Source of the DNA: an uncultured SAR86 cluster bacterium | GTDB taxonomy: Bacteria > Pseudomonadota > Gammaproteobacteria > Magnimaribacterales > D2472 | DNA length: 64,000 nucleotides | Direction: 5' to 3' | NCBI GenBank assembly: GCA_902541175.1 | Contig: CACBPP010000002.1 | Span: forward strand, 14,581-78,580 | Shown here: positions 1 through 64,000 of the stretch, piece after piece | How the letters are laid out: each line of letters begins with the position of its first letter | How positions within the stretch are numbered: position 1 is the first letter of the stretch | Notes under the pieces: model-generated | The model's input: the letters and a program-made list of their open reading frames with translations, nothing else | Told to the model about the DNA's origin: nothing | The model's database searches: none | Made by a program: the position numbers and the translations under genes

Positions 1-115
1 TTTCGGTTTCGTAAAATATTTTATTATTCTTAAAAAGAATAAATTTATTATTTTCTTTATTATTTATTTCTAAAAATCTTTTAAAATACATAACAAATAA
101 GTTTAAAATGTCCTG

Positions 116-1627
116 ATGTTCAATGAAGTCCAAAAATTATTTCTAGGTAATGCCCCAGGATGGTACAAGTCTACCATAATAGCCTTTCTTATAATTAACC
201 CACCGTTATTATTGATACTTAATTCTATGGGATTGGATGGAAATTTTATAATTGGATGGGTTTTTTTATTACAGTTTATCTTTACATTGGCTTTGGCTTT
301 AAAGTGTTATCCACTTCAACCAGGAGGCCTGCTTGCATTGGAAGCAATTGTCATGGGCTTAACCTCAACAAAGTCTGTATTTCATGAAATCGAAAATAAC
401 TTAGAAGTAATACTACTATTGGTTTTCATGGTAGCGGGTATATATTTTATGAAGAACTTAATGTTAACAATATTTACTAAATTGTTATTAAGCATTCGTT
501 CAAAAACATTACTATCACTTTTATTTTGCATTTCTGCAGCAGTTTTATCTGCTTTTTTAGATGCTCTAACAGTAACAGCAGTATTAATTGGGGTAACTAT
601 AGGCTTTTACAGAATTTATCATGCTGTGGCATCAGGTAGCTCATTTTCTGATGAATCACATGATTACCATGCTAACTCGTCAATAAATACTTTGAAGCTA
701 GAAGAATTAGAGAACTTCAAAGCTTTTCTTAGAGATTTAGTTATGCATGGTGCAGTTGGAACTGCTTTGGGTGGTGTTTGTACACTAGTTGGAGAACCAC
801 AAAATTTACTGATTGCTACCATTGCTGGTTGGGAGTTTGTTGAGTTCTTCCTAAGAATGGCTCCGATAACGATGCCTGTTTTTGTAGCAGGTATTTTTAC
901 ATGTTTTATCATTGAGAAATTTTCTATCGCTGGTTTTGGCAACCAGCTACCTCCTAATATAAGAGAAATCTTTAATGATTATTCAGTATATAGAGAGGAA
1001 AATATCACAGCTAAAGATAGAGCAGAACTTCTCGTAGAGTCCTTGGTTGCGGTTTTTCTTGTAATTGCTCTTGGATTACATTTGGCTGCTGTCGGTCTAA
1101 TTGGATTAAGTGTAATAATTTTGCTAACTGCATTCAAAGGTATCACGGAAGAACATCATTTAGGTGAGGCATTTCACGAGGCCCTACCTTTTACAGCATT
1201 ACTTGCGGTGTTTTTTGCAATTGTAAGTGTTATTCATGATCAACATCTTTTTTCTCCAGTAATTGATTATGTCTTATCACAGGATCCTTCAACTCAACCC
1301 TCACTATTCTTTGTTGCAAATGGTTTTCTTTCTGCAATAAGTGACAATGTATTTGTTGCAACAATTTATATCAATGAAGTCAAAAGTGCTTTTGATAGTG
1401 GAGTTATTACTGAAACACAGTTTAACAATCTTGCTATTGCAATTAATACTGGTACAAATATTCCAAGTGTTGCAACACCAAATGGTCAAGCTGCCTTTTT
1501 ATTTTTATTAACATCTTCACTTGCACCACTAATTAATCTCTCCTATTTAAGAATGGTATATATGGCACTACCATACACAATAGTTTTATCAATCGTCGGG
1601 TACACAGCAATTAATTTATTTCTTTAA
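116..1627 (+). CDS. nhaB: Na+/H+ antiporter NhaB
   Basis: 503 aa polytopic membrane protein; [11 protein letters not shown]-terminus, [56 protein letters not shown] motifs. Confidence 0.95.
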
Positions 1628-2595
1628 TGAAAGCTTTGGATAGAAAGTTTTGCGTCGCTCCAATGATGCAATACACGGATATGCATGATCGTTTTTTATT
1701 GCGTCTAATATCAAAAAAAGTTTTTTTATATACCGAAATGATTGCAACAGGTTCATTAATATATGGTAAATGTTTTGATCAGTTAGAATTCAATAAGGAA
1801 GAACATCCTGTAGGTATTCAATTGGGCGGCTCCAACGTTTCGGATCTTATTGAATGCTCAAAAAAATGTGAACAATTCGGTTATGACGAAATAAATCTTA
1901 ATGTAGGATGTCCATCTGATAGAGTTCAAAAAGGAAAGTTTGGAGCATGTTTAATGCTTGAGCCAAATTTAGTAGCAGAATGCTTATCAAATATGCAAAA
2001 TTCGGTAAGTATTCCAGTTTCTATTAAATGTAGGCTTGGAATTGATGATAATGAGGATTATGAATTTCTTTATAACTTTGTTTCAATCGTTAAACAATCA
2101 GGAATTAAAGTTTTTATAATACATGCCAGAAATGGAATTTTAAAAGGACTTAGCCCACGTCAAAATAGGAACATACCTCCTTTAAAGTATGATTATGTCT
2201 ATAGATTAAAAAATGACTTTCCTGATCTAGAAATAATAATAAACGGTGGAATTAAGAATCTTGATGATTCTTCAAATCATTTAAAAAAAGTTGATGGAGT
2301 TATGATTGGAAGAGCTGCATACGATAATCCATTTATGTTAAAAGATGTTGAACCAAGGTTTTATAAACTTGACTCATCAATAAATTCAAAAAAAGAAGTA
2401 CTTAATCTATATTTAGAATATGTTGAGAGACAAATTCAAAATGGTCACAATCTTAGCAGGATGATGAAGCATTTGTTTGGTTTATCCAGAGGAGACAAAT
2501 ATGCTAAGTCCTTTAGAATAAAAATTTTGGAAGTTATCAGAGATAATAGTTTGAAAAATCATAAAAACGAACTTGAAGATCTTTTAGTCTATTAA
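1627..2595 (+). CDS. dusA: tRNA dihydrouridine synthase DusA
   Basis: VAPMMQYTD, QLGGS, EINLNVGCPSDRVQKGKFGACLM, KCRLGID, IIHARNG, GVMIGRAAY. Confidence 0.92.
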   Translation: MKALDRKFCVAPMMQYTDMHDRFLLRLISKKVFLYTEMIATGSLIYGKCFDQLEFNKEEHPVGIQLGGSNVSDLIECSKKCEQFGYDEINLNVGCPSDRVQKGKFGACLMLEPNLVAECLSNMQNSVSIPVSIKCRLGIDDNEDYEFLYNFVSIVKQSGIKVFIIHARNGILKGLSPRQNRNIPPLKYDYVYRLKNDFPDLEIIINGGIKNLDDSSNHLKKVDGVMIGRAAYDNPFMLKDVEPRFYKLDSSINSKKEVLNLYLEYVERQIQNGHNLSRMMKHLFGLSRGDKYAKSFRIKILEVIRDNSLKNHKNELEDLLVY

Positions 2596-3282
2596 AAAAT
2601 CTTCCATATCATCAATGAAATCATCTTGGACATCGATACCATCTGCAATTTCATAATTCATCGATTGTATATAAGCGTCTTTAACAAATGCATATTTATC
2701 ACCAGACAGTAATGATTCAACGTCCAATAACCTCTCTCTTGTTTCAATTGCATCTATAGTTTTTAAGGCAATGTTTACATCGGTATCAGTCATATGAAAT
2801 GTGACCGATGAAAAAGATGATACGGGCCTACTTAATGTATCCCTTAAAGTTGATGGTCCTAATCCAGGTAACATTATGTAAGGACCCTGTCCTACACCCC
2901 ATACAGCAAGAGTTTGTCCAAAATCTTCCTCATGCCTCTCAAGTCCGATTTTTGAGGCAACGTCAATAAACCCGCCCAATCCGATTGTTGAGTTTATTAA
3001 AAATCTTGATAAATCATTTATAGATTTTTTTGGTTTGCCTTGAAGAAATTGATTAATAGAAGTTTCAACATCCTCAAGATTATTAAAAAAATTTGATACA
3101 CCAATCTTAATTTTGGGTGGAAATTTTGAATATGTACTAGCAATTGGTTTTAGAATATTCTCATCTAGCTTTTCATTAAATTCAAAAGTTTTTCTATTGA
3201 AGTTTTCATATGGGTCTCTTACCTCATCTGCTATTAAATAATTAAAATAAAAGACAAGCGTAAATAAATATAAATATTTCAC
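2584..3282 (-). CDS. mlaA: MlaA/VacJ phospholipid asymmetry protein
   Basis: DPYENFNRKTFEFN, RFLINSTIGLGG, EDFGQTLAVWGVGQGPYIMLPGLGPSTLRD. Confidence 0.9.
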   Translation of the reverse strand: MKYLYLFTLVFYFNYLIADEVRDPYENFNRKTFEFNEKLDENILKPIASTYSKFPPKIKIGVSNFFNNLEDVETSINQFLQGKPKKSINDLSRFLINSTIGLGGFIDVASKIGLERHEEDFGQTLAVWGVGQGPYIMLPGLGPSTLRDTLSRPVSSFSSVTFHMTDTDVNIALKTIDAIETRERLLDVESLLSGDKYAFVKDAYIQSMNYEIADGIDVQDDFIDDMEDFLID

Positions 3283-3288
3283 AATTAG

Positions 3289-3963
3289 CTAAGTATCCGA
3301 CAAAATTCTTTTAGATATCTCCTCTGTTATTTCAGAATTATAATCTAAATTAAAATCATGTAGGTTTTTATCAAATTTATATGTACCAAGATGATTAATG
3401 TTATCAGAAATTAATATGCTGCTATTTTGGTCTTCTACATTAAAAATATTGTTAGAAATATATCCAAAAATATTCACATTAAGTTTTTTTAACGTTGTTA
3501 TAGTTTTCTGAAGATCCGAATTTGCCAATATATTAGGTGTTGTAATCAAAATAAATTCATCTACTGAAAGTTCATTAAAAATAGTTAGATATACATCACC
3601 GGTGCCAGGAGGCATATCAACCAATAAATAATCCAATTCACCCCATTTTGTATCATGAACTAGCTTCTTAATAGCGCCACTTAACATAGGACCTCTCCAT
3701 ACAGCTGCATCATCATAATTCATAATATTTCCCATAGATATAATCTTTATACCTTTCTTTGTAATCGGTATGATTTGTTGATCTACAATTTCATTTTTTG
3801 TATCCAGATTAAATAATATATTTTGATTAGGTCCATAAACATCTGCATCCAATATCCCTATTTTTTTGTGCTTAGATAGGCTAAGTGCTATAGATGCTGT
3901 AATTGAACTTTTGCCAACTCCGCCTTTAGCAGAACCTAATGCAATTATTTTTTTTATAGGCAT
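3289..3963 (-). CDS. mrp: Mrp/ApbC family P-loop ATPase (short, Cys-free variant)
   Basis: SAKGGVGKS deviant Walker A, DADVYGP, WRGPML, LDYLLVDMPPGTGD; start set at ATG 3963 because the track's longer start overlaps metG head-to-head. Confidence 0.85.
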   Translation of the reverse strand: MPIKKIIALGSAKGGVGKSSITASIALSLSKHKKIGILDADVYGPNQNILFNLDTKNEIVDQQIIPITKKGIKIISMGNIMNYDDAAVWRGPMLSGAIKKLVHDTKWGELDYLLVDMPPGTGDVYLTIFNELSVDEFILITTPNILANSDLQKTITTLKKLNVNIFGYISNNIFNVEDQNSSILISDNINHLGTYKFDKNLHDFNLDYNSEITEEISKRILSDT

Positions 3964-3999
3964 ATTAAGTAATATTTTCACATATAATACAGATAATAA

Positions 4000-5952
4000 A
4001 TGGACAATTCTAAAAAAACTAAAAGAAAAATACTTGTCACTCAAGCTTTGCCTTATGCAAATGCACCACTGCACTTAGGACATATTCTTGAAGCTGTTCA
4101 AACAGATATTTGGACTAGATTTCAAAACTTTAATGGTAACGAATGCCTATTCTTTTGTGCTGATGATACTCATGGAACACCAGTTATGTTGAAAGCTAAT
4201 GAAATGGGTATAAAGCCAGAAGAATTAATTTCTGATGTTTATAAAGACCATAAATCCTCATATGAACTTTATGGAATAAATTTTACAAATTTTTACTCAA
4301 CACATAGCGATGAAAATAGAAAATATTCAGAATATATATATGAATGCGCTAAAAATAATAATTTAATTTCTAAAGCAAATATTGAACAATACTATGACGA
4401 AAAAGAAGAAATGTTTCTTTCCGATAGATTTATAAAAGGAACATGCCCAAAATGTGGTGCTGAAGATCAGAATGGTGACAATTGTGGTGTATGTGGAGCT
4501 TCCTACAACGTACTTGATGTTAAAAAACCAATATCAATTATCTCAAATACAGCTCCAATTAAGAAAGAAAGTGAGCATATATTTTTTGATCTACCTCAAA
4601 AGAATAAAATGCTTAAAGACTTTTTAAAAAATGTAGATCTTCAGGAATCAATTAAAAATAAGTTAAACGAATGGTTAAATGATGACTTAAAAAAATGGGA
4701 TATTTCTCGAGATGCACCCTATTTTGGTTTTGAAATACCTGGAGAAGAAAATAAATACTTTTATGTGTGGGTAGATGCACCTATAGGTTATTTAGCATCA
4801 ATCTCTAACTGGGCAGAAAAAAATAAATTGAATATGCAAGATTTATGGTCCGAAAATTCTAAATATGAGATTTATCATTTTATTGGAAAAGATATTGCTT
4901 ATTTTCATGGGTTATTTTGGCCAGCGTTATTGAGTGCAGCAAACCTCAAATTACCAAGTGGAATCAATGTTCATGGTTTTTTAACCATAAATGGTGAAAA
5001 AATGTCTAAGTCAAAAGGTACAGGTATATTAGCAAAAGAATTTGCTGAGATTACGAATCCTGAAACTTTGAGATATTACTTTGCAGCTAAACTTAATAAC
5101 AAAGTTGAGGATATAGATTTAAACTTTGATGATTATGTTCAAAGGATAAATTCTGATTTAGTTGGCAAGTATTTAAACATTGCATCAAGATCTGCGTCAT
5201 TCTTAAAGAATAATAATAATATCTTATCAACAAGTATTGATAAAAATATTCTTGACAATTTAGTCTCTAAAAAAGATAAAGTTGTGTCCTTGTATGAATC
5301 TAGAGAATATTCAAAATTAATTAGAATTATTATGGATTTAGCTGATGATGTTAATAAATATATAAATGAGCAAACTCCATGGAAAAAAGAAATAGATGAA
5401 GCAGTTGATATAAGTTCAACTGCAATAAAAGCTTTTTATATTTTATCTTTATATCTTCATCCAATCATACCCAGTATTACCAATGAAGCATTTAAATTCT
5501 TAAATATTAAGAAAGTTTCAATGAATAATGTTGATGAAGCAATAACAAAAATAAATGATTACAAACCATTGCTAAATAGACTTGAAAAAATAATAATTCC
5601 TGAGGAAGAAAATATGGATAATGTAAATTTAATTAATATTGATCAATTTTCAGCTGTTGATCTAAGAGTTGCTAAAATTATCAAGGCAGATGACGTTGAA
5701 GGGGCTGATAAGCTGCTTCAACTAACTTTAGATGTTGGAGATTTAGGAACAAGAAATGTATTTGCTGGAATTAAAAGTGCTTACAAACCTGAAGATCTTA
5801 CTGATAAGTATATTGTTTTAGTCAATAATTTAGAGCCGAGAAAAATGAAATTTGGAATATCTGAAGGAATGGTGCTTGCCTCTAGTAATGATGAAGGTAT
5901 TTATCTAGTTTCACCAGATGAAGGTGCAAAACCTGGGATGAAGGTAAGATAA
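4000..5952 (+). CDS. metG: methionine--tRNA ligase with C-terminal tRNA-binding domain
   Basis: [13 protein letters not shown] (HIGH), Zn knuckle [25 protein letters not shown]-terminal DLRVAKI..SEGMVL domain. Confidence 0.97.
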
Positions 5953-6989
5953 TGGTTAAAACTGACATAATTATAATTGGTGCAGGTCCAGTTGGATTAT
6001 TTACGGTCTTTGAAGCTGGATTACTTGGATTAAATTGTACGCTTATTGATAATCTTGATAAACCTGGGGGTCAATGTGCTGAGTTATATCCTGAAAAACC
6101 AATATACGATATTCCAGGTGTTCCATTTCAAACTGCTCAAGAACATGTTGACGCTCTTTTAGAACAAATTAAGCCTTTTGACTATGAATTACATCTTTCA
6201 GAAAGGGTTGATTCAATTGAAGAAATTAAACATGAAGATGATAATTTTTGGAAGGTTAAAACAACTGAAGAAAAAGAATTTTTTTCAAAAAATATTTTTA
6301 TTGCAGCTGGAGCTGGATCTTTTGAGCCAAGGAGACCTCCAAATATTGAGGATCCGGATAAATTTCTTACAAATGGTGTTGAATATGCAGTTAGGTCTGT
6401 TGACAAATATAAAGATAAAAATATTTTTATATTTGGCGGCGGTGATTCAGCACTTGATTGGACAGTTGAATTATCTAAGATTGCAAAATCCATAAGCCTA
6501 GTACACAGAAGAGATGCATTTAGAGGAGCACAACATACTGAAGAGCTCATGAGAAATTTAGTAAAAGAAAATAAGGTTAATTTACTTACTCCATATCTTA
6601 TTGATTCAATTATTGGAGATAAAAAAGTAGATTCTATAACTTTAAAGAACTTTGAAACTAATGAAATTGAGTCTTATGAAGCAGATGAATTATTATTTCT
6701 TTTTGGTCTCAATAAAAAACTTGGTCCAATACTTGATTGGAACATTGATTTAAACGGAAAAAAAATACAAGTAAATACAGAAAACTATCAAACGTCAAAA
6801 GAAGGAATATTTGCTGTTGGAGATATCAATGACTATCCTGGAAAACTTGATTTAATTTTATCTGGTTTTCATGAAACTACATTAGCAGTTCAAGAGGCCT
6901 ACAAAAGGATCTATCCCGGAGAAAGAGTCCCTTTTGGTTACACAACTTCAAATTCAAAATTACAAGAAAAACTTGGTGTTAAAAAATAG
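5952..6989 (+). CDS. ferredoxin--NADP+ reductase, thioredoxin-reductase-like (YumC type)
   Basis: GAGPVGLF FAD site, GGQCAELYPEKPIYDIPG, GGGDSALDW, GKLDLILSGFHE; no CxxC of true TrxB. Confidence 0.85.
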   Translation: MVKTDIIIIGAGPVGLFTVFEAGLLGLNCTLIDNLDKPGGQCAELYPEKPIYDIPGVPFQTAQEHVDALLEQIKPFDYELHLSERVDSIEEIKHEDDNFWKVKTTEEKEFFSKNIFIAAGAGSFEPRRPPNIEDPDKFLTNGVEYAVRSVDKYKDKNIFIFGGGDSALDWTVELSKIAKSISLVHRRDAFRGAQHTEELMRNLVKENKVNLLTPYLIDSIIGDKKVDSITLKNFETNEIESYEADELLFLFGLNKKLGPILDWNIDLNGKKIQVNTENYQTSKEGIFAVGDINDYPGKLDLILSGFHETTLAVQEAYKRIYPGERVPFGYTTSNSKLQEKLGVKK

Positions 6990-7560
6990 ATTTAGAAAAT
7001 ATCTTCCTGTAGTTGTTGATATTGAAACTGGGGGTTTTGATCCAGAAGTAAATGCAATTTTAGAGATTGCCATTACCCTCATTGAAGAAAAAGAGAATAA
7101 ATTTGTACCTGGCGAAACATTTAGACATCATATTCAGCCTTTTGAAGGATCTATTGTTGAAAAGGAATCACTTGAATTTACAAAAATTAAGTTAGATCAT
7201 CCATTAAGGAAAGCTGTTCTTGAAAAGGATGCTCTTCAAGATTTATTTAAAATTATTAACAAAGCGAGAAATAAATATGAATGCTCAAGAGCTATATTAG
7301 TTGGTCATAATGCACATTTTGACAAATCTTTTCTAGATGCATCTGTAATAAGGAATAACATAACAAAAACTCCATTTCATAAGTTTTCTGTAATAGACAC
7401 TGTTTCTTTAGGTGTCCTTGCAACAGGCCAAACTGTTCTTGCTAGAATATGCGAAAAGTTGTCAATTGAATACGATAATGATGAAGCTCATTCTGCTGCA
7501 TATGATACTAAGGTGACAGCTGAAGTTTTCTGTAAAATTATTAATAATTTTGATTTTTAA
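6934..7560 (+). CDS. rnt: ribonuclease T
   Basis: PVVVDIETGGF, LVGHNAHFD, PFHKFSVIDT, AHSAAYDT DEDDh motifs; real start probably TTG 6973 or GTG 6976. Confidence 0.9.
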   Translation: MVTQLQIQNYKKNLVLKNRFRKYLPVVVDIETGGFDPEVNAILEIAITLIEEKENKFVPGETFRHHIQPFEGSIVEKESLEFTKIKLDHPLRKAVLEKDALQDLFKIINKARNKYECSRAILVGHNAHFDKSFLDASVIRNNITKTPFHKFSVIDTVSLGVLATGQTVLARICEKLSIEYDNDEAHSAAYDTKVTAEVFCKIINNFDF

Positions 7561-7871
7561 GATTCTACTGAATCTATGAGTTTTTTTAACTCACCATTTT
7601 CATGCATTTGAGCAATAATATCAGCACCTCCTACAAGATTTCCCTTAATAAATACCTGTGGGAAGGTAGGCCAATCTGAAACTTTGGGCAATGCTACTCT
7701 GACATCATCATTTTCTAATACATCTACATAACTAAATTGTGATTCGCATTCAATCAATGTTTGAACAGTTCTAGCTGAAAAACCACATCTTGGTTCATAT
7801 GGAGTACCTTTCATATAAATCAATATGTCATTCTCTTTAATTTGTTCTTTAAGTTTTTCTTCTATATCCAT
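7557..7871 (-). CDS. grxD: monothiol glutaredoxin Grx4
   Basis: YMKGTP..PRCGFS, SDWPTFPQVFI, VGGADII. Confidence 0.93.
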   Translation of the reverse strand: MDIEEKLKEQIKENDILIYMKGTPYEPRCGFSARTVQTLIECESQFSYVDVLENDDVRVALPKVSDWPTFPQVFIKGNLVGGADIIAQMHENGELKKLIDSVES

Positions 7872-7872
7872 T

Positions 7873-8616
7873 TTATTTCCTAATAATTTCTAAATATTTA
7901 GATATTGTTTCCTCAAAACCATAATGAAGAGAATCTACTACAATAGCATGTCCAATAGATACCTCATTAATATTACCCATTTCAACTAAATAATGTAAGT
8001 TATTTAGATTTAAATCATGACCTGCATTGATTTTTAAATTTAAACTTATAGCATGATCAATAATTTTTTTTATTTCGTCTATTATAGATAAATTTTTATC
8101 ATTTATAGCTTTTGCAAAAGCACCGGTATGAATTTCTATCAAATTAGCACCCATTTCAGCCGCATAGTCTACACCTTCAATATTATCAATAAATAAACTA
8201 ATTTGGGCATCATTTGAGTTTTCTTTAAGTAAAAGTATCAAATTTTTTAATTCTGAATCATGTGAACCAGAAGACCATCCATGATCAGAAGTAATTTGAT
8301 CAATAGCATCAGGAACTAAGGTTATTTGTTCAGGCTTTATGATTTCAGTCAATTCACAAAAACCAATGAATTCTTTATTTGGTTTCGAGAATGGATTTCC
8401 TTCAATGTTGAATTCAACACCCCTATCCTTTGTTAATTTAGAAATATTAATGACGTCATCACTAGTTGCATGTCTATGATCAGGTCTTGGATGAAGTGTT
8501 AATCCATCAACTCCAAGATCAATAGCCTTATTGGCAAAGTATTCTATTTGAGGATAATTCTCGCCACGTGCGTTTCTTAGAAGAGCAATTTTATTAAGGT
8601 TTACGCTTAATTTCAT
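7873..8616 (-). CDS. pdxJ: pyridoxine 5'-phosphate synthase
   Basis: LSVNLNKIALLRNARG, TLHPRPDHRH, EFNIEGNP, INAGHDLN, EVSIGHA. Confidence 0.93.
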   Translation of the reverse strand: MKLSVNLNKIALLRNARGENYPQIEYFANKAIDLGVDGLTLHPRPDHRHATSDDVINISKLTKDRGVEFNIEGNPFSKPNKEFIGFCELTEIIKPEQITLVPDAIDQITSDHGWSSGSHDSELKNLILLLKENSNDAQISLFIDNIEGVDYAAEMGANLIEIHTGAFAKAINDKNLSIIDEIKKIIDHAISLNLKINAGHDLNLNNLHYLVEMGNINEVSIGHAIVVDSLHYGFEETISKYLEIIRK

Positions 8617-8639
8617 TTGTCAATTATATATTTCAAATA

Positions 8640-9398
8640 TCATCTGTATAGATCTTCTTTTTCACTGACAATCAAATCAAATGCATCGTTTGTTTCAGAG
8701 CAATCTTGTTTGAAACCTTTGATTAAAACAACAGGCTTTTTTTCATTACTTTGACCCATTAATAAACCTGCTGCAGATGCCAGTTCATCAGCAACAGCTA
8801 CTTCAGTTCCTTTAAGTTTTTTTCCATAAATATCTTGGCTACCTTTAAGATCAACAAGGCTCAAGATATTATGACTTGCTAATGCAAAATTGATAACGCC
8901 TGATCTATAAGGTCTAGTCATTGAGTCAGTAATTATTATTGATATTTTTTTATTTAATTTTTTTGATAAATTGTTTTGAATATCTTTTGCACTTTTTTTT
9001 GGATTTTTAGGTAATAAAAGAGCAAGATTTTCACTAGGTACATTTGAAAGGTCTATGCCTGCGTTAATATTTATAAATCCTAATTTATGCTCAACAATAA
9101 TGACATTTTTTTTTGTAGATACTATTCTATTAGATTCATTTATAACGGCTTGAACTAATCCTTCATCTTTATTAAGTTTTTTTGATAAATTTTTTGCTTC
9201 CTCAGATATTTCAATTGTTTTCAAATTTACATATCTATTTTCAGCTTTTGATACTATTTTTTGAGCTATCACAATAACGTCGTTGTCATTAATTATCAAT
9301 TCATTGTCCTTAATGGAATCAAATATAATTGATGGCAAGTCATCACCTGGTTCAACTAAAGGAAAATGATTTAATGCAAATAATTCAAGAGAATTCAT
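8640..9398 (-). CDS. cofE: coenzyme F420-0:L-glutamate ligase
   Basis: PLVEPGDDL, VIAQKIVSKAE, NAGIDLSNV, ITDS..RPYR, AVADELASAAGLLMGQ, PVVLIKG. Confidence 0.85.
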   Translation of the reverse strand: MNSLELFALNHFPLVEPGDDLPSIIFDSIKDNELIINDNDVIVIAQKIVSKAENRYVNLKTIEISEEAKNLSKKLNKDEGLVQAVINESNRIVSTKKNVIIVEHKLGFININAGIDLSNVPSENLALLLPKNPKKSAKDIQNNLSKKLNKKISIIITDSMTRPYRSGVINFALASHNILSLVDLKGSQDIYGKKLKGTEVAVADELASAAGLLMGQSNEKKPVVLIKGFKQDCSETNDAFDLIVSEKEDLYR

Positions 9399-9472
9399 AA
9401 TATTGAAGTTGTATTTTGGTTAAAGATAACATATATAAACAAAAATTCATTCATCATGTATACTTTCCTGCT

Positions 9473-9643
9473 ATGACAACCATAGATAAAATATTACTAG
9501 ATATATTAGTGTGCCCGGTTTCAAAAAAAACACTGTCATACGATGAAAATACAAATGAGTTGATTTGTAAAGAATCTGGTTTGGCTTATCCAATTAGAGA
9601 CGGTATTCCTGTAATGCTTCCAGAAGAAGCACGCAAAGTTTAG
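9473..9643 (+). CDS. Trm112/YcaR family protein
   Basis: [28 protein letters not shown]; start set at ATG 9473. Confidence 0.88.
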
Positions 9644-9648
9644 TAATC

Positions 9649-9726
9649 GCGCCCGTAGCTCAGTTGGATTAGAGTGCTTGGCTACGAACCAAGAGGTCGG
9701 GAGTTCGAATCTCTCCGGGCGCGCCA
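9649..9726 (+). tRNA. tRNA-Arg(ACG)
   Basis: Cloverleaf: GCGCCCG/CGGGCGC acceptor, CTTGG-CTACGAA-CCAAG anticodon arm, TTCGAAT T loop, encoded CCA. Confidence 0.97.
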
Positions 9727-9770
9727 GTCTTCTATAAACGTATTGGTATGTAAATTGCATTACCAATAGT

Positions 9771-9881
9771 ATGAACGATTACATTGATAAGTTAATTGAC
9801 TTCTGTAAAAACGAACCCCTATGGGCCCTTGCTTTTTTCTTTTGCGGTTTCTTTATTGGCGATACGTATTTTATCTTTTAG
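9771..9881 (+). CDS. small hydrophobic protein, 36 aa (below ORF-track cutoff)
   Basis: Hand translation MNDYIDKLIDFCKNEPLWALAFFFCGFFIGDTYFIF*; fills the tRNA-panD gap and stops 1 nt before the panD stop. Confidence 0.5.
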   Translation: MNDYIDKLIDFCKNEPLWALAFFFCGFFIGDTYFIF

Positions 9882-9882
9882 A

Positions 9883-10278
9883 TTAAACTGATTTAAGTTT
9901 TTGCTCGGGTATTGCGTTTTTCACATCTGTCACATTATTACTTTTGTCAAAGTATACTAATGTTGGAATATGAGTCTTGGCTTCTTTCTCATCATATGAA
10001 CCATATGTACATATGATTACAACATCATCAATAGAAACTTTGTGAGCTGCTGCACCATTTACAGATAACGTTTTAGATCCAGCTTCAGCTAAGATTAAAT
10101 ATGTTGAAAATCTCTCACCATTTGTAACATTGTAAACATCAACTTTTTCGTATTCCTGCATACCGGCTAATTTTAAGAAATCTCTGTCAATAGCACATGA
10201 ACCTTCATAGTCAAGCTCAACTTGTGTGACATTAATACGATGAAGTTTAGATTTTAATAATGTTTTATTCATAGGCAC
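9883..10278 (-). CDS. panD: aspartate 1-decarboxylase
   Basis: LLKSKLHR, YEGSCAID self-cleavage site, NGERFSTY, NGAAAHKV; start may be 10272. Confidence 0.95.
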   Translation of the reverse strand: MPMNKTLLKSKLHRINVTQVELDYEGSCAIDRDFLKLAGMQEYEKVDVYNVTNGERFSTYLILAEAGSKTLSVNGAAAHKVSIDDVVIICTYGSYDEKEAKTHIPTLVYFDKSNNVTDVKNAIPEQKLKSV

Positions 10279-10305
10279 GAAAGTATAGTGAAATATTAAA
10301 AATTA

Positions 10306-11124
10306 TTAAAGTTTTGTTAATAAAATATTATCTATTAACCTTACTTCGCCAAGTTTTGCTGCAACCGCAACTAAAAGATCATTTGTATCAATAGAAAAAC
10401 TATCTTCAAGAGTTGAAGCATCACATATAGTTAAATAATCAACCTCAAACCCTAATCTTTTTAAATATTTTTTTTTATTCTCCAATAGTTCTTTATTTAA
10501 TAAATTTTTTGATGACTCTATATCACAAAGAACTTTATATATAGATGACGCAATATGTTTTTCCTTTTCTGATAGAAGGTTATTTCTTGAAGATAAGGCC
10601 AATCCAGAATCTTCTCTTATTGTATCTCCGCCAATAATCTTAATATTTAGGCAATTTTTAATAACAAATTCCTTAACTAACAAAAATTGCTGATAGTCTT
10701 TTTTTCCGAATATTGATATTTCTGGATTAATTATTTTAAAAAATTTATTTAATATTGTTAAAACACCATCAAAATGACCTGGTCTATTTTTTCCGCAAAG
10801 TTTTTTTGATTTTGAAGGAGCTTTTATTAATTTAATGTCATCTAATATTGACTCATCAGGAATAAAAAGATAATCACAACCATTCTTTTCTAATAACTCA
10901 ATATCACTTTCAAGTGATTTAGGATATTTTTCATAATCATTTTTCTCATTAAATTGAAGTCTATTTATAAAAATAGATGAAATAATTTCATTTTCATATT
11001 GTTTTGCTAAATCTATAAGGGAAATATGTCCTTTATGAAGGTTTCCCATTGTTGGTATAAATGTTAATTCAGTTAGATTATCTTTTATATTTATAAATTC
11101 TGAAACGGAGTTATAAATTTTCAA
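10306..11124 (-). CDS. panC: pantoate--beta-alanine ligase
   Basis: PTMGNLHKGH, RPGHFDGV, FGKKDYQQ, REDSGLALSSRN, VRLIDNI. Confidence 0.95.
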   Translation of the reverse strand: MKIYNSVSEFINIKDNLTELTFIPTMGNLHKGHISLIDLAKQYENEIISSIFINRLQFNEKNDYEKYPKSLESDIELLEKNGCDYLFIPDESILDDIKLIKAPSKSKKLCGKNRPGHFDGVLTILNKFFKIINPEISIFGKKDYQQFLLVKEFVIKNCLNIKIIGGDTIREDSGLALSSRNNLLSEKEKHIASSIYKVLCDIESSKNLLNKELLENKKKYLKRLGFEVDYLTICDASTLEDSFSIDTNDLLVAVAAKLGEVRLIDNILLTKL

Positions 11125-11126
11125 TT

Positions 11127-11942
11127 TTATTTAAATGTATATTTGTCTGATGGAAATTTAAGATCTTTAACCTCTTTTACATAGTTCTCTATAGCATTTT
11201 TTATTGATGAGGATTCTTCCATAAAGTTTTTTACAAATTTAGGAGGGTTATCTAGACATGATATTCCTAACATGTCATGAACAACCATAATTTGACCATC
11301 GGTATGAACGCCAGCACCTATTCCAATTACTGGGATTTTTAATTCTTTAGTTACTTCTTTAGCTAAGTCATCAGGAACACATTCTAACAAAAGCATCGCT
11401 GCTCCTGCTTTTTCAAGTGACATTGCTTCATTGATAATTTTTTCTTTCTGAGATGGATCTCTGCCTTGAACTTTATGACCTCCTAATCTATTAATTGTTT
11501 GTGGGGTAAGTCCCATATGAGCACATACTGGTATACCTCTATCAGAAAGTGCTTGAGCCATTTTTGAAATCCATTCACCACCCTCAATCTTTACTGAGTT
11601 AGCACCAGCTTGCATTAATCTTTTTGCATTTTCCAATCCAAGATCATCAGTTGCATAACTCATAAAAGGCATATCGGCCATTATATGTGATCCATAATTG
11701 CCATTAACAACACACTCAAGATGGTAAACAAGCTGATCCATGGTCACGGGAAGAGTACTATCATGGCCTTGAACTACCATACCTAAACTATCGCCAACTA
11801 GAATAATATCTACACCAGCTTTACTTATAACAGATGCCATTGTTGATTCATAAGCTGTTAAGCATGTAAATTTCTCATTTTTCTCTTTAAATTTATTTAA
11901 AGTATCTAAGGTTACTAATTTTTTTTCTGACTTACTCGACAT
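11127..11942 (-). CDS. panB: 3-methyl-2-oxobutanoate hydroxymethyltransferase
   Basis: ILVGDSLGMVVQGHDSTLPVT, ADMPFMSY, VKIEGG, CAHMGLTPQ, IGIGAG..DGQIMV. Confidence 0.96.
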   Translation of the reverse strand: MSSKSEKKLVTLDTLNKFKEKNEKFTCLTAYESTMASVISKAGVDIILVGDSLGMVVQGHDSTLPVTMDQLVYHLECVVNGNYGSHIMADMPFMSYATDDLGLENAKRLMQAGANSVKIEGGEWISKMAQALSDRGIPVCAHMGLTPQTINRLGGHKVQGRDPSQKEKIINEAMSLEKAGAAMLLLECVPDDLAKEVTKELKIPVIGIGAGVHTDGQIMVVHDMLGISCLDNPPKFVKNFMEESSSIKNAIENYVKEVKDLKFPSDKYTFK

Positions 11943-11950
11943 AATGAAAA

Positions 11951-13141
11951 TTAAATATTTGAAGCTATTATTTTAAAAATCTCTCTTGCTATTCTAATCT
12001 TTTTATCCTTTTTGAGAAAAATTGTTTTGTTACTTGTAATCACATTTACCTCATTATCATCAACATCAAAACCGATTGATTTATCCGAAACATCATTGGA
12101 AATAATCATATTTAAATTCTTTAATTTAAGTTTTTTCATTGCACTTGTATTAACATCATCAGTTTCAGCAGCAAATCCTACAACGAATGCTGAAGGATAC
12201 TCTGAGGCAACATAGCCCAAAATATCTTCATTTTTTTCAAGCTGTATATCAATATTTTTCATCCCTTCTTTTTTAATTTTTATGTCTGAGTAATCAGATG
12301 GTCTAAAATCTGAAACAGCAGCACATCCAATAAAAATATCTGAATCATTCATAAATTTAACAACTTTATCTAACATTTCTTTAGCTGAATTAACTTTTAT
12401 TAAATTAGCATGTTTATTTGCTTTTATTGATACCGGTCCACTAACTAAGTTTACAAATGCCCCCGCTTCAATAGCTGCATCAGCTAGTGCATATCCCATT
12501 TTTCCAGAACTGTTATTTGAAATATATCTAACTGGATCTATTTGTTCTCTTGTTGGACCTGCTGTTATTGTTATTTTTTTTCCAGAAAGAGGACCAGACT
12601 TAAATGTACTTTTTATGAATTCTATGATTTTGTCGGGTTCTTCCATTCTACCAGGCCCTATATCACCACATGCTTGCTCACCTATGCCGGGACCAATAAA
12701 AGATATATCTCTTTTTAATAGAGTATTGTAGTTATCCTGAGTACTTTCATCTGTCCACATATTCATATTCATTGCTGGGGCAATATATTTATTTGCTTTA
12801 GAAGCAAGAAGTATTGCTCCGATTAAATCATCAGCCCTACCATGAGTAATTCTTGAAATTGTCTCTGCAGTGCATGGAGCTATCAAAATTATGTCAGCCC
12901 ACTTTGCTAATTCAATATGGCCCATCGCTGACTCAGCTTTAGCATCAAGCAAAGAGTCGTGTATCTCATTTCCTGAGATTGCTTGAAGGGTTAAAGGGGT
13001 TATAAATTCTTTAGCTGATTCAGTCATAACAACTCTTACATCAGCTCCATCTTTTTTAAAAAGACGAATAATTTCAGCAGACTTATAAGCAGCGATGCCA
13101 CCAGTCACTCCGATAAGAACATTTTTCTTAAAAAAAAACAT
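11951..13141 (-). CDS. coaBC: bifunctional phosphopantothenoylcysteine decarboxylase/synthetase
   Basis: [62 protein letters not shown]; start set at ATG 13141. Confidence 0.95.
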
Positions 13142-13155
13142 ATATATAAAATTAT

Positions 13156-14103
13156 TTAGAGAATAATACCAATTACACGGTCTATAAACCAATAGAAGCC
13201 CATTCCACCAATAAATAGACTTGCAATGATTTTTGTAATTTCAGTAATATTAAACTTATTTGATATTAATAAGATTATTAAGGGTATTGGTATTAAGGCT
13301 ATTTGAGCAATCTCTATACCAACATTAAAAAAGAATAATGATAAAAGCATATTGTTGTTTACTATACCTATATCCATTAAAGCTCCAGCGAATCCAAGCC
13401 CATGAAGTAATCCAAAACCAAATGCCATTATCCAAGGAGTTTTTATTGATCCTTTATTTCGATTTATCTCAGTTGCTAAATATACAATAGTTAATGCAAT
13501 TAAAGCCTCAATAGTTCCTTGTGGTAATGATATTAGTTCAAAAACTGTTAATCCAAGTGTAATACTGTGAGCTATTGTAAAGGCTGTAATAGTCTTAATT
13601 ATATTTATAAATCCAGATATACAAAAAAGTAATCCAAATATAAATAAAATATGATCTAAACCATCAAATAGATGAGAAACACCAAGCTCTAAATAAGATA
13701 ATGGATAGTAATTACTTTCTAAAGGTACTATGAGGACATTTTCTTGAACATTTACAAGTCCCTCGAAAATTTCATCATTAAAGTTTATTGTTATTAATGC
13801 GTCTGTTAGAACACTAAGATTTATAATTTCTATAGACAAGCCTTTTAAAGACGATGAGCAGTCTAAGGATATTTTTTCATTTATATATTTTCCTTGGTAA
13901 TAAAGATCATTTGATGAGGTTGTGCATTCATTTGGAAATATTACTTCAGCCCTTCTGCCAATATTTTTGTATGGATACATCCATATTGCTTCATATGAAA
14001 GATCATCATTTAATTGTTTTATTACAAGATGGGCTGGATTAAATTCATGAGAATTTATATCTAATGTGATTAAAAAAAGTAAAGAAAAAAAAAGACCTTT
14101 CAT
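13156..14103 (-). CDS. HupE/UreJ family membrane protein
   Basis: Signal peptide then HEFNP; GVSHLFDGLDHILF, TAFTIAHSITL, FGLLHGLGFA, FNVGIEIAQ. Confidence 0.85.
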   Translation of the reverse strand: MKGLFFSLLFLITLDINSHEFNPAHLVIKQLNDDLSYEAIWMYPYKNIGRRAEVIFPNECTTSSNDLYYQGKYINEKISLDCSSSLKGLSIEIINLSVLTDALITINFNDEIFEGLVNVQENVLIVPLESNYYPLSYLELGVSHLFDGLDHILFIFGLLFCISGFINIIKTITAFTIAHSITLGLTVFELISLPQGTIEALIALTIVYLATEINRNKGSIKTPWIMAFGFGLLHGLGFAGALMDIGIVNNNMLLSLFFFNVGIEIAQIALIPIPLIILLISNKFNITEITKIIASLFIGGMGFYWFIDRVIGIIL

Positions 14104-14897
14104 TAAATTTGTAAATCTGGATTTATATAAATTTTATATTCATGTCTGATTTTATTTAAATAGTTCTCGATTGCTTCATCCCTTTGACTCTGTAAAAAAT
14201 CAACCTCAACTTGTTTTAAAACATTTGTAATATTTGGAAGATAGCCCTTAGTAAAATTTGTTACATATATTATATGGTGGCCAAATGGTGATTCTATTGG
14301 GCCAATCCATTTATTAAGTTCAATACTTATAAAGTTTGAGCTAAAATCTTCACCAAATTCACTTTTAATTTTTTTCATACTAACGTTAACAAAATTCTTG
14401 CCTAAGAAAAAAGGATCAGAATTAATAGCGATATTATTTATTAAATCTTTATAAGCCTGTGATGATCTCTCTAAAGAACTATTTTCAGATGAAAAAAAAT
14501 AATGAGTAAAAGTATATTTAGGGTCAATAAAATATTTGTCATTATTTTCATCAAAGTATCTACTTAAATCTTCATTTGTTGGTGAATTTGGAATTGATTC
14601 TTGTTTTAAAAAAGATATTTTTTGCGCCAATCTCCTTTTAATGATTCGATCTTCTCTATCTAATCCTAACTTTAAAGCTTCTCTATACAAGATTTCTTCT
14701 TCTACAAGATTATTTATAATACGAGCTATTTCATCGTCATTTGGATTTCTACCAACTTGAGATTTCCATGCAGTTACTAGACTTATAATCTCTTGATCAC
14801 TTATATATATTTCTTTTTCATCGTAAGAATTTAACCCTATATCAATAAGATATAAAGTTAATCCAATAATAAAAAATATAGATAATTTATACTTCAA
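14103..14897 (-). CDS. parvulin-type peptidyl-prolyl isomerase domain protein
   Basis: EEILYREALKLGLDREDRIIKRRLAQK, WIGPIESPFGHHII; N-terminal membrane anchor. Confidence 0.8.
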   Translation of the reverse strand: MKYKLSIFFIIGLTLYLIDIGLNSYDEKEIYISDQEIISLVTAWKSQVGRNPNDDEIARIINNLVEEEILYREALKLGLDREDRIIKRRLAQKISFLKQESIPNSPTNEDLSRYFDENNDKYFIDPKYTFTHYFFSSENSSLERSSQAYKDLINNIAINSDPFFLGKNFVNVSMKKIKSEFGEDFSSNFISIELNKWIGPIESPFGHHIIYVTNFTKGYLPNITNVLKQVEVDFLQSQRDEAIENYLNKIRHEYKIYINPDLQI

Positions 14898-14917
14898 TTT
14901 GATTTAATAGAATAAAT

Positions 14918-17065
14918 CTAGTCAATATTCCTTAATTGAATTGTTCCTCCAAGTGGAACCACTTCAACATCAGACTGTTCTGGAATATACCATATTGGTG
15001 AAGACCAAGCCCTTTCTTGTATTGTTTCATGTAAACCTTCTCTAGGTTTATACCCTGCTTTAATTGCATCCCATGTACTCCATCTGCATGTTGGATTTTC
15101 TAGAACACGTACGTAATAAAAAGTTTTATCATCAGGAGCAAATTCTGGATCTTTCCAAACAGTTTTTAACTCAGATGAGCCAACATTTGTACTAATTGAG
15201 CAATCGTTAATATTTACTCGAGCTCCATTGTCTGGACATCTATTAGTTGCTGGATCAGGCTGCATTCCATCAGAACACGCCACATCATAAACCTTTTCTT
15301 TTGGTCTTCCACTATTATTATCTATCCAACCTTTTATAATTTGGATTCTTTGGAGTGGAGCTCCATTTTTATCCCTTTGCGCCCATACGAGAAATTCTGG
15401 AATTTTATTTTCATTGTGTAATAGATCAGAACCCATAGTTACACCTTTTTGATAGGCCTGACTAACAAGGTATTCTGAATTTAAATCAATTGATGAAAGA
15501 TTATATCCACCAAAAAATCTTACAGCTATTCTTGTTCCAGTTGTTGCAAAAGTTTCTTTTCTTCTAAATGCATTAAAAATTGATTCTCTTGTATTTTCTT
15601 CAGCCCATACAGCAGCTAATCCTGAAGCACCCCATTGAGTAAAACCTGTATTTGCATACTCTCCCTGTTCTAAACTTACTCTACTAACAGGTTGATTAAA
15701 AGCTCTCATATATTCATCTAATCTTTCAACATTCTCCTCTTTTAATGGAACCGAGCCTCTATTTTCAGGATCACCATCAAGAAGCCCTACCTTTGACCAA
15801 AAATTAGATTCATCAAGTGAGGCTGCAACAACATGAGTATCAGTAGAGCCTATTAAACCAAATTTATAAGGATTGCCTTGTTTTGTAAATTCTAAAGTAA
15901 GGCCATTTAGGTATGCTTCTCTTACATATGATCCTGAAGGTTTACTATAAGTTGGAGGTCGACTTCCTACTCTCACATCCATAATTTCAAAATCAGCCCA
16001 TTCATCATCTGGTGATAACAATGGATGTGTATCTGAAGTCCCTTTTACTTGCGTGATCTCAACTATTGGCTCATTTCTCATTCTCTTATTTGCATACTCT
16101 AAATCAAGCGCATTACCTTTAAATGACTCCATTTCAAACATTTGGCCATTAGAACCATTTGAATTATGAGGTATTGCAATAGTATCAACACCTTTATCTC
16201 TTAATTTATCCTGCCATGTCCATAGATCCTCTGGATTAATAGAATCTATTCTTGTCCATGGCCTAATAGATGCTTTCGACGAATTAAAGATAACATTTCT
16301 ATGTAAATTTCCACCTTCAATATCAGTTGAGGTTGTAAATTCATACCCAATAAAAGTTGTAAAATGTCCTGGATCATTATGTTCATTTGCTGATCTAGCA
16401 ACATCAGCCCAAGCAGATTTATGTATATCGTAATCAAATGATTGAAGAGCACCTTGAGTATTTCTAGTTAAATATGCTTTTAATAATTTTGGATGCCAAT
16501 CTGGATATGGTTGAATAATTGTTGCGCCAAGAACAGAACTAAAAATATTTGATCTTTCACCAGCCGATTCTACGGTTAAATTATCTAATCTATTTAAATT
16601 ATGAAAAGGTTCTGCAAATTCATTTTGAGAAATATCTGTTGAAGTATCGGCATAAGCCTGAATCATACCCATGTAAAAGCCATGATCTGTTACTGCATAG
16701 AAATCTAGCGGCTCTCTAAGTTTCATTTCATAACCAAGAGGATGTTTAACACCCTCTCCTTTAGCATATCTATATGCATCATCTGGTGATGCGGTTACAC
16801 CGAATACATAAGCATCAAAGGAATATTTTGTATGAACATGTAAATCTCCATAATAAGGATTTCTATTCTTATTAGGTTTAGGTTTTGATTTAGAGCTATC
16901 TTTTTTCTCTAAAGAAAAATCAACAACTTTAAGAGCAGAATCAGATTGTATATTTTTAAATATGTTTATTATTGGTCTACTATCATACACATCAACATAT
17001 ACCAAACCTAAAGTTAATATATATAGGCCTATTACAGTTAGAAATGCATTTCTAAGATGTTTCAT
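14918..17065 (-). CDS. DUF3604 family PHP-like metallohydrolase
   Basis: YYGDLHVHTKYSFDA, DFYAVTDH, IGYEFT, NLHRNVIF, IPHNSNGSNG, GSTDTH, RVLENPTCRWST, IQERAWSSPIWY. Confidence 0.88.
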   Translation of the reverse strand: MKHLRNAFLTVIGLYILTLGLVYVDVYDSRPIINIFKNIQSDSALKVVDFSLEKKDSSKSKPKPNKNRNPYYGDLHVHTKYSFDAYVFGVTASPDDAYRYAKGEGVKHPLGYEMKLREPLDFYAVTDHGFYMGMIQAYADTSTDISQNEFAEPFHNLNRLDNLTVESAGERSNIFSSVLGATIIQPYPDWHPKLLKAYLTRNTQGALQSFDYDIHKSAWADVARSANEHNDPGHFTTFIGYEFTTSTDIEGGNLHRNVIFNSSKASIRPWTRIDSINPEDLWTWQDKLRDKGVDTIAIPHNSNGSNGQMFEMESFKGNALDLEYANKRMRNEPIVEITQVKGTSDTHPLLSPDDEWADFEIMDVRVGSRPPTYSKPSGSYVREAYLNGLTLEFTKQGNPYKFGLIGSTDTHVVAASLDESNFWSKVGLLDGDPENRGSVPLKEENVERLDEYMRAFNQPVSRVSLEQGEYANTGFTQWGASGLAAVWAEENTRESIFNAFRRKETFATTGTRIAVRFFGGYNLSSIDLNSEYLVSQAYQKGVTMGSDLLHNENKIPEFLVWAQRDKNGAPLQRIQIIKGWIDNNSGRPKEKVYDVACSDGMQPDPATNRCPDNGARVNINDCSISTNVGSSELKTVWKDPEFAPDDKTFYYVRVLENPTCRWSTWDAIKAGYKPREGLHETIQERAWSSPIWYIPEQSDVEVVPLGGTIQLRNID

Positions 17066-17184
17066 TGAATTCCCCCAAAGAAAAAATGATGGTTAGATTA
17101 TAAGATTTGAGGCATTTTCTTACAATATTTATCAAGATAAATTTTGATACTTTTGTTGGATTGAATTAATCTATGTCAAGCTTA

Positions 17185-17261
17185 GCGCCTGTAGCTCAGT
17201 TGGACAGAGTACTTGGCTTCGAACCAAGGGGTCGGGAGTTCGAATCTTCCCGGGCGCGCCA
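17185..17261 (+). tRNA. tRNA-Arg(TCG)
   Basis: GCGCCTG/CGGGCGC acceptor, CTTGG-CTTCGAA-CCAAG anticodon arm, TTCGAAT T loop, CCA. Confidence 0.95.
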
Positions 17262-17272
17262 TTTATTAAGAT

Positions 17273-17299
17273 AAAAAAGGAGTTCATATGAACTCCTTT
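17273..17299. terminator. intrinsic terminator between convergent tRNA-Arg and TBDR
   Basis: Perfect 10-bp stem AAAGGAGTTC-ATAT-GAACTCCTTT with A tract. Confidence 0.85.
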
Positions 17300-17319
17300 A
17301 GTTAGTAGTGAAATAATTA

Positions 17320-19758
17320 TTAAAACGAATAGTTTAACGTTACTCCATATGTCTTATAAGCATTAGGATATCCAAAAAATGTTGTTTCAGATAGATCAGC
17401 TACCGCGACAAAAGCAGAAGTTAGATATTCATCATCATTGATATTTTTTCCCCAAACACTTATTGATATATCATCTTTTTGAAATCCTAATGTAAAGTTA
17501 AGTGTATCTTGTTTTCTAAAACCATTTCCTCGAGATTCTAGAATTGCCTGATGAGCTGGATTTTCTAATAAAAATGCTTCACTTGAATACAAATGAGAAA
17601 TCCTCAAGTAAGAATCCCAATTATTCATATTAAAATTATATGTTATTGAAGAAGATATTGTATCTTCAGGGATATTTGATGGAACTGTCCCAGTTAAATC
17701 TCCCGCAGCAGCTCCGACATATGAATCATATATTGGATCCATAAATAAACCACTAATTGCTAAATCGATGGAATCAGTTGGTGACATAACTAAATCAAAC
17801 TCATATCCATCACTAGATTGAGAACCGGCATTTGCTAAAACAAAACCTGTTCCAACAAAGGTATTTGTTTGAAAATCTTCAATCTCTTGATCAAAAATAG
17901 CTATATTTAAATATCCAGACGGTAATCCGATCTTAGCTCCAAATTCTAATACTTCAGCTTTTTCAGGATTTGCATATCTTGTACCAACGGTTGTATTTGC
18001 ACCTACTGGTGTACCTGCTGCAGCTAATGCATTAATTTCACTTGCTGTAGGTCTAGAATCTCTTGAAATATTCCAAGCCGATGCTTTAAATCCAGTTGAT
18101 ACACCACCATATACTGAGACAAAATCATTTACAGAATATGTAAATTTAATATTATGATCTACATTATCATCTTTACTCTTTCCATTATTTGCAACATTTG
18201 GAAAATTGACAAATTGAGGTAAAAGTTGAAGTGCTTGGAAAGCAAGTAACTCATTTTGAGCTGGATCTGATGCTATAGCCTGTGCAGTAGCAGCTGGAAA
18301 TCCAGCACCAATTAACTGAGCTGTAACAATACCAACAAAATCAAGTTGAGAGAAAAAATCGGTATTAACTTGATTATATGATACTGTTTTTTCATCTTCG
18401 AGATAACTCACACCTATAAGAATATTTAGTTTATCGGTAATATTGTAGTCAGCTTGCATGAAAATTGATGTGCTTATATTTTCTTGAGTGGCCTCTTCTG
18501 TAGTTCCTGCTCCAGTTGCAAATATAGTACCAGTCGGTAAGCCAAATGCAGCTTCAGTAGCAATAAATGCAGCTTCAGGAGCAGTTGCATCTAAGAATGA
18601 TCCTATGTAAGGTCTAAATCCAGATCCATAATAAATAGATTCACCATAATCCATTTCTTCTTTGTAATAATGAGCGCCGATTAACCAATTTAAATCATCA
18701 CCGTCATCGTTATAAAGTCTGAATTCATGTGTCACTTGTTCAAGATCTTGTGTAATGGGACTTGGAAGGACTATAGGACCCCCATCAAAGTCTACATCTT
18801 GAACATTTGTCATATAGGAATTTCTAAAGGAAGTAATACTCTCGAGAACCATATTATTAAAACCATATTCTATATGCGCTGTCAGGCCGGAATTATCACC
18901 AGATGTATCTGGATCAAAATCAAAAAAGACTTTCTGAGTATAGGGATCATTTGGTATTACGCCTCCACCCATAGCAGCAGCAATTATATTTGCAACTCCA
19001 TAAGCCGCACTACCTACAGCACAACAAGTTTCATCATATTCATCATAATCTGCAGTTAATCTAATTGAGAGCTCATCGGAAGGTTGTAATAAAATTTCAC
19101 CCCTTAAATTAAATCTATCTCTGTTATTTGTATAATTACCAGTTCTCATATTTTCAGACGATCCATCAGACTTATTAAAACTTGCATAAAAACTATATGC
19201 AGATGTTTCATTAATTGGTCCTGTAGTATAAATTTTTCCAATCTGAGAATTATAATTACCCATTGTTGTTGTAATAAAACTAGATTTTTCAAATGAAGGT
19301 TTCTTTGTTACAACATTAATTACACCTGCTGTTGCATTCTTTCCAAACAATGTACTTTGAGGACCTCTAAGAACCTCAATTCTTTCAATTAAAGGGAGAT
19401 CTGATATCTGAGATTGCATTTTTGATCTATAAACTCCATCAATAAAAACAGCCACAGATGGTTCAATACCTTGGTTATAATCACCATTTCCAAAACCTCT
19501 GATAAAAAAAGTAGATTGTGTAGAAGTGCTTCTTTGACGAGTATCTAATGAAGGTACAACTGCTTTAAGATCCAGAATATCAACTATATTAGCCTTCTCA
19601 ATAGTTTCAGCAGAAACAACCGATACTGCAACTGGAACCTCTTGAAGTGTCTTTTCAGTTTTTGTAGCTGTAACAATAATTTCTTCAACAGAAATTTCTT
19701 GTGAAGAAATATTTTGAAAACTAAATATTAATATTGATAATAGCGTAATTTTTTTCAT
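17320..19758 (-). CDS. TonB-dependent receptor
   Basis: Signal peptide, TonB box EEIIVTATK, plug RIEVLRGPQSTLFGKNATAGVIN, C-terminal YGVTLNYSF. Confidence 0.93.
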   Translation of the reverse strand: MKKITLLSILIFSFQNISSQEISVEEIIVTATKTEKTLQEVPVAVSVVSAETIEKANIVDILDLKAVVPSLDTRQRSTSTQSTFFIRGFGNGDYNQGIEPSVAVFIDGVYRSKMQSQISDLPLIERIEVLRGPQSTLFGKNATAGVINVVTKKPSFEKSSFITTTMGNYNSQIGKIYTTGPINETSAYSFYASFNKSDGSSENMRTGNYTNNRDRFNLRGEILLQPSDELSIRLTADYDEYDETCCAVGSAAYGVANIIAAAMGGGVIPNDPYTQKVFFDFDPDTSGDNSGLTAHIEYGFNNMVLESITSFRNSYMTNVQDVDFDGGPIVLPSPITQDLEQVTHEFRLYNDDGDDLNWLIGAHYYKEEMDYGESIYYGSGFRPYIGSFLDATAPEAAFIATEAAFGLPTGTIFATGAGTTEEATQENISTSIFMQADYNITDKLNILIGVSYLEDEKTVSYNQVNTDFFSQLDFVGIVTAQLIGAGFPAATAQAIASDPAQNELLAFQALQLLPQFVNFPNVANNGKSKDDNVDHNIKFTYSVNDFVSVYGGVSTGFKASAWNISRDSRPTASEINALAAAGTPVGANTTVGTRYANPEKAEVLEFGAKIGLPSGYLNIAIFDQEIEDFQTNTFVGTGFVLANAGSQSSDGYEFDLVMSPTDSIDLAISGLFMDPIYDSYVGAAAGDLTGTVPSNIPEDTISSSITYNFNMNNWDSYLRISHLYSSEAFLLENPAHQAILESRGNGFRKQDTLNFTLGFQKDDISISVWGKNINDDEYLTSAFVAVADLSETTFFGYPNAYKTYGVTLNYSF

Positions 19759-19793
19759 TTTAACTCCCTAAAAGTATCTCGATTATACAAGAA

Positions 19794-20180
19794 TTAAAGT
19801 CCAGGTTGAATCTCTCCGCCGCATTCAACCCATTCTTGAAATCCACCTAGATTATATACATTTTTAAAACCTAGATCTAAAAGAGTTTTTGCTGCTAGAG
19901 CCGATCTGTATCCACCTGCACAATATACAAGAATATTTGTATTATTATTAATTAAAACAGTATTATTTGGAGAATTTGGTGAAAGTTTAAATTCTAATAA
20001 TCCTCTTGGAATATGAACAGCATTTTTAATGAGACCAAGATTATAGACTTCTGATTCTTCTCGAACATCAATAATTACTGTCTGTGTATTGTTAATTAAG
20101 TCAACAGATTCATCATAAGATAAACGTTTAACAAGATCATTTGCTTCGATTAAAAGTGCTTCAAGAGTTTTAGTTTGCAT
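19794..20180 (-). CDS. rhodanese-like domain protein
   Basis: IIDVREESE, HIPRGLLEF, VYCAGGYRSALA, NLGGFQEW; start ATG 20180 with GGAG SD. Confidence 0.88.
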   Translation of the reverse strand: MQTKTLEALLIEANDLVKRLSYDESVDLINNTQTVIIDVREESEVYNLGLIKNAVHIPRGLLEFKLSPNSPNNTVLINNNTNILVYCAGGYRSALAAKTLLDLGFKNVYNLGGFQEWVECGGEIQPGL

Positions 20181-21051
20181 GTATCTCTCCACTTATATTA
20201 TTTCTTTTATTTGATGTTGCAAAAAATACTCCTATTAATATTGTTGCGCACCCTAATATAATTCCACCAGTTATTACTTCATTTAAAAATATTGCTCCCC
20301 AAATAATACCAAAAACCGGAAGAAAATAAGCAACAGTTGAGGTTTTCACTGCTCCAATTTTTTCTATTAAATATACATAACCAAAGAAAGCTAATCCGGT
20401 TGATATTGAACCAAGCCACGTTGCTGATAACAATGCATTAGTAGATGGAATCTGCGGGGGAAGATTTAGCAATGTAAAAGGAATCATAATAAAACAACTA
20501 AAGATAATAGACCAACCTATAAGAACCATTTTGTCTGTTTTTTCTGAATACTTTTGAATGAAGACGGTAGAGAATGAATAACAAGCTGCTCCAATTAAAC
20601 AAAATAATGCAGATATTATTGAAGTTGAAGATGATTCAGGGTTAACAAGGATTATCACGCCAATAAATCCCAGAACCAAACCAAATACTTGCTTAAGTGT
20701 TACTTTTTCTCCTAACCATAATAGAGCTATTATCATAGTGTTAAATGCAGTTGTAGCATTCAATATTGCAAGAATATTTGAATCTGCCCCAAAACTTCCA
20801 TAAGAAAATAATGAAAAAGGGATAGCATTGTTAGTTACAGCTAAGACTAATGAATGTTTCCATGCAGGTTTGAGTAAGATAAGATATTTTTTTCTTAACA
20901 AAATAGGTATAAAAACCAATGAAGCAATTGCTAATCTGGCTTGAACCAATCCTATAGCACCAAATTCAGGTGCAGCAACTTTTATAAAAATAAAAGCACT
21001 ACCCCATACTGCTCCAAGAAAAGTTAAAACTACCCAGTACCTTAATTCCAT
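20170..21051 (-). CDS. DMT/EamA family transporter
   Basis: WGSAFIFIK, ~10 TM helices, two EamA repeats, IGAVKTSTVAYFLPVFGIIWG. Confidence 0.9.
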   Translation of the reverse strand: MELRYWVVLTFLGAVWGSAFIFIKVAAPEFGAIGLVQARLAIASLVFIPILLRKKYLILLKPAWKHSLVLAVTNNAIPFSLFSYGSFGADSNILAILNATTAFNTMIIALLWLGEKVTLKQVFGLVLGFIGVIILVNPESSSTSIISALFCLIGAACYSFSTVFIQKYSEKTDKMVLIGWSIIFSCFIMIPFTLLNLPPQIPSTNALLSATWLGSISTGLAFFGYVYLIEKIGAVKTSTVAYFLPVFGIIWGAIFLNEVITGGIILGCATILIGVFFATSNKRNNISGEIHAN

Positions 21052-21055
21052 AATA

Positions 21056-21260
21056 AAATAAAAACCCCCATCGAAATGGGGGTTATAAACTAACTCTCGT
21101 TAACTACAATTGTTAGCCGGAAACTAAAAAATTACCCCTGTCAAAAGGTAAATCCTCCGTTTCCTGTTGTTAAATAAATACTAATAGGACCACCTCCATG
21201 TTCAGGGTAGTAATAAACATATTTAGCAATCCCCTTAAAAAATCACTAAATAAGACACTC
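21056..21260 (-). ncRNA. candidate structured small RNA or small-peptide transcript (contains 16-codon ORF 21170..21220)
   Basis: ~240-nt gap in a dense genome; TATAAT at 21272-21267, several G-U-rich hairpins, multiple GGA motifs, terminator at end. Confidence 0.45.
21063..21084 (-). terminator. intrinsic terminator
   Basis: AACCCCCAT-CGAA-ATGGGGGTT stem followed by TTTATTTT on minus strand. Confidence 0.85.
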
Positions 21261-21307
21261 ATATAAATTATATACGCAATAGTTGGTAAATAAAGACTTA
21301 TTTAATA

Positions 21308-21526
21308 CTAAAATGAAAACTCTAGTTGAGACTTTGGTTCAGTGAAATCGTTATTATATGAATTGTTAACTGTTTCATATGTATTATCACTAAGATATTC
21401 CTCCAAAAGCCCTACATCGCCATTAAAAAATTTAAAAGCTAGCATTTTTTTTGCAGAATTCTTGTCTACAGATGAGTTTAGTTCCATCAAAATTGGATCT
21501 TTATTTAAGTAAATTAAATTATTCAT
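21308..21526 (-). CDS. 72-aa hypothetical, LexA-box controlled, C-terminal clamp-binding-like motif QLEFSF
   Basis: ORF track plus promoter positioned at its ATG; no recognised family. Confidence 0.75.
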   Translation of the reverse strand: MNNLIYLNKDPILMELNSSVDKNSAKKMLAFKFFNGDVGLLEEYLSDNTYETVNNSYNNDFTEPKSQLEFSF

Positions 21527-21532
21527 TAAGTA

Positions 21533-21561
21533 ATTATACTGTATATTTATACAGTATACAA
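21533..21561 (-). promoter_or_regulatory. sigma70 promoter with embedded LexA (SOS) box
   Basis: TTGTAT-17 nt-TATAAT; TACTGTATATTTATACAGTA at 21537-21556 differs at one base from the E. coli consensus TACTGTATATATATACAGTA. Confidence 0.88.
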
Positions 21562-21565
21562 GATT

Positions 21566-22165
21566 TTAATCTTCTATCTTTGGGTCAACGATTAAGCGAG
21601 TATCTACAAGTGTTCTAAAAATTATCCATAATGCGGCTATTACAGCAGTAGCGCCAAGAAAATCACCAACTGCAAATCTGAAAACAGTAATCACACTAAT
21701 AGAGCTTATTGAATTAATAACTGATAGGATTAAATTTACCAACAACCCATTTAATAAGGATGAAACTATTATTACAAGATATAGAAATTTATAGTTTTCA
21801 AAATTAACCTCCTTGAAAAAAGAGAAGAATCCAGGTGTTGCTCTTGTCCATTTAACTAGCTCAACAGCAGCAACAACAGAAAATAATGAAGCGATTGCAG
21901 CTATTGACCAACCCTCCATATAGTCATTGTGGTGAATAAGAGCAGGGCCAGTTATTTCTGCTAAATATAAACCTGGTAGAGAGTGATATCTAAAAAAACA
22001 AAACATTAAAACTCTAGCACCATGAGGCAAATAACATAAACTTCCAACCCATTCACCGTTTGGATTCATATTTGCAATATCAAGAACTTGAAGGAAGTAC
22101 CAAACTGAATAGCAAAACATTGAAAATACGTATACGGTTATGGTTACTTTGATAGCATGAATCAT
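21566..22165 (-). CDS. MASE1-like stand-alone membrane protein
   Basis: About 6 TM segments; YLPHGARVL and GDFLG resemble MASE1 conserved stretches. Confidence 0.55.
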   Translation of the reverse strand: MIHAIKVTITVYVFSMFCYSVWYFLQVLDIANMNPNGEWVGSLCYLPHGARVLMFCFFRYHSLPGLYLAEITGPALIHHNDYMEGWSIAAIASLFSVVAAVELVKWTRATPGFFSFFKEVNFENYKFLYLVIIVSSLLNGLLVNLILSVINSISSISVITVFRFAVGDFLGATAVIAALWIIFRTLVDTRLIVDPKIED

Positions 22166-22183
22166 GATTAAGATTTAAAAGTT

Positions 22184-22489
22184 TTAATTAGCTAATATTA
22201 AATTAAATTCTCTTTTGTCTCCTTCTGATTGTTTAACTAGAACAAGATCTGCTAGTTCAAATTTTTTAATAGTTTTATAAACAGTTGATCTTGAAAATCC
22301 TGACGAATCAATAACATCACTTATGTTACATGTACCACAATTGGAAAGTTTCCAAGCAATAATATAATAAATTTTCTTTTCAGTTTCGTTATATGAAACT
22401 AAATTTAGGTCTTTTTCTATATTCCAAAGCATTTCTAAAATGCTTGTTAGGTTCTTTGAATAATTGCTAGGCATCATAAAATCATACAT
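22184..22489 (-). CDS. winged-helix (MarR-like) DNA-binding protein
   Basis: ISDVIDSSGFSRSTVYKTIKKF HTH, SEGDKRE wing. Confidence 0.75.
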   Translation of the reverse strand: MYDFMMPSNYSKNLTSILEMLWNIEKDLNLVSYNETEKKIYYIIAWKLSNCGTCNISDVIDSSGFSRSTVYKTIKKFELADLVLVKQSEGDKREFNLILAN

Positions 22490-22529
22490 TTAAAGATATA
22501 CTGAAACAAGTATAATTATTCTCTAAATT

Positions 22530-22614
22530 GGAAGGTTGGCAGAGCGGTAATGCAGCACCTTGGAAAGGTGTCGTCGGTAACGGCGCGGGGGTTCGATTCC
22601 CTCACCTTCCGCCA
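22530..22614 (+). tRNA. tRNA-Ser(GGA)
   Basis: GGAAGGT/ACCTTCC acceptor, GCACC-TTGGAAA-GGTGT arm, long variable arm, CCA; TATAAT at 22511. Confidence 0.95.
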
Positions 22615-22620
22615 AATTTG

Positions 22621-22644
22621 GCCCCCTCATTTTAAAAAGGGGGC
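22621..22644. terminator. hairpin terminator between convergent tRNA-Ser and secreted protein gene
   Basis: GCCCCCT...AGGGGGC stem. Confidence 0.7.
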
Positions 22645-22650
22645 AATTGA

Positions 22651-23091
22651 TTACATTTTAAAATTTACTTGATTAATTCTCTGGTTATCTACCATTCTTC
22701 TGATTTCTTCATATCCTTTTGAAATCTTATCAAGTTCTTCTTCGTCATCACCATATCTTTCAGCAAGTACTGCATTAACTGCATCATATTTCTCTTTAGT
22801 TTGTTCCATTGCAGCCATATTTTCATATTCAATGGTTAACCAAACATTTGGACTATTTGCTCCATCAGATACATAAACACCATAATCAACTATATGACCA
22901 AGTTCTTTTTGAACTTCAACAGATCTTACCCATGTTCTCTTTAAATTGACTAAATAATTATCAAGATAGTTTGCTTGAACATCAATAACAGTTAATTGAA
23001 TTTGCCTTTCAGATGGCTCATAGTCCTTCCAAATCTCTGCATATACATTTGATATTGAAAACGTAATAACAAGTAACAATATTTTTTTCAT
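22651..23091 (-). CDS. secreted hypothetical protein (possibly dimeric alpha-beta barrel)
   Basis: Signal peptide MKKILLLVITFSISNVYA; typical codon usage. Confidence 0.7.
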   Translation of the reverse strand: MKKILLLVITFSISNVYAEIWKDYEPSERQIQLTVIDVQANYLDNYLVNLKRTWVRSVEVQKELGHIVDYGVYVSDGANSPNVWLTIEYENMAAMEQTKEKYDAVNAVLAERYGDDEEELDKISKGYEEIRRMVDNQRINQVNFKM

Positions 23092-23115
23092 AATTTCTCC
23101 TTATGTAATAAGTTA

Positions 23116-23838
23116 TTATTGATTAAATTCTCTAAAATTTACAAATAATTTTTTATTATGTGAGCCTCTTATGGGATTTATATCTATGCCTCCCCTTCTT
23201 TGAAAACGACCACAAACTTCTAAATGATTAATTGAGAGATCATTTTTTAAAGTTTTAAAAATAAGTTCAATACATTGCTCATGGAATCCGCCATGATTTG
23301 CAAAAGATATTAAATACTTTTTAAGCCATGAGGTGTTAATAGATTTATCAGAAAAAATATAGATATTTGCAAAGTCTGGTTGTGAGGTTACTGGACATAT
23401 AGACCTAAATCCATTGAATTTTATAATTTTTTTTGTAGGTGTCTTTTTAAGCTTAAGATTATTTAAATCAATACATTTAGGCTCTTTATGAAAAGAATTT
23501 ATAAATTTTATTCTTATTTTTGTTTTAAGTTTTGATTCAAGATCTTTTTTTATTTTGTTAATTATTTCAGTTTTTGATTTAAAAGATTTATTATAAAAAC
23601 TGTTTAGATACAACTTCATAGATTTTGATTCAATAATAAAATCTGATTTTGATGGTATAGATATTTCTAATACACGCAGAGAAGGAATTTTATTTTTATC
23701 TAAGTACATAAAATCATAAACATTCCATATGTCTAATCCATGATTTATGTCTTCTTTTATTCTGCTAATATTATCAAGAAGATTTATACCACTTTTTATA
23801 ATTCTTTTTGAACTCTTTCCAAGAACCGAAGTCTTCAT
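23116..23838 (-). CDS. queF: NADPH-dependent 7-cyano-7-deazaguanine reductase (two-domain type)
   Basis: IIESKSMKLYLNSF, FRSICPVTSQPDFA (catalytic Cys), GFHEQCIE, RRGGIDINP. Confidence 0.93.
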   Translation of the reverse strand: MKTSVLGKSSKRIIKSGINLLDNISRIKEDINHGLDIWNVYDFMYLDKNKIPSLRVLEISIPSKSDFIIESKSMKLYLNSFYNKSFKSKTEIINKIKKDLESKLKTKIRIKFINSFHKEPKCIDLNNLKLKKTPTKKIIKFNGFRSICPVTSQPDFANIYIFSDKSINTSWLKKYLISFANHGGFHEQCIELIFKTLKNDLSINHLEVCGRFQRRGGIDINPIRGSHNKKLFVNFREFNQ

Positions 23839-24620
23839 TCTCGAATTCCAATACCTTTATGCAATAAAAATAGAGATAGTGATGTAAACACAAATATAAA
23901 TATAGAAATCATTGTTAATGAAAATGAAATTGATACATCACTTATTCCTAACATCCCTTCTCTAAAAGTATTTACTACGTATAACATTGGATTTGCCATT
24001 GATACTTGTCTCCATAATTCGGGCAATATATTAATTGAGTAAAAAACACCTCCCAGATAGATCAATGGAGTTAAAACAAAAGTTGGAATTACAGATATAT
24101 CATCAAAACTGTCTGCAAATACTGCATTTATAAAGCCCATCAATGAGAACAAAATAGCTGTTAAAACCAGCACTAATAAGGTTAAGCCCAAATTTGCTAT
24201 TTCAAATTCTGGATAAAATATCAAACTTACACAAAAAACAATTATTCCCACAAGAACTCCTCTAGACACTCCCCCTAGAATGAATCCAAGCAATATAACC
24301 CAATTAGGCATAGGCGATATCAATAATTCTTCAATAGATTTTTGGAACTTAACTCCGTAAAAAGAAGATACAACATTTGCATATGAATTTGTAATAACTG
24401 ACATCATAATTAAACCGGGTATCATAAATTGGACATAATCAAAACCATCCATTTCACCAATACGAGGGCCAATCAAGGAACCAAAAATTACAAAATATAA
24501 TGACATTGTTACAGCAGGCGGCACTAGTGTTTGAATCCATATTCTCATAAATCTTCTTATTTCCTTCGATGTCAAAGTCCATAATGTAATTAAAATTGTT
24601 TTGTTACTTATATCTTTCAT
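23835..24620 (-). CDS. ABC-2 type permease (YadH-like)
   Basis: KEIRRFMRIWIQTLVPP, NSYANVVSSF, TPLIYLGGVFYSI. Confidence 0.9.
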   Translation of the reverse strand: MKDISNKTILITLWTLTSKEIRRFMRIWIQTLVPPAVTMSLYFVIFGSLIGPRIGEMDGFDYVQFMIPGLIMMSVITNSYANVVSSFYGVKFQKSIEELLISPMPNWVILLGFILGGVSRGVLVGIIVFCVSLIFYPEFEIANLGLTLLVLVLTAILFSLMGFINAVFADSFDDISVIPTFVLTPLIYLGGVFYSINILPELWRQVSMANPMLYVVNTFREGMLGISDVSISFSLTMISIFIFVFTSLSLFLLHKGIGIRE

Positions 24621-24621
24621 T

Positions 24622-25536
24622 TTATTTCTTAATCATTTCAATAAATAATTCTTCGAGCCTATTTGATTCGTTTCGCATAGATTTGACATTAATACCAATC
24701 TTATTGAGTTCACTAAATAAATTATTTATAGAACTTTTTTTGCTTACAGCAGTAACTAGAGTAAGAGGATCTTCTAATCTTATCTCGAATCCTTGAATAT
24801 TTGGTGCTTCTTTTAGTGGTTTCTCAAGATCAAGAACAAAGCCTTGAACATCTAATTTTCTTAATAAATCCTTCATTGAGGTATCAACAACTATTTCCCC
24901 ATGATCAATGATTCCAATATTTCTACATAATTGTTCAGCCTCCTCAAGGTAGTGAGTCGTTAAAATTATAGTGGTTCCATTATTGTTTATTTCTTTTAAG
25001 AAATCCCACATCTCTCTTCTTAATTCAATATCAACTCCAGCAGTTGGCTCATCAAGAATTAATAATTTGGGTTCATGAATTAGTGCTTTTGCAATCATAA
25101 GCCTCCTCTTGTAGCCTCCAGATAGAGTTCTAGCTTGATCATCTCTCTTATCCCAAAGACCTAATCTTTTTAACATTATTTTTACTTTTGGTTTTGCTAG
25201 AGATTTTGGTATTCCATAAAATCCTGCTTGTGTGATGACAATATCAATTACTTTTTCAAATTGAGAAAAATTTAATTCTTGAGATACAACTCCCAAGATT
25301 GACTTTGCAATAGAAACATTTTGATCAATATCATGGTTGAATATTTTTACAGTACCGCTTGTTTTTGTAACTAACGTTCCGATAATGCCAATGGTTGTAG
25401 ACTTTCCTGCACCATTAGGCCCAAGAAGTGCGTAAAAATCTCCTTCTTTAACTTTTAGAGAAATACCTTTTAGCGCCTCTGTACCTCCAGAGTATACTTT
25501 TCTTAAATCTGATATTTCTAGAGCAAAATTATCCAA
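24622..25536 (-). CDS. ABC transporter ATP-binding protein (YadG-like)
   Basis: GPNGAGKST, LSGGYKRR, ILDEPTAGVDIELRR, TTHYLEEAE. Confidence 0.92.
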   Translation of the reverse strand: MDNFALEISDLRKVYSGGTEALKGISLKVKEGDFYALLGPNGAGKSTTIGIIGTLVTKTSGTVKIFNHDIDQNVSIAKSILGVVSQELNFSQFEKVIDIVITQAGFYGIPKSLAKPKVKIMLKRLGLWDKRDDQARTLSGGYKRRLMIAKALIHEPKLLILDEPTAGVDIELRREMWDFLKEINNNGTTIILTTHYLEEAEQLCRNIGIIDHGEIVVDTSMKDLLRKLDVQGFVLDLEKPLKEAPNIQGFEIRLEDPLTLVTAVSKKSSINNLFSELNKIGINVKSMRNESNRLEELFIEMIKK

Positions 25537-25537
25537 T

Positions 25538-26902
25538 CTAGTTCTCTTTTATCGAATTATCTACAAGCACTAAACTTAAAAAGAGTCCAATTAACAAGCC
25601 GATCCATGGAGCTGCAACACCATTAAACTCTCCGAATGCAACAAAAAGAGCAGTTATTATAGATATTGCGATTTCACTATTTTTCTTAACAAGTGAAATA
25701 GCGACATAAGAACACGCAAGTCCAGTTAAAACCAATGTAACACCAAGTGCTAATATCATTAGTGGTTTCATTAATGTAATAAAGGGGAGTACAAAAAATA
25801 ATAATGGTATTCCCATTAAATAATATGAACCAATTCCATCAAAGAGAGACTTCATAACACCACTGCCTTGCTTCCATCTTTCAACAATGATTACATGAAT
25901 TCCTGTCCATAAAGTTCCTTGAGTTGGAAAAAAAGGATTTACACATGCGCCAATTAGGTTTCTGATTCCCACACTATTGTGTGCCCTATTAATATCTATA
26001 TTGATTTGTTCATCAGGTCTATTTTTTTGAGCATCATTAATAATTTCAATACCTGTAACAAAATCTCCAAATAACAATAAATATCCAATTATCACAAGTG
26101 GAAGAACTTCAAGATAATAATCAACTGGTGGCATTCCAATTGATAATGGTGAAGTTAACTCAAAAACCTCATTCATTGGAGGCAATAAGAATCCTGACTG
26201 AATATCAAAATTTATTTCTCCAACAAGATATCCAACAAAGGCTGCTATTAAAAATCCTGGAAGTAGTCCTAACGATCCAATGATCTTTAATATCTTATTA
26301 TTCTCGGCAATTCTTTTGTAGGGTTCTGAAAAAGTAGTAATAGTACAAATTATCAATATTGTTAACATAGCTACTGGAGTTTCTCCAATATATCTTTCAA
26401 AATCACTAAAAAATATTTGATAAAAAGCGGCAAGAGCAGCTCCTAAAATAATTCCAGATTTTAAAGCATTAGGGATTTTTTCAACAATTACTCTACCTAA
26501 TCCAGTTAAACCTAAAAATAAAATTATAATTGTAAACTCGATACACATCGCAGCCATATAATGAAAAGCTTCTTCCCTATAAACTCCATCAAAATATCCT
26601 TTTGATATAAAGAAAGCTATTACAAGTGGTAATGCTGGTGTAACCCAACCTGGGGCTAATGGTTCACCAAATATAATTGGGCCAGATGTAATCAATATAC
26701 TTGCTATAAAGCAACATGCTACGGCCTGTTCAAAACTTAATCCAAGCGCCATTACTACTGGTGCTCCAGCTAATGCAGTTGCTCCTGCAATTATGAGACC
26801 CTGGAGAAATTCACCTGTTAGAAACTTCATGTGTATAAAAGGAATTCTCAGTGTAAATGGACCCCATTTAATTCCATTTTGTTTTGTTACTTCATTGTTC
26901 AT
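25538..26902 (-). CDS. polytopic membrane transporter, NCS2/xanthine-uracil permease-like
   Basis: 454 aa, over 10 TM segments; family assignment uncertain. Confidence 0.55.
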   Translation of the reverse strand: MNNEVTKQNGIKWGPFTLRIPFIHMKFLTGEFLQGLIIAGATALAGAPVVMALGLSFEQAVACCFIASILITSGPIIFGEPLAPGWVTPALPLVIAFFISKGYFDGVYREEAFHYMAAMCIEFTIIILFLGLTGLGRVIVEKIPNALKSGIILGAALAAFYQIFFSDFERYIGETPVAMLTILIICTITTFSEPYKRIAENNKILKIIGSLGLLPGFLIAAFVGYLVGEINFDIQSGFLLPPMNEVFELTSPLSIGMPPVDYYLEVLPLVIIGYLLLFGDFVTGIEIINDAQKNRPDEQINIDINRAHNSVGIRNLIGACVNPFFPTQGTLWTGIHVIIVERWKQGSGVMKSLFDGIGSYYLMGIPLLFFVLPFITLMKPLMILALGVTLVLTGLACSYVAISLVKKNSEIAISIITALFVAFGEFNGVAAPWIGLLIGLFLSLVLVDNSIKEN

Positions 26903-28074
26903 TTTGAAAGCTCCGCCATTCCTTCTTCTAAACCTTTTAATGTAAGAGGATACATTCTATTTTCAAATAAATCTCTAAGGATGCATATAGATGATGTGTA
27001 ATCCCAATGATCATCAGGAACAGGATTTAACCAAGCCATATTTTCAAAGTGGTCCGATAACCTTTTAATCCAAACATGACTAGGCTCCTCATTCCAATGT
27101 TCAATACTCCCGCCTGCATTTGTTATTTCATATGGCGCCATTGTTGCATCTCCAACAACGATTACCTTATAGTCAGATGAAAATTTATTGATAATATCTT
27201 GTACCATAAATCGTTCTTGTGATCTTCTTCTGTTATCTTTCCAAACAGATTCATATATTGAATTATGAAAATAAAAATATTCTAAGTTTTTAAATTCAGT
27301 TTTAATGGCAGAAAATAATTCCTCACATAGTTTTACGTATGGATCCATTGAACCACCAACATCAAACATAACTATAACTTTCACTGAATTAAGTCTTTCA
27401 GGAACCATTTTAATATCTAGATAACCAGCATTTTTTGCTGTTGACTTAATAGTATCATCCATATCTAGCTCAAGATCATTGCCTTGTCTGGCAAATTTTC
27501 TTAATCGCCTTAATGCCATTTTAATATCTCTGGTACCAATAATTACTGAATCATCAAGATTTGAATATTGTCGTTGTTCCCAAATTTTTACAGCTTTTTT
27601 TTGTCCCCCAGGGCCGCCAATTCTTATACCTTCAGGGTTTTGACCCCCGTGACCATATGGTGAGGTACCGTTAGTTCCAACCCACTTATTACCACCCTCA
27701 TGTCGCTCTTTTTGCTCTTCTAGACGTTTTTTAAATTCCTCTAATAGCTTTTCTAATCCTCCAAGAGACTTGATCTTTTTTAATTCCTCTGGATCAAGTT
27801 CTTTTTCAAATGCTTTTCTTAACCAATCCTCTGGTATGAGTGCTTGAAAAACGTCTTCCATGCGTTCAATACCTTTGAAATATATTTCAAAAGCTTTATC
27901 AAATTTATCGTAATATTTTTCATCTTTGACTAGTGTTGCTCTTGAAAGATAGTAGAAGTCATCAATATTTGCATAAACCAATTGGTTTTCAAGAGCACCT
28001 AATAAATCTAAAAGCTCTCTTACTGTGCAAGGCACACCTGAGGATCTAATTGTTTGAAATAAATTAATTAACAT
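26899..28074 (-). CDS. VWA domain protein (CoxE-like MoxR partner)
   Basis: FDVGGSMDPY MIDAS, FYFHNSIYE, VGDATMAPYEI, WLNP. Confidence 0.85.
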   Translation of the reverse strand: MLINLFQTIRSSGVPCTVRELLDLLGALENQLVYANIDDFYYLSRATLVKDEKYYDKFDKAFEIYFKGIERMEDVFQALIPEDWLRKAFEKELDPEELKKIKSLGGLEKLLEEFKKRLEEQKERHEGGNKWVGTNGTSPYGHGGQNPEGIRIGGPGGQKKAVKIWEQRQYSNLDDSVIIGTRDIKMALRRLRKFARQGNDLELDMDDTIKSTAKNAGYLDIKMVPERLNSVKVIVMFDVGGSMDPYVKLCEELFSAIKTEFKNLEYFYFHNSIYESVWKDNRRRSQERFMVQDIINKFSSDYKVIVVGDATMAPYEITNAGGSIEHWNEEPSHVWIKRLSDHFENMAWLNPVPDDHWDYTSSICILRDLFENRMYPLTLKGLEEGMAELSK

Positions 28075-28926
28075 CTACTTTGAGTTTGATTCTCTTCTTG
28101 ACATAAATGCAAGCCTTTCAAGGAGTTGTACATCTTGTTCATTCTTTAGAAGTGCGCCATATAAAGGAGGAATAGCTTTTGACGAATCAGCATTTTTTAG
28201 AATTTCATCTGGCATATCATCTGAAAGTAATAATTTTAGCCAATCGATTAATTCAGAAGTTGATGGTTTCTTCTTTAGTCCAGGAATTTTTCGTAAATCA
28301 AAAAATATTTCAAGTGCCTCACTAACTAATTTTTTCTTTATTTTAGGATAGTGAACAGAAACAATTTTGTTCATTGTTTCCCTGTCAGGAAATTGAATGT
28401 AGTGAAAAAAGCATCTCCTTAAAAATGCATCAGGTAATTCTTTCTCATTATTTGAAGTCATAATTATTAATGGACGATGTTTTGCTTTAATAGTTTCACC
28501 AGTTTCATAACAAAAAAATTCCATACGATCTAGTTCTTGAAGCAAATCATTCGGGAATTCAATATCTGCTTTATCAATTTCATCAATCAAAAGAACAACC
28601 TGTTTATCAGATGTAAAAGCATCCCAAAGTTTCCCTTTCTTAATGTAATTAGATATATCTTTTACTCTCTCGTCACCTAATTGAGAGTCTCTTAGTCTTG
28701 TAACTGCATCGTATTCATATAATCCCTGAGATGCTTTAGTGGTTGATTTGATATGCCATTCAATAAGATCCATACCAAGAGCATTAGCTACCTCAATAGC
28801 TAACAACGTTTTACCTGTTCCTGGTTCGCCTTTAACTAATAAAGGCCTCTCTAAGGCTCTGGCTGCGTTTACAGCCATGCTCAAATCTTCAGTAGATATG
28901 TAGTTCTTTGTACCTTTAAATTGCAT
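28075..28926 (-). CDS. MoxR family AAA+ ATPase
   Basis: GEPGTGKT, LLIDEIDKADIEFPNDLL, SNNEKELPDAFLRRC. Confidence 0.92.
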   Translation of the reverse strand: MQFKGTKNYISTEDLSMAVNAARALERPLLVKGEPGTGKTLLAIEVANALGMDLIEWHIKSTTKASQGLYEYDAVTRLRDSQLGDERVKDISNYIKKGKLWDAFTSDKQVVLLIDEIDKADIEFPNDLLQELDRMEFFCYETGETIKAKHRPLIIMTSNNEKELPDAFLRRCFFHYIQFPDRETMNKIVSVHYPKIKKKLVSEALEIFFDLRKIPGLKKKPSTSELIDWLKLLLSDDMPDEILKNADSSKAIPPLYGALLKNEQDVQLLERLAFMSRRESNSK

Positions 28927-28949
28927 TAGATATCCTTTTAATTAATATT

Positions 28950-29792
28950 TTATGATAATTTTTCTTCTGATTTTAGTATTCTAGTGAGTTGACGGCTCGA
29001 AGCAACTAAATTTCCATTTAAATCCCATATATTACAATCTTGTTCAAAATATCCTTTATTAATATCAGTAGCTTTAAAGTCAGCATAAACCACTGATGTT
29101 GAAGGTAATTGTCTTATATGAGTTGTTAAAGTAATAGTTGGAATCCATCCCAGAGGTCCATACTTATTTGATACAACAGGTGGAAGAATATCTGAATAAA
29201 AAGATAGGCAGAATTGATCAGGTGTTCCACCTTCCATTTCAAGGAAAGCAGAACATCTTGCTTCATTATCTTTATCGTTATTTGATTCTCTATTCCACCA
29301 AGCATGATTTGGATGAACTAAACACTCCAATTGTTGGATAAATGCTGGTGTAAAGCCTTTTGAAATTTTATCGTAATTCATTTTTACATAATCTTTCTTA
29401 TCTCTGTCTTTAAATATTGCAGGCAAGGGCTTTGATAAACCATCATATCCCTTCATAAATTTAAAATCAGAGCAAGTTCCAGTAAAAGTAGTACAAGTTT
29501 TACTATTTTGCTTCAACTTAACAATACCTGATGAGCTACCTCTGCTAATTTTAAAAGTTTCAACTTCTAACTCAAAAGGAGCTGCATCAATTCTATCTAA
29601 ATACTGAACTGATGAGCTTATTGCAGTTGAATGAGGCAGTATGTTTGTTAATGCTTTGTGCATCACTGCCATTAAATATCCACCATGGGGGGTATTACCA
29701 ACAAAATAATTAGTATTTGGATTTACTAAAAACTTATTATCTTCAGTATTCTCTAGATTAAGAGCATCTTGAAATCTTTCAAATTGATTCAT
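28950..29792 (-). CDS. TesB-like acyl-CoA thioesterase (double hotdog)
   Basis: PHGGYLMA, YSDILPP, PTITLTTHIR, WDLNGNLVASSRQ. Confidence 0.82.
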   Translation of the reverse strand: MNQFERFQDALNLENTEDNKFLVNPNTNYFVGNTPHGGYLMAVMHKALTNILPHSTAISSSVQYLDRIDAAPFELEVETFKISRGSSSGIVKLKQNSKTCTTFTGTCSDFKFMKGYDGLSKPLPAIFKDRDKKDYVKMNYDKISKGFTPAFIQQLECLVHPNHAWWNRESNNDKDNEARCSAFLEMEGGTPDQFCLSFYSDILPPVVSNKYGPLGWIPTITLTTHIRQLPSTSVVYADFKATDINKGYFEQDCNIWDLNGNLVASSRQLTRILKSEEKLS

Positions 29793-29846
29793 GATGAGTT
29801 AATTTTAGTTCATAATTTATATTATTAGAAATTAATATAGACCTAT

Positions 29847-30641
29847 ATGCATGAAATTGCCGACATAGCTTGTAATTTTACTAGTGATAGATTTGATAAT
29901 GATTTAGATGAAGTTATAGATCGAGCTATTGCTAATCATATTACTAAATTTGGTCTTATCTGCAGTCGATTAAGAGATATAGATAAGTTACTAGATATAT
30001 ATAATCGATATTCTAAAAATATGTTTTTTACAATCGGAGTTCATCCACATCATGCAAACGAAATCAATGCAAAATATTTAGAAAAACTTAAAGAAGTAAT
30101 TAATAAAAATAATCCTCATGCAATTGGTGAAACAGGATTAGATTTCTTTAGAAACTTATCAACCTATGAAGAACAAATGTATGCATTTGAGGAGCAAATC
30201 AAAATAGCAATTGATACAAATAAGCCTCTTTTTCTTCATCAAAGAGATTCACATGAAGACTTTATTAAAATTCTAAGAAAATATTCATCTGATATTAGCA
30301 AAGCAGTTGTTCATTGTTTTACCGGAACACAAAGTCAATTAGATGATTATTTAGAATTAGATTGTTATATAGGTGTTACTGGTTGGATATGTGATGAAAA
30401 AAGAAATGTTGAGCTTCGCAAAACCATCAAAAATATACCTTTATCAAAATTAATGATAGAAACTGATTGTCCATATTTAATACCTAAGAATCTTCTAGAT
30501 AAACCTAAAAATAATAGAAATGAACCAAGTTACTTAAACCATATTGTGACAGAGATATCTATACTTCTAGATACTGATGAAGAAGATATTAGAAATGAAT
30601 CATTTAAAAATACTTTAAGTTTTTTTCAAAGCGTCAATTGA
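29847..30641 (+). CDS. tatD: TatD family hydrolase
   Basis: TIGVHPHHA, IGETGLDF, LFLHQRD, VVHCFTG, IETDCPYL. Confidence 0.92.
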   Translation: MHEIADIACNFTSDRFDNDLDEVIDRAIANHITKFGLICSRLRDIDKLLDIYNRYSKNMFFTIGVHPHHANEINAKYLEKLKEVINKNNPHAIGETGLDFFRNLSTYEEQMYAFEEQIKIAIDTNKPLFLHQRDSHEDFIKILRKYSSDISKAVVHCFTGTQSQLDDYLELDCYIGVTGWICDEKRNVELRKTIKNIPLSKLMIETDCPYLIPKNLLDKPKNNRNEPSYLNHIVTEISILLDTDEEDIRNESFKNTLSFFQSVN

Positions 30642-31724
30642 TAAGTTAAATTCTTTACATATGTCATCAAGATCTGCTCCAACTTGTTTTGCATTATGTT
30701 TGATTTTTTGTTTAGTTACTGAATACCTAGGCGATGCATTAGGTTGATTGAATCCATCGATGTTAATAAAGGCTTCTCTTTCAATGTTATGAGGATGTTT
30801 TTTAGCCTCTTCCATACTTAATACAGGTGAGACGCAGGCATCACTGTCTTTGAATATTTCAATCCATTCAGATCTAGACTTTGATTTAATTTTTGATGAC
30901 ATAATATTTTTTAATTCAGGCCAAAGGTCTGTATTGTGTTGATCTTTAAATTTGTCTTCTTCTATACCAAGTTTATCTAAAAGCTCTGAGTAAAATTGAG
31001 GCTCTATGGACCCTACTGCTAAAAATTTGTTATCTGAACATTCATAGGTGTCATAAAAATGTGCAAAACCATCTAAAAGATTTGATTCTCTTTTATCTAC
31101 CCAGTGACCCATTTCTTTTAGTGAATAAAAGAATGACATTAGTGAAAGTGATCCGTCCACCATTGCAGAGTCAACAACTTGCCCTTCTCCGGTTCTTAAA
31201 GCATGTATCAATCCAGAAACAATTCCAAAAGCTAAATGCATTCCACCACCCCCATAATCACCAATTAAATTTAGTGGCGGAGTTGGATTAGAGTCCTTTC
31301 TACCAATAGAATTAAGAGCACCTGAGAGGCTAATATAATTAATATCATGACCTGCCAATTTTGACATTGGTCCCTCTTGACCCCACCCTGTCATGCGACC
31401 GTATACTAGTTTAGGATTTACCTTTAAACAATCATCAGGCCCAATACCTAACTTTTCCATAACACCAGGTCTAAATCCCTCAAAAACTACATCTACTTGA
31501 GTGACAAGTTTGAGCAATTCATTAACTGATTCTTTATTTTTTAAATCTGCCGTTATGCTTCGCTTGGAACGATTGTGAATATCATACTTATTTTCTAATC
31601 CTTCAGTATCCTTTCTACTAACTCTTATTACATCAGCTCCTAAATCCGCCAATAACATTCCGCAATACGGACCTGGACCAATGCCTGAAAACTCTATAAC
31701 TTTAATATCTTTTAAAGGTCCCAT
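30615..31724 (-). CDS. CaiB/BaiF class III CoA transferase / alpha-methylacyl-CoA racemase
   Basis: GPGPYCGMLLADLGADV, EGFRPGVMEKLG, GRMTGWGQ, GHDINY, GDYGGGG. Confidence 0.92.
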   Translation of the reverse strand: MGPLKDIKVIEFSGIGPGPYCGMLLADLGADVIRVSRKDTEGLENKYDIHNRSKRSITADLKNKESVNELLKLVTQVDVVFEGFRPGVMEKLGIGPDDCLKVNPKLVYGRMTGWGQEGPMSKLAGHDINYISLSGALNSIGRKDSNPTPPLNLIGDYGGGGMHLAFGIVSGLIHALRTGEGQVVDSAMVDGSLSLMSFFYSLKEMGHWVDKRESNLLDGFAHFYDTYECSDNKFLAVGSIEPQFYSELLDKLGIEEDKFKDQHNTDLWPELKNIMSSKIKSKSRSEWIEIFKDSDACVSPVLSMEEAKKHPHNIEREAFINIDGFNQPNASPRYSVTKQKIKHNAKQVGADLDDICKEFNLSIDALKKT

Positions 31725-31733
31725 GAGTTAATA

Positions 31734-34199
31734 CTATTGAAAAACTCTATATTTTACTAATAGATTTGGTAATAAAGTTAACGAACTTATAAAAGCTAAA
31801 ATCATTGCTATTGATGTGAAAAGTCCAAATAAAAGTGTTGGAAAAAAGTTGGAAAGTATGAGAATGCAAAAACCAGCTGAAATAGTTGTAGCTGTATAAA
31901 ATATTGCTCTTCCTGTTGTGCTATGTGCATTTTTTAATGCTTGACCAGAATTATTTTTTTTGAGTTCTTTTTTATATCTATAAATATAGTGAATAGTGTT
32001 ATCAACTGCCATTCCCACACTTATTGCTGCAACAGTAATTGTCATAATATCTAGAGGAATATTAAACAATCCTAATAATCCCATAACTGAAGATGCTACA
32101 AAGATATTTGGAATTAAGCCTATTAACATTACTTTCAAAGATCTAAAAATTAAAAATAACATTAAAGAAATTACAGCAAAGACAATAATCAGTGAACTTA
32201 TTTGAGATTGAAATAATGACTGAAGCATATTGTTGTATAACACAGCCAAGCCAGTAATTTCATATTGAGATTCTTCTAAATTAAACTTATTTTGAAGATC
32301 ATTATTTATTTTTTTAAGCAAAACATCTCTATTTAAACTTGATGCAGATTCATTTACTCTTGTAGATATTCTGACAACTGAGTCATCTTTATTAATGTAA
32401 GAATATAAAAGTGTTTCTCTTATATCCTCTGGTAAAACAGATCTTAGTAGAGCTAATTCAAGATCATTTAGATCCTCACCATCATTAATCTGTCTTGCTA
32501 ACTTTACTCCACTTGCAACACTTAATACTTTACCAATTTCAGGAATTGAATCTAGATAATCATGAATTTTCTCTAGTTCATTTAAAGAATATATATTCCA
32601 CCAATAACCAGCTGCTGAGCTTGATTCATCTTCAAATAAATCATCATCAAAAAATTCATCCTCAATCTCAATAGATTCAAATGAATCTTCAGGTTGAGAA
32701 ATAATAATATCAAGAGTTGCAGTACCTCCAAGCTTAGAATCAATTTCATACATTCCTTTATATATTTCTGTATCAGGATCAAAGTAATCAATAAATCTAT
32801 TTTCTACTTCCAACTTAGATATTCCAAAACATAAAAGTAAAAATGAAATACCAAAAACAAATGAAACTAAGCGAACATTTTTCTGAGAAAATTTTAATAA
32901 CGATTTTGTTACTTTATGAATCGATAAATAATCTCTTGATTGATTGGTTGTTAATAGATATATCAAACAAGGTAAAAATGTAAACGTTAAAATAAATGCT
33001 ATTGAGATCCCGAATGCCATCATTTTACCAAATTCAATTACCGGTTTTATTTCTCCAAAAGTAAGTGATAAAAATGCTACAGCAGTTGTTAAAGCTGCAA
33101 AAAAACATGGTGCAAACATTTGCTCATAACCTTTCAATATAGCAGTTCTAAAATCATGTTTTTCTTTTAATTCATTTATCTTAACTAGCAAGTGAACTGT
33201 TAATGAGATTGTTAAAATTAATAAAAGCGCGATAAAATTTGAGGATACTACACTGATTTTCCAATCCATGAATCCAAGAAAACCAGCGGTTATGAATGTT
33301 GCTAAAAAAGCGTTCATTAAGGGTAAAATCACAAGCCAAATTGACCCAAAAAAGAGGTAGAGCATTACTGCAAAAATTATTGCTACTGCCAAACCAAATA
33401 TTGTTAAATCAGACTCAATATATTCCATCATATCAGTTGCTATCATTGATGGACCACCAAGATAAATGGTTGCATCATCTCTATATTTATCAAGAGTATT
33501 TCTTATGTTATTTATAAGAATCTTATTAAATTCTGATTCTGAATCATTAATCTTACTTATTCTTGAATTAATATCATTTAGATCATTTTGAAGATCTAGT
33601 CGACTTTTGCTCGTAAGAACTTCTTTTGAATCAAGTTTCTCAAGAATCGCATATCTTTTAGTAATAAGATTGTTGTATTCATTATTACCTTTAAGTACAA
33701 CCTGCATAGCTGTAACTTTTCCATCTTTGCTGATAATTAACTCTTTATATATAGGATTATTAATAATCTCTTCTTTGGCTAGATATAAATCTATATCTTC
33801 AAAAGTTATATCTTTTAAGTTATCAGCTACATCTGTTAAACCAACTTTTGGTTGAAAAAAAATAGGTGCATCGAGGAGTGATAAAACAGAATCAACTCCA
33901 TCAATATTTTTTAAATCATTTTCTAAGTTTGCAATCCTGTTAATGGAATAATCAGAAAATAATTCTTTACTAGGTTCATAAGTAACAATCAAAAAACTTG
34001 AGTCACCAAATTCATCCTCAGCTTCTCTGTATGTTTTTAAAGATTCATCATTTTCTAAAACCAGAGCATCTGAAGATGCATCAAGTTTAAAATTACTCAG
34101 TCCTAGCCCAGATAAGACAGTTAGGGCAAAAATTAAAAATAAAATAATTATGTACTTATCGATTAGAACGGAAGCAATATTTTTTAAATCTATTCTCAT
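31734..34199 (-). CDS. MMPL/RND family lipid transporter
   Basis: 821 aa, two TM blocks, TTAVAFLSL, GMAVDNTIH. Confidence 0.87.
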   Translation of the reverse strand: MRIDLKNIASVLIDKYIIILFLIFALTVLSGLGLSNFKLDASSDALVLENDESLKTYREAEDEFGDSSFLIVTYEPSKELFSDYSINRIANLENDLKNIDGVDSVLSLLDAPIFFQPKVGLTDVADNLKDITFEDIDLYLAKEEIINNPIYKELIISKDGKVTAMQVVLKGNNEYNNLITKRYAILEKLDSKEVLTSKSRLDLQNDLNDINSRISKINDSESEFNKILINNIRNTLDKYRDDATIYLGGPSMIATDMMEYIESDLTIFGLAVAIIFAVMLYLFFGSIWLVILPLMNAFLATFITAGFLGFMDWKISVVSSNFIALLLILTISLTVHLLVKINELKEKHDFRTAILKGYEQMFAPCFFAALTTAVAFLSLTFGEIKPVIEFGKMMAFGISIAFILTFTFLPCLIYLLTTNQSRDYLSIHKVTKSLLKFSQKNVRLVSFVFGISFLLLCFGISKLEVENRFIDYFDPDTEIYKGMYEIDSKLGGTATLDIIISQPEDSFESIEIEDEFFDDDLFEDESSSAAGYWWNIYSLNELEKIHDYLDSIPEIGKVLSVASGVKLARQINDGEDLNDLELALLRSVLPEDIRETLLYSYINKDDSVVRISTRVNESASSLNRDVLLKKINNDLQNKFNLEESQYEITGLAVLYNNMLQSLFQSQISSLIIVFAVISLMLFLIFRSLKVMLIGLIPNIFVASSVMGLLGLFNIPLDIMTITVAAISVGMAVDNTIHYIYRYKKELKKNNSGQALKNAHSTTGRAIFYTATTISAGFCILILSNFFPTLLFGLFTSIAMILAFISSLTLLPNLLVKYRVFQ

Positions 34200-34501
34200 T
34201 TCTTATTAACACAGTTTGGCGAATCAATAATCATTGGATTATTTTTAAACTCTTCCTTATCAAACGAATGAATAGATAGCGCATGAATTTGATTCATAAT
34301 ATTACCCAGAGCTTTATAAATTGTTTGATGTTGTTTAATTTTTGGAACATCTTTAAATGAATCGCTAACAAGAATTACTTTGAAGTGGCTCTCGGAGCCT
34401 TCAGGGACATTATGCATATAGCTCTCATTAGTTATTGATAATATTGATGGATTGAACTCATCAATTAAAACATTTTTAATAGTATTTTCAATGTTTTCCA
34501 T
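34196..34501 (-). CDS. bolA: BolA family protein
   Basis: NESYMHNVP, SESHFKV, IHALSIH, SPNC. Confidence 0.9.
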   Translation of the reverse strand: MENIENTIKNVLIDEFNPSILSITNESYMHNVPEGSESHFKVILVSDSFKDVPKIKQHQTIYKALGNIMNQIHALSIHSFDKEEFKNNPMIIDSPNCVNKK

Positions 34502-34525
34502 TTTGCATTAATGAATAATGATTAG

Positions 34526-34984
34526 CTACCTCTTCAAAATTTTGTTATACACAAAAGCAAAAATAACTATAAATAAAGCCCCTGTAGCAACAGGCATTAT
34601 AACGAATTCAATAGTTTTTGCTCCCAAAATTGCAATTATAGGATTAGCTCCTGCTGGTGGGTGAGTAGTTTTAGTAATTATCATCAGAAATATTGCAAAA
34701 GATAACGCTAATGATATTGAAATAGGCGAATTACCCAAAAGGTAAAACATTAAAACACCAGATGAAGCTGAGAGAATATGTCCAAAAAAGACATTTCTTG
34801 GCTGGGCTAATGGGCTATCATGCACAGCCATAACCAATACCAAACTTGCTCCAAATGGGGGTATCAACCAAATATTTGTTTCATCAATAGAGTTAAAATA
34901 CGATATAAAAAAAATACATAAAAAAGCACCCAGACAAGATATTAAAGTATTTGTATTATCCTTAAAAAAATTTTTAAATTTCAT
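34526..34984 (-). CDS. HPP family membrane protein
   Basis: PPFGAS, SPLAQPRN, THPPAGA. Confidence 0.9.
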   Translation of the reverse strand: MKFKNFFKDNTNTLISCLGAFLCIFFISYFNSIDETNIWLIPPFGASLVLVMAVHDSPLAQPRNVFFGHILSASSGVLMFYLLGNSPISISLALSFAIFLMIITKTTHPPAGANPIIAILGAKTIEFVIMPVATGALFIVIFAFVYNKILKR

Positions 34985-35020
34985 ACTTTTTAGATTTCCT
35001 GCTTTTTAAATAAAGATAAT

Positions 35021-35212
35021 TTATCCATCTAAAATTGATTGATTGTCCAATCCTTCAATCTCTTTGATAACCTTTTCCCACTTTGCCCATTCATCATTGT
35101 TAAGTTCTGCTGCGAATTCTGCAGCCCTCAACATTGCAACAGTTTGAGCGTCATCTCCGTATTGAGATACCAGTGCTGTTGCTATTGATTTAATAGTTTT
35201 CTTTTCATCCAT
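35021..35212 (-). CDS. small helical hypothetical protein
   Basis: 63 aa ORF with normal composition filling the gap. Confidence 0.7.
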   Translation of the reverse strand: MDEKKTIKSIATALVSQYGDDAQTVAMLRAAEFAAELNNDEWAKWEKVIKEIEGLDNQSILDG

Positions 35213-35264
35213 ATTTTTAGGTTAACCAATATTGAGCACTTTATCCAATGTATAATTAACTTAA

Positions 35265-36179
35265 ATGAACATTTTATGGGTTAAGGACAATAATATTGGA
35301 CATGAAAAGCAAGTAAAAAATCTACTTGATGAAATTTCCAAGAAAATTGATCTACATATTGATGAGAGACTTGTAAAAGGGTTTTTTCCTTTTTTCACAT
35401 ATTTAGAAAACGTTGAAGAAAAAAAATATGATCTAATCATTGGAGCTGGTCATAAAACTTACTCATTAATATTAGATACTAAAAAGAATCAAAAGAGTGA
35501 AACAAAATCAGTAGCAATTCTTTCTCCTACTTTCAACAAAGACAAATTTGATCTTATTTGTGCTCCCAATCATGATAAAGACAAATTTAAAAAAACTGAT
35601 AATGTCATTTTCTTTGAGGGATCAATTGCAAAAGTATCAGATAGTGAAACTGATGAAAATATAGTTTTAATTGCGGTTGGTGGTAAAAATAAACATTACT
35701 ATTTTGATGAAGATCATATCATTGCTCAAGTTAATTATTTTATATCTGTTCACCCAAATAAAATTTGTTATATTTTTAATTCAAGAAGAACGCCCCCCTC
35801 TACAAATCAAAAATTAAAGTCACTACAAGATATATACAATAATATTAAGTTTTTTGATTTCAATCATGGCTCAAGTGATTTTGAAACAACTTTAAAAAAT
35901 GCAAACTCTAAATTGATAACTAGGGATAGCGTTAATATGGTTTTTGAAAGTCTCTCTTGCAAAGGTAAAACATACCTAATGGATATGAAAAAAATTAGGA
36001 GCTCAAATAAGGTAGTAAAAGTTATTGATAGTCTTATTGAGAATAAAAAAATTGGTTTTATTGATTGTAGTGATATCACAGATGGTGTGTCTAAAATGAA
36101 ACTTCAAAAACAAAATATTCATAATGAAATTTTTGCTGAAGTTGAAAAAATTTCATATAAATTATTAAAACTAATATGA
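35265..36179 (+). CDS. ELM1/GtrOC1-like putative glycosyltransferase
   Basis: GHEKQ, IIGAGHKT, DLICAPNHD, NSRRTP, TRDSVNMVFE. Confidence 0.78.
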   Translation: MNILWVKDNNIGHEKQVKNLLDEISKKIDLHIDERLVKGFFPFFTYLENVEEKKYDLIIGAGHKTYSLILDTKKNQKSETKSVAILSPTFNKDKFDLICAPNHDKDKFKKTDNVIFFEGSIAKVSDSETDENIVLIAVGGKNKHYYFDEDHIIAQVNYFISVHPNKICYIFNSRRTPPSTNQKLKSLQDIYNNIKFFDFNHGSSDFETTLKNANSKLITRDSVNMVFESLSCKGKTYLMDMKKIRSSNKVVKVIDSLIENKKIGFIDCSDITDGVSKMKLQKQNIHNEIFAEVEKISYKLLKLI

Positions 36180-37147
36180 ATACAGTTCATTTTGTTATGA
36201 GTGATGCTTTTGCTGGAATTGAGCAGCATGTAGACGAACTCTTATCAAATAATCTTTTAAAAAATCCTATTCTTATATGTAATGAATCTATTGCACATAA
36301 CTTTAATCAGAACATTAAAATTTTCAAAATTAAAAATTATGGAAGAAGATCTTTAATAGGTAAATATCAAATAAAAAAATTATTAAAAAGAATTAATCCA
36401 GACATTGTTCATACCCATGGAGCTAAAACAACTGCAATAATTTCATACATAAAGAAAAAAAATTATAAGCATATAGCTACAGTTCATGGTATTAAAAAAA
36501 ATAAATCCATCTTTGAAAAACCTGACTTTATAATTGGAGTTAGTGAAATAGCCATACAAGATATCAAAAATAATGCAGAGATTGTTTCAAATTGGTGGTA
36601 TCCAAACTTATCTAAATTTCAAACTAAAAAACATAAATATGCATTAGCAATAGGAAGGCTAGAAAAAATTAAAGGTTTTGACATTTTGATTTCATCATGG
36701 AGAAATATTGATAAAGAACTTTTAATAATAGGATCTGGCAAAGAAAAAGAAAACTTGATGTCACTTATAGAAAGATATGGACTTTCAAAGAAAATAAAAA
36801 TACTTGAGAACATAAAAAGAGAAGATCTTAAAAATTATTACAAAGATGCTTCTGTGTTGATCGTTTCATCAAGAGATGAAGGAGGACCAAGAGTAGCACT
36901 AGAAGCTCTATTTCTTGAAGTTCCTGTGCTTTCAACAAATGTAGGACATATGAGTGATATTCTTCCTCAAGAATTATTAGCTGATAAAAATGATCAAAAA
37001 TCCTTACAAAAACTTCTAGAAAAATATGTAGACAATATAGATATACTTAATCAAGAAGCTATTTTTGATTTCGTAACTCAAGAATACTCTATTGAAAAGA
37101 AGATTAATGAAATACAAAAAATTTATTGCTCTGTGCTTAATAGCTGA
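36176..37147 (+). CDS. GT4 family glycosyltransferase
   Basis: GIEQHV, IVHTHG, IGRLEKIKG, SRDEGGPRVALEA. Confidence 0.88.
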   Translation: MNTVHFVMSDAFAGIEQHVDELLSNNLLKNPILICNESIAHNFNQNIKIFKIKNYGRRSLIGKYQIKKLLKRINPDIVHTHGAKTTAIISYIKKKNYKHIATVHGIKKNKSIFEKPDFIIGVSEIAIQDIKNNAEIVSNWWYPNLSKFQTKKHKYALAIGRLEKIKGFDILISSWRNIDKELLIIGSGKEKENLMSLIERYGLSKKIKILENIKREDLKNYYKDASVLIVSSRDEGGPRVALEALFLEVPVLSTNVGHMSDILPQELLADKNDQKSLQKLLEKYVDNIDILNQEAIFDFVTQEYSIEKKINEIQKIYCSVLNS

Positions 37148-38223
37148 TGATATAGGTTTATAGTTTCATTTATCATTCTTTCAGAGGTAAAAACATTTTC
37201 TTTTGGAGTTAAGTAGTTTTTATCAGATACTTTTATTACTTTCTCCTCTAAAGCATTAATATTACCAAGAGGAACTAAGCCGTTCGGAAATAGTTCTTCA
37301 AGTATTTCTTTTGTTCCTCCATGATCCCAACCTATAAATTTTGCTCCACAACTTATTGCTTCTATAGTTGTTCTTCCAAATGGTTCAGGATCAACAGAAA
37401 GATTGAAAACAATATCAGATATTTTATAAATATTGCTAATATCATTTCTTGAACCAGTAAAGGTTATACTTTTATTAATGCCAAGTTCTGAAATTTTCTT
37501 TTTTAGGGAATTTAAATATCTTAGTTTGGAATTTGAAGTTGGCCCTACAATCAAACCATGAAAAACATTACCATCTAATCTAGAAATTAACTCAATAAAG
37601 TTATCAACCCCTTTCCACTTCGAAATTCTTGTTGGCAAAGTAAGAATAATCTTATTTTTTGTTTGAGGAAATTCTCTAAACCACTTATTTATCCAATCAT
37701 TATCAACTTGATTTTTATTAAAATGGTCCATATCGCAGCCTCTCGGAATAACCGAGATCCTATCGTTACTTACGTTGTAAGTATTTTTAATATATTCCTT
37801 TACGGTATTGGATATAGCAATCATATGATCAACTTTAGACATTACCTGACTGTAAACTGGTGTACTGTATAAGCCATGAAATGTTGATATTAAAATTGGT
37901 TTTTTTATCAATCTTTTAAAAGCATAAAAATTTATCCATGCTGGCATTCTAGATCTTACATGAACGATATCAGGTTTTTCCTTTTCATATACAGTTCGTA
38001 ACTTCTTAGATAATAGTAATGAAAATAAGCTTTTTTTATGAATTGGTATTTTTATGTGCCTCGCGCCATCTTTAACAATATCATGTTCAAATATTCCTCC
38101 ATTAGAAATAACAATAGATTCATGACCTCTTTGGACTAGTGCGCTTGAAAAATCTTTTGTTCCCCTTTCAACACCACCAATATTTAACTCTGGTAAAAGC
38201 TGAATGATTTTAAGTTTACTCAT
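37123..38223 (-). CDS. GT4 family glycosyltransferase
   Basis: GGVERGT, HVRSRMPAW, TFHGLYS, RISKWKG, PEPFGRTTIEA. Confidence 0.9.
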   Translation of the reverse strand: MSKLKIIQLLPELNIGGVERGTKDFSSALVQRGHESIVISNGGIFEHDIVKDGARHIKIPIHKKSLFSLLLSKKLRTVYEKEKPDIVHVRSRMPAWINFYAFKRLIKKPILISTFHGLYSTPVYSQVMSKVDHMIAISNTVKEYIKNTYNVSNDRISVIPRGCDMDHFNKNQVDNDWINKWFREFPQTKNKIILTLPTRISKWKGVDNFIELISRLDGNVFHGLIVGPTSNSKLRYLNSLKKKISELGINKSITFTGSRNDISNIYKISDIVFNLSVDPEPFGRTTIEAISCGAKFIGWDHGGTKEILEELFPNGLVPLGNINALEEKVIKVSDKNYLTPKENVFTSERMINETINLYHQLLSTEQ

Positions 38224-39424
38224 ATCTTAAAGAGACAGCTGGATCTAATTTAGCTGCTCTTTTTGCAGGCCATATTCCAAAGAATAAACCTACGAGTGCT
38301 GAAAATGTTATTGACCCAATAATTGCGCTGAAAGGCATAGAAAAAACCCAGTCATTTATGGATGTAAATAAAAAGAGTAATGAAGTTGCTATTATGATGC
38401 CTAATATTCCGCCGAGTATACATAGAAGCACAGCTTCAATTATAAACTGCATCATTATTGATTTTTGTGTTGCACCAAGCGCTTTTCTTAACCCAATTTC
38501 ACGAGTTCTTTCAGTCACTGATACAAGCATAATATTCATAACACCAATTCCACCAACAATTAAGCTAATACCAGCAATGCCTGCAATCAAAGCTGTAAAA
38601 ATACCAGTTGCTTGTCTTCTTAGATCTGAATACTGACTCCAGTCATTAATTCTAAAATCATTTTCATCACCTGGACCGATATCATGCTTCTGTCTTAGGA
38701 TTTGTTCTATTGTCATCATAACGTAATCAACATTAGTTTCATTTGAGATTCCAACATTAATCCATCCGAGTCTATCAGTACCAAATACTCTTTGAGATGC
38801 GGTTAAAAGAGGAACATATAAGTCATCATCTGGATTTTGCCAACCCGTTGATCCCTCTTCTTTCAAAATTCCAATGACTTTATATGAAGTACCTGCAACA
38901 AGTATTTCGTTATTTAATAACTGTTTTGCTGTCGTTTTTAATTCAGCAGGCACTTTCGAGCCAACAATAATTACTTTTTTTCTTCCTAAATTTTCCTTTT
39001 CAGTAAATATTCGTCCTTGGCCGATTTCAAAGCCTCTTACTCTAAAATTAATTGGTAAATATCCGTTAATATTTCCACTAATATTTGAATTTCTAAATTT
39101 AATTTGTCTATTACCATTCATTGCTGGAGCAATCATCCAGTTATGTTCTTTATTGTCAGCTAATGCTTCTGCATCTTTTATAACTAAAGGATTAAACCCT
39201 GAAGATACTCCACCTCTTTTTCTCTGACTTGGAAATATTGAAAGTGTTCTAGGACCTAAGTCATCAATACTCGCTTCAAGTGCTTTTTCAGCACTTGATC
39301 CTATACCTATGACAGTAATAACTGCTGCAGTTCCAATAATTATAGCTAATGCTGTTAAAAAAGATCTTACTCCATTAGTTTTAATGGATGAGATAGCAGA
39401 TTTTATAGACTCTTCAATTAACAT
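38216..39424 (-). CDS. MacB-like ABC permease
   Basis: RSFLTALAIIIG, GGIGVMNIMLVSVTERTREIGLRKALGA, PAKRAAKLDP. Confidence 0.92.
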   Translation of the reverse strand: MLIEESIKSAISSIKTNGVRSFLTALAIIIGTAAVITVIGIGSSAEKALEASIDDLGPRTLSIFPSQRKRGGVSSGFNPLVIKDAEALADNKEHNWMIAPAMNGNRQIKFRNSNISGNINGYLPINFRVRGFEIGQGRIFTEKENLGRKKVIIVGSKVPAELKTTAKQLLNNEILVAGTSYKVIGILKEEGSTGWQNPDDDLYVPLLTASQRVFGTDRLGWINVGISNETNVDYVMMTIEQILRQKHDIGPGDENDFRINDWSQYSDLRRQATGIFTALIAGIAGISLIVGGIGVMNIMLVSVTERTREIGLRKALGATQKSIMMQFIIEAVLLCILGGILGIIIATSLLFLFTSINDWVFSMPFSAIIGSITFSALVGLFFGIWPAKRAAKLDPAVSLRYE

Positions 39425-40614
39425 TATCCAAAACTAAAAGTACCACTCACTCTTTCTTTAAAGCGCTTTTGATAATCAAAGAGACTTTTACTTGGAAGAA
39501 TGTAAACAACATCACCTTTTGATAATCCTTCAACTATTTCAACATTATATAAATCTGATACTCCAACTTTAACCCAAGATAAATAGGGACCTTTTTTTGA
39601 ATCTTTAATTACTATAAATCTATTAAAGTTTTCTCCGCCAACTCTTTCACCCAAAAATTTATCTATTTCTTCTATATCAATATCTAAAATTGCTGCTGCA
39701 GTATAAATGTCTTTTCTAGTTCTAAGCGACATGGTTGGAACGCTTAGACTAACATCTTTTTTAAGAATTTGAATTACAACATCTGTATTCATGCCAATAA
39801 GTAAAAGATTTTCCTCATTATCAATATCAATTAATACTGGAAAGGTTGTTACATTTTGTTGAACATACGCTTTTGGTTCTATTTTTGATACAGTACCAAT
39901 AAATTCTTTCTCTCTATATGCAGCTACTTTAATTGATACTTTTTGACCAATTGCCACCTTCCCAACATCTATTTCATCAACTAAGGCTCTCACTCTAACT
40001 TTAGACAAGTCTGCCATTGTCATGATTACGCTACCTTCTCCAAAAGCTGATGTGGGAGATGAAATAACCTGTCCAACTTCAACAGGTCGCGAAATGACAG
40101 TACCATCAATTGGTGATTTAACCACAGTATCATCTAGAGCAATTTTCGCATTTTCAAAAGAAACCTCATTTCTAACTAAAGTTGATTTTGCTTGAGCAAA
40201 ATTCTCTTTAATATCCTCGAAATCTTTATCAGAAATACTTGAATTTTTATGAAGTTCAATGCCTCTATCGTATTGAGATTCTGCATTTATCAGACGAACT
40301 TTTGCAGCTTCTAGATCTGATTTAGTTTGATCAACTATGTTATTTGCTGTTCTTTGATCAATTTGAGCAAGCATAAATCCTTTATCAACAAAATCTCCAA
40401 CTTCAGCACCAAGAAAAAGAACCTCACCTGATGCTTTAGACTTTATCTCAACTGATGAGATAGCTTCAATAACACCAGATGCATCAATTGAAACTTCTAA
40501 TTTTTGAGGTGTAGTTTGTTCTTTTTTATAAAACTGAGTTTCTTTATTATCTGATCCACCGCCACAGGCAGCTACAAAAAAAAGAATAACAAATATATAT
40601 TTAAAATTTTTCAT
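39424..40614 (-). CDS. MacA-like periplasmic adaptor subunit
   Basis: Lipoprotein-like VAAC, EIKSKASGEV, SPIDGTVI, VDEIDVGKV; ATG 40614 preferred over GTG 40623. Confidence 0.88.
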   Translation of the reverse strand: MKNFKYIFVILFFVAACGGGSDNKETQFYKKEQTTPQKLEVSIDASGVIEAISSVEIKSKASGEVLFLGAEVGDFVDKGFMLAQIDQRTANNIVDQTKSDLEAAKVRLINAESQYDRGIELHKNSSISDKDFEDIKENFAQAKSTLVRNEVSFENAKIALDDTVVKSPIDGTVISRPVEVGQVISSPTSAFGEGSVIMTMADLSKVRVRALVDEIDVGKVAIGQKVSIKVAAYREKEFIGTVSKIEPKAYVQQNVTTFPVLIDIDNEENLLLIGMNTDVVIQILKKDVSLSVPTMSLRTRKDIYTAAAILDIDIEEIDKFLGERVGGENFNRFIVIKDSKKGPYLSWVKVGVSDLYNVEIVEGLSKGDVVYILPSKSLFDYQKRFKERVSGTFSFG

Positions 40615-40615
40615 A

Positions 40616-41293
40616 TCATTCACTAATATCTGATTTTATCAGACCATCCATTATAGTGATAATTCTCTTTGATTGCTGTGCAACACTATCTTCATGGGTT
40701 ATTAATATTATAGTTTGTCCTTTTTCATTTAAATCTTTAAAAATACTCATGACATCTTGGCCAGTTTTTGAATCTAAATTACCAGTAGGTTCATCAGCAA
40801 ATAAAATACTTGGTTTATTTACTAATGCTCTTGCAATAGCTACTCTTTGTTGTTGACCTCCAGAAAGCTCTGCAGGAGTGTGTTTTAATCTACTAGACAG
40901 TCCTACAAGATCTAAAACATCATTTGATCTTTTAATAGCTTCATCTTTGCCCATACCAGCATACTTCAAAGGTAACATAACATTTTCAAAAGCAGTATTT
41001 CTTGCTAATAAATGAAATGATTGAAAAACAAAACCTATTTCCTTATTTCTAATTCTAGCCAAATCATCATCATCTAAAACACTTACTGATTTGTTATTAA
41101 GATGATATGAACCGCTTGATGGAGAATCTAAACATCCTATTATATTCATTAATGTTGTCTTACCAGATCCTGACGGGCCCATAATTGAAACAAACTCTCC
41201 TTTTTCAACTGATAAATTTATACCTTTTAGAGCCTCTACAACTTGAGATCCAGCTTCATATACTTTGGTTAAATTTTCAGTTTTAATAATCAC
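40616..41293 (-). CDS. MacB/LolD-like ABC ATPase
   Basis: GPSGSGKTT, LSGGQQQRVAIARAL, ADEPTGNLD. Confidence 0.93.
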   Translation of the reverse strand: MIIKTENLTKVYEAGSQVVEALKGINLSVEKGEFVSIMGPSGSGKTTLMNIIGCLDSPSSGSYHLNNKSVSVLDDDDLARIRNKEIGFVFQSFHLLARNTAFENVMLPLKYAGMGKDEAIKRSNDVLDLVGLSSRLKHTPAELSGGQQQRVAIARALVNKPSILFADEPTGNLDSKTGQDVMSIFKDLNEKGQTIILITHEDSVAQQSKRIITIMDGLIKSDISE

Positions 41294-41339
41294 TTGTTAT
41301 ATGACAATATTAAATTGATTGAGTTCAATATAAGACTTT

Positions 41340-42548
41340 TTAGCCTCTAAGAGCATTTAAATATTCTAACCATGCCTTGCCCTGATCAGCATATTTCTTA
41401 CTTTGTGATGCTTCTATAAAAGAATCTTCGGCTTTTTTAAGATTCTTTTTTTCAAAGAATGCAATTCCAATCATTAGAGCGTGTTTACCATCATCTTGAA
41501 CTCCTATTTGTTCTGCCCTATTAATGCCAGTAATAACCTCGTCCCATTTAAACGCACTAAAAGCAATATTTATATATTGATTTACAAGCTTTTCATCTTT
41601 TGGATCCGCATTAAGAGATTTTTCAATTACTTCAAGAGATCTTGATCTTTCTTTAGCAAACAACCATGCATCTGAAAGCAACTTTGCATTTGCTTTATCA
41701 AATTCAATGTTATTATTTGATAAAGCAGTTTCTAAAACTTTCGCTGACATTGCTGGATTTTGTTTATACAAGTAAAAGCTTGCCAAATTTTGAAATTCTT
41801 CTGGCTTCTCAAGCAGTCCTTTCATGTAACTAACTTCAATCGTAGCAAGAGACAAGTCATATTTTTCAAGTATGTTATAAATAGCTGAAAGTTGAACATA
41901 ATATCTTTTATTATCAGGCTTATTTAATAATAACTCTTTTGCAGATATTTCAGCATTTAAAAAGTCTTCTCTGTTATATTCAATTGCAAACTTTAATTGG
42001 TACCAATCTTCTCTAAAAGCTGACGAAAGAGAAATTGCCAAATTAATATATTCATATGCAACATCGTAATTTTTTTCAGAAGCATAAATCAGTGCTGTTA
42101 TTGCATATACATTGTGCATTCCAGGAACAGGTTTAGGATTGGATTCAGCTTTTTCTATGAAATTTAATAATAAATCTTTTGCTTTTGAAATCTGCCCTTC
42201 GGCTGAGTATAGTTGAGCCATAGCTTGGACAAGAGAGGTAGCCTCAGCCAATGGAAGAGCATTCTCGTCATAAGCAGTTTGTAGCTTTTCTAAAGCTTCA
42301 TCAAATCTTTCTCGTTGATACAAAAAGAAGCCATATGTTCTTGCAATCACTGCTTTGTTATAAGATCTTGAACGCCAGTTTTTCTTATACCAGTATCTAA
42401 GAATATCCTCAGCTTCATCATATTTCTTTTCTTCAATTTTTGTATCAACTCTTGTTAGTTCCCAATATACAGTTTCATTTAAAACCTCTTCACTTGAAAG
42501 ATTAAAACTAATAATAAATATAAAAACTAAGACACTAAATTTTTTCAT
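41340..42548 (-). CDS. TPR protein of TonB2 system (TtpD-like)
   Basis: Signal peptide, helical repeats, last gene of the tonB operon. Confidence 0.72.
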   Translation of the reverse strand: MKKFSVLVFIFIISFNLSSEEVLNETVYWELTRVDTKIEEKKYDEAEDILRYWYKKNWRSRSYNKAVIARTYGFFLYQRERFDEALEKLQTAYDENALPLAEATSLVQAMAQLYSAEGQISKAKDLLLNFIEKAESNPKPVPGMHNVYAITALIYASEKNYDVAYEYINLAISLSSAFREDWYQLKFAIEYNREDFLNAEISAKELLLNKPDNKRYYVQLSAIYNILEKYDLSLATIEVSYMKGLLEKPEEFQNLASFYLYKQNPAMSAKVLETALSNNNIEFDKANAKLLSDAWLFAKERSRSLEVIEKSLNADPKDEKLVNQYINIAFSAFKWDEVITGINRAEQIGVQDDGKHALMIGIAFFEKKNLKKAEDSFIEASQSKKYADQGKAWLEYLNALRG

Positions 42549-42549
42549 A

Positions 42550-43161
42550 TTAAAACAATTTAAACTCTATTATCTGAGTACCATCTTGAGACACTGCAAC
42601 ACCGTTAACAACTTTAGGTTTAAACTTCCATTTTTTTATGGCTCTTAATGCAGATGAATCAAAAACTCTTGGAGGTTTAGATTCAACAACTTTCGGAGAA
42701 GAGACTGAGCCATCAGGCTCGACTGTAAATCTTACTTTTACCCAACCCTCAACACCAGCAAGTAATTCATTTCTAGGATATTGAGGATTAATCCTAACTA
42801 ATGGTATCACTTGTGAGTTTCCTCCTTGATTTTGTGGACCTAAAAATGCACCTTTAAAATCTGTAGGTATAGAAATATCAGGAAACTCTATATCAAGATT
42901 GGGTGCTTGAGGAGGAGCCTGAAGTTCAGGTGTTGGAAGATCTGGTGGAGGTGGTTTTTTTGGTGGTTCTGGTTTATCTGGAATGGCTCTTGTCTTTTCT
43001 TTCAAAGATGTATCTTTTTTTAATCTAATAAAGTCAACAACTCTAAAAGAATTTTCATTTTTTAAGGTTTCAGAGCTTGGTTTCACAATATAAGCTAAAA
43101 GCATAAAGAAAGTAATTGCTGAAAAAAAACCAACCAATTGACCTGAATACTTCTTAATCAT
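42550..43161 (-). CDS. tonB: energy transducer TonB
   Basis: TM anchor, Pro-rich linker PDKPEPPKKPPPP, PQYPR..EGWVKVRF, KWKFKP; ATG 43161 overlaps exbD stop. Confidence 0.92.
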   Translation of the reverse strand: MIKKYSGQLVGFFSAITFFMLLAYIVKPSSETLKNENSFRVVDFIRLKKDTSLKEKTRAIPDKPEPPKKPPPPDLPTPELQAPPQAPNLDIEFPDISIPTDFKGAFLGPQNQGGNSQVIPLVRINPQYPRNELLAGVEGWVKVRFTVEPDGSVSSPKVVESKPPRVFDSSALRAIKKWKFKPKVVNGVAVSQDGTQIIEFKLF

Positions 43162-43555
43162 TTTCCGCCGCAATTGAAATTTCAAGCACCCCAGCTAGTC
43201 TAATTTGATCCATAGCCTCTACAAGCAATCCTGTTTGTGATGCTTTATCAGCCTGTATAATAACTGCTCCCTCAGGATTTTCAGCTCTAAGTCGAATAAT
43301 ATTTGGTCTGATTGCTCTCAATTCAACCTTTCTTCTATCTATGTAAATTTCATTATTCTCTGAAATTGCAACCAAAATATTACCTTTTTCATTTCTTTCT
43401 GCTGTTTCAGCGTTAGGTCTATTAACCTCAATACCAGACTCTTTTACAAATGAAGTAGTAACGATAAAGAAAATTAACATGATAAAAACAATATCAAGCA
43501 TTGGAGTTAAATCTAATCCTGACTCTTCTTGATAAATCTTCTTTCTTCGTCTCAT
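43154..43555 (-). CDS. exbD: ExbD
   Basis: DLTPMLDIVFIMLIFFIVTTSF, IIQADK. Confidence 0.93.
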   Translation of the reverse strand: MRRRKKIYQEESGLDLTPMLDIVFIMLIFFIVTTSFVKESGIEVNRPNAETAERNEKGNILVAISENNEIYIDRRKVELRAIRPNIIRLRAENPEGAVIIQADKASQTGLLVEAMDQIRLAGVLEISIAAEND

Positions 43556-44043
43556 AGCTCTGATATTAATGATTGTGATTTACTGTTTAGTACCGTATAA
43601 GTTAATAAACCTACGATACTTATTGCCATACCTGTCATAGTTGGTAAAGTAGCCTTTGTTATACCGGAAGCAAGTGCTCTAGCATTACCGGTTCCAAAGA
43701 ATGAAACAACATCAAAAACTTCAATCATCCCTGTTACAGTACCTAATAATCCAAGAACTGGACATAAAGCAATAAGTGTTTGAATAATGTAAAAATCTTT
43801 AGTTATTAGATTTTTAAAATCACACTTAAGAGCAGATAAATTTAAAGAATATAATTGATCTTTTTCAAGACTAAGTAAATTTTGCTTATATTCAGCTTTT
43901 AATATTTCTATATCTGAAAATAAAAATTTAAATTTTGCAGAAATTAAAATAAACAAATAAATGCTAATAAAAAATAATATTAAAACAACAGGTCCACCTT
44001 GATTGATAAAATTTGTATAAGTTTTGAAAACTTCGCCAATCAT
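43552..44043 (-). CDS. exbB: ExbB (MotA/TolQ/ExbB)
   Basis: PVLGLLGTVTGMI, GITKATLPTMTG. Confidence 0.88.
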   Translation of the reverse strand: MIGEVFKTYTNFINQGGPVVLILFFISIYLFILISAKFKFLFSDIEILKAEYKQNLLSLEKDQLYSLNLSALKCDFKNLITKDFYIIQTLIALCPVLGLLGTVTGMIEVFDVVSFFGTGNARALASGITKATLPTMTGMAISIVGLLTYTVLNSKSQSLISEL

Positions 44044-45398
44044 TTCTTTGTTTTGTTTGCGACAATGCCAGATGCTTTTTCTTCAAGGAAAGAGATAATT
44101 GTTTTGGAATAGTTTTCTGCATACGAATGCATAAACAATAAAGGTGCAGCAACAATCAATCCAAGCATTGTAGTAACTAATGCCTGAGAAATACCACCAG
44201 CCATTAACTTAGGGTCACCAGTACCAAATAAAGTTATGGCTTGAAAGGTTTCAATCATACCAATAACCGTACCCAGAAGACCAAGCAATGGTGCAACCGT
44301 AGCAATAAGTTTGATAGCTTTAACTCTAATTTCAATAGAAGGTGTAATAGATTGAATTTTTTCATCTAATATTAACTCAAGCGAATCAAGTGATTCGTTG
44401 ACATTATCCTTGGCAGTTTTCAGTAAAGTTCCAAGAAGATTTCCTTCGATAATATTTTCGCTTTTTTCTTGTTTTTGAATGCTTTCAAGTGTATTTCTTA
44501 AAACATATATCCTCTCACTTGCTAAAGCAACTCCACCTAATCCAAGTAAGATAATTACATATCCAACAAACCCACCATCCGCAATTCTTTGAAAAAAAGT
44601 TTTCTTTTGAATAAGTTTATCTAAAATAGCTCCTCTAGTTGGATCAATGTCGACTTCGAAAACTCCCTCAGAACTATTTTGCAACTGTTTTAATTTTCTT
44701 TTACTTACTCCAGCAGGTTGAGAAGGTAAAAATTCTATTTGGTTAGTATCTATTAGATGTTTTAAAAAACTCCCGTTTTGAGTTAATGAAAATGTTCCAA
44801 TTCTAAGAACCTCAAGTTCACTATTATCTCCATCAGCAGATAAAACTTTAGTCTTAAAAGTTGTAATAGTTTCAGCATTTCTAATCTCTTTTACCAACTC
44901 TACCCAAAGTGAAGAAATATCTGATAAATCAGGCAATTTTTTTGACTCTGATAAGTTTTTTAAAAATAAGTCTCTATCAGGATTATCAATATTAGTAATA
45001 GAGTTTTTAAACTCGCCTCTAGTTTGACCAGAAACTTGTTTAACAACACCAAACATTTCACCAAGATTTCCTAGCTTTAAAGTAAGTTTTTCTTCAAGCT
45101 CAGATAGTTGCTTTTCATTTTCATCGAACTCTGCAATCAATCTTACAGAAAGGTCTTCAGCTGTCTTGAGGTCGGATTTAAGTTTGTTATTAATTTTTTT
45201 GAGGTCGTTTAATTGTTTTTCCTTAGAATTAGATCTGCTAAAGTCAAATCTTTTTTCAACATCAATCTCTGATTCTATATCAATAATTAATTGTTCTAAT
45301 TTAGAAGGAGCTTCTTCAAGAGAACCATCGTTTGATTCTTGAGAAACAATATTAAAATTCAAAATCAATAATGGAGCGAGTAATAGATATTTATTCAT
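44040..45398 (-). CDS. TtpC-like long MotA/TolQ/ExbB protein
   Basis: Signal peptide, coiled coil, LGEMFG, RIGTF, DPTRG, APLLGLLGTVIGMIETFQ, GGISQALVTTMLGL. Confidence 0.87.
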   Translation of the reverse strand: MNKYLLLAPLLILNFNIVSQESNDGSLEEAPSKLEQLIIDIESEIDVEKRFDFSRSNSKEKQLNDLKKINNKLKSDLKTAEDLSVRLIAEFDENEKQLSELEEKLTLKLGNLGEMFGVVKQVSGQTRGEFKNSITNIDNPDRDLFLKNLSESKKLPDLSDISSLWVELVKEIRNAETITTFKTKVLSADGDNSELEVLRIGTFSLTQNGSFLKHLIDTNQIEFLPSQPAGVSKRKLKQLQNSSEGVFEVDIDPTRGAILDKLIQKKTFFQRIADGGFVGYVIILLGLGGVALASERIYVLRNTLESIQKQEKSENIIEGNLLGTLLKTAKDNVNESLDSLELILDEKIQSITPSIEIRVKAIKLIATVAPLLGLLGTVIGMIETFQAITLFGTGDPKLMAGGISQALVTTMLGLIVAAPLLFMHSYAENYSKTIISFLEEKASGIVANKTKK

Positions 45399-46171
45399 TA
45401 TATTCTCTCCACTGGAAGCTTGAGCAATGAAGGCGGCAACTCCTTTCTTGCAATTTTTAATGCAACAACCAATTCATTATCAATTCCTCTTTTCTTGATC
45501 CATTTGCCCTGACTTTTACTGTACATAGCAGTATTTTTCCCATCTGAGGTTCTTGCATATAAACCAACTCTTCCAAGCCTGAATACCTCAACATTGAATG
45601 TTTCTGAATCAATTAGAATTTCATCTCTGTAAGCTTCAATAGTTCTGCCATATTCATTTTCTATTTGATATGCTTCAAATACTCTTCTAAATTTTTCTGA
45701 AGTAGAAACATTTGATTGAACCAAGATATCTTTTAAGTCATCAATTCGAGAAAGTCTTTCAGTTAACAAAAAAGGAGTATCATTTTCTACAATTGAGCTT
45801 AAAGTGTTAACCATTTCTTCAAGTTTAGGAAGAATACCCCTATTCGTTTTGTCTAATTCGGCCATTTGCTCATTAATTGAAACTATTTCAGCCTCTTGAG
45901 ATTCAATTAATTCTTGTAGTTGTCTATTGTATATGTTGGTTAAATCAAGCTGTTGAGATAAAAACTGTATATCTCCTATTAATATGATAATTTGATTATC
46001 AATATTATCTATATATGATTGCCTATCAGCTGCTGCATTTGATGATGAAGCCTCTATTTCAATGGCTTTTTCCATTAACTCTCTATCATTAACAGTCTCA
46101 TCTTGATTTGTTTCTTGTCCAACCAAAAATGGAACGGTTAAAAGAGTAATAAATATCTTTTTTATATCCAT
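45398..46171 (-). CDS. DUF3450 family protein (TtpB-like)
   Basis: DTPFLLTER, SEKFRRVFEAYQIENEYGR, RLGRVGLY. Confidence 0.87.
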   Translation of the reverse strand: MDIKKIFITLLTVPFLVGQETNQDETVNDRELMEKAIEIEASSSNAAADRQSYIDNIDNQIIILIGDIQFLSQQLDLTNIYNRQLQELIESQEAEIVSINEQMAELDKTNRGILPKLEEMVNTLSSIVENDTPFLLTERLSRIDDLKDILVQSNVSTSEKFRRVFEAYQIENEYGRTIEAYRDEILIDSETFNVEVFRLGRVGLYARTSDGKNTAMYSKSQGKWIKKRGIDNELVVALKIARKELPPSLLKLPVERI

Positions 46172-46221
46172 AATATGTACCTAATTATATTAGATATTTG
46201 TAAAAACTTCAGTTTTATAAA

Positions 46222-46247
46222 AAAATCCCCTCAAATGAGGGGATTTT
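46222..46247 (-). terminator. intrinsic terminator after TBDR
   Basis: AAAATCCCCTC-AAAT-GAGGGGATTTT with A tract on plus strand (U tract on minus). Confidence 0.85.
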
Positions 46248-46263
46248 AAAGCTCTATTTTGTC

Positions 46264-49200
46264 TTAGAATGTATACCTATATGTTAAGAACAACTCTCTA
46301 CCCACTGGTGAGTAGTAGTATGTAGCAAACCAAGGCCATCCAAGGTCAACATTCTTTTCAGGAATATCATCCATTAAGTTTGAAACACTTAGGGCAACAA
46401 AATGACCATCATCGAAATCATATCTAACAAATGATCCAATGTCATAATAAGGATCTATTTTTCTTGGATTACCATAACTATTTGGCCCTCTTTCATTCCA
46501 AGTACTTGAATAGTTCATAGAACCAATTCTAGAAGTACTAATACCAGCAGCCCAGTCATTTTTTGTCCAACTAAATGACAAATAACTTCTTGATCTTAAT
46601 CTTCTTTCTTGATCCATAATTGATTCAAGTGGAGCAGATGCGTCTACAGCTCTTCTTTCGTCATCAACGTAAGCAATAGATAAAGACACAAAGAAATCAC
46701 CAGCATTATCTGTTAAGAATCTTGAGCTAAGAGCTAGGTCAGCACCTCTATAGTATCTTGTTGCACCGTTAATATATCCATATTTAACAGTATCGATACC
46801 ACCTTCAGGAGGTGTCTCTCCCTCGAATGTTCCGCCACCTTGTGGTTGCCACTCAGCACCACGAATAACGCTTGCGTATATATCAGCACAATATGATGCA
46901 CCATAGGAGTATCCAGGTGTATTAATGCCATCTTCTTGTGCTTTACAAATCATCTCATCAATAAGGACTTGTGTTGAGCTTGTAGAAACAACAATATTTT
47001 CAAGTTCTAACTCAACAAAGTCTAATGTCATATCCATTTTAACCTTTGATGAATCAACGAGATCAACAACAAAACCTAAATTATATTGCTCACCATCTTC
47101 AGCTCTAAGATTTAGATTACCAGATGAACTAAGAGTTGCATTTAGCTGAGTATATTTATCAGCTAGACAGTTTGTGCCGTCAAGATTCACAACACCTTCG
47201 TTATAATATCTACCATAGTAGTCACAAGGTGTTCCAAAAGAACCAGACTCGCCTTTATAAATATATGGCAAACTTGGTGCAGCAAATGACTCACCCCAGC
47301 CAGCTCTTATCATCATATTTTCAGTTGCATTCCAAGTGAATGAGAATTGGTCAGTACTTCTGTCACCAATTTGAGTAGAAAGCTCATCATAGCTATCGTA
47401 TCTTCTGGCTGCATAAAGATTGAAATCAGCTGTTACAGGAATAGAAAACTCAACCGCATAAGATTCTCTACTTCTTTCACCACCACCTCTTGTAGTGGAT
47501 CTACCCCAGATATCATCATCAAGGAATGTCTGATCAGGTTTAATATTGTAATCAGTAGTTGTATCGTCTAAGTGAAGAGCAAAACCTACTGGTCCTGCAG
47601 GTAATGTAAATAAATCACCAGTCACATTAAACTGAACTGATTCTGAGCTAGAATCACCATTGATGTATGCCATTTTCCATAGTCCGTATGATTCAGCAAG
47701 AGTGACATCACCCCAGAAAGTATCTGGGTTAAATATACCAAATCCAAATCTACCACTTACACAACTACTTGCATATGCTGTATTAGCGGCAGCTCCGCAT
47801 GACCATCTTTCAAGACCTGATTCTGTAACCTCAAGACCACCACGAGTAAAATTGTATTCATCATTTACAATGGCTAATTCCCAATCCCAAATTGAATCTC
47901 TGAAATCAAAATTACCATTTGCAGCTATAGTATATGAAATAGTATCTTCGTCATATACTCCCTGCCATTCACTTTCAGGGAAAAATCTTTGTCCTTGAAG
48001 ATATGCACCACCAAATCTAAACATTGCTGGAGAAAAAGTTCTATCAGTTCCTGTATAGTAAACGTTTCCAGCACCGTCAGCAGCAAGCGTTCCGTCTTCA
48101 AGAACAACACCACCAGTTGCGTAGTAGTTTTGAATAACAAATTTCGGTCTGCTAACACTGTCAACTTCAGTTTCCCAGTAATGAACGTCAGCTGTTATTT
48201 GAACACCGTTATCAAAATTATAAGTACCAGCAACATATATAGATGCATTGTCTGAACCATTTCTTATAGTAGACCATTTACCATTATCAAGATTACAGTA
48301 ATTGAAGTTGTCACCATATGTAGATCTGCCTAATGCATCCCATGTTTTTCCAGTAATTGGATCTGTGTAATCACTAGCGCCCCAACCGTAATTCTGCATT
48401 GAATCTGTTCTCATGTTTAGATCTTCACAAGTTGTAGTAGCACCAGAATTAGTTGGTAATAATGCGTAACCAGAATAACCCCTAGAACCTAGATAACCAG
48501 CCCATGTACCATAGTGGTAATACCCAACTGGCTCATCATAAATGTCATCAAGTTGTTCTCTGTCTGTTCCACGTAGGGGATTTACAGTGGATAAATCTAT
48601 ACCATAGACCATACTGCCGTTATCAAAGTATTTACCACCACTTATTTCAATATTTACAGACTCACCTGCAGATCTATTTGTAAATGGTTGATGTGCGCCT
48701 ACTCTTGCTTGCACAGCAAATTCTTCCATACCGTCAACTAATATTACGTTAACAACACCAGCAACAGCATCTGCGCCATAAACAGCAGAAGCACCTGATG
48801 TTAAAATTTCAATTCTCTCAACAATACCAATTGGTATTCTGTTCCAGTTAAATGAAGCATCTCCATCACCCTGAGGATATGGATAATTGGCTCTTCTTTT
48901 ACCATTAACTAAAACCAAGGTTCTACCAGGTCCAAAATCTCTTAGGTTAAGTTGGTTGTTTGAAGCATTGTTATTACCTCCACCTAAACCATCCATGACC
49001 GTTTGACCTGTATTCTGAGCAACAGAAGCAACAGCTTCATAAACTGACAAGAAACCACCTTGATCAATATCATCACTTGTTATAACAACAAGTGGCTGAG
49101 GTCCCTCTATATCAGTTCTTTTAATTCTAGAACCAGTAACGCTTATTTTTGATAGTTCAACTTCATCACCACTAGCAGATGCACTTGAAGAGCTTGTATC

Positions 49201-49362
49201 AGATGAACTTGACTCTACTACAGCCTCACTAGCTACTTCTTCAGTTGATTCAGCTACTTCAGCTGGTGCAGCGACTACTTCACCTGGATTATCAGCATAT
49301 ATAACTGATGTGAATCCAACTGCCAGTAAAGCTGCAAGAAAAGTAATTTTAAGTTTTAACAT
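46264..49362 (-). CDS. TonB-dependent receptor (1032 aa, Cys-pair loops)
   Basis: Signal peptide, acidic/Ser linker, ISVTGSRIKR, VERIEILTSGASAVYGADAVAGVVN, GRELFLTYRYTF. Confidence 0.94.
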   Translation of the reverse strand: MLKLKITFLAALLAVGFTSVIYADNPGEVVAAPAEVAESTEEVASEAVVESSSSDTSSSSASASGDEVELSKISVTGSRIKRTDIEGPQPLVVITSDDIDQGGFLSVYEAVASVAQNTGQTVMDGLGGGNNNASNNQLNLRDFGPGRTLVLVNGKRRANYPYPQGDGDASFNWNRIPIGIVERIEILTSGASAVYGADAVAGVVNVILVDGMEEFAVQARVGAHQPFTNRSAGESVNIEISGGKYFDNGSMVYGIDLSTVNPLRGTDREQLDDIYDEPVGYYHYGTWAGYLGSRGYSGYALLPTNSGATTTCEDLNMRTDSMQNYGWGASDYTDPITGKTWDALGRSTYGDNFNYCNLDNGKWSTIRNGSDNASIYVAGTYNFDNGVQITADVHYWETEVDSVSRPKFVIQNYYATGGVVLEDGTLAADGAGNVYYTGTDRTFSPAMFRFGGAYLQGQRFFPESEWQGVYDEDTISYTIAANGNFDFRDSIWDWELAIVNDEYNFTRGGLEVTESGLERWSCGAAANTAYASSCVSGRFGFGIFNPDTFWGDVTLAESYGLWKMAYINGDSSSESVQFNVTGDLFTLPAGPVGFALHLDDTTTDYNIKPDQTFLDDDIWGRSTTRGGGERSRESYAVEFSIPVTADFNLYAARRYDSYDELSTQIGDRSTDQFSFTWNATENMMIRAGWGESFAAPSLPYIYKGESGSFGTPCDYYGRYYNEGVVNLDGTNCLADKYTQLNATLSSSGNLNLRAEDGEQYNLGFVVDLVDSSKVKMDMTLDFVELELENIVVSTSSTQVLIDEMICKAQEDGINTPGYSYGASYCADIYASVIRGAEWQPQGGGTFEGETPPEGGIDTVKYGYINGATRYYRGADLALSSRFLTDNAGDFFVSLSIAYVDDERRAVDASAPLESIMDQERRLRSRSYLSFSWTKNDWAAGISTSRIGSMNYSSTWNERGPNSYGNPRKIDPYYDIGSFVRYDFDDGHFVALSVSNLMDDIPEKNVDLGWPWFATYYYSPVGRELFLTYRYTF

Positions 49363-49379
49363 AATATTATCCCCATAAA

Positions 49380-49530
49380 AAATATGTAATTCAGACTATT
49401 ATTCATTAAATATTGGAAATGTGCAAACATTTTAATTCTTATTAAAAACAATAAAATATGTATAAATATGTATATAAAAACACTTAATTTAGAAACAAAT
49501 TATTACTAAAATATGTATAATTGTTTTAAT
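49380..49530. repeat. AAATATGTAT repeats in divergent promoter
   Basis: Exact copies at 49454, 49464, 49509; AAATATGTAA at 49380. Confidence 0.5.
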
Positions 49531-49590
49531 AAATTTCAAATTAGCTGTAATTTGATAAATCAAAATTTTCACTAAACATTAAGGATAATT

Positions 49591-51582
49591 ATGAAAAAAC
49601 TACTATCGATTTTAATTTTAGGATCTTTTTTTGCATCAGAAGCTTATTCTGATGAAAAAATACCTGTTCAACACTTCTTTTGCGATTCTGCTATGACTAG
49701 CGGCACTTTATCTCCTAATGGTAAATATTTTGCAGCAATGGTTCCTGCTACTGGAGCCAAATGTTCAATTGAAGACGATGATGATCCTCAAGCTGCAAGA
49801 GTTCTGCTTGTTATTGACCTAGAAACCAACACTCCAAATGTTCTCAGCGGAACAAAAGGTAAGTCAAGGCTTGTTGGATTCCAATGGTTGAATAACTCAA
49901 GAATTGCATTTTATAGACAACCATCGAGAGGTGTAGACACTTATAGTATGTGGGCAATTAATATTGATGGTACAAAGCCAAAACAACTTGTTGCAGGTGA
50001 AGTTGAGGATGGATATTTCACATATGCATCGATTACTGATCTTATGGAAGAAGATGATGAGCATGTATTAATTTCATATAATCAACGAAGACCAAAATAT
50101 AGGGATATTCATAAACTAAATATCTATACTGGCAGAACAACAATAGTTGCTAAAGATCCAGTGATTGACGGACAAACAAGTTTAGGATGGGCTATTGATC
50201 AACAGGGTGTTGTAAGAGGATATTTTGCAGTTAAAGGTTTATATTACTATTTGTATCATAGAAACAGTGAAGATGCTGATTTTGAATTACTGAGAAAGTT
50301 TAAGTTTCAAGAACCGTCCTTTTCTCCTGCTGCTTATTCATATGATCCAAGATATGTTTACATGAGAGGACAAGCTGTTGCTAAAGATGGAACTGTAATT
50401 GATGATTCAAATACAGATGCATTATGGTTATACGATGCTTACGAAGATAAATTTGTTGAAAAAATTTTTGAACACCCAAAATATGATGTCGGAGGAATAG
50501 CGATATCTGAAAAAACAAAAAAACCTGTCTATATTACCTACTATGGCGAAAAGCCAGAAAGAGTTTGGCTTGATGATGAATTAAAGCAAATATACGATAC
50601 CATTGAGGCAAGTTTCCCCAATGACAAAGTAAGTATTGGTAGCTGGACCAAAAATGAAGATAAAGCCATCATTACTACATGGAGTGATACAAATCCTGGT
50701 GAAATGTATTTCTATGACAGGAATAAAGGTAACATTGCATTCATTGCTAAATCTAGACCGTGGATTGATAAAAACAAAATGTCTCCTATGCTGCCAATTT
50801 CATTTGTAGCTAGAGATGGTCTAACGGTTGAAGGATATTTAACAGTTCCAAAAAATTCAAATGGAAAAAACTTGCCATTAATTGTTAATCCGCATGGTGG
50901 TCCAAATGCAAGAGATTATTGGGGATATAATGCAGAACACCAATTTTTAGCATCAAGAGGCTATGCTGTTCTAAGTATGAATTTTAGAGGCTCAACTGGT
51001 TATGGTAGAAAACACGTAAAGGATGCTAACAGACAATGGGGCAGAAAGATGCAGGATGATGTTACTGACTCTGTTAACTGGGCTGTCGAACAAGGTATAG
51101 CTGATCCAGATAATGTATGTATATATGGTGCTAGTTATGGTGGTTATGCTGTCATGGCAGGAATTACAAAAACTCCAGATTTGTACAAATGTGCTGTTAA
51201 CTATGTTGGTGTTACCGATATGGAGCTTCTCTTTAGTGAAAGACCTAAAGTTTGGGAAATTTGGGATGAGCAACAAAAGATAGAGATTGGAGACTATGAG
51301 AATGAAAAAGAATATCTTGATGCTGTTTCACCTATTAAATTAGTTGATAGAATCACTACCCCACTTTACATTGTTCATGGAGTTAGAGATTGGAGAGTAG
51401 ATATTAAACATGCTCAAAAATTGAGAAGAGAATTAGAGAAAAATGGTAAAAAAGAAGGTAAAGACTTTTGGTGGCTAGTTAAAACTGATGAAGGCCATGG
51501 ATTTGTTGGTGAAGCAAACAAAATGGAGCTGTATACAGAACTTGAAGAGTTCTTCGGAAGATACTTAGAACAAAGTAGTTAA
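49591..51582 (+). CDS. secreted S9 family (prolyl oligo/aminoacyl) peptidase
   Basis: Signal peptide, propeller region, PHGGP, NFRGSTGYG, GASYGG nucleophile, HGVRDWRV, EGHGF. Confidence 0.93.
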   Translation: MKKLLSILILGSFFASEAYSDEKIPVQHFFCDSAMTSGTLSPNGKYFAAMVPATGAKCSIEDDDDPQAARVLLVIDLETNTPNVLSGTKGKSRLVGFQWLNNSRIAFYRQPSRGVDTYSMWAINIDGTKPKQLVAGEVEDGYFTYASITDLMEEDDEHVLISYNQRRPKYRDIHKLNIYTGRTTIVAKDPVIDGQTSLGWAIDQQGVVRGYFAVKGLYYYLYHRNSEDADFELLRKFKFQEPSFSPAAYSYDPRYVYMRGQAVAKDGTVIDDSNTDALWLYDAYEDKFVEKIFEHPKYDVGGIAISEKTKKPVYITYYGEKPERVWLDDELKQIYDTIEASFPNDKVSIGSWTKNEDKAIITTWSDTNPGEMYFYDRNKGNIAFIAKSRPWIDKNKMSPMLPISFVARDGLTVEGYLTVPKNSNGKNLPLIVNPHGGPNARDYWGYNAEHQFLASRGYAVLSMNFRGSTGYGRKHVKDANRQWGRKMQDDVTDSVNWAVEQGIADPDNVCIYGASYGGYAVMAGITKTPDLYKCAVNYVGVTDMELLFSERPKVWEIWDEQQKIEIGDYENEKEYLDAVSPIKLVDRITTPLYIVHGVRDWRVDIKHAQKLRRELEKNGKKEGKDFWWLVKTDEGHGFVGEANKMELYTELEEFFGRYLEQSS

Positions 51583-52740
51583 TTAGAAGGATTCTATACC
51601 AGTAAGATTCTTGCCTAATATTAAGCTGTGAATATCACTTGTACCCTCATAGGTGTTCACAGCTTCTAAGTTCATACAATGCCGTATAACATGATATTCG
51701 TCACTAACGCCATTTCCTCCATGAATATCTCTAGACATTCTTGCAACATCAAGACCTTTTTGACAATTATTTCGTTTTACAAGAGAAATCATCTCAGGTT
51801 TGTATCTATCTTCATCAATTAATCTTCCAACTCTAAGACTTCCTTGCAATCCAAGAATAATATCTGTTTGCATGTCAACTAATCTCTTTTGAACAAGCTG
51901 CTTTGAAGCAAGAGGTGCATTAAATTGATCTCTGTTTATAGCGTACTCTAAAGCAGCATCTAAACAAAATTCTGCTGCACCCATTGCACCCCATGAAATA
52001 CCATATCTTGCCATGTTCAAACATGAAAAAGGGCCTTTAAAACTTGAAACCTCTGGAAGAATTTTATCAGCGGGAACAAAAACATCATCCATGAAAATCT
52101 GACCTGTAACTGATGCTCTTAATGAGAACTTTCCTTCAAGTTTTGGAGCATCCAATCCTTTTAAGCCCTTTTCAACTATCAATCCTCTTAAAATTCCCTG
52201 TTCATCTTTAGCCCAAATAATCATGACATCTGCAATAGGAGAGTTAGTTATCCAAGTCTTTGATCCATTTAATAGATAACCTCCATCTACTTCCTTACAA
52301 TTTGTTTTCATTGATCCAGGATCAGAACCAGCATCTGGTTCAGTTAATCCAAAACAACCAATTAAATTACCTTGCGCCATTTCAGGCAGATAATATTTTT
52401 TTTGATCTTCTGATCCAAACTTATATATGGCATGCATTGCAAGAGAAGTTTGAACACTAAAAGCAGATCTGTAGCTAGAGTCTACTCTTTCAATCTCTCT
52501 TGCTATTAATCCATAAGATACATAATTAACACCTGCGCATCCATAACCTTGAATTGGAGCTCCAAGAAAACCTAAAGATCCCATTTCTTTGTATATAGAT
52601 TGATCGAATATTTCATTACGATTGGCTTCCAATATTCTTGGCATCAATTCTGATTGACAATATTCTCTAGCAGACTTCTGAATTATTAACTCTTCATCTG
52701 ATAATTGTTCTTCAAATAGTAGTAGATCGGTATTATTCAT
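51583..52740 (-). CDS. gcdH: glutaryl-CoA dehydrogenase-like acyl-CoA dehydrogenase
   Basis: [51 protein letters not shown]. Confidence 0.88.
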
Positions 52741-52976
52741 ATTTTTTCGATCCTAATAATACCAAATCTTGGCTTGGAGAACATAATAGAATTTGAATTA
52801 AGTGATCTTTCAACAATTTCAATCATTTTATTTGAATTTCCACAAATAATAATTAAAGGGATTTCGGATTGATGCTGGTAAATAAAATCAATTACTTCAA
52901 CAAATGCCTCGTTGTGCCTAACGCCATGCAAATCTAAATGAGTAATACCCTTCTCTTCAAAAACATTCATAAACAA
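52737..52976 (-). CDS. stand-alone Smr-like domain protein
   Basis: [14 protein letters not shown]. Confidence 0.7.
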
Positions 52977-53006
52977 GAAACGAAATTAAAGTTATATAAT
53001 AATTAT

Positions 53007-53588
53007 ATGGCAAAACTTCATTTCTTTTACTCAACAATGAACGCAGGTAAATCTACTGCTCTTCTTCAGTCTAATCATAATTATTTAGAAAGCGGTCTCA
53101 GAACAATGCTTTTTATTCCCGAAGAATTGAAAGAAAAATCAGATAGCAAAATCATATCTAGAATTGGGTTGGAGGCAAAAGCTAAAGTAGTCAATAAAGA
53201 CTATAATTTTTTTTCTGAAATTAATAAAAATTCGCCCAGAGACATTAATTGCATTTTTGTTGATGAAGCACAATTTTTAACAAGAGAACAAGTTAACAAT
53301 CTAGGCAAGGTGTCAGATGAGCTAAATATTCCTGTTATGTGTTATGGAATAAGGACGGATTTTCAAGGAAATCTATTTGAAGGAAGCTCTACTCTACTTG
53401 CAATTGCAGATAATCTGGTTGAATTAAAAACAATATGTAGTGAGTGTGATAAAAAAGCAACTATGGTTGTGCGTCTTGATGAAAATGGAAATGTTTTGTT
53501 AACAGGAGACAAAGTTCTTGTAGGTGGGAACGATATTTATAAGACAGTCTGCCGAAAACATTTTAGGGAATTAACAAATTTAATATAA
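53007..53588 (+). CDS. tdk: thymidine kinase
   Basis: MNAGKST, VDEAQF, YGIRTDF, KTICSEC, VCRKH; start ATG 53007. Confidence 0.95.
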   Translation: MAKLHFFYSTMNAGKSTALLQSNHNYLESGLRTMLFIPEELKEKSDSKIISRIGLEAKAKVVNKDYNFFSEINKNSPRDINCIFVDEAQFLTREQVNNLGKVSDELNIPVMCYGIRTDFQGNLFEGSSTLLAIADNLVELKTICSECDKKATMVVRLDENGNVLLTGDKVLVGGNDIYKTVCRKHFRELTNLI

Positions 53589-53603
53589 CAAGTTGGAGTA
53601 ACA

Positions 53604-54617
53604 ATGGAATATATAAATAAACAATATTTATTAGATAAAAGACCGACAGGAATGCCAAAAGATGATTGTTGGAAAATGAATGACGAGAGAATATCTAAGA
53701 TAAGTAATAACGAAGTTTTGATCGAGGCTAAATACTTGTCAATTGATCCTTACATGAGAGGAAGAATGAATGACTCTAGATCATATGCTGCACCAGCAAA
53801 AATTGGTGAGCCTATGACTGGTGAAACCGCAGGTGTAATTGTTGAAAGTAAATCTAAACTATTTAAAGTTGGTGATAAAGTTTGTGCTCATAAAGGTTGG
53901 CAAACATATATTAAAGCAAAGGATACTGACCCTGCTTTACTAAAAGTTCCTGAGACCGATATTGGATTATCTTCTTTCTTGGGTACTCTAGGAATGCCTG
54001 GAAGAACCGCATACTTTGGATTAAATAGAGTCGGAAAACCTAGATCTGGTGAAACATTAGTTGTTTCTGCAGCTTCTGGAGCTGTTGGAACAGTAGTTGG
54101 TCAGTTAGGTAAAATATATGGTTGTAATGTTATCGGTATTGCTGGCGGTCCAGAAAAATGTGCCTATGTTAAAGATGTTTTAAAGTTTGACGAGTGTATA
54201 GATTACAAATCAGGTAATTTAGATGGAGATCTGAAGGCAGCTTGTTCTAATGGAGTAGACATATATTTTGAAAATGTTGGTGGCCTGGTCTCAAAAGCTG
54301 TTGCACCATTATTAAATAATGGAGCAAGAGTTCCTATTTGTGGCTTCATATCTCAATATAATGAGAAAGACATGATGAATGTTGAAACACCCTTTCATGT
54401 CTTTGGATCACTTAATCCAAAACCTGAACATAGATTCTTTGTTGTAACAGAATGGATGAATGAATGGGAAATGGCCACAGAAGAAATCCTCAAATTAGTA
54501 TCTGAAGATAAAATGAGGTACAGAGAAACTATTACAAAGGGATTTGAGAATGCTCCTCAGGCATTGAGAGATGTATTAACTGGAAAAAATTTCGGAAAAC
54601 AAATTATTGAGATTTAG
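53604..54617 (+). CDS. NADP-dependent oxidoreductase (CurA/PTGR-like MDR)
   Basis: YLSIDPYMRGRM, GMPGRTAYFG, VSAASGAVG, YFENVGG, GKNFGK. Confidence 0.9.
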   Translation: MEYINKQYLLDKRPTGMPKDDCWKMNDERISKISNNEVLIEAKYLSIDPYMRGRMNDSRSYAAPAKIGEPMTGETAGVIVESKSKLFKVGDKVCAHKGWQTYIKAKDTDPALLKVPETDIGLSSFLGTLGMPGRTAYFGLNRVGKPRSGETLVVSAASGAVGTVVGQLGKIYGCNVIGIAGGPEKCAYVKDVLKFDECIDYKSGNLDGDLKAACSNGVDIYFENVGGLVSKAVAPLLNNGARVPICGFISQYNEKDMMNVETPFHVFGSLNPKPEHRFFVVTEWMNEWEMATEEILKLVSEDKMRYRETITKGFENAPQALRDVLTGKNFGKQIIEI

Positions 54618-55396
54618 GAAATATTAATATTGCCCTTCATATATAAAACTGCATTTCCTCCAATTAGAACTCTTTCATCTTTGTTCTCACAGAACAACTC
54701 TCCTCCTCTTGTGGACGCTTGCTTAGCTAAAAGCTTTTTAGATCCAAGTTTATCTGACCAATAAGGTATCAAAGTTGTGTGTGCAGAGCCTGTTACTGGA
54801 TCTTCATTTATACCGTATTTAGGACAAAAATATCTAGACACAAAATCATGATGCAGGCCTGGGGCAGTAACTATTAGTCCTTGTCCAGTAAGATCAAAAA
54901 CTTTCTTAAAATCAGGCTGTAGATTTAAAATTTCCTCTTCGTTCTCATAAACTGCCATTAAATTAATTTGACCTTTGTATGTTTCGGTTGGTTTCAATCC
55001 AATTGCATTACATACAACATCCTCATGATTGGTTTTAATAAATGTATCTTTTGGAAAATCTAATTCAAGAATATTGTCTTTTTTATTTACTATCAACATT
55101 CCACCATTTGATTTAAACTCAATAGTATCTTTTTCAGTATTTATATAATTAAAATATACGAACGCTGACGCTAAAGTTGCATGGCCACAAAGATCTACTT
55201 CTTTGGTTGGAGAAAACCATCTGATAGTATTTTCATTTTTTGAAATATTAATAAATGCTGTCTCTGACAAATTGTTTTCAGCTGCAATATTCTGCATAAG
55301 ATCATCATCACTTAGATTAGTAAATATTACAGCTGCCGGATTTCCGCCAAAGATATTATTTGAAAATGCATCTACGTAATAAATTTCTAAATTCAT
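54614..55396 (-). CDS. PhzF family isomerase
   Basis: VDAF..GGNPAAV, ENNLSETAF, EVDLCGHATLA, EDPVTGSAH. Confidence 0.92.
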   Translation of the reverse strand: MNLEIYYVDAFSNNIFGGNPAAVIFTNLSDDDLMQNIAAENNLSETAFINISKNENTIRWFSPTKEVDLCGHATLASAFVYFNYINTEKDTIEFKSNGGMLIVNKKDNILELDFPKDTFIKTNHEDVVCNAIGLKPTETYKGQINLMAVYENEEEILNLQPDFKKVFDLTGQGLIVTAPGLHHDFVSRYFCPKYGINEDPVTGSAHTTLIPYWSDKLGSKKLLAKQASTRGGELFCENKDERVLIGGNAVLYMKGNINIS

Positions 55397-55485
55397 TCTT
55401 AAATATTAACTTATTTAAATAAAGCTTAGATGGTTTGTATATAATATCAATAATATATATAATATAATATAAGTAATATTTATAT

Positions 55486-56088
55486 ATGCAAATACTAGAC
55501 AAAATTAATAAAGAAAATATATCTGATGCCTTTGCACATTCTATGACAAGGTTTTTCAGAGTTATTGCTGATACATTTTTTGCAAAACGATATGGGCATA
55601 GAGCAGTTGTTCTAGAAACTGTTGCAGGTGTTCCTGGAATGGTTGCTGGTGTTTGGATGCACTTTAAAAGTTTAAGAGCTATGAAGGCTGGTTATGGTGA
55701 ACAAATTAGGGAGATGTTGGCCGAAGCTGAAAATGAAAGAATGCATTTAATGTTTTTTATTGAAATAGCAAAGCCCAATTTTTTTGAAAGAACTATAGTT
55801 CTATTTGCCCAGATTATATTTGGTCTCTTCTACCTATTCATGTATATCTTTTTCACACGAACTGCTCATAGAATGATTGGGTACTTTGAAGATGAAGCAG
55901 TGAAGAGTTATACAGAGTACTTGGAGCTTGTTGAATCAGGAATAGTTGAAAACATTCAGGCACCTGATCTTGCAATTAAATATTATAAGCTTGGTTCAGA
56001 TTCAAAGCTTTCTGACTTAATAAGGTGTGTTAGAGCTGATGAAGAACATCATAGTGAAACAAATCACAAATACGCAGATAAACTATAG
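55486..56088 (+). CDS. aox: alternative oxidase
   Basis: LETVAGVPGMV, EAENERMHL, FEDEAV..Y, RADEEHH diiron ligands. Confidence 0.95.
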   Translation: MQILDKINKENISDAFAHSMTRFFRVIADTFFAKRYGHRAVVLETVAGVPGMVAGVWMHFKSLRAMKAGYGEQIREMLAEAENERMHLMFFIEIAKPNFFERTIVLFAQIIFGLFYLFMYIFFTRTAHRMIGYFEDEAVKSYTEYLELVESGIVENIQAPDLAIKYYKLGSDSKLSDLIRCVRADEEHHSETNHKYADKL

Positions 56089-56862
56089 TTTAATATTATA
56101 AAAATCCTCAACAGTTTCGTGTGCAATTCTCTGTAGGAAATTTTTATCTTTGTCACCGATTTTATTAAAGTAGTTATAGCTAATTTTCATAGGTGATTCT
56201 TGTGTGATACTGGCATAGACCACACAAGCTGCTAAATATGTTCCTAGAAGATTGGGATGAGATCCATCATATTCTTTATGAAGCTTAATGTTTGGATTTA
56301 CATGATATGCATTTTCAAAAGCAATTCCAACAGGCATTACTAAAATATTATTTTTATTACCAACATTAATATACATTTTTTTTATGTCCTCAATCATCTT
56401 AGGATTTGTATTTTCATGAGGTTCTACATATGCATGAATCATATATAACGCAGCTTCAGCTCCTGCTTTATGAATTTTTTCTATCATCTCATTTGCTTTG
56501 TTGGCAAACACTTTTCTTTCTTGAGGAGTATTTGTTTCACCACTTCCACCTTGAAGAATAACTAATTCAAAAGATTTTTCAGCTCCAAGATTGGAGTAAT
56601 TTAACGAGTGATCGATGTTATGATGTATAAGTCTTGAACCACTAATTGTTACCATTTTATAATTGTTTGTATCAACTTCTTTTGAATAATTTTCCTCTAG
56701 CATTCTTCTTACGTGGTTATGCAAGCTATCGTTATAATACAAGTAGCTGTTTCCTATGTATAAAACCCTTTCAGGTGTTTTATTGTTTAAAGATTTAACA
56801 TTTACATCTAATGACAACAAAGTATTAGAAAATAACAATATTGATAGTAGAATAGTTTTCAT
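56083..56862 (-). CDS. secreted SGNH/GDSL hydrolase
   Basis: Signal peptide, IGNSY block I, DGSHPN block V. Confidence 0.8.
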   Translation of the reverse strand: MKTILLSILLFSNTLLSLDVNVKSLNNKTPERVLYIGNSYLYYNDSLHNHVRRMLEENYSKEVDTNNYKMVTISGSRLIHHNIDHSLNYSNLGAEKSFELVILQGGSGETNTPQERKVFANKANEMIEKIHKAGAEAALYMIHAYVEPHENTNPKMIEDIKKMYINVGNKNNILVMPVGIAFENAYHVNPNIKLHKEYDGSHPNLLGTYLAACVVYASITQESPMKISYNYFNKIGDKDKNFLQRIAHETVEDFYNIKL

Positions 56863-56912
56863 AACTAAATTTTAACTCATCGTAAATATTTATGGTTACT
56901 TATATTATATAA

Positions 56913-58391
56913 ATGCATAGAAATGTAATTATTGTCGGAGCTGGGATTTCAGGTATTGCTGCTGGTTATAACCTAAAAAAATCTTGTCCTAACAAATCCT
57001 TTTCTATTTTAGAAGGAAGAGAAAATATTGGAGGTACTTGGGACCTATTTAAATATCCTGGAATAAGATCAGATTCTGACATGCATACACTTGGATTTAG
57101 ATTCAAACCGTGGATACATGATAAATCAATTGCAGATGGACCTTCAATAATGGAATATCTTCATGAGACAGTTAATGAAAACGAATTAAATAATAATATT
57201 CTATTAAATCATAAAGTAACTTCTGCAAATTGGAACTCAGATAGTTCTATCTGGGAACTTGAAGTTAATTTTAATAATGAGATTAAACATATTACATGTA
57301 ATTTTTTGTTCTTATGTGGTGGCTATTACAGCTATACAAAGCCTCACATGCCTAATTTTAAAAATCAAAATAATTTTAAAGGTCAAATAATACATCCACA
57401 ATTTTGGGATGATTCAATTGGGTACCAGAATAAAAAAATAGCAGTTATAGGAAGTGGTGCCACTGCAATTACAATTGTTCCTGCCATTGCTAAAAAAGCT
57501 AATCATGTCTTCATGATTCAAAGATCGCCAACATATGTAGTATCTGGACCAAGTGAAGACGCAATTAACAAATTTTTAAGAAAAATACTTCCAGTGAAAG
57601 TCACATATTTTTTAATAAGATGGAAAAATATCCTTTGGCAAAGTTTTACTTTTTTTATGGCAAGAAAGTATCCTGAAAGAACTAAAAACAAAATATTAGA
57701 TTTAGCAAGAAATGAACTGGGTTCAGATTATGACATTGATAAACACTTTACTCCTTCATACAAACCCTGGGATCAAAGAATATGTTTAGTTCCTGACAGT
57801 GATTTATTTGAAGCTATTAATAATAATAAAGCTACCATCATTACAGATACTATAAATGAATTTCAATCAGATGGAATTCTTCTTAATTCTGGGGAAAAGA
57901 TTGAAGTTGATATCATAATTACAGCAACAGGTATTGAACTTAATTCATTAAATGATATCAATGTAACTATCAATAATATAAAAGTTGATCCTCATGAAAG
58001 ACTCACATACAAAGGTATGATGCTAAGCGGAGTTCCAAATTTTGCAATTTCATTTGGATATGTAAATGCTTCATGGACCCTTAGAGCTGATTTAACCTGT
58101 GAATATGTTTGTAGGTTAATAAATTTAATGGATAAAAAAGGAGTTGAATGCTGCGAACCTATCAATGATGAAAATGCCTATGGTGATGATCAGTTAATTG
58201 ACTTTACATCGGGATATTTTAAGAGAGGACTTCACTTCATGCCAAAACAGGGGAATAAAGCACCATGGAAAAATTACCAAAACTATTTAAAAGATATATT
58301 TGCTGTAAGATTATTTTCAATCAATGATCATAATTTAAGTTTTTATAAATTAAAAAAATCAAACACTAAAAATGAAAAAAGTAATGTCTAA
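56913..58391 (+). CDS. FAD-containing monooxygenase (EthA-like BVMO)
   Basis: GAGISG, GGTWDLFKYPGIRSDSD, FKGQIIHPQFW fingerprint, GSGATA, WDQRICL. Confidence 0.9.
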   Translation: MHRNVIIVGAGISGIAAGYNLKKSCPNKSFSILEGRENIGGTWDLFKYPGIRSDSDMHTLGFRFKPWIHDKSIADGPSIMEYLHETVNENELNNNILLNHKVTSANWNSDSSIWELEVNFNNEIKHITCNFLFLCGGYYSYTKPHMPNFKNQNNFKGQIIHPQFWDDSIGYQNKKIAVIGSGATAITIVPAIAKKANHVFMIQRSPTYVVSGPSEDAINKFLRKILPVKVTYFLIRWKNILWQSFTFFMARKYPERTKNKILDLARNELGSDYDIDKHFTPSYKPWDQRICLVPDSDLFEAINNNKATIITDTINEFQSDGILLNSGEKIEVDIIITATGIELNSLNDINVTINNIKVDPHERLTYKGMMLSGVPNFAISFGYVNASWTLRADLTCEYVCRLINLMDKKGVECCEPINDENAYGDDQLIDFTSGYFKRGLHFMPKQGNKAPWKNYQNYLKDIFAVRLFSINDHNLSFYKLKKSNTKNEKSNV

Positions 58392-58482
58392 ATTATATTC
58401 TGTAGCTGTCGGACTTATAGTGGGGGCTATAATTTATTATTCTCTATGGTTAATATTCCTCTATTTTGAAATTATAAATTAA
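58372..58482 (+). CDS. small single-TM protein (32-36 aa)
   Basis: Hand translation MKKVMSKLYSVAVGLIVGAIIYYSLWLIFLYFEIIN*; overlaps BVMO stop. Confidence 0.4.
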   Translation: MKKVMSKLYSVAVGLIVGAIIYYSLWLIFLYFEIIN

Positions 58483-58499
58483 GAAATGTCCTTTAACTG

Positions 58500-58580
58500 T
58501 TATTTAAAGTTTCTGTAGGTGCCAATGCAAATAAAAACAAGATGTAAGGCTACAACTGCTATTAATAGTAATTCATTCAT
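58500..58580 (-). CDS. small hydrophobic ORF (26 aa)
   Basis: Hand translation MNELLLIAVVALHLVFICIGTYRNFK*; weak SD. Confidence 0.3.
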   Translation of the reverse strand: MNELLLIAVVALHLVFICIGTYRNFK

Positions 58581-58601
58581 CTTTATAAAATTTTATCCAA
58601 T

Positions 58602-58648
58602 AATGGTGGAGCTACGCGGGATCGAACCGCGGACCTCTTGAATGCCAT
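58602..58648 (-). repeat. att site: duplicated 3' half of tRNA-Ala(GGC)
   Basis: Identical to 62463-62509; covers CCA, T arm and the whole anticodon loop, no D arm. Confidence 0.92.
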
Positions 58649-58749
58649 AAGCCTGCTCTCTTCATATTGAAAATACATTGAAAGCTTTAAACCTAGTCAA
58701 AACCACATTTTAATTATAAACAATTGCGAGAGTTGTTAAACATTGCAGA

Positions 58750-58772
58750 TTTTGGTCACCATATGGTCACCA
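58750..58772 (+). repeat. TTTTGGTCACCATATGGTCACCA site, left copy
   Basis: Exact match to 62414-62436; internal TGGTCACCA tandem with 11-bp period. Confidence 0.85.
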
Positions 58773-58967
58773 AGAATCATCATTGATTGTAACTAGTTTA
58801 TGTAAAAGATATTTTTAAAGTGATTTGATTCATCAATCACAATAATCCAGTATGAAAAAAATTCACTTTTACGTAACAAAAAATTTCAGAAAGTTTCCAT
58901 ACTTTCATACAAAAGGAACATGATTGAAGTTCAATAGACGTGCACAAATTAACATTTTTGGATAATT

Positions 58968-59390
58968 ATGAAACATTACATTTTATTTTTTCTAATGATT
59001 TTCTCTTCATTTAGTTATTCACATGAAATAAAGACTGTAATTGTTGAATTAAATGGTATGGACTTTGTAAACGATGATCTAACCTACGGTAATCAAATTC
59101 TTTGGATTCCTGAAATTGATGAGGAGGTTGTTGCATCTGGAAGTGTACAAGGCTTTTTAGCCAGATATAAAAAAGGTGATCTTCCTGACCCTGAAAAAGG
59201 TTTTGATTCAACAGAACAAAGATGGAGCCATTTACCAAATTTAAGTTTGTATTTTGATGAGCCAGCTTTCATATATTTAAGTCATGGCAATGGATATGTG
59301 AGACTTTCCTATCAATCACAAATTAGTATACAAGAAATGATGGATTACACCTCTGGTAGAAAGTTAAAAATAGTTATTCACAAAAACTAA
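58968..59390 (+). CDS. secreted hypothetical protein (islet cargo)
   Basis: Signal peptide MKHYILFFLMIFSSFSYS; no recognised family. Confidence 0.7.
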   Translation: MKHYILFFLMIFSSFSYSHEIKTVIVELNGMDFVNDDLTYGNQILWIPEIDEEVVASGSVQGFLARYKKGDLPDPEKGFDSTEQRWSHLPNLSLYFDEPAFIYLSHGNGYVRLSYQSQISIQEMMDYTSGRKLKIVIHKN

Positions 59391-59437
59391 TATTAAGCTA
59401 AAAACGTTTAAAAAATTTTAACTAATCAAAAATTATG

Positions 59438-60784
59438 TCAATAATTTATCTTCTTGGCATCAAACTTGTCTCTGAAATTTTTAATACGATTCCAGTCACC
59501 ATTAATAACAATTGTTTTACCTTCATCTTGAATGTTTAGATACATATTATTACCATCAGATGAAAAACAAATGCCAGCAATTTCTGAGCTACTATTACCA
59601 GCAACTCTTCCGAGTGGATAAAGCATACCATTTTGAGTACAACCAATTAATCTGCATGCATTGCTATCATTATCCTCACAGATAATGAGATCACCCCACG
59701 GTGTGACATTAATATTATCTCCTTCCCATAAGTCTTTTGTATCAGTTGATTCATAAAATAATGTGATTTTAGATTTACTTGGAGCATACGACCAAATTTG
59801 ACCCAGGCCTGCTTGACCGCCGTCTTTACAAGTAAAATAAATAACACTTTCTGAGTTAGCATCATTTGTAAAAATTATTCCTTCTCCACCACAAAAGATA
59901 GTTGCACCTTTTGATTTACCCTGAGTTTTTGTTCTTTTTTTCGAAGCACTTGGATCATCAATTAGGACCCAATCAACTGGAAAAGAATCGCCTGATTTTA
60001 TAGAACCATCTTTGTTCTCAGTGCTTTCTAAGTTCTTAATTCTAAGAGCTTCGAGAACACCTTCTCCGTCTAACTTATCTTTGATAGATGGTGTAAATTT
60101 ATAAAACAAGCCCATGGGATCGTCTTCTGTTTGATATATAGTGCCTTTTTTATCATTAATATCTACCGTGATAGCTTCTCTTTTAAATCTGCCCATTTCT
60201 GATAATCTTTTGAAACCATCTAAGGATTTTGTCTTTGGATTAATCTCAAACGCATAACCATGATCTCTATCGTAGGTTTCTTCACATGAAATCCAAGTAT
60301 TCCATGGTGTTTTTCCCCCAGCACAGTTCTTTTTTGTTCCTGTAAGACTTCTTCTTGAATCAATTACTTTTTTACCACTAGAGTCTAATATTAAGGTAGT
60401 AGTTCCACCATCATAAGGAATACCGAAACGTTTATCATATGCAGATATGGGATCAAGCCTCTTATCTAAATTATCTGTTTCATGATTTATTATAAGAGCA
60501 TTATTTCCATCATCTAACTTAAATGCTGCCATTCCATCGGGTCTTCTGCCATATGGAAGACCATCAGCCATAATATCTCCAGATGAAATTAGCACTTTGT
60601 ATGAGAAATTCATAGGTAAATCAAATAAACCAAGTGGGTCTGATAATAGAGAACCATCCCAAAAGTCATTAGTTGTACTTTTTAGGACAGAGCTCTTTAA
60701 AGGTCCAGTATAAGTATACAAAATAAATAAGGCAGAAGTCTTTGCAGTAAGTTTTAAAAACTCTCTTCTATTATTAATTGACAT
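59438..60784 (-). CDS. phoX: PhoX-family (DUF839) alkaline phosphatase, Tat-exported
   Basis: NRREFLK Tat motif; INHE, NCAGG.TPWNTWISCEE, GRFKRE, EDD, GEG, GDN, CED, SEIAG metal-ligand motifs. Confidence 0.85.
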   Translation of the reverse strand: MSINNRREFLKLTAKTSALFILYTYTGPLKSSVLKSTTNDFWDGSLLSDPLGLFDLPMNFSYKVLISSGDIMADGLPYGRRPDGMAAFKLDDGNNALIINHETDNLDKRLDPISAYDKRFGIPYDGGTTTLILDSSGKKVIDSRRSLTGTKKNCAGGKTPWNTWISCEETYDRDHGYAFEINPKTKSLDGFKRLSEMGRFKREAITVDINDKKGTIYQTEDDPMGLFYKFTPSIKDKLDGEGVLEALRIKNLESTENKDGSIKSGDSFPVDWVLIDDPSASKKRTKTQGKSKGATIFCGGEGIIFTNDANSESVIYFTCKDGGQAGLGQIWSYAPSKSKITLFYESTDTKDLWEGDNINVTPWGDLIICEDNDSNACRLIGCTQNGMLYPLGRVAGNSSSEIAGICFSSDGNNMYLNIQDEGKTIVINGDWNRIKNFRDKFDAKKINY

Positions 60785-60974
60785 TTATGTATATTAATAA
60801 CTTTTTAGATTTTTTAAATATATCTTTTTATATTTCACATAATTGTCTCATTTATGAAACTTTTTGATTGAAATATAATAACCAAACCTATACATGATTG
60901 TTGCATTTATTTAACAATGATAAGTTAAATTAATTTTTTAAAATTGTTTAGCTTAAAACTAAAATTAAATAGTA

Positions 60975-61688
60975 GTGATAATGAAAGACGAGGTTACAAT
61001 CGTTGTCCCGTGTAAAAATGAAGAGTCCTATATCTATTATTTGCTTGATAGTTTAAAGAAGCAAAAAGGCATGGAAGGCATAAGAATACTTATCGCAGAT
61101 TGCTCAACTGATAATACAAGAAGAGTTATTGAAAATCATAAAGAATGGTTGAATGTTAAAATTATTAAAGGTGGACCTGTTTCAGTCGCCAGAAATAACG
61201 GATCATATTTAGCAATCACGCCATATATTCTTTTCATAGACGCTGATGTTAGATTTTTTTCAAATACAGTAATCTACGATACTTTAAAACAAATGAAAGA
61301 GGAGGATTTACATTTAATGGGACTAAATATTAAATGTTATGACAAAGATCCAAGGGCTCAATTAAGTTTTTCAATATTTAATGTATTAAATAAAATAATG
61401 TCAAAGTGGATTCCTTTTGCTGTAGGAGCATATTTTCTAACTCGTAAAGATAGGTTTTATGAACATGGTAAATTTCCATGTAAGTATCCTACATCAGAGG
61501 ATTTTCACTTATCGAGGAAATATGATCCAAAGAAATTTAAAATTGCCAAACATTACTTTGGACAAGACAGCAGAAGGTTTAAAAAGATGGGATATTTAGG
61601 CATGTCCATTTATTTAATTAAAAATTTTTTATTTAAGGATAACCATAACTATTGGAATAACATAAATGAAAAACGATATTGGTCATAG
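60975..61688 (+). CDS. GT2 family glycosyltransferase
   Basis: IVVPCKNEE, ADCSTDNT, ARNNG, FIDAD (DxD), SED. Confidence 0.88.
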   Translation: MIMKDEVTIVVPCKNEESYIYYLLDSLKKQKGMEGIRILIADCSTDNTRRVIENHKEWLNVKIIKGGPVSVARNNGSYLAITPYILFIDADVRFFSNTVIYDTLKQMKEEDLHLMGLNIKCYDKDPRAQLSFSIFNVLNKIMSKWIPFAVGAYFLTRKDRFYEHGKFPCKYPTSEDFHLSRKYDPKKFKIAKHYFGQDSRRFKKMGYLGMSIYLIKNFLFKDNHNYWNNINEKRYWS

Positions 61689-62412
61689 AAGTGTATTCAT
61701 TTCAGATTTACATTTAGGTAGCAAACACTGCAAAGACAAAGAACTCTTAAAATTTCTTCAAGAAGTTAGAACAAAAAAGCTATATTTAGTCGGCGATATT
61801 ATTGATGGCTGGAGACTTAAGAAAAAATGGTATTGGCCAGATAATCATAATAGAATAATTAAACAACTTATTCGTATTTCAAAATATGCAGAAGTTTATT
61901 GGATTAGTGGTAATCATGACGAGTTCTTAAGAACAGTTCCAACGATTAACATTGGGAATATTGAAACACATAATAGAATGGTTCACGTGGGTGTTGATGA
62001 GAACAAATATCTCGTAGTACACGGAGATATGTTCGATTATTTGATGAGAACAAAATTTGGTAAAAGAATAATGTATATAGGTGATTGGGGTTACGATAGA
62101 TTAATTAATTTTAATTACCTATTAAATAAAGTGAGAGCATTCTTTGGTTATAAACCTTGGTCACTATCAAAATTCCTTAAAAGAAAAGCAAAGATAGCCA
62201 CAAATTTCATCGGTGAGTTTGAAACACAAATGATTAATTACGCCAGAATGAAAAAGTATGACGGAATTATATGTGGTCACATACATCATGCAGAAATTCG
62301 ACAACACGATGAAATTAAATATATGAATGATGGTGATTGGTGTGAAAGCTGTTCAGCGCTTATTGAAGATCATGAAGGTAACTGGTTCATAAAGTATTAT
62401 CAACCATTATAG
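61666..62412 (+). CDS. plcP: PlcP-like / LpxH-like metallophosphoesterase (phospholipase C)
   Basis: FISDLHLG, LVGDIIDGW, GNHDEFLR, HGDMFD, YKPWSLS, FIGEFE, CGHIHH, YMNDGDWCESCSALIE. Confidence 0.8.
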   Translation: MKNDIGHRSVFISDLHLGSKHCKDKELLKFLQEVRTKKLYLVGDIIDGWRLKKKWYWPDNHNRIIKQLIRISKYAEVYWISGNHDEFLRTVPTINIGNIETHNRMVHVGVDENKYLVVHGDMFDYLMRTKFGKRIMYIGDWGYDRLINFNYLLNKVRAFFGYKPWSLSKFLKRKAKIATNFIGEFETQMINYARMKKYDGIICGHIHHAEIRQHDEIKYMNDGDWCESCSALIEDHEGNWFIKYYQPL

Positions 62413-62413
62413 T

Positions 62414-62436
62414 TTTTGGTCACCATATGGTCACCA
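62414..62436 (+). repeat. TTTTGGTCACCATATGGTCACCA site, right copy
   Basis: Exact match to 58750-58772. Confidence 0.85.
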
Positions 62437-62464
62437 TGAAAATATAAGATTTATGTTTTAAAAA

Positions 62465-62540
<76 letters not shown>

Positions 62541-62600
62541 ATTGAAAACGATATTGTACATGATGGATAAAGAAGATGCAGAAGCCAATACTGAATGTAA

Positions 62601-63653
62601 TTATGATTTAGTGGATATAACCTTTTTGTCAGACTTTTTTAAAAGATAGTGTGAAACAAAATATTCTTTGCCATTATTTAATGCAAAGAAAGCATCACAA
62701 GATAAAAAAAAGATTCTCCATCTGTTGTACCAAATTTTTGGTTTATCATAGTATTTTCTAAATATTTCTAATATTTTTTTCTTATTTTTATAATGATTAT
62801 TTAACCAAGCTTTACAAGTTTTTGAATAGTTATTTCCATTAATATTCCATTGGTTAATAATTACCAATTCATCCTCAAAATACTCAAAGATGTCTCTACT
62901 TGGCATAATTCCTCCTTGAAAAAAATATTTTGTCATCCAATCAAAATTATTCTTCAATTCATAGAAGTATGTTAATTTTTTATGGCAAAAAATATGAATA
63001 AATAATCTTCCATCAGACTTTAATAATTTATTAAGAGATTTTAAGATCGATTTATAATTTCTAAGATGTTCAAACATTTCAATTGAAACAATACGATCAA
63101 AATGATTGTCTAAATCAAGGTTATTAACATCCATTTTAATAGCTTTAATATTTGATAAACCTCTTTTTTGAGCTTCATTTTTGATATAAGTAATTTGATC
63201 ACTAGAATTACTGATTGACGTTATGTTTGTGTTTGGATATTTTTTAGCTACAAAAAACGAAAAACTACCCCAACCACAACCTAGATCAAGAACGTCTTGG
63301 CCATTTTTAATTTCAGCTCTCTCTAAGTATAGATTAAGCATAGAATTTTCTGCTTCATCTAAAGAATGATCGTTATCAAATAAAGAGCAAGAATATTTTA
63401 GGTTTGAACCAAGAACTTGATTAAAAAATTCAGGAGGAACTTCATAATGTTGTTCATTGGCATCATATGTTTTTTCAGCAACAGCACCTTTAGAAAGCGC
63501 GCTGATGATTACGTCCTTATTATTAGAATGAGTTGATTCAATTAAACGCCTAGAGGATATATGTCGTGCAGCGATTTTAATTAAGGAATCAGGAATAAAA
63601 CCTGATTCTGCTAGTAATAAGAGAAATCTAGTCATATGTTGCATAACATTCAT
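62601..63653 (-). CDS. SAM-dependent methyltransferase, cyclopropane-fatty-acid-synthase-like
   Basis: NEQHYEVPPEFF, LKYSCS, LDLGCGWGS, SIEMFEHLRN, GRLFIHIFCH. Confidence 0.88.
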   Translation of the reverse strand: MNVMQHMTRFLLLLAESGFIPDSLIKIAARHISSRRLIESTHSNNKDVIISALSKGAVAEKTYDANEQHYEVPPEFFNQVLGSNLKYSCSLFDNDHSLDEAENSMLNLYLERAEIKNGQDVLDLGCGWGSFSFFVAKKYPNTNITSISNSSDQITYIKNEAQKRGLSNIKAIKMDVNNLDLDNHFDRIVSIEMFEHLRNYKSILKSLNKLLKSDGRLFIHIFCHKKLTYFYELKNNFDWMTKYFFQGGIMPSRDIFEYFEDELVIINQWNINGNNYSKTCKAWLNNHYKNKKKILEIFRKYYDKPKIWYNRWRIFFLSCDAFFALNNGKEYFVSHYLLKKSDKKVISTKS

Positions 63654-63658
63654 AATTT

Positions 63659-64000
63659 TTAATTGAGATAAATTACTTCGCCAGGAATAAGAATGTCAAA
63701 ATTTACTAAATTACTTTTTTGAAGAGCTTTTTTAAGTCTCTTAGGAGGTTCAAGTGTATCCTCAGCAGTTAAAGTGAAGGTACCCCAATGCATTCCAAAA
63801 CTTCTTTCAGCCTCAAGATCTTTCATTATTTTAATTGCATCCTCTGGATTAACATGACTTTCAGACATAAACCATTCTGGATCATAGGCTCCTATTGGAA
63901 TAAAAGCATATTTTGGTGATCCCAGAGTTTCTTTAGTTTTAATAAAATCATTTGAGTAACCAGTATCACCAGCATGGAATATTGAAAATTTATCCGTCTG
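63659..64000 (-). CDS. MBL-fold hydrolase, NAPE-PLD-like (5' part beyond window)
   Basis: Frame open to window edge: FHAGDTGYS, PIGAYDPEWFMSESHVNPEDA, GMHWGTF. Confidence 0.85.
   Translation of the reverse strand, partial: QTDKFSIFHAGDTGYSNDFIKTKETLGSPKYAFIPIGAYDPEWFMSESHVNPEDAIKIMKDLEAERSFGMHWGTFTLTAEDTLEPPKRLKKALQKSNLVNFDILIPGEVIYLN

Follow-up and report, generated by a model that had tools for sequence, protein, structure and literature searches.

A SAR86-restricted gene behind a LexA-type operator encodes a 72-residue protein with a candidate sliding-clamp-binding tail

Among the genes of the SOS response, umuDC has a near-consensus operator, and its product UmuD2C slows replication when it is made. 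Small SOS proteins under tight repression typically inhibit division or modulate RecA. Proteolysis via their termini removes such proteins, SulA being degraded by Lon and UmuD by ClpXP. In damage-induced mutagenesis by DnaE2, it is the catalytically dead ImuB that brings the polymerase to the clamp.

Partners of the bacterial sliding clamp bind in a cleft of DnaN through short peptides of the form Q-phi-x-L-F (QL[S/D]LF) or Q-phi-x-L-x-L, in which positions 1, 4 and 5/6 are critical (bioRxiv 10.64898/2026.05.27.728225). The same work lists the C-terminal motif QVELEF of E. coli Pol III alpha and the motif QLSFF of B. subtilis MutS, which has Phe at position 4; QLELF is a further precedent given there. 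A C-terminal QLxLF is typical of clamp partners such as transposases (PMC4549789). Two toxins, SocB of the Caulobacter SocAB pair and RipA of the S. pneumoniae RipAB pair, target the hydrophobic pocket of the clamp (PMC12795458). ImuB is a damage-induced, catalytically inert adaptor with a clamp-binding motif (PMC10421592).

We have examined a small gene that resembles these systems in part. It lies in a 64-kb stretch of DNA, hereafter the window, from an uncultured SAR86 cluster bacterium (Magnimaribacterales), with a G+C content of about 31%. In the sunlit ocean few bacteria are as abundant as SAR86, which lives in UV-exposed surface water. No link between SAR86 and LexA or the SOS response was found in the literature searched, supplements included.

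The gene and its family

The gene is a minus-strand ORF with the predicted product MNNLIYLNKDPILMELNSSVDKNSAKKMLAFKFFNGDVGLLEEYLSDNTYETVNNSYNNDFTEPKSQLEFSF, and its features are listed in Table 1. A preliminary description, drawn from the DNA letters and their translations, had called this product a 72-residue orphan ending in KSQLEFSF. Reading of the ORF confirmed the length and the ending, and the orphan status was borne out by every comparison with described proteins. There was no match to the 72-residue protein among Pfam, NCBIfam and PHROG models. A sequence search of the PDB gave a best E-value of 0.38, a Foldseek search against PDB and BFVD returned nothing below E = 0.89, and tblastn against 50,697 phage genomes reached only E = 0.9. 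RecX, DinI, YebG, SulA and a phage protein were accordingly rejected as identities for the product. The theta subunit of Pol III (HolE) was considered as well, on account of a local resemblance (..AFK..YN.. and ..EPK..), a shared three-helix fold and a length of about 75 residues. It was rejected after hhalign of theta against the family profile gave a probability of 0.6% over 9 columns.

Table 1. Position of the features of the locus in the window
Feature	Position	Strand	Basis and remarks
-35-like hexamer TTGTAT	21556..21561	-	read from sequence; 3 of 6 versus TTGACA
LexA (SOS) operator, TACTGTATAAATATACAGTA	21537..21556	.	19 of 20 versus consensus; palindromic
-10 hexamer TATAAT, perfect	21533..21538	-	read from sequence
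Gap TACTTA (6 nt) between -10 and ATG	21527..21532	-	read from sequence
ORF, 72 aa plus stop	21308..21526	-	ORF reading; homologues; dN/dS
ATG of the 72-aa ORF	21524..21526	-	its A is the 7th base past the -10
Three-helix domain, predicted (codons 11-51)	21374..21496	-	AlphaFold2 and conservation
Variable linker, predicted disordered (codons 52-62)	21341..21373	-	pLDDT, pN, length variation
Invariant tail EPKSQLEFSF (codons 63-72)	21311..21340	-	alignment; pN = 0
Clamp-binding-like hexapeptide QLEFSF (codons 67-72)	21311..21328	-	sequence pattern
Structured RNA, about 200 nt, separate	21056..21260	-	alignments, structure, covariation
-10 of the structured RNA	21267..21272	-	
Intrinsic terminator AACCCCCATTTCGATGGGGGTT, then a T-run	21063..21084	-	first terminator 3' of the SOS promoter
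MarR-like winged-helix gene	22184..22489		two genes upstream of the 72-aa ORF

Homologues are abundant in metagenomes. A search with the single sequence found 158 homologous clusters at 90% identity, and a profile search found at least 685. Nearly all members are exactly 72 residues long, come from marine metagenomes and are annotated as 'hypothetical' at best. When the family profile was run against species-representative genomes the gene was found in ten, all of them titled SAR86 cluster bacterium and SAR86A included. When all of 1.84 billion cluster representatives were searched with the profile, only 50 hits came back, every one a member of this same family. Pairwise dN/dS values against orthologues lie between 0.07 and 0.15, indicating strong purifying selection; a dN/dS of about 0.1, together with a constant length in at least 685 clusters, rules out a chance ORF. 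On these sequence comparisons, the gene is a genuine one that is restricted to the SAR86 order (Magnimaribacterales) and belongs to no described family.

The SOS operator, the promoter and the transcript

On the minus strand the DNA 5' of the ORF reads cTTGTAT-ACTGTATAAATATACAG-TATAAT-TACTTA-ATG, with 17 nt between the two hexamers. This spacer is filled by TACTGTATAAATATACAGTA, which agrees at 19 of 20 positions with the E. coli LexA consensus TACTGTATATATATACAGTA. The box shares bases with both hexamers, and its last two bases are the first two of the -10. Because the operator overlaps both promoter elements, RNA polymerase would be shut out by LexA bound there. The promoter did not appear in a scan for consensus promoters, since TTGTAT agrees with TTGACA at just three of six positions. 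The preliminary description had already reported the 19/20 box, which the alignment to the E. coli consensus bears out, and a TTGTAT, 17-bp spacer, TATAAT and ATG 7 nt further on, an arrangement that is exact on the minus strand. The pattern CTGT-N8-ACAG has its single occurrence in the window at this promoter, against 0.40 expected. With up to three mismatches allowed, the 20-mer is likewise matched once in the window, where shuffled sequences lead one to expect 0.01.

The conservation of the box was followed in 15 syntenic SAR86 loci (L001-L015), with proteins down to 55% identical, and in six members that are more distant and differ in their C-termini (L016, L017, L018, L019, L054 and L113). 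Box, overlapping -10 and short gap to the ATG are kept in 21 of 21 related loci with complete upstream DNA, and this conservation extends to loci where the proteins are only about 40% identical and the flanking DNA has diverged. In L018 the box is cut by the end of the contig, and the ATG directly follows the box. The box occurs as TACTGTATA[A/T]ATATACAGTA, as TACTGTATATATATACAGTA or as TACTGTACATTTATACAGTA; in no lineage does it match the LexA consensus at fewer than 19 of 20 positions, and it is perfect in L011-L013 and L017. The orthologues have TTGCAT, TTGTTT, TTTACT or TTGACT as the -35 and TATAAT, TATTAT, TATAGT, TATATT or TAAAAT as the -10. Joint conservation of box and tail motif in homologues, which the preliminary description had raised as a check on its reading, is seen across the loci read, where both are kept. 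L113, L017 and L016 have other neighbouring genes, which indicates that box and gene form an autonomous unit. In several lineages, although not in all, the locus is accompanied by the MarR-like gene and by a gene for a 199-residue membrane protein of unknown family.

The same operator is found at recA. In a metagenome scan for the box, a low-GC marine contig carried exactly this 20-mer 5' of recA; low-GC marine contigs also yielded a umuD-like gene preceded by the box. The cluster of this RecA protein includes a copy on CACHRR010000001.1 of assembly GCA_902582355.1 (L146), where 14 nt separate TACTGTATAAATATACAGTA from the ribosome-binding site of recA downstream; the identical 20-mer lies 5' of recA in L147 too, and the variant TACTGTATAAACATACAGTA occupies this place in L140-L143. 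Assembly GCA_902582355.1 is listed among the 732 putative environmental SAR86 genomes of Table S2 in PMC11582366. The recA loci and the window do not overlap by tblastx, and the link to SAR86 rests on that assembly accession. An operator held in common with recA in a putative SAR86 genome identifies the site as an SOS operator.

No lexA gene was found in the 64-kb window by tblastn with E. coli LexA (best E = 1.1). A metagenome scan for TACTGTAT-N6-ACAGTA placed lexA in high-GC contigs only, among the matches listed (at least 120 loci). From the conservation of the operator we infer that the SAR86 genome probably contains lexA.

A different reader of the palindrome has to be considered, namely the MarR-like protein encoded upstream, in which case the gene would have nothing to do with DNA damage. 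Proteins of this type bind palindromes of 16 to 20 bp, and the window, L016, L019 and L054 all have a MarR-like gene upstream. The site, however, keeps its 19 to 20 matches to the LexA consensus in each lineage, the identical 20-mer precedes a recA gene to which no MarR gene is linked, and L113 has both box and gene with no MarR neighbour within 2.7 kb upstream. (L017 is uninformative on this linkage, its contig starting about 40 nt upstream of the gene.) We regard control by the MarR-like protein as very improbable. The regulatory half of the preliminary description, in which LexA controls the 72-residue gene, is well supported by the sequence comparisons. An operator so near the consensus implies tight repression, as would be expected if the product is harmful when made constitutively. 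Whatever the function of that product, these data define a SAR86 SOS operator and two members of its regulon, recA and the 72-residue gene.

The preliminary description had also held the mRNA to be leaderless, on the grounds of a short distance from -10 to ATG and of a missing Shine-Dalgarno (SD) sequence. The first of these stands. The gap is 6-8 nt long in 21 of 22 loci, L018 being the exception, while its sequence is variable; six bases from the -10 to the A of the ATG would place the transcription start on the start codon or beside it. The second was rejected, because an SD-like motif is present in 11 of the 62 window genes and absent from the other 51, so that its absence here is uninformative and the call rests only on the conserved gap. 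A -10-like hexamer lies 4-9 nt before the start in 10 of 62 window genes, compared with a background of 5.6%, and the arrangement is thus nothing unusual in this organism. The predicted transcription start is at or beside A21526, and the mRNA is probably leaderless. As an observation in its own right, the window counts describe a SAR86 genome in which SD sequences are scarce and leaderless genes are probably common.

No terminator separates the ORF from the structured RNA downstream of its stop codon, so the SOS transcript probably extends into this RNA. The RNA is itself extremely conserved, with an invariant core of 35 nt, and has its own -10 and terminator. Its 55 predicted pairs show 98% pairing, versus about 50% when the partners are slid, and five pairs carry compensatory changes. 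A comparison with Rfam gave nothing at the gathering score, and nothing at E <= 10 apart from hits to its terminator. The possibility that this region encodes a peptide was rejected, since the 9-codon ORF inside it varies in length, as fits an RNA and not a peptide.

The C-terminal tail and the sliding clamp

The protein has three parts that differ in predicted structure and in rate of change. AlphaFold2, run with an alignment of 34 sequences, predicts helices at residues 11-18, 22-33 and 38-51, with pLDDT values of 85-91 over residues 11-40. The conserved core of this domain is DPIL.EL.SSVDK.SAKKMLAFKFFNGD...L..YL, and D10, P11, I12, E15, D21, K27, A30, F31, K32, F34, Y44 and L45 are invariant. 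In the linker the pLDDT falls to about 54 (49-56), and below 50 at residues 52-55. This is the fastest-evolving part of the protein (pN 0.24-0.54), and its length varies in distant members. The tail is predicted to be non-helical, with a pLDDT of about 73 to 75.5, above that of the linker. A relative that is 38% identical (P0154) has the same predicted architecture, and its residues 52-72 are non-helical; DSSP assigns a 3-residue helical turn near the motif in this relative and neither helix nor strand over the motif in the window protein. The pN of the tail is 0 against a pS of 0.65-1.17, at which synonymous sites are saturated, so the tail is conserved at the protein level. A conserved domain, a variable linker and an invariant tail, as seen in the alignment and the predicted model, are typical of a short linear motif carried by a flexible tether.

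The sequence EPKSQLEFSF is identical among the 120 homologues listed, except for position 71, which is S, T, I or F (S, T, I, F, R or A across the wider family). Gln67 is invariant in 34 of 34 aligned members. QLEFSF fits the pattern Q-phi-x-phi-x-phi, its motif positions 4 and 6 being Phe where the consensus has Leu. It forms the last six residues of the protein and follows the low-pLDDT linker, which gives it a predicted exposed and terminal setting. Other hexapeptides are found in the family (QLELSF, QLEFTF and QLEFRF besides QLEFSF), and distant members have pentapeptide forms: QLELF(S), QLAMF, QLELL, QLELI, QPELF, QPELI and QPELM. In some distant members further residues follow the motif (QPELFSENRCS, QPELLH), which speaks against recognition of a C-terminal carboxylate and against a terminal degron.

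A permissive form of the motif occurs within the last nine residues of 3 of 137 window ORFs. At this background rate (about 2%) a match in a single sequence is weak, and the case is carried by the pattern of conservation across the family. At the level of the motif, the clamp-binding-like tail proposed in the preliminary description has held up, given an invariant tail and distant relatives with both the penta- and the hexapeptide pattern. None of the outcomes which that description had named as refuting it was encountered. A Phe is unusual at the fourth motif position and counts against the clamp reading. Weighing these points, we slightly favour the view that the tail binds the sliding clamp, DnaN.

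Our main reading, to which we assign a rough probability of one half, is that this LexA-repressed gene of the SAR86 order encodes a minimal binder of the beta sliding clamp that would act mainly by occupying the cleft. Occupancy is favoured because the protein has no catalytic domain. From the position and conservation of the operator, LexA would sit on the promoter in undamaged cells, and RecA-stimulated cleavage of LexA after DNA damage would open it. Transcription from the A of the ATG or the base next to it would then yield the leaderless mRNA. The QLEFSF of the product could dock in the hydrophobic cleft of DnaN, with Phe70 and Phe72 in subsite I and Gln67 in subsite II. By competing there with Pol III, Hda and repair partners, the protein might slow or re-programme replication for as long as the damage persists. 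A more specific version of this scheme makes the protein a dedicated LexA-controlled clamp inhibitor, a 72-residue 'plug' translated from a leaderless transcript moments after LexA is cleaved and serving, by stalling or re-programming replication, an SOS replication checkpoint at the DnaN cleft. The plug would consist of no more than a clamp-binding motif with three helices as its handle. It would differ from SulA, which acts on division, from UmuD2C, which consists of polymerase subunits, and from the clamp poisons of toxin-antitoxin systems. This version is tentative, and we consider it possible but doubtful.

Both regulation and motif would serve equally well for the main variant of this reading, an SOS-induced adaptor whose tail tethers it to DnaN while the helical domain recruits a translesion polymerase, a nuclease or RecA. 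The domain presents an invariant charged and aromatic surface (D21, K22, K27, A30, F31, K32, F34, Y44) beyond the needs of a spacer, and this suggests some role other than holding the tail. ImuB offers a precedent, being SOS-induced, non-catalytic and equipped with a clamp-binding motif (PMC10421592). Yet no partner gene is linked to the locus, the neighbours vary between lineages, and the helical domain has neither a detectable relative nor a fold match. An adaptor seems rather improbable to us.

A checkpoint effector that works off the clamp is the foremost alternative without clamp binding, likewise rather improbable, with FtsZ or the divisome as target, as for SulA, or the RecA filament, as for DinI and RecX. 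The hydrophobic C-terminus would in that case be a degron for Lon or ClpXP, or a part of the fold. The pLDDT of about 73 in the tail, higher than in the linker, is compatible with docking onto the helical domain, and the tail may pack there, its conservation then having a structural or autoinhibitory cause; the 2% background of the clamp motif taken alone also leaves room for such an effector. Degrons, however, are usually degenerate, whereas the Gln here does not vary even between members about 40% identical, and in the distant members with trailing residues the motif is not the exact C-terminus. The variation within the tail tracks positions that clamp-binding motifs tolerate, and no similarity to SulA, DinI, RecX, YebG or theta was detected.

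Should the tail bind DnaN, no smaller SOS effector with the clamp as its target would be known, and the protein would be the first dedicated non-enzymatic clamp binder directly under LexA. It would also reveal a damage checkpoint in a streamlined genome of 1.1-1.6 Mb. SAR86 can now be cultured, as strain HIMB1674 (PMC11582366), which makes the hypothesis directly testable. Since the operator equals the E. coli consensus, E. coli LexA and E. coli beta could be used as first-pass reagents. The family further offers naturally occurring penta- and hexapeptide variants of the motif on one scaffold, useful for questions of motif specificity such as those in bioRxiv 10.64898/2026.05.27.728225.

Comparison with known SOS and clamp-directed proteins

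No small LexA-regulated clamp-binding protein was described in the literature searched. The nearest E. coli counterparts in regulation are Pol II, Pol IV (DinB), Pol V (UmuC) and UmuD2C, which are likewise repressed by LexA. The SOS polymerases of E. coli insert a peptide of the Q-phi-x-L-F or Q-phi-x-L-x-L type, often C-terminal, into the DnaN cleft, and in this they are like the tail motif of the SAR86 protein. These polymerases and subunits have hundreds of residues and are catalytic, while the SAR86 protein has 72, no enzymatic domain and no similarity to them in sequence or fold. DinI, YebG, SulA, TisB, DinQ and RecX of E. coli come closer in size, as small LexA-regulated modulators of the damage response, but the SAR86 protein matches none of them in family or fold, and none is known to have a tail of the clamp-binding type.

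In proposed action the SAR86 protein resembles SocB and RipA, which are small and non-enzymatic, as it is, and are likewise proposed to disturb replication by occupying the partner-binding pocket of DnaN. These two are members of toxin-antitoxin pairs and are controlled by ClpXP or an antitoxin instead of LexA. SocB causes an SOS response, whereas the SAR86 gene would be induced by one. The SAR86 gene is monocistronic, with its own promoter and without a conserved antitoxin or adaptor neighbour, and no homology to SocB or RipA was detected.

ImuB shares the proposed combination of damage induction and clamp binding, but it has a Y-family polymerase fold of about 500 residues and is encoded in an imuA-imuB-dnaE2 cassette, nothing of which is present at the SAR86 locus. 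Hda has a hexapeptide at its terminus, QLSLPL, that resembles the form of the SAR86 tail, and it acts on the loaded clamp. It is an AAA+ protein without SOS regulation, and its motif is N-terminal, in contrast to the C-terminal motif of the SAR86 protein. We infer from these comparisons that the SAR86 protein may be an SOS-regulated clamp partner cut down to a handle and a motif, akin both to the SOS clamp partners and to the clamp toxins but a member of neither group.

Structured RNA downstream of the 72-aa gene

The 72-aa gene is followed by a conserved structured RNA, ~200 nt long, with its own TATAAT and an intrinsic terminator (see table). It is also present in the 15 syntenic SAR86 loci (L001-L015) and in two more distant ones, L019 and L054. 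Its 35-nt core, ACCCTGAACATGGAGGTGGTCCTATTAGTATTTAT, shows 0-1 base differences in all SAR86 loci compared but L054, which carries a 1-nt insertion. Identity of the adjacent protein falls to only ~40% in L019 and L054. The RNAalifold structure contains 55 pairs, with 98.3% of cells paired, versus 45-56% when the structure is slid, and 5 compensatory pairs, a number reached in 0 of 500 shuffles. No Rfam family was matched at the gathering score, nor at E <= 10. Five GGA motifs are present in the RNA. It may act as a small RNA, perhaps a CsrA sponge, or as a riboswitch-like leader for the EamA gene.

Features of the window and of recA loci
Feature	Location	Strand	Remarks
Structured RNA, ~200 nt	21056-21272	minus	between 72-aa gene and EamA transporter gene
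TATAAT of structured RNA	21267-21272	minus	
Intrinsic terminator of structured RNA	21063-21084	minus	ends 12 nt upstream of EamA ATG
199-aa multi-pass membrane protein gene	21566-22165	minus	directly upstream of 72-aa gene
MarR-like winged-helix protein gene, 101 aa	22184-22489	minus	upstream, with 199-aa gene
tRNA-Ser(GGA)	22530-22614	plus	between MarR-like and 146-aa genes, opposite strand
146-aa protein gene	22651-23091	minus	signal-peptide-like N-terminus
Gene with perfect TATAAT upstream	7873-8616	minus	
Gene with perfect TATAAT upstream	35265-36179	plus	
recA box	L146:2967-2986; L116:5260-5279; also L147		
recA box, variant form	L140-L143		

Neighbouring genes and translation starts

The 199-aa membrane protein has no match in Pfam, NCBIfam or PHROG. 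Its gene and the MarR-like gene recur as a pair in the distant loci L016 and L054; L019 has the MarR-like gene without its partner, and neither adjoins the small gene in L113. The two probably form a unit separate from the 72-aa gene. Neither an integrase nor a repeat suggestive of an island was seen near the tRNA. The 146-aa protein ends in QVNFKM, a fit to the permissive clamp-motif pattern that is almost certainly due to chance; the clamp motif alone thus proves little.

SD-like motifs at -22 to -4 precede 11 of 62 genes (all long ORFs of the window), and a -10-like hexamer lies 4-9 nt upstream of the start codon in 10 of the 62, compared with 5.6% of random positions. Leaderless or SD-independent initiation appears common in SAR86.

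SAR86 AG-891-I20 (L006) encodes a protein 100% identical to the window's 72-aa protein. Its -35 reads TTGTTT versus TTGTAT in the window (position 21557), and the sequence between -10 and ATG also differs; the window genome is therefore a close relative of that of L006, not identical to it.

SOS boxes at other genes

A perfect consensus box, TACTGTATATATATACAGTA, on a low-GC (35%) marine contig (L050:2290-2756) lies 18 nt 5' of the gene for a 142-aa UmuD-like S24 peptidase. The recA box is TACTGTATAAATATACAGTA or TACTGTATAAACATACAGTA in the putative SAR86 single-cell genome GCA_902582355.1 and marine relatives, and is located between the recA promoter and the AAGGAG ribosome-binding site. The relatives with boxed recA are very abundant, with closed contigs of ~1.25 Mb. 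The recA box defines the predicted SOS operator of the lineage.

Follow-up and report, generated by a model that had tools for sequence, protein, structure and literature searches.

Abundant ocean bacteria with streamlined genomes seem to have no classical mobile elements, and how they trade niche genes is an open question; tycheposons are one recent answer, for Prochlorococcus. The SAR86 locus described here poses it in a narrower form: what are two identical tandem sites doing just inside the two ends of a small tRNA-bounded islet that has no integrase of its own? We call the whole 64,000-nucleotide stretch of DNA that was analysed the window. In our view the 23-bp repeats are very probably, as judged from sequence, arm-type sites of a tyrosine integrase, kept at both ends of an integrase-less islet. 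The features of the islet, in window coordinates, are as follows.

58599 to 58648, minus strand: att core copy 1, which bounds the islet on the left; a displaced tRNA-Ala(GGC) 3' fragment that begins with the CCA end and reaches the anticodon loop.
58649 to 58749, no strand: left arm spacer, with the conserved block AAACCTAGTCAAAACCAC at 58689-58706.
58750 to 58772, plus strand: left tandem pair, TTT followed by TGGTCACCA TA TGGTCACCA, exact match; putative integrase arm-type sites.
58968 to 59390, plus strand: 140-aa predicted secreted protein with a signal-peptide-like N-terminus.
59438 to 60784, minus strand: PhoX alkaline phosphatase (PF05787, E = 1.6e-58) with the twin-arginine signal RREFLK.
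60975 to 61688, plus strand: family-2 glycosyltransferase, GT2 (PF00535, E = 7.6e-18).
61666 to 62412, plus strand: LpxH-like metallophosphoesterase, PlcP-like (PF00149/PF12850; LpxH models below cutoff).
62414 to 62436, plus strand: right tandem pair, exact match; putative arm-type sites of the tRNA-proximal arm.
62437 to 62459, no strand: spacer from the right pair to the att core, ~65-90% conserved among SAR86 loci, unlike the motif.
62460 to 62509, minus strand: att core copy 2 (50-nt repeat), within the intact tRNA gene.
62465 to 62540, minus strand: tRNA-Ala(GGC) (ARAGORN; Rfam tRNA, 62.4 bits), the integration target (attB-derived) and right boundary of the islet.

The islet is bracketed by a 50-nt direct repeat (58599-58648 and 62460-62509, 98% identity) that corresponds to the 3' part of tRNA-Ala(GGC) up to the anticodon loop; a weak tRNA-clan match also falls at 58604-58653. 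It measures ~3.86-3.9 kb, the whole segment including core copy 1 and the tRNA running from 58599 to 62540, and it is a tRNA-integrated islet in that a tRNA 3' repeat brackets strain-variable DNA. All of the annotated cargo (PhoX, GT2 and the PlcP-like protein) is phosphate-related. The ORF for GT2, a candidate glycolipid synthase, overlaps the following phosphoesterase ORF, so the two likely form an operon, and we infer the phosphoesterase to be a PlcP-like phospholipase C of phosphorus-stress lipid remodelling. PlcP homologues have been reported in SAR86, and a glycosyltransferase is often found in the same operon (PMC4796936). The 140-aa ORF, which had no Pfam or NCBIfam match, accompanies the cassette in loci L190-L194, and in L192 a PhoD-family gene stands in place of phoX.

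The sequence TTTTGGTCACCATATGGTCACCA is present as an exact match, on the plus strand and in the same orientation, at 58750-58772 and 62414-62436, as the preliminary description had claimed, and 100 dinucleotide shuffles gave an expectation of 0 copies. Each copy consists of two TGGTCACCA units with an 11-bp period; no further exact TGGTCACCA unit was found elsewhere in the 64-kb window, and the similarity of the two sites extends over 44 nt at 84% identity (58733-58776 versus 62397-62440). The left 20-mer starts 104 bp after the 50-nt repeat, while the right one ends 23 bp before it and 28 bp before the tRNA 3' end. In a virtual circle the two pairs lie 177 bp apart around the core, and the geometry proposed earlier, with sites at -67 to -89 and +102 to +124 of the crossover, is thus about right. 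Both pairs are placed as arm-type sites are, inside the islet ends, flanking the core, distinct from it in sequence and equally oriented. The left spacer block AAACCTAGTCAAAACCAC is kept in all four aligned SAR86 left arms, including two with a decayed tandem pair, and resembles lambda P'2 (CAGTCAAAAT); it is possibly a further degenerate unit or the site of an accessory protein.

The likeness to a lambda Int arm site, which had been proposed earlier, proved correct when checked against lambda P'1 (AGGTCACTAT) and P1 (AGGTCACTAA), the window unit matching P'1 at 8 of 10 positions (8/10 to TGGTCACCAT). As in lambda attP, short non-core repeats, some of them adjacent tandem copies, lie on both sides of the core within ~100-130 bp, and the integrase of related elements has an N-terminal arm-binding domain. 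The differences are that the window units have an 11-bp period and are internally palindromic, that the relatives' pairs are found at the 5' end of the integrase gene, over its start codon, and lambda attP past the 3' end of int, and that the relatives' arm-binding domain is of the Arm-DNA-bind_3 (P4-like) type, while the window islet has no integrase.

The internal symmetry of the repeats invites a structural explanation. Each TGGTCACCA unit reads as a 4-1-4 palindrome, and around CATATG the 20-mer comes close to being one too, with 18/20 self-complementarity, so a hairpin or cruciform acting as a terminator or as a structure-specific recombination signal might be supposed, all the more as the right copy directly follows a stop codon. 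However, the natural form folds at only -3.9 kcal/mol (z = -1.7) as against -8.8 for a perfect palindrome. The stem is not followed by a T-run, no terminator was called, and no Rfam family matched. Among occurrences of the 20-mer in public sequences ~95% have the direct-repeat form (CC/GG). Because this mismatched form is favoured and perfect palindromes make up just ~5%, we regard the hairpin as refuted and give it next to no credence.

A regulatory explanation had been raised in the preliminary description itself. In a Pho box, two 7-bp repeats resembling CTGTCAT stand in direct orientation with a period of 11 bp and overlap the -35 region of a Pho-regulon promoter; if the pairs were Pho boxes, PhoB would bind the 11-bp-spaced repeats and switch on the phosphate-scarcity genes. 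The period and the GTCA core agree with this, as does the phosphate-related cargo, and Pho boxes have been predicted in plcP clusters of marine bacteria (PMC4796936). The position does not. The right copy follows the plcP stop codon and faces the tRNA 3' end, in keeping with the earlier remark that it is not in a promoter, and there is no copy in the divergent phoX/GT2 promoter (60785-60974) or elsewhere in the 64 kb. In SAR86 the motif also stands beside methylase/restriction, GIY-YIG-like and unknown cargos, and elsewhere 80 of 128 judgeable occurrences are at integrase starts or tRNA ends; moreover, only 4 of 7 positions match the CTGTCAT half-site. The motif follows the att site and is tied neither to phosphate genes nor to pst promoters; the outcomes named beforehand as refuting the arm-site idea were not encountered. 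On the grounds of wrong position, lack of further window copies and association with non-phosphate cargo, integrases and tRNAs we rejected the Pho box as very improbable, its period being the sole match.

The case for an integrase comes largely from outside the window. Public sequences contain the 20-mer core in 188 stretches, 75 of them from genomes and 113 from metagenomes, against an expected count of about 4 for the genome set by our own calculation, and these gave 151 non-redundant occurrences, 128 of them judgeable. Of the latter, 44 adjoin the start of a tyrosine integrase at distances of -17 to +296 bp, and a further 36 are near an intact tRNA of one of ten kinds (Met, Thr twice, Lys twice, His, Ala twice and Arg twice), whose 3' end is 28-114 bp away, with the window-like orientation in 30 of these 36. 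The motif-adjacent integrases carry the Pfam domains Arm-DNA-bind_3 and Phage_integrase. A search of the sort that had been proposed thus found the motif beside arm-binding-domain integrases and near tRNA 3' ends in many unrelated bacteria. Neither feature was nearby in 48 of the 151 occurrences, whose neighbours are ordinary island cargo and among which no other constant partner protein emerged. A literature search for the exact motif together with an integrase returned only unrelated primer-type matches.

Integrase-bearing relatives show the same architecture in complete form. In Methylocystis silviterrae an entire element at tRNA-Lys has the order, strand and orientation of the window: a 56-bp tRNA-Lys repeat, ~117 bp, a pair, the integrase, ~47 kb, a second pair, ~37 bp and the repeat again, this second copy lying within an intact tRNA-Lys. 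An equivalent pair stands 0-30 bp before an Arm-DNA-bind_3 integrase gene in Methylocystis L016, L200 and L202-L207. L200, from a marine gammaproteobacterial MAG, is an 11.2-kb element with an integrase, and its two best internal repeats are a tRNA-Met core (72 nt) and the arm pair, with one pair at the integrase ATG and the other 64 bp from the far core. In L182, L098 and L131 three pairs flank a tRNA-derived core, the gap there being 181 bp. The gap between pairs is 210 bp in Methylocystis L016/L054, ~150-180 bp in L200 and 181 bp in the L182 concatemer, as against 177 bp in the window circle. Complete elements have one pair per arm, equally oriented and about as far from the tRNA-derived core as in the window, with the core between them after circularisation. 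Across the marine integrase family the unit reads TGGTCACCA, TGGTTACCA, TGATGACC or TGATTACTAT depending on the lineage, in integrases that are 77% down to 47% identical, yet the arrangement in tandem 11-bp pairs is retained. This trend is not monotonic across phyla: the TGGTCACCA unit is common to distant alphaproteobacterial integrases (~30% identical) and absent from closer marine relatives, and no residue-to-unit recognition code was evident in the arm-binding domains.

Overlap of the pair with the integrase start and promoter region in many elements also allows that it is bound by some other element-encoded protein, a recombination directionality factor (RDF; Xis/RdfS-like) or a repressor of the integrase gene. 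RDFs likewise bind tandem direct repeats, and in ICEMlSymR7A RdfS binds beside an arm site (PMC11963761). Against this, the sites occupy both arms, like integrase arm sites, where RDF sites are typically on one; the only constantly adjacent protein is an integrase with an arm-binding domain; the unit is 8/10 identical to a lambda Int arm site; and L182, a minimal 4.4-kb element, has no recognisable RDF or HTH gene. We consider such a protein an improbable explanation.

If the integrase is the better one, its absence from the islet must be accounted for. The islet has four cargo ORFs, none of them a recombinase, and no match was obtained anywhere in the 64-kb window with an HMM built from motif-adjacent integrases. 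No integrase-bearing occupant of SAR86 tRNA-Ala(GGC) was found in the 113 metagenome stretches, the L098-family contexts or a CMAS-neighbour sample; viral contigs gave 0 matches, and the contigs examined showed neither an attP junction, in which two pairs would flank this core at a spacing of ~200 bp, nor an orthologous empty attB site. Of 10 metagenome contigs, 8 break off within the core. In another SAR86 lineage (P0126) an identical tRNA-Ala has no motif and no duplicated core, and because of this absence we attribute the motif to the insert rather than to the chromosome. The P0126-lineage tRNA-Ala has a different downstream gene and is thus not a clean empty site.

The sequence of the islet itself nevertheless carries a sign of movement. 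Between the att copies the window and locus L022 differ at 8 positions in 3,940 bp (99.8% identity), whereas the 50 bp beyond the left core already hold 21 differences; beyond the tRNA identity is 74% with one gene missing, and the flanks are ~75% identical overall. Identity rises to 99.8% exactly at core copy 1 and collapses right after 62541. Indirect though it is, this att-bounded identity suggests that the islet moved recently between distant SAR86 lineages. The earlier proposal of an intact attP architecture stands, with both arms and both cores present; its corollary, that the cassette may still be excisable, gains only indirect support from the 99.8% identity, the cognate integrase and attP junction not having been found.

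Comparison of the SAR86 loci also shows what is conserved. Ten SAR86 right arms, which vary in the 28-bp spacer and are unrelated on the cargo side, all have the identical 20-mer, although most loci were picked by the exact motif and the invariance of at least one copy is partly ascertainment. It is exact at the right in 10/10 loci found via the PlcP protein, and a diverged lineage has a right pair with 3 substitutions. Conservation ends exactly at the cargo-side edge of each motif. At SAR86 tRNA-Ala the motif adjoins at least five unrelated cargos, including methylase/restriction, GIY-YIG-like and unknown ones, and as had been suggested it works as a barcode. The left pair is kept in L022, L191 and L123, has 1 mismatch in L190, and is decayed in L108, L036 and L192. 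L143 shows tandem accretion at the same tRNA-Ala site. We rejected the idea that L143 is a tandem junction bearing another left arm, since a degenerate core there is followed by unrelated DNA with no recognisable arm.

The pairs may also be genuine arm-type sites that survive only as relics of an islet which site-specific recombination has ceased to move, with spread and cargo turnover by homologous recombination or transformation, for which the conserved tRNA, core fragment and arms would serve as anchors. The lack of an integrase in the window or for the tRNA-Ala core speaks for this, as do the three decayed left pairs, the replacement of the left arm beside the same cargo in L193/L194, and L036, where the islet departs from that of the window in its left part alone. 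Against it stand the invariant 20-mer in right arms whose adjacent spacer has diverged and the survival of both pairs, unchanged in the window, in L191 and in L022 and almost so in L123 and L190; besides, the 50-bp core fragment at which the 99.8% identity exactly ends is a short anchor for homologous recombination. We think this account unlikely, while taking it seriously.

On the preferred reading, that of integrase arm-type sites, the segment 58599-62540 would be an islet that entered the anticodon-loop/3' half of tRNA-Ala(GGC) through site-specific recombination, with the TGGTCACCA-TA-TGGTCACCA pairs as P and P' arm-type sites of a heterobivalent tyrosine integrase. Its N-terminal Arm-DNA-bind_3 domain would recognise each ~9-10-bp unit, and in the intasome integrase molecules would bridge the arm pairs to core sites within the repeat that derives from the tRNA. 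Where relatives carry an integrase, the overlap of the pair with the integrase start probably makes the integrase auto-repressing. The islet would retain a ~217-bp attP-equivalent module of both arms and both cores, and because these are kept and the integrase is absent, we see it as a cis-mobilisable cassette needing an integrase in trans. This reading draws on observed anatomy, integrase and tRNA association, architecture, variable cargo and att-bounded identity, from which integrase binding, the crossover position, present-day mobility and the identity of a helper are predicted.

The islet is an att-flanked, putatively cis-mobilisable islet of an already known kind. CIMEs are integrase-less, att-flanked derivatives of integrative elements, first known from Streptococcus thermophilus ICESt1/3. 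Like them, the islet has attL-like and attR-like flanks without recombination or transfer genes, so its mobility would depend on an integrase in trans, and tandem accretion occurs at the same site; unlike them, it has no integrase-bearing cognate with the same core in our searches, many small cassettes with unrelated cargo stand behind one shared arm module, and the host is a streamlined marine oligotroph. In ICEMlSymR7A (the Mesorhizobium symbiosis island, IntS/attP) a P4-type integrase gene adjoins attL at a tRNA, the same logic as the pair overlapping the integrase start in the window's relatives. Its arm consensus, however, is TGKTGGTATC. At 500 kb it is a conjugative element that encodes both an integrase and an RDF; the 3.9-kb window cassette encodes neither. 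Additive flexible islands of marine bacteria likewise occupy tRNA-adjacent hot spots, at which tRNA fragments recur and the nutrient or defence cargo varies between strains (PMC10872708), and the window islet resembles them and tycheposons in its tRNA hot spot, repeated tRNA fragment and variable cargo. VEIMEs are small integrase-bearing marine elements seen as concatemers, ~20% of them without integrase; L182 (3 x 4,371 bp, with integrase and three motif pairs) fits that description, a link by resemblance only. Small related elements (L182, L202-L207) carry integrases, whereas the window islet differs from VEIMEs, tycheposons and phage satellites in having no integrase, replication or packaging genes, and is accordingly not classed as a satellite. 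Arm-type sites are not described in the literature examined on islands, tycheposons or VEIMEs.

A wider possibility, which we hold to be rather doubtful, is that SAR86, and perhaps other streamlined marine bacteria, have a cassette-exchange system in which many integrase-less cassettes share one ~217-bp attP module. In this module an arm pair would stand on either side of the tRNA-Ala core, and one integrase acting in trans might conceivably insert the cassettes at tRNA-Ala, stack them there and excise them; that integrase could, again tentatively, come from, e.g., a VEIME-like satellite or a rare island. In the window a complete set of recombination sites encloses a SAR86 phosphate-scarcity package, PhoX together with a glycolipid-remodelling pair. 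With the 20-bp motif as a marker, such cassettes and the integrase family expected to move them can be searched for precisely, and biochemistry gains a defined DNA substrate. The motif is also a candidate arm-site consensus for the widespread Arm-DNA-bind_3 (P4-like) integrases of Proteobacteria and beyond, useful for delimiting genomic islands exactly. If cassette exchange proves true, the 20-mer would be a barcode for a whole flexible gene pool, and the gain of phosphate-scarcity genes would be a site-specific rather than a homologous event.

The 23-mer TTTTGGTCACCATATGGTCACCA is present as two exact copies on the plus strand of the window, where chance would lead one to expect none. Each copy consists of two TGGTCACCA units with a period of 11 bp, and no further exact TGGTCACCA unit occurs in the whole 64 kb. 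Taken singly, a unit forms a 4-1-4 palindrome; the 20-mer that two units make up is near-palindromic around a central CATATG. The two sites are alike over 44 nt at 84% (the similarity block D2), and both lie just inside the copies of a longer direct repeat (D1):

Direct repeat (D1), 50 nt: 58599-58648 and 62460-62509, both motif copies just inside
Motif pairs: 58750-58772 (left) and 62414-62436 (right), plus strand
tRNA-Ala(GGC): 62465-62540, minus strand, the integration-site tRNA

The 50-nt repeat is the 3' part of tRNA-Ala(GGC), reaching the anticodon loop, and the att core sequence includes ...GGACCTCTTGAATGCCAT. The spacing to the adjacent repeat copy is 23 bp for the right pair and 104 bp for the left. 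When the ends of the islet (58599-62540) are joined virtually the pairs lie 177 bp apart with the core between them, so the arm geometry envisaged in the preliminary description was about right. The lambda arm site quoted there was also correct, lambda attP carrying P'1 = AGGTCACTAT and P1 = AGGTCACTAA, an 8/10 match. The 17 nt 5' of the copies (58733-58749 and 62397-62413; TTGTTAAACATTGCAGA versus TTATCAACCATTATAGT) are identical at 11 positions; the second of these stretches forms the final codons of the PlcP-like gene, and the likeness is not common to other SAR86 right arms. A left-arm block at 58689-58706, AAACCTAGTCAAAACCAC, is kept in four of four SAR86 left arms, even with a decayed tandem pair. 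Its TAGTCAAAAC resembles lambda P'2 (CAGTCAAAAT) and the unit start T[A/G]GTCA, and the block might serve as an additional (third) arm site with a single unit, or be bound by an accessory protein.

The islet segment measures 3.86 kb and carries four genes:

Cargo 1: secreted protein, 140 aa, function unassigned
Cargo 2: PhoX alkaline phosphatase with Tat signal (PF05787, E = 1.6e-58)
Cargo 3: GT2 glycosyltransferase
Cargo 4: LpxH-like metallophosphoesterase, overlapping the GT2 gene

The last two look like a glycosyltransferase/PlcP lipid-remodelling module, which has been reported from SAR86, often as an operon (PMC4796936). Neither the islet nor the remainder of the 64-kb window holds an integrase. 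Because the cargo is all phosphate-related, the alternative that the motif is a Pho box needed serious consideration. We rejected it: the right copy comes after a stop codon, none lies in the phoX/GT2 promoter, the window has no additional ones, and the motif tracks the att site regardless of cargo.

An exact scan for TGGTSACCATATGGTSACCA covered one-genome-per-species bacterial genomes, metagenomes and viral contigs, and matched 75 genome stretches (about 4 being expected by chance in that set, by our own arithmetic), 113 metagenome stretches and one stretch in viral contigs. Hosts were Brevundimonas, Methylocystis and other Hyphomicrobiales, Congregibacter, Marinomonas, enterobacterial MAGs, Binatia, a Solirubrobacteraceae MAG and SAR86. 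About 95% of occurrences have the direct-repeat form, with both centres C or both G, the remainder being perfectly palindromic. Folded as a hairpin, a perfect palindrome would be far more stable (-8.8 versus -3.9 kcal/mol), yet the direct-repeat form prevails; a hairpin role is therefore unlikely, and we rejected it.

Context of the 151 non-redundant motif occurrences
Tyrosine integrase start at -17 to +296 bp, mostly <=30 bp: 44/151
Intact tRNA 3' end at 28-114 bp, ten anticodon types: 36/151
Contig end too near for judgement: 23/151
No integrase or tRNA nearby: 48/151

Relative to the tRNA, the motif is oriented as in the window in 30 of the 36 tRNA-adjacent occurrences. Representative neighbours are Arm-DNA-bind_3 (PF13356) plus Phage_integrase (PF00589) proteins by Pfam, and in many elements the integrase ORF opens with the ATG contained in CATATGG (M-V-T...). 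Among loci L001-L189, the spacings between motif and tRNA 3' end cluster at 28, 44-48, 54-56, 66-70 and 77 bp, a rough 10-bp ladder that suggests helical phasing relative to the core. One Congregibacter MAG contig of 17,966 bp (L028 and L003) has the motif, as three tandem units with identical flanks, at both ends; it is probably a circular or terminally redundant assembly of an element that has an Arm-DNA-bind_2-type integrase nearby (L002). A short metagenome contig (L136:1-1054), in which telomere-like CCCTAAA repeats precede a long 11-bp satellite, (TGGTGACCATA)n, is probably eukaryotic and its match an unrelated coincidence.

The same layout is found in elements that do carry an integrase. 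In Methylocystis silviterrae FS two matches on one contig mark the ends of a ~47-kb element, which begins with a 56-bp tRNA-Lys repeat, ~117 bp, the pair and the integrase, followed by cargo, and finishes with the pair, ~37 bp and the repeat within an intact tRNA-Lys on the opposite strand. Order, strand and orientation are common to this element and the window, the place of the integrase being taken in the window by non-coding DNA. A homology search with the integrase of an AT-rich marine locus (L098) yielded an integrase family comprising 71 clusters. A marine gammaproteobacterial MAG of 285 kb (L200; GC 0.33) encodes one of its members, on an 11.2-kb element with restriction-modification genes aboard. 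Its two strongest internal repeats are a 72-nt tRNA-Met core and the arm pair, placed once at the integrase ATG and once 64 bp from the far core; this is the D1 and D2 pattern of the window. Throughout the marine family tandem 11-bp pairs are constant, and the unit differs by integrase lineage:

TGGTCACCA and TGGTTACCA: L098, L182, P0002-P0004
TGATGACC: P0005, P0025
TGATTACTAT: P0050

Such co-variation is what sites recognised by the integrase should show. Overall identity does not predict the unit in any simple way: TGGTCACCA is shared by alphaproteobacterial integrases that are ~30% identical, and a recognition code could not be discerned. A further AT-rich marine contig (L182:1-13142, alongside L098 and L131) is a concatemer of 3 x 4,371 bp, either a circular molecule or a tandem array, that encodes an Arm-DNA-bind_3 integrase and three ORFs of unassigned function and has three motif pairs (3531/3542, 3571/3582 and 3772/3783), 181 bp separating the outer pair from the inner ones with a tRNA-derived core in between. 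The concatemer resembles the VEIMEs of Eppley et al., marine satellites packaged as concatemers. The att region of the L098/P0003/P0004 subfamily holds a tRNA-Met 5' half (L182:3640-3700, minus strand; L208:85-165; L209:130-210), and the integrase-proximal pairs of L208 and L209 directly adjoin an intact tRNA-Met at its 5' end. The polarity is the reverse of that in the window, Methylocystis and L200, whose duplicated part is the 3' one.

We propose that the two pairs act as binding sites on the P and P' arms. On this model an integrase monomer would contact each unit with its Arm-DNA-bind_3 domain, and the monomers would reach across to core sites around the anticodon stem-loop, following the lambda and ICEMlSymR7A paradigms; in integrase-bearing relatives the start-codon pair would also give autoregulation. 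The window islet would be a cis-mobilisable cassette depending on an integrase in trans; this helper, the crossover point and current mobility, like the binding itself, are predictions from the observed islet anatomy and motif associations. The pairs might instead be sites for an RDF or a repressor, which is possible but less likely given that they lie on both arms and that the integrase is their only constant partner.

Since most loci were retrieved through the exact motif, part of its conservation reflects ascertainment, a bias tempered by protein-based samples. Two SAR86 single-cell genomes are 100% (L191) and 99.98% (L190) identical to the window. L190 differs at 2 positions in 10 kb; a G to A change at L190:7088 (window 58753) turns the first unit of the left pair into TAGTCACCA, a variant also found as a natural unit in L208. 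In 10 aligned SAR86 right arms the 20-mer is invariant and stands 28 bp from the tRNA 3' end, the spacer is variable, and the cargo side is unrelated, with at least five classes:

Class 1: plcP type, as in the window
Class 2: L057
Class 3: GIY-YIG-like protein (from sequence; no Pfam match) and membrane proteins (L080)
Class 4: N6-methylase, 783 aa, with specificity domain (L108/L154)
Class 5: secreted protein, 243 aa (L123)

The L123 mini-islet is ~0.8 kb, its left arm 96.8% identical to the window's, and in either arm conservation breaks off precisely where the motif meets the cargo; islets of the window and L123 types therefore have in common a ~217-bp attP-equivalent module that frames unrelated cargo. 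Left pairs have decayed in L108, L036 and L192, and in L143 a degenerate core fragment, with other DNA beyond it, comes after the plcP end, an arrangement suggestive of accretion. The same PlcP protein occurs with PhoD instead of PhoX in L192 and with a replaced left part in L193/L194. In L192 (858-2974, versus window 58830-60784) the PhoD-family phosphatase sits at a different position in a cassette otherwise alike (139/140-aa ORF, GT2, identical PlcP), and therefore cargo is shuffled inside the islet.

A motif-independent sample of the locus was chosen via the neighbouring CMAS gene. In one lineage (9 contigs) an identical tRNA-Ala is followed directly by an esterase gene, and the motif and second core are absent from the site. 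In another, 8 of 10 contigs end in the tRNA-Ala 3' half, at the att core; such breaks, seen in metagenome contigs of SAR86 relatives (L223-L227, L229-L231, L217), are the mark that a site variable within the population leaves on an assembly. The other two have a plcP-type islet with a pair variant of three substitutions. The motif is therefore part of the inserts, and populations are internally variable at the site. A polymorphic alkaline-phosphatase insertion has been reported for a SAR86 population (PMC12379486). The CMAS methyltransferase gene on the tRNA 5' side (window 62601-63653) is itself present or absent among SAR86 genomes (compared with L022, L123, L154 and L192/L195, the last pair having a Band_7 cluster instead), so that a second variable location lies across the tRNA from the islet.

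Evidence of recent movement comes from a different SAR86 single-cell genome (L022), which shows 29 differences from the window over 58551-62541. The 50 bp to the left of the core fragment account for 21 of them, whereas the 3,940 bp stretching from this fragment through to the 5' end of the tRNA contain only 8 (99.8% identity); past the tRNA, CMAS is missing from L022 and identity in the following gene is 74%. Thus a near-identical segment is bounded by the two att copies in genomes otherwise ~75% identical, which fits site-specific acquisition, homologous exchange anchored on the tRNA being an alternative explanation. As to present-day function, relic sites with turnover by homologous recombination are a serious rival to a mobilisable cassette, since an integrase for the SAR86 tRNA-Ala core was not found in the window, the viral contigs or the SAR86 locus samples, nor was an attP junction or clean empty site seen.

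Arm-type sites, tRNA-integrated additive islands and integrase-less att-flanked elements (CIMEs) are known kinds. In the searchable literature we found neither the exact motif and its link to a widespread Arm-DNA-bind_3 integrase group nor a description of the SAR86 tRNA-Ala cassette family. Motif and cassette open gene flow within a streamlined marine clade to concrete tests.

What the first reader, a model, noticed from the sequence alone, without database searches (positions are those of the whole stretch)
60975..62412. PlcP-like phospholipase coupled to a GT2 rather than the usual GT4/BtaAB partner
Seen: overlapping GT2 and PlcP-like genes. Established: PlcP releases diacylglycerol under P stress, and in SAR11/alphaproteobacteria the DAG goes to the GT4 Agt glycolipid synthase or to betaine lipid synthesis. 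Inference: this GT2 may make a different P-free glycolipid, giving a two-gene portable lipid-remodelling module.
Basis: partly seen in the sequence, partly recalled or inferred. Interest (0 to 1): 0.7.

Follow-up and report, generated by a model that had tools for sequence, protein, structure and literature searches.

The report
PlcP–GT2 lipid-remodelling cassette shared with phages
A SAR86 marine bacterium carries, next to its alkaline phosphatase genes, an overlapping gene pair (a PlcP-type phospholipase and a previously unnoticed small glycosyltransferase) that probably swaps phosphate-containing membrane lipids for sugar lipids, and the same two-gene cassette turns out to be widespread in marine and freshwater phages.

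Summary
GT2 (60981-61688) and a metallophosphoesterase (61666-62412) overlap by 23 nt on the + strand.

The window is from SAR86 (SAG AG-901-I16), not SAR11.

- **The esterase is a PlcP, not LpxH.** It scores 221 and 213 bits (46% and 44% identity) against S. meliloti and P. aeruginosa PlcP, which score 248 bits against each other. E. coli LpxH gives 29 bits, far below the NCBIfam LpxH cut-offs. PlcP-specific motifs are present.
- **The GT2 is a confident GT-A fold (pLDDT 94).** It has no TM segment and a basic, aromatic tail. No curated family claims it.
- **The two genes are strictly linked.** In 64 loci they are always adjacent and co-oriented, in either order, and they co-diverge (Mantel r 0.82). 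The GT2 is not seen without PlcP.
- **Most carriers are phages.** They include T4-like marine myoviruses and freshwater phages, often beside pstS or a phosphate porin.
- **In SAR86 the pair faces PhoX.** It shares a 16-mer with PhoD promoters and is transcribed in seawater.

GT2 glycosylation of PlcP-derived diacylglycerol is inferred, not shown.

Verdict: new variant of a known kind; interest about 0.68.

The parts
59438..60784 (-). PhoX-type alkaline phosphatase, divergently transcribed from the GT2-plcP pair
   Evidence: PF05787 PhoX, E 1.6e-58. The same divergent arrangement occurs in all SAR86 loci. It is transcribed in seawater metatranscriptomes.
60785..60980 (.). Divergent intergenic control region between phoX and the GT2
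   Evidence: Sequence shown and alignment across six SAR86 loci. Sigma-70-like hexamers on the + strand lie at 60917-60982 (consensus matches only).
60833..60860 (+). Candidate regulatory repeat, copy A (TTTCACATAATTGTCTCATTTATGAAAC)
   Evidence: A degenerate copy of the element below, with 11-bp periodicity. It matches the E. coli Pho-box consensus only 13/18, which is not significant.
60888..60915 (+). Candidate regulatory repeat, copy B; its 3' 16-mer GTTGCATTTATTTAAC lies at 60900-60915
   Evidence: Among the 106 loci held, the exact 16-mer GTTNCATTTATTTAAC occurs only in SAR86 loci. It is always in this spacer, and it also lies about 22 nt upstream of the 528-aa PhoD ORF in L002, L083 and L085. 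Within the 64-kb window only these two sites match at up to 3 mismatches.
60981..61688 (+). GT2-family (GT-A, inverting) glycosyltransferase of 235 aa; proposed diacylglycerol glycosyltransferase
   Evidence: PF00535. AF2 model with pLDDT 93.9 and pTM 0.91. GT-A neighbours are TarP/TarS, AvpGT, PcManGT and K4CP. The DXD motif is IDADV at residues 86-90. There is no TM segment, the net charge is +13, and the tail is basic and aromatic. It is strictly linked to plcP.
61666..61688 (+). 23-nt overlap of the GT2 stop and the plcP start (possible translational coupling)
   Evidence: The overlap is conserved in SAR86 and in marine phage copies. RNA contigs span it (X1 rec 7, X3 rec 21, X4 rec 28).
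61666..62412 (+). PlcP-type metallophosphoesterase (phospholipase C of the lipid-remodelling pathway), 248 aa
   Evidence: 221 bits against S. meliloti PlcP, 213 bits against P. aeruginosa PA3219 and 29 bits against E. coli LpxH. It is below the LpxH cut-offs. PlcP-specific motifs are present. It has an LpxH-like fold with a helical cap.
62465..62540 (-). tRNA-Ala(GGC), the conserved right-hand boundary of the phoX-GT2-plcP block
   Evidence: It occupies the same position in seven other SAR86 loci, while the genes beyond it differ between strains.

Best explanation
This is a phosphate-stress lipid-remodelling operon of SAR86. PlcP, an LpxH-fold, metal-dependent phospholipase C, removes the phospho-head group from membrane glycerophospholipids and leaves diacylglycerol (DAG). 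The co-translated GT2 is a peripheral membrane GT-A enzyme. It transfers a sugar from a nucleotide sugar onto that DAG and makes a phosphorus-free glycolipid, probably beta-linked because GT2 enzymes invert. The neighbouring PhoX, and PhoD in sister strains, can then release phosphate from the freed head groups. The pair behaves as a self-contained mobile cassette. Its nearest relatives and most of its diversity are in phages, where it probably serves as an auxiliary metabolic gene pair that mobilises host membrane phosphorus during infection.

Shown here: gene structure, PlcP family membership, GT-A fold, strict linkage and co-divergence, phage carriage, phosphate-gene contexts, and transcription in situ.

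Inferred: the PlcP substrate, DAG as the GT2 acceptor, the sugar donor, the anomeric configuration, Pho regulation, and the role in phage infection.
For: PlcP identity:
- 46% identity and 221 bits to S. meliloti PlcP (beside sinR/sinI), and 44% and 213 bits to P. aeruginosa PA3219 (followed by agt1). Those two characterised enzymes score 248 bits against each other.
- E. coli LpxH gives 29 bits. The NCBIfam LpxH models score 44.6 against a cut-off of 134 and 34.5 against 190.
- The protein shares GNHDEFLR, WYWP, CGHIHHAEI and NDGDWCESC with the PlcPs. LpxH has GNRDFLL, HGHTHRPAV and LGAW at those positions.
- The model has an LpxH-type core plus a five-helix cap.

GT2-PlcP linkage:
- 64 loci carry both genes. 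All are adjacent and co-oriented, 30 as GT2>plcP and 34 as plcP>GT2. Mantel r is 0.82, with 0 of 2000 permutations reaching it.
- Linkage persists down to 45-50% GT2 identity.
- GT2-based scans, which are unbiased for plcP, always found plcP beside the GT2.
- PlcP does occur without this GT2 (16 loci), which fits the GT2 acting downstream of PlcP.

Phosphate context:
- PhoX is divergent from the pair, and PhoD is adjacent in sister strains.
- An exact 16-mer is shared by the spacer and the PhoD upstream regions.
- Viral contigs carry PstS plus phosphate porin O/P, or PstS alone, next to the pair.
- pstS lies next to the solo PlcP in pelagimyophage Mosig.

Other support:
- GT2 membrane features: no TM segment, net charge +13, basic and aromatic C-terminal helices.
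- Precedent: M. genitalium MG517 is a GT2 that beta-glycosylates DAG and binds the membrane by a C-terminal amphipathic helix (PMC6506492).
- SAR86C is listed with PlcP but without Agt, BtaB or SqdB in its genome (PMC4796936, Table S2), so SAR86 otherwise lacks a known partner.
- Expression: 18 seawater metatranscriptomes hold the region, and contigs span the gene junction.
Against: - No biochemical data exist for any member of this GT2 family.
- The fold neighbours act on teichoic acid, polysaccharide or polyprenyl phosphate, not DAG, so the fold cannot assign the acceptor.
- No direct sequence comparison with the GT2 DAG glycosyltransferases MG517 or MgdA could be made.
- The match to the E. 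coli Pho-box consensus is not significant (13/18, reached by about 9% of random windows). In the PhoD promoters the shared 16-mer lies unusually close to the annotated start, about 22 nt away.
- The absence of RNA contigs on the flanks may reflect strain-variable flanks rather than specific induction.
- Hosts of the cassette-bearing phages are unknown (gp43 is only 49% identical to any isolate). Viral status of some IMG/VR and MAG contigs rests on context only.
Confidence: 0.6

Rival explanations
1. PlcP is a genuine lipid-remodelling phospholipase, but the GT2 glycosylates another membrane-associated acceptor, such as polyprenyl phosphate, LPS core or a surface polymer. It would remodel the cell surface, for instance to exclude superinfecting phages. 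On this view the linkage reflects co-regulation or shared membrane localisation rather than substrate channelling.
For: The best structural superposition is to the polyprenyl-phosphate mannosyltransferase PcManGT (TMq 0.75), and TarP/TarS are close. PHROG matches are weakly GtrB-like. Pelagimyophage glycosyltransferases have been interpreted as LPS modifiers (PMC7029224).
Against: The GT2 lacks the C-terminal TM helices of GtrB/ArnC-type enzymes. It is not found without PlcP across more than 60 loci and two gene orders, and the two genes co-diverge, which is hard to explain without a shared pathway. No flippase or GtrA/GtrC-like partner is nearby. The contexts are phosphate genes, not O-antigen genes.
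Confidence: 0.2
2. The pair is a GT-then-phosphatase pathway for a soluble or lipid-linked phosphosugar product, analogous to glucosyl-3-phosphoglycerate synthase plus phosphatase. The esterase would act after the GT2 rather than before it.
For: Some family members weakly match the GpgS model (11 of 37, best E 1e-10). The gene order GT2>esterase in SAR86 would fit a GT-first pathway.
Against: The esterase is 44-46% identical to experimentally proven PlcPs along its whole length, including the lipid-binding cap. The opposite gene order is equally common. The esterase occurs widely without this GT2, and then with DAG-using partners such as Agt.
Confidence: 0.07
3. The esterase is the housekeeping lipid A enzyme LpxH, as many automatic annotations say, and the GT2 is an LPS or cell-wall glycosyltransferase.
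For: JGI and PGAP name the homologues 'UDP-2,3-diacylglucosamine pyrophosphatase/diphosphatase'. The fold is LpxH-like.
Against: It scores 44.6 against 134 bits and 34.5 against 190 bits on the LpxH equivalog models. It scores 29 bits against E. coli LpxH, compared with 213-221 bits against the PlcPs. It has GNHD where LpxH has GNRD. The same misannotation sits on the proven PlcPs of S. meliloti and P. aeruginosa. It is present in phages and beside PhoX, not among lpx genes.
Confidence: 0.03

Closest known systems
PlcP-Agt lipid-remodelling operon (SAR11 HTCC7211 PB7211_983/960; P. aeruginosa PA3219/PA3218; Phaeobacter MED193; Methylosinus OB3b)
   Same: It has a PlcP-type phospholipase C (44-46% identical to characterised members) tightly coupled to a glycosyltransferase gene, often overlapping it. 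It sits in a phosphate-stress context, and the expected outcome is a phosphorus-free glycolipid.
   Different: The partner is a 235-aa GT-A GT2 (inverting) instead of a roughly 335-350-aa GT-B GT4 (retaining). No sequence similarity to P. aeruginosa Agt1 was detected. In SAR86 the gene order is GT first. The cassette is predominantly phage-borne.
Other published plcP neighbourhoods: Pgt (GT21, Mesorhizobium loti), UgtP/YpfP-like GT in type Ia methanotrophs, 'uncharacterised glycosyltransferase' of Bacteroidetes (Sebastian et al. 2016, types 3 and 5; PMC9239053)
   Same: These show that plcP recruits different glycosyltransferases in different lineages.
   Different: The window GT2 does not hit the GT21 Pfam model. 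It is unrelated to the Bacteroidetes partner, represented here by the Parabacteroides 384-aa GT (no significant BLAST hit). SAR86 was scored as having no lipid gene next to plcP.
MG517 of Mycoplasma genitalium (GT2 processive diacylglycerol beta-glycosyltransferase); cyanobacterial MgdA (own knowledge)
   Same: It is in CAZy family GT2 with a GT-A catalytic domain of about 200 aa, followed by a C-terminal basic or amphipathic membrane-binding segment. It is a monotopic peripheral enzyme.
   Different: MG517 is 341 aa, essential and not linked to PlcP.
LpxH (UDP-2,3-diacylglucosamine diphosphatase)
   Same: It shares the calcineurin-like metallophosphoesterase core plus a helical lipid-binding cap. 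LpxH structures are the ten best structural matches.
   Different: Sequence similarity is marginal (25-29 bits). The protein has GNHD, not GNRD. It is below all LpxH family cut-offs and has a different genomic context.
Phosphate-related auxiliary metabolic genes of marine phages (pstS, phoH, phoA)
   Same: The cassette sits beside pstS, a phosphate porin or phoH in viral contigs and in T4-like genomes.
   Different: No paper in the searched library reports a phage-encoded PlcP or a PlcP-glycosyltransferase pair. The isolate phages Mosig and S-SRM01 annotate the gene as an LpxH-type hydrolase.

Membership tests
PlcP (SMc00171 / PA3219-type phospholipase C of lipid remodelling) | Calcineurin-like metallophosphoesterase domain with the full set of metal-binding motifs | tested here: met
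   PF00149 E 3.4e-12. Motifs: SDLHLG 13-18, GDIIDGW 43-49, GNHDE 82-86, VHGD 118-121, CGHIHH 203-208.
PlcP (SMc00171 / PA3219-type phospholipase C of lipid remodelling) | Groups with experimentally characterised PlcPs rather than with LpxH | tested here: met
   221 bits (46%) to S. meliloti PlcP and 213 bits (44%) to P. aeruginosa PA3219. The two score 248 bits against each other. E. coli LpxH gives 29 bits. An NJ tree rooted on LpxH places the window protein inside the PlcP clade.
PlcP (SMc00171 / PA3219-type phospholipase C of lipid remodelling) | PlcP-specific sequence signatures, including the cap region | tested here: met
   WYWP, GNHDEFLR, the xWSLS...K.K.A.NFI.EFE cap block, CGHIHHAEI and NDGDWCESC are shared with both characterised PlcPs and are absent from LpxH.
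PlcP (SMc00171 / PA3219-type phospholipase C of lipid remodelling) | Induced by phosphate limitation (Pho regulon) | tested here: inconclusive
   The gene is divergent from PhoX, PhoD is adjacent in sister strains, and a 16-mer is shared with PhoD upstream regions. However, the E. coli Pho-box match is not significant, and the phosphate status of the metatranscriptome samples is unknown.
PlcP (SMc00171 / PA3219-type phospholipase C of lipid remodelling) | Mn-dependent hydrolysis of PE/PG/PC to diacylglycerol | not testable with these tools
   This needs an enzyme assay or complementation of a plcP mutant.
LpxH (lipid A biosynthesis) | Reaches the curated equivalog score | tested here: not met
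   NF003743 scores 44.6 against a cut-off of 134 bits, and TIGR01854 scores 34.5 against 190.35 bits.
LpxH (lipid A biosynthesis) | GNRD motif (Arg in place of the usual His) and LpxH-type C-terminal motifs | tested here: not met
   The window has GNHDE and CGHIHHAEI, where E. coli LpxH has GNRDF and HGHTHRPAV.
Agt / GT4 glycolipid synthases | GT-B fold, Glycos_transf_1 domain, similarity to Agt | tested here: not met
   Only GT2 Pfam models hit. The AF2 model is a single-domain GT-A. There is no BLAST hit to P. aeruginosa Agt1.
Pgt / GT21 processive glycolipid synthases | Glyco_transf_21 domain | tested here: not met
   PF13506 is not among the Pfam hits at E up to 0.01. No direct comparison with mlr5650 was made.
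GT2 diacylglycerol glycosyltransferases (MG517 / MgdA type) | GT-A catalytic domain with a DXD motif | tested here: met
   PF00535. IDADV at 86-90 with D87 and D89 invariant. pLDDT 93.9 GT-A model.
GT2 diacylglycerol glycosyltransferases (MG517 / MgdA type) | Monotopic membrane association through a basic or amphipathic C-terminal segment, with no TM helix | tested here: met
   Maximum KD19 is 1.06, so no TM segment. The net charge is +13. C-terminal helices 198-234 are rich in K/R and F/Y/W. Membrane binding itself is inferred.
GT2 diacylglycerol glycosyltransferases (MG517 / MgdA type) | Sequence relationship to MG517 or MgdA | not tested
GT2 diacylglycerol glycosyltransferases (MG517 / MgdA type) | Transfers sugar to diacylglycerol | not testable with these tools
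   This needs heterologous expression and lipidomics.
GtrB / DPMS / ArnC-type polyprenyl-phosphate GT2 | C-terminal transmembrane helices after the GT-A domain | tested here: not met
   There is no hydrophobic segment. The protein ends at residue 235, after short amphipathic helices.
Phage auxiliary metabolic gene | Encoded inside bona fide phage genomes among phage core genes | tested here: met
   In contigs of about 150 kb the cassette lies between regA and gp43, near gp44/62, gp45 and UvsX. It also lies in a 273-kb contig with a RecA-like gene and an RNA ligase, and between the RNR subunits next to a phage primase. The window copy itself is chromosomal SAR86.

The most novel reading that the evidence does not exclude
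Phages, not bacteria, are the main reservoir of a complete two-enzyme lipid-remodelling cassette. T4-like marine myoviruses and freshwater phages would use plcP-GT2 to strip phosphorus from host membrane phospholipids for their own DNA synthesis, refilling the membrane with a beta-glycolipid until lysis. SAR86 would then have captured the cassette at a tRNA-Ala site and wired it into its phosphatase regulon. If the GT2 is processive like MG517, it could also be the unidentified source of heterotrophic di-glycosyl-DAG seen in P-depleted seawater (the open question raised in PMC4796936).
Probability: 0.35. Interest if true: 0.85.

Novelty: new variant of a known kind. Interest (0 to 1): 0.68.

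Why it matters
PlcP-based lipid remodelling is a major way ocean bacteria economise on phosphorus, but the glycolipid step is known only for GT4 Agt and a few other enzymes. SAR86, one of the most abundant surface-ocean heterotrophs, was left without any known partner.

This work identifies a candidate for that step: a compact GT2 family that occurs essentially only beside PlcP.

It also shows that the pair is common in phages, frequently inside phosphate-acquisition gene clusters. If confirmed, lipid remodelling would join pstS, phoH and phoA as a virus-manipulated phosphorus process. It would also affect how plcP counts and glycolipid biomarkers in metagenomes and lipidomes are attributed: many 'PlcP' reads at about 60% identity to SAR86 are viral.

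Finally, it corrects a systematic misannotation. These genes are labelled LpxH and 'cell wall glycosyltransferase' in public records.

Tried and rejected
- **LpxH identity:** rejected on family cut-offs, pairwise scores and motifs.
- **E. coli-type Pho box in the phoX-GT2 spacer:** the best match is 13/18, reached by about 9% of random 200-bp windows, so it is not used as evidence. A lineage-specific shared 16-mer is reported instead.
- **Equivalence with the Bacteroidetes 'uncharacterised glycosyltransferase' next to plcP:** rejected, because the Parabacteroides partner is an unrelated 384-aa protein.
- **GT2 in isolated phages:** none found in INPHARED. Only solo PlcP homologues occur, in Mosig and S-SRM01.
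- **Curated family for the GT2:** none. TIGR04283 is the nearest, at 55 against 182 bits.
- **Donor sugar:** the best solved sequence relative is the K4CP region 375-556, and a truncated UDP-glucose-dehydrogenase-like ORF follows the pair in L084. This hints at UDP-GlcA but is too weak to claim.
- **PlcP key-residue paper (Wei et al. 2018, PMC6052262):** not held, so PlcP-specific residues were derived from my own alignment.
- **Zero RNA coverage of the flanking genes:** considered as evidence of specific induction, but set aside because the flanks differ between SAR86 strains.
- **Asymmetry in the hit lists:** many GT2 hits at 87% identity or more, but few for PlcP. This is explained by clustering, since the PlcP cluster alone has 309 members.
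Full report
**Observation**

- The window holds two + strand ORFs. One is a GT2 glycosyltransferase, listed from GTG 60975. Its likely start is ATG 60981, which gives the 235-aa product seen in all homologues. The other is a calcineurin-like metallophosphoesterase (MPE) at 61666-62412.
- They overlap by 23 nt, with the MPE in the +1 frame.
- Upstream and divergent lies a PhoX alkaline phosphatase (59438-60784, PF05787 E 1.6e-58). Immediately downstream lies tRNA-Ala(GGC).

**Organism**

- A scan of 185,579 species-representative genomes returned a 100% GT2 match in 'uncultured SAR86 cluster bacterium isolate AG-901-I16'.
- The rest of the window carries TonB-dependent receptors, ExbB, AOX and similar genes, which is ordinary SAR86 chromosome without phage genes.

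**Is the MPE PlcP or LpxH?**

- It falls far below the curated LpxH models: 44.6 against 134 bits, and 34.5 against 190 bits. It matches only one PDB LpxH, at 25.8 bits.
- PLSDB happens to hold a 3.7-Mb S. meliloti record and P. aeruginosa records labelled as plasmids. The S. meliloti hit lies beside sinR/sinI, which by my own recollection of S. meliloti gene numbering is the SMc00171 position. The P. aeruginosa hit is followed, with a 4-nt overlap, by a 'family 1' glycosyltransferase, which is the PA3219/PA3218 (plcP/agt1) arrangement of Jones et al. 2021.
- Against these two characterised PlcPs the window protein scores 221 bits (46.4%) and 213 bits (44.2%). They score 248 bits (46.6%) against each other. 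E. coli K-12 LpxH scores 29 bits over 85 residues.
- An NJ tree rooted on LpxH places the window protein inside the PlcP clade.
- It shares WYWP, GNHDEFLR, CGHIHHAEI, NDGDWCESC and the cap-region block with both PlcPs. LpxH reads GNRDFLL, HGHTHRPAV and LGAW at those positions.
- An AF2 model (pLDDT 85) has LpxH structures as its ten best matches. It also has a five-helix cap at residues ~120-195, in the position where LpxH binds acyl chains.
- The protein is therefore a lipid-directed enzyme of LpxH architecture and a member of the PlcP family.

**The GT2**

- It hits only GT2 Pfam models and no curated NCBIfam family. The nearest is TIGR04283, at 55 against 182 bits.
- AF2 gives a confident single-domain GT-A fold (pLDDT 93.9, pTM 0.91). 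The neighbours are AvpGT, TarP, TarS, PcManGT (TMq 0.75) and K4CP.
- It has an invariant DXD motif (IDADV, residues 86-90), no TM segment, a net charge of +13 and a C-terminal set of basic, aromatic helices.
- It is unrelated to P. aeruginosa Agt1 (GT4) and to the Parabacteroides glycosyltransferase that follows plcP there.
- A GT2 acting on diacylglycerol has precedent. M. genitalium MG517 is a GT2 processive DAG beta-glycosyltransferase anchored by a C-terminal amphipathic helix (PMC6506492).

**Linkage**

- The same PhoX<->GT2-plcP-tRNA-Ala block is present in eight other SAR86 loci, while the genes beyond it vary.
- A GT2-based scan of IMG/VR gave 29 contigs at 58-80% identity. Every one with enough flank has a PlcP gene adjacent.
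- The GT2-based genome scan found close relatives only in SAR86 and in four freshwater MAG contigs, all with PlcP adjacent. The next GT2 (35% identity, Chitinophagales) has none.
- Three divergent family members (45-50% identity) again have an overlapping upstream MPE.
- Over all loci held, 64 carry both genes. All are co-oriented and adjacent, 30 as GT2>plcP and 34 as plcP>GT2. The pairwise divergences of the two proteins correlate (Mantel r 0.82, 0 of 2000 permutations).
- PlcP occurs without this GT2 in 16 loci, but the reverse was not seen. This asymmetry is what a downstream, DAG-consuming partner would show.

**Phages**

- Outside SAR86, the nearest PlcP relatives (58-65% identity) lie in T4-like myovirus contigs. 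These carry gp32 and gp59, or gp44/62, gp45, RegA, gp43 and UvsX, or PhoH, ClpP and GH19.
- Several of these contigs carry the overlapping GT2-plcP cassette. One example lies between regA and gp43 in eleven contigs of 50-200 kb.
- The carrier's gp43 is only about 49% identical to cyanomyovirus isolates, so the host is unknown.
- In freshwater IMG/VR contigs the order is plcP>GT2. The neighbours are a PstS-like protein plus phosphate-selective porin O/P (L034), PstS alone (L066), or the two RNR subunits plus a phage primase (L031).
- In Pelagibacter phage Mosig a solo homologue, annotated as an LpxH-type hydrolase, is divergent from pstS.
- The closest non-SAR86 copy (L012, 80-82% identity) is flanked by CsgG/CsgF, hemE and a CHASE2 cyclase. 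All of these have full-length PHROG matches, and curli genes are known in pelagimyophages (PMC7029224).
- No paper in the searched library links PlcP to phages.

**Regulation and expression**

- The E. coli Pho-box consensus gives no significant match.
- The spacer does contain two related 28-mers. The exact 16-mer GTTNCATTTATTTAAC of the second recurs about 22 nt upstream of the 528-aa PhoD gene in three SAR86 loci. It occurs nowhere else in the 106 loci held or in the window. This is a candidate shared control site, and its function is inferred.
- Eighteen seawater metatranscriptomes hold 53-66% of the region's k-mers. In four of them phoX, the GT2 and plcP are covered, and three contigs cross the GT2/plcP junction. 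This is consistent with one transcript.

**Comparison with what is known**

- Sebastian et al. 2016 (PMC4796936) reported PlcP in SAR86. However, they listed SAR86C with no neighbouring lipid gene and with no Agt, BtaB or SqdB in its genome, because they searched only with Agt, BtaB, OlsF, SqdB and Pgt.
- Other non-Agt partners are known: Pgt, a UgtP-like GT, and the Bacteroidetes GT.
- The finding is therefore a new variant of a known kind. It has the same PlcP logic, a new dedicated GT2 partner, and a cassette that is largely viral.

**Verdict**

- PlcP membership is well supported, at about 0.9.
- The GT2 as a DAG glycosyltransferase is the best explanation, at about 0.6.
- The role as a phage auxiliary metabolic gene pair is plausible but untested.

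Noticed in passing
window 59416-60980 (run X2, contig record 9): One metatranscriptome contig joins 59416 directly to 60980 with 'AAA' between them. This skips the whole PhoX gene, so a natural SAR86 variant has the 140-aa ORF directly upstream of GT2-plcP on the same strand.
   Followed up: no
window 58968-59390 (+): A 140-aa ORF with an N-terminal signal-peptide-like segment and no Pfam or NCBIfam hit. It is conserved next to PhoX in L003 and L085 and is covered by RNA contigs. It could be a PhoX-associated periplasmic protein.
   Followed up: partly
window 62465-62540; L003, L085, L089 at the same position: The tRNA-Ala directly after plcP has anticodon GGC in some SAR86 strains and TGC in others at the identical locus. 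The genes beyond it differ between strains, as at an island boundary.
   Followed up: partly
L001, L002, L003, L083, L085 versus window: Identity is mosaic within the pair. For example, L083 has the GT2 at 93% but PlcP at 99.6%, while L085 has the GT2 at 98% but PlcP at 93%. This suggests recombination inside the cassette among SAR86 populations.
   Followed up: no
L084:4398-5911: In a freshwater contig, plcP>GT2 is followed by a truncated UDP-glucose/GDP-mannose dehydrogenase-like ORF (250 aa) and faces a class-3 lipase. This is a possible hint at a UDP-glucuronate donor and at further lipid turnover.
   Followed up: partly
L034:2493-6702; L066:2898-5447: Large IMG/VR contigs (220 and 264 kb) carry PstS-like binding protein, phosphate-selective porin O/P, plcP and GT2 in a row, or PstS, plcP and GT2. 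This is a compact viral phosphate-acquisition cluster.
   Followed up: partly
L086 (Haliscomenobacter MAG), L087 (Polynucleobacter MAG), L084 (Crocinitomicaceae MAG), L088 (Gammaproteobacteria MAG): MAGs from unrelated phyla carry phage-type plcP>GT2 pairs. Their PlcPs are 83-84% identical to the freshwater viral copy in L086-L088 and 54% in L084, on contigs with phage-like genes. These are probably viral contigs mis-binned into MAGs.
   Followed up: partly
L076 (CP090106.1), L077 (NZ_CP137508.1): PLSDB records labelled as plasmids look chromosomal. One is a 3.7-Mb S. meliloti 'pSymB' carrying sinI/sinR. The other is a 96-kb P. aeruginosa 'plasmid' carrying the PA3219-PA3218 region.
   Followed up: no
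L012:7419-9461 and L077:5810-7201: An adenylate/guanylate cyclase-domain gene lies next to the plcP-GT pair both in the L012 contig (CHASE2-cyclase) and in P. aeruginosa. This may be coincidence or a signalling link.
   Followed up: no
window 60933: RNA contigs covering phoX from three runs all end exactly at 60933, 149 nt upstream of the phoX start codon. This is either a defined 5' end or an assembly break at a strain-variable T-run.
   Followed up: no
window 62601-63653 (-) and 55486-56088 (+): A cyclopropane-fatty-acid-synthase-like methyltransferase (PF02353, E 2e-46) lies just beyond the tRNA, and an alternative oxidase lies upstream. The CFA-like gene is also present in L083 at 79% identity. 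It is another membrane-lipid-modifying gene near the cassette.
   Followed up: no
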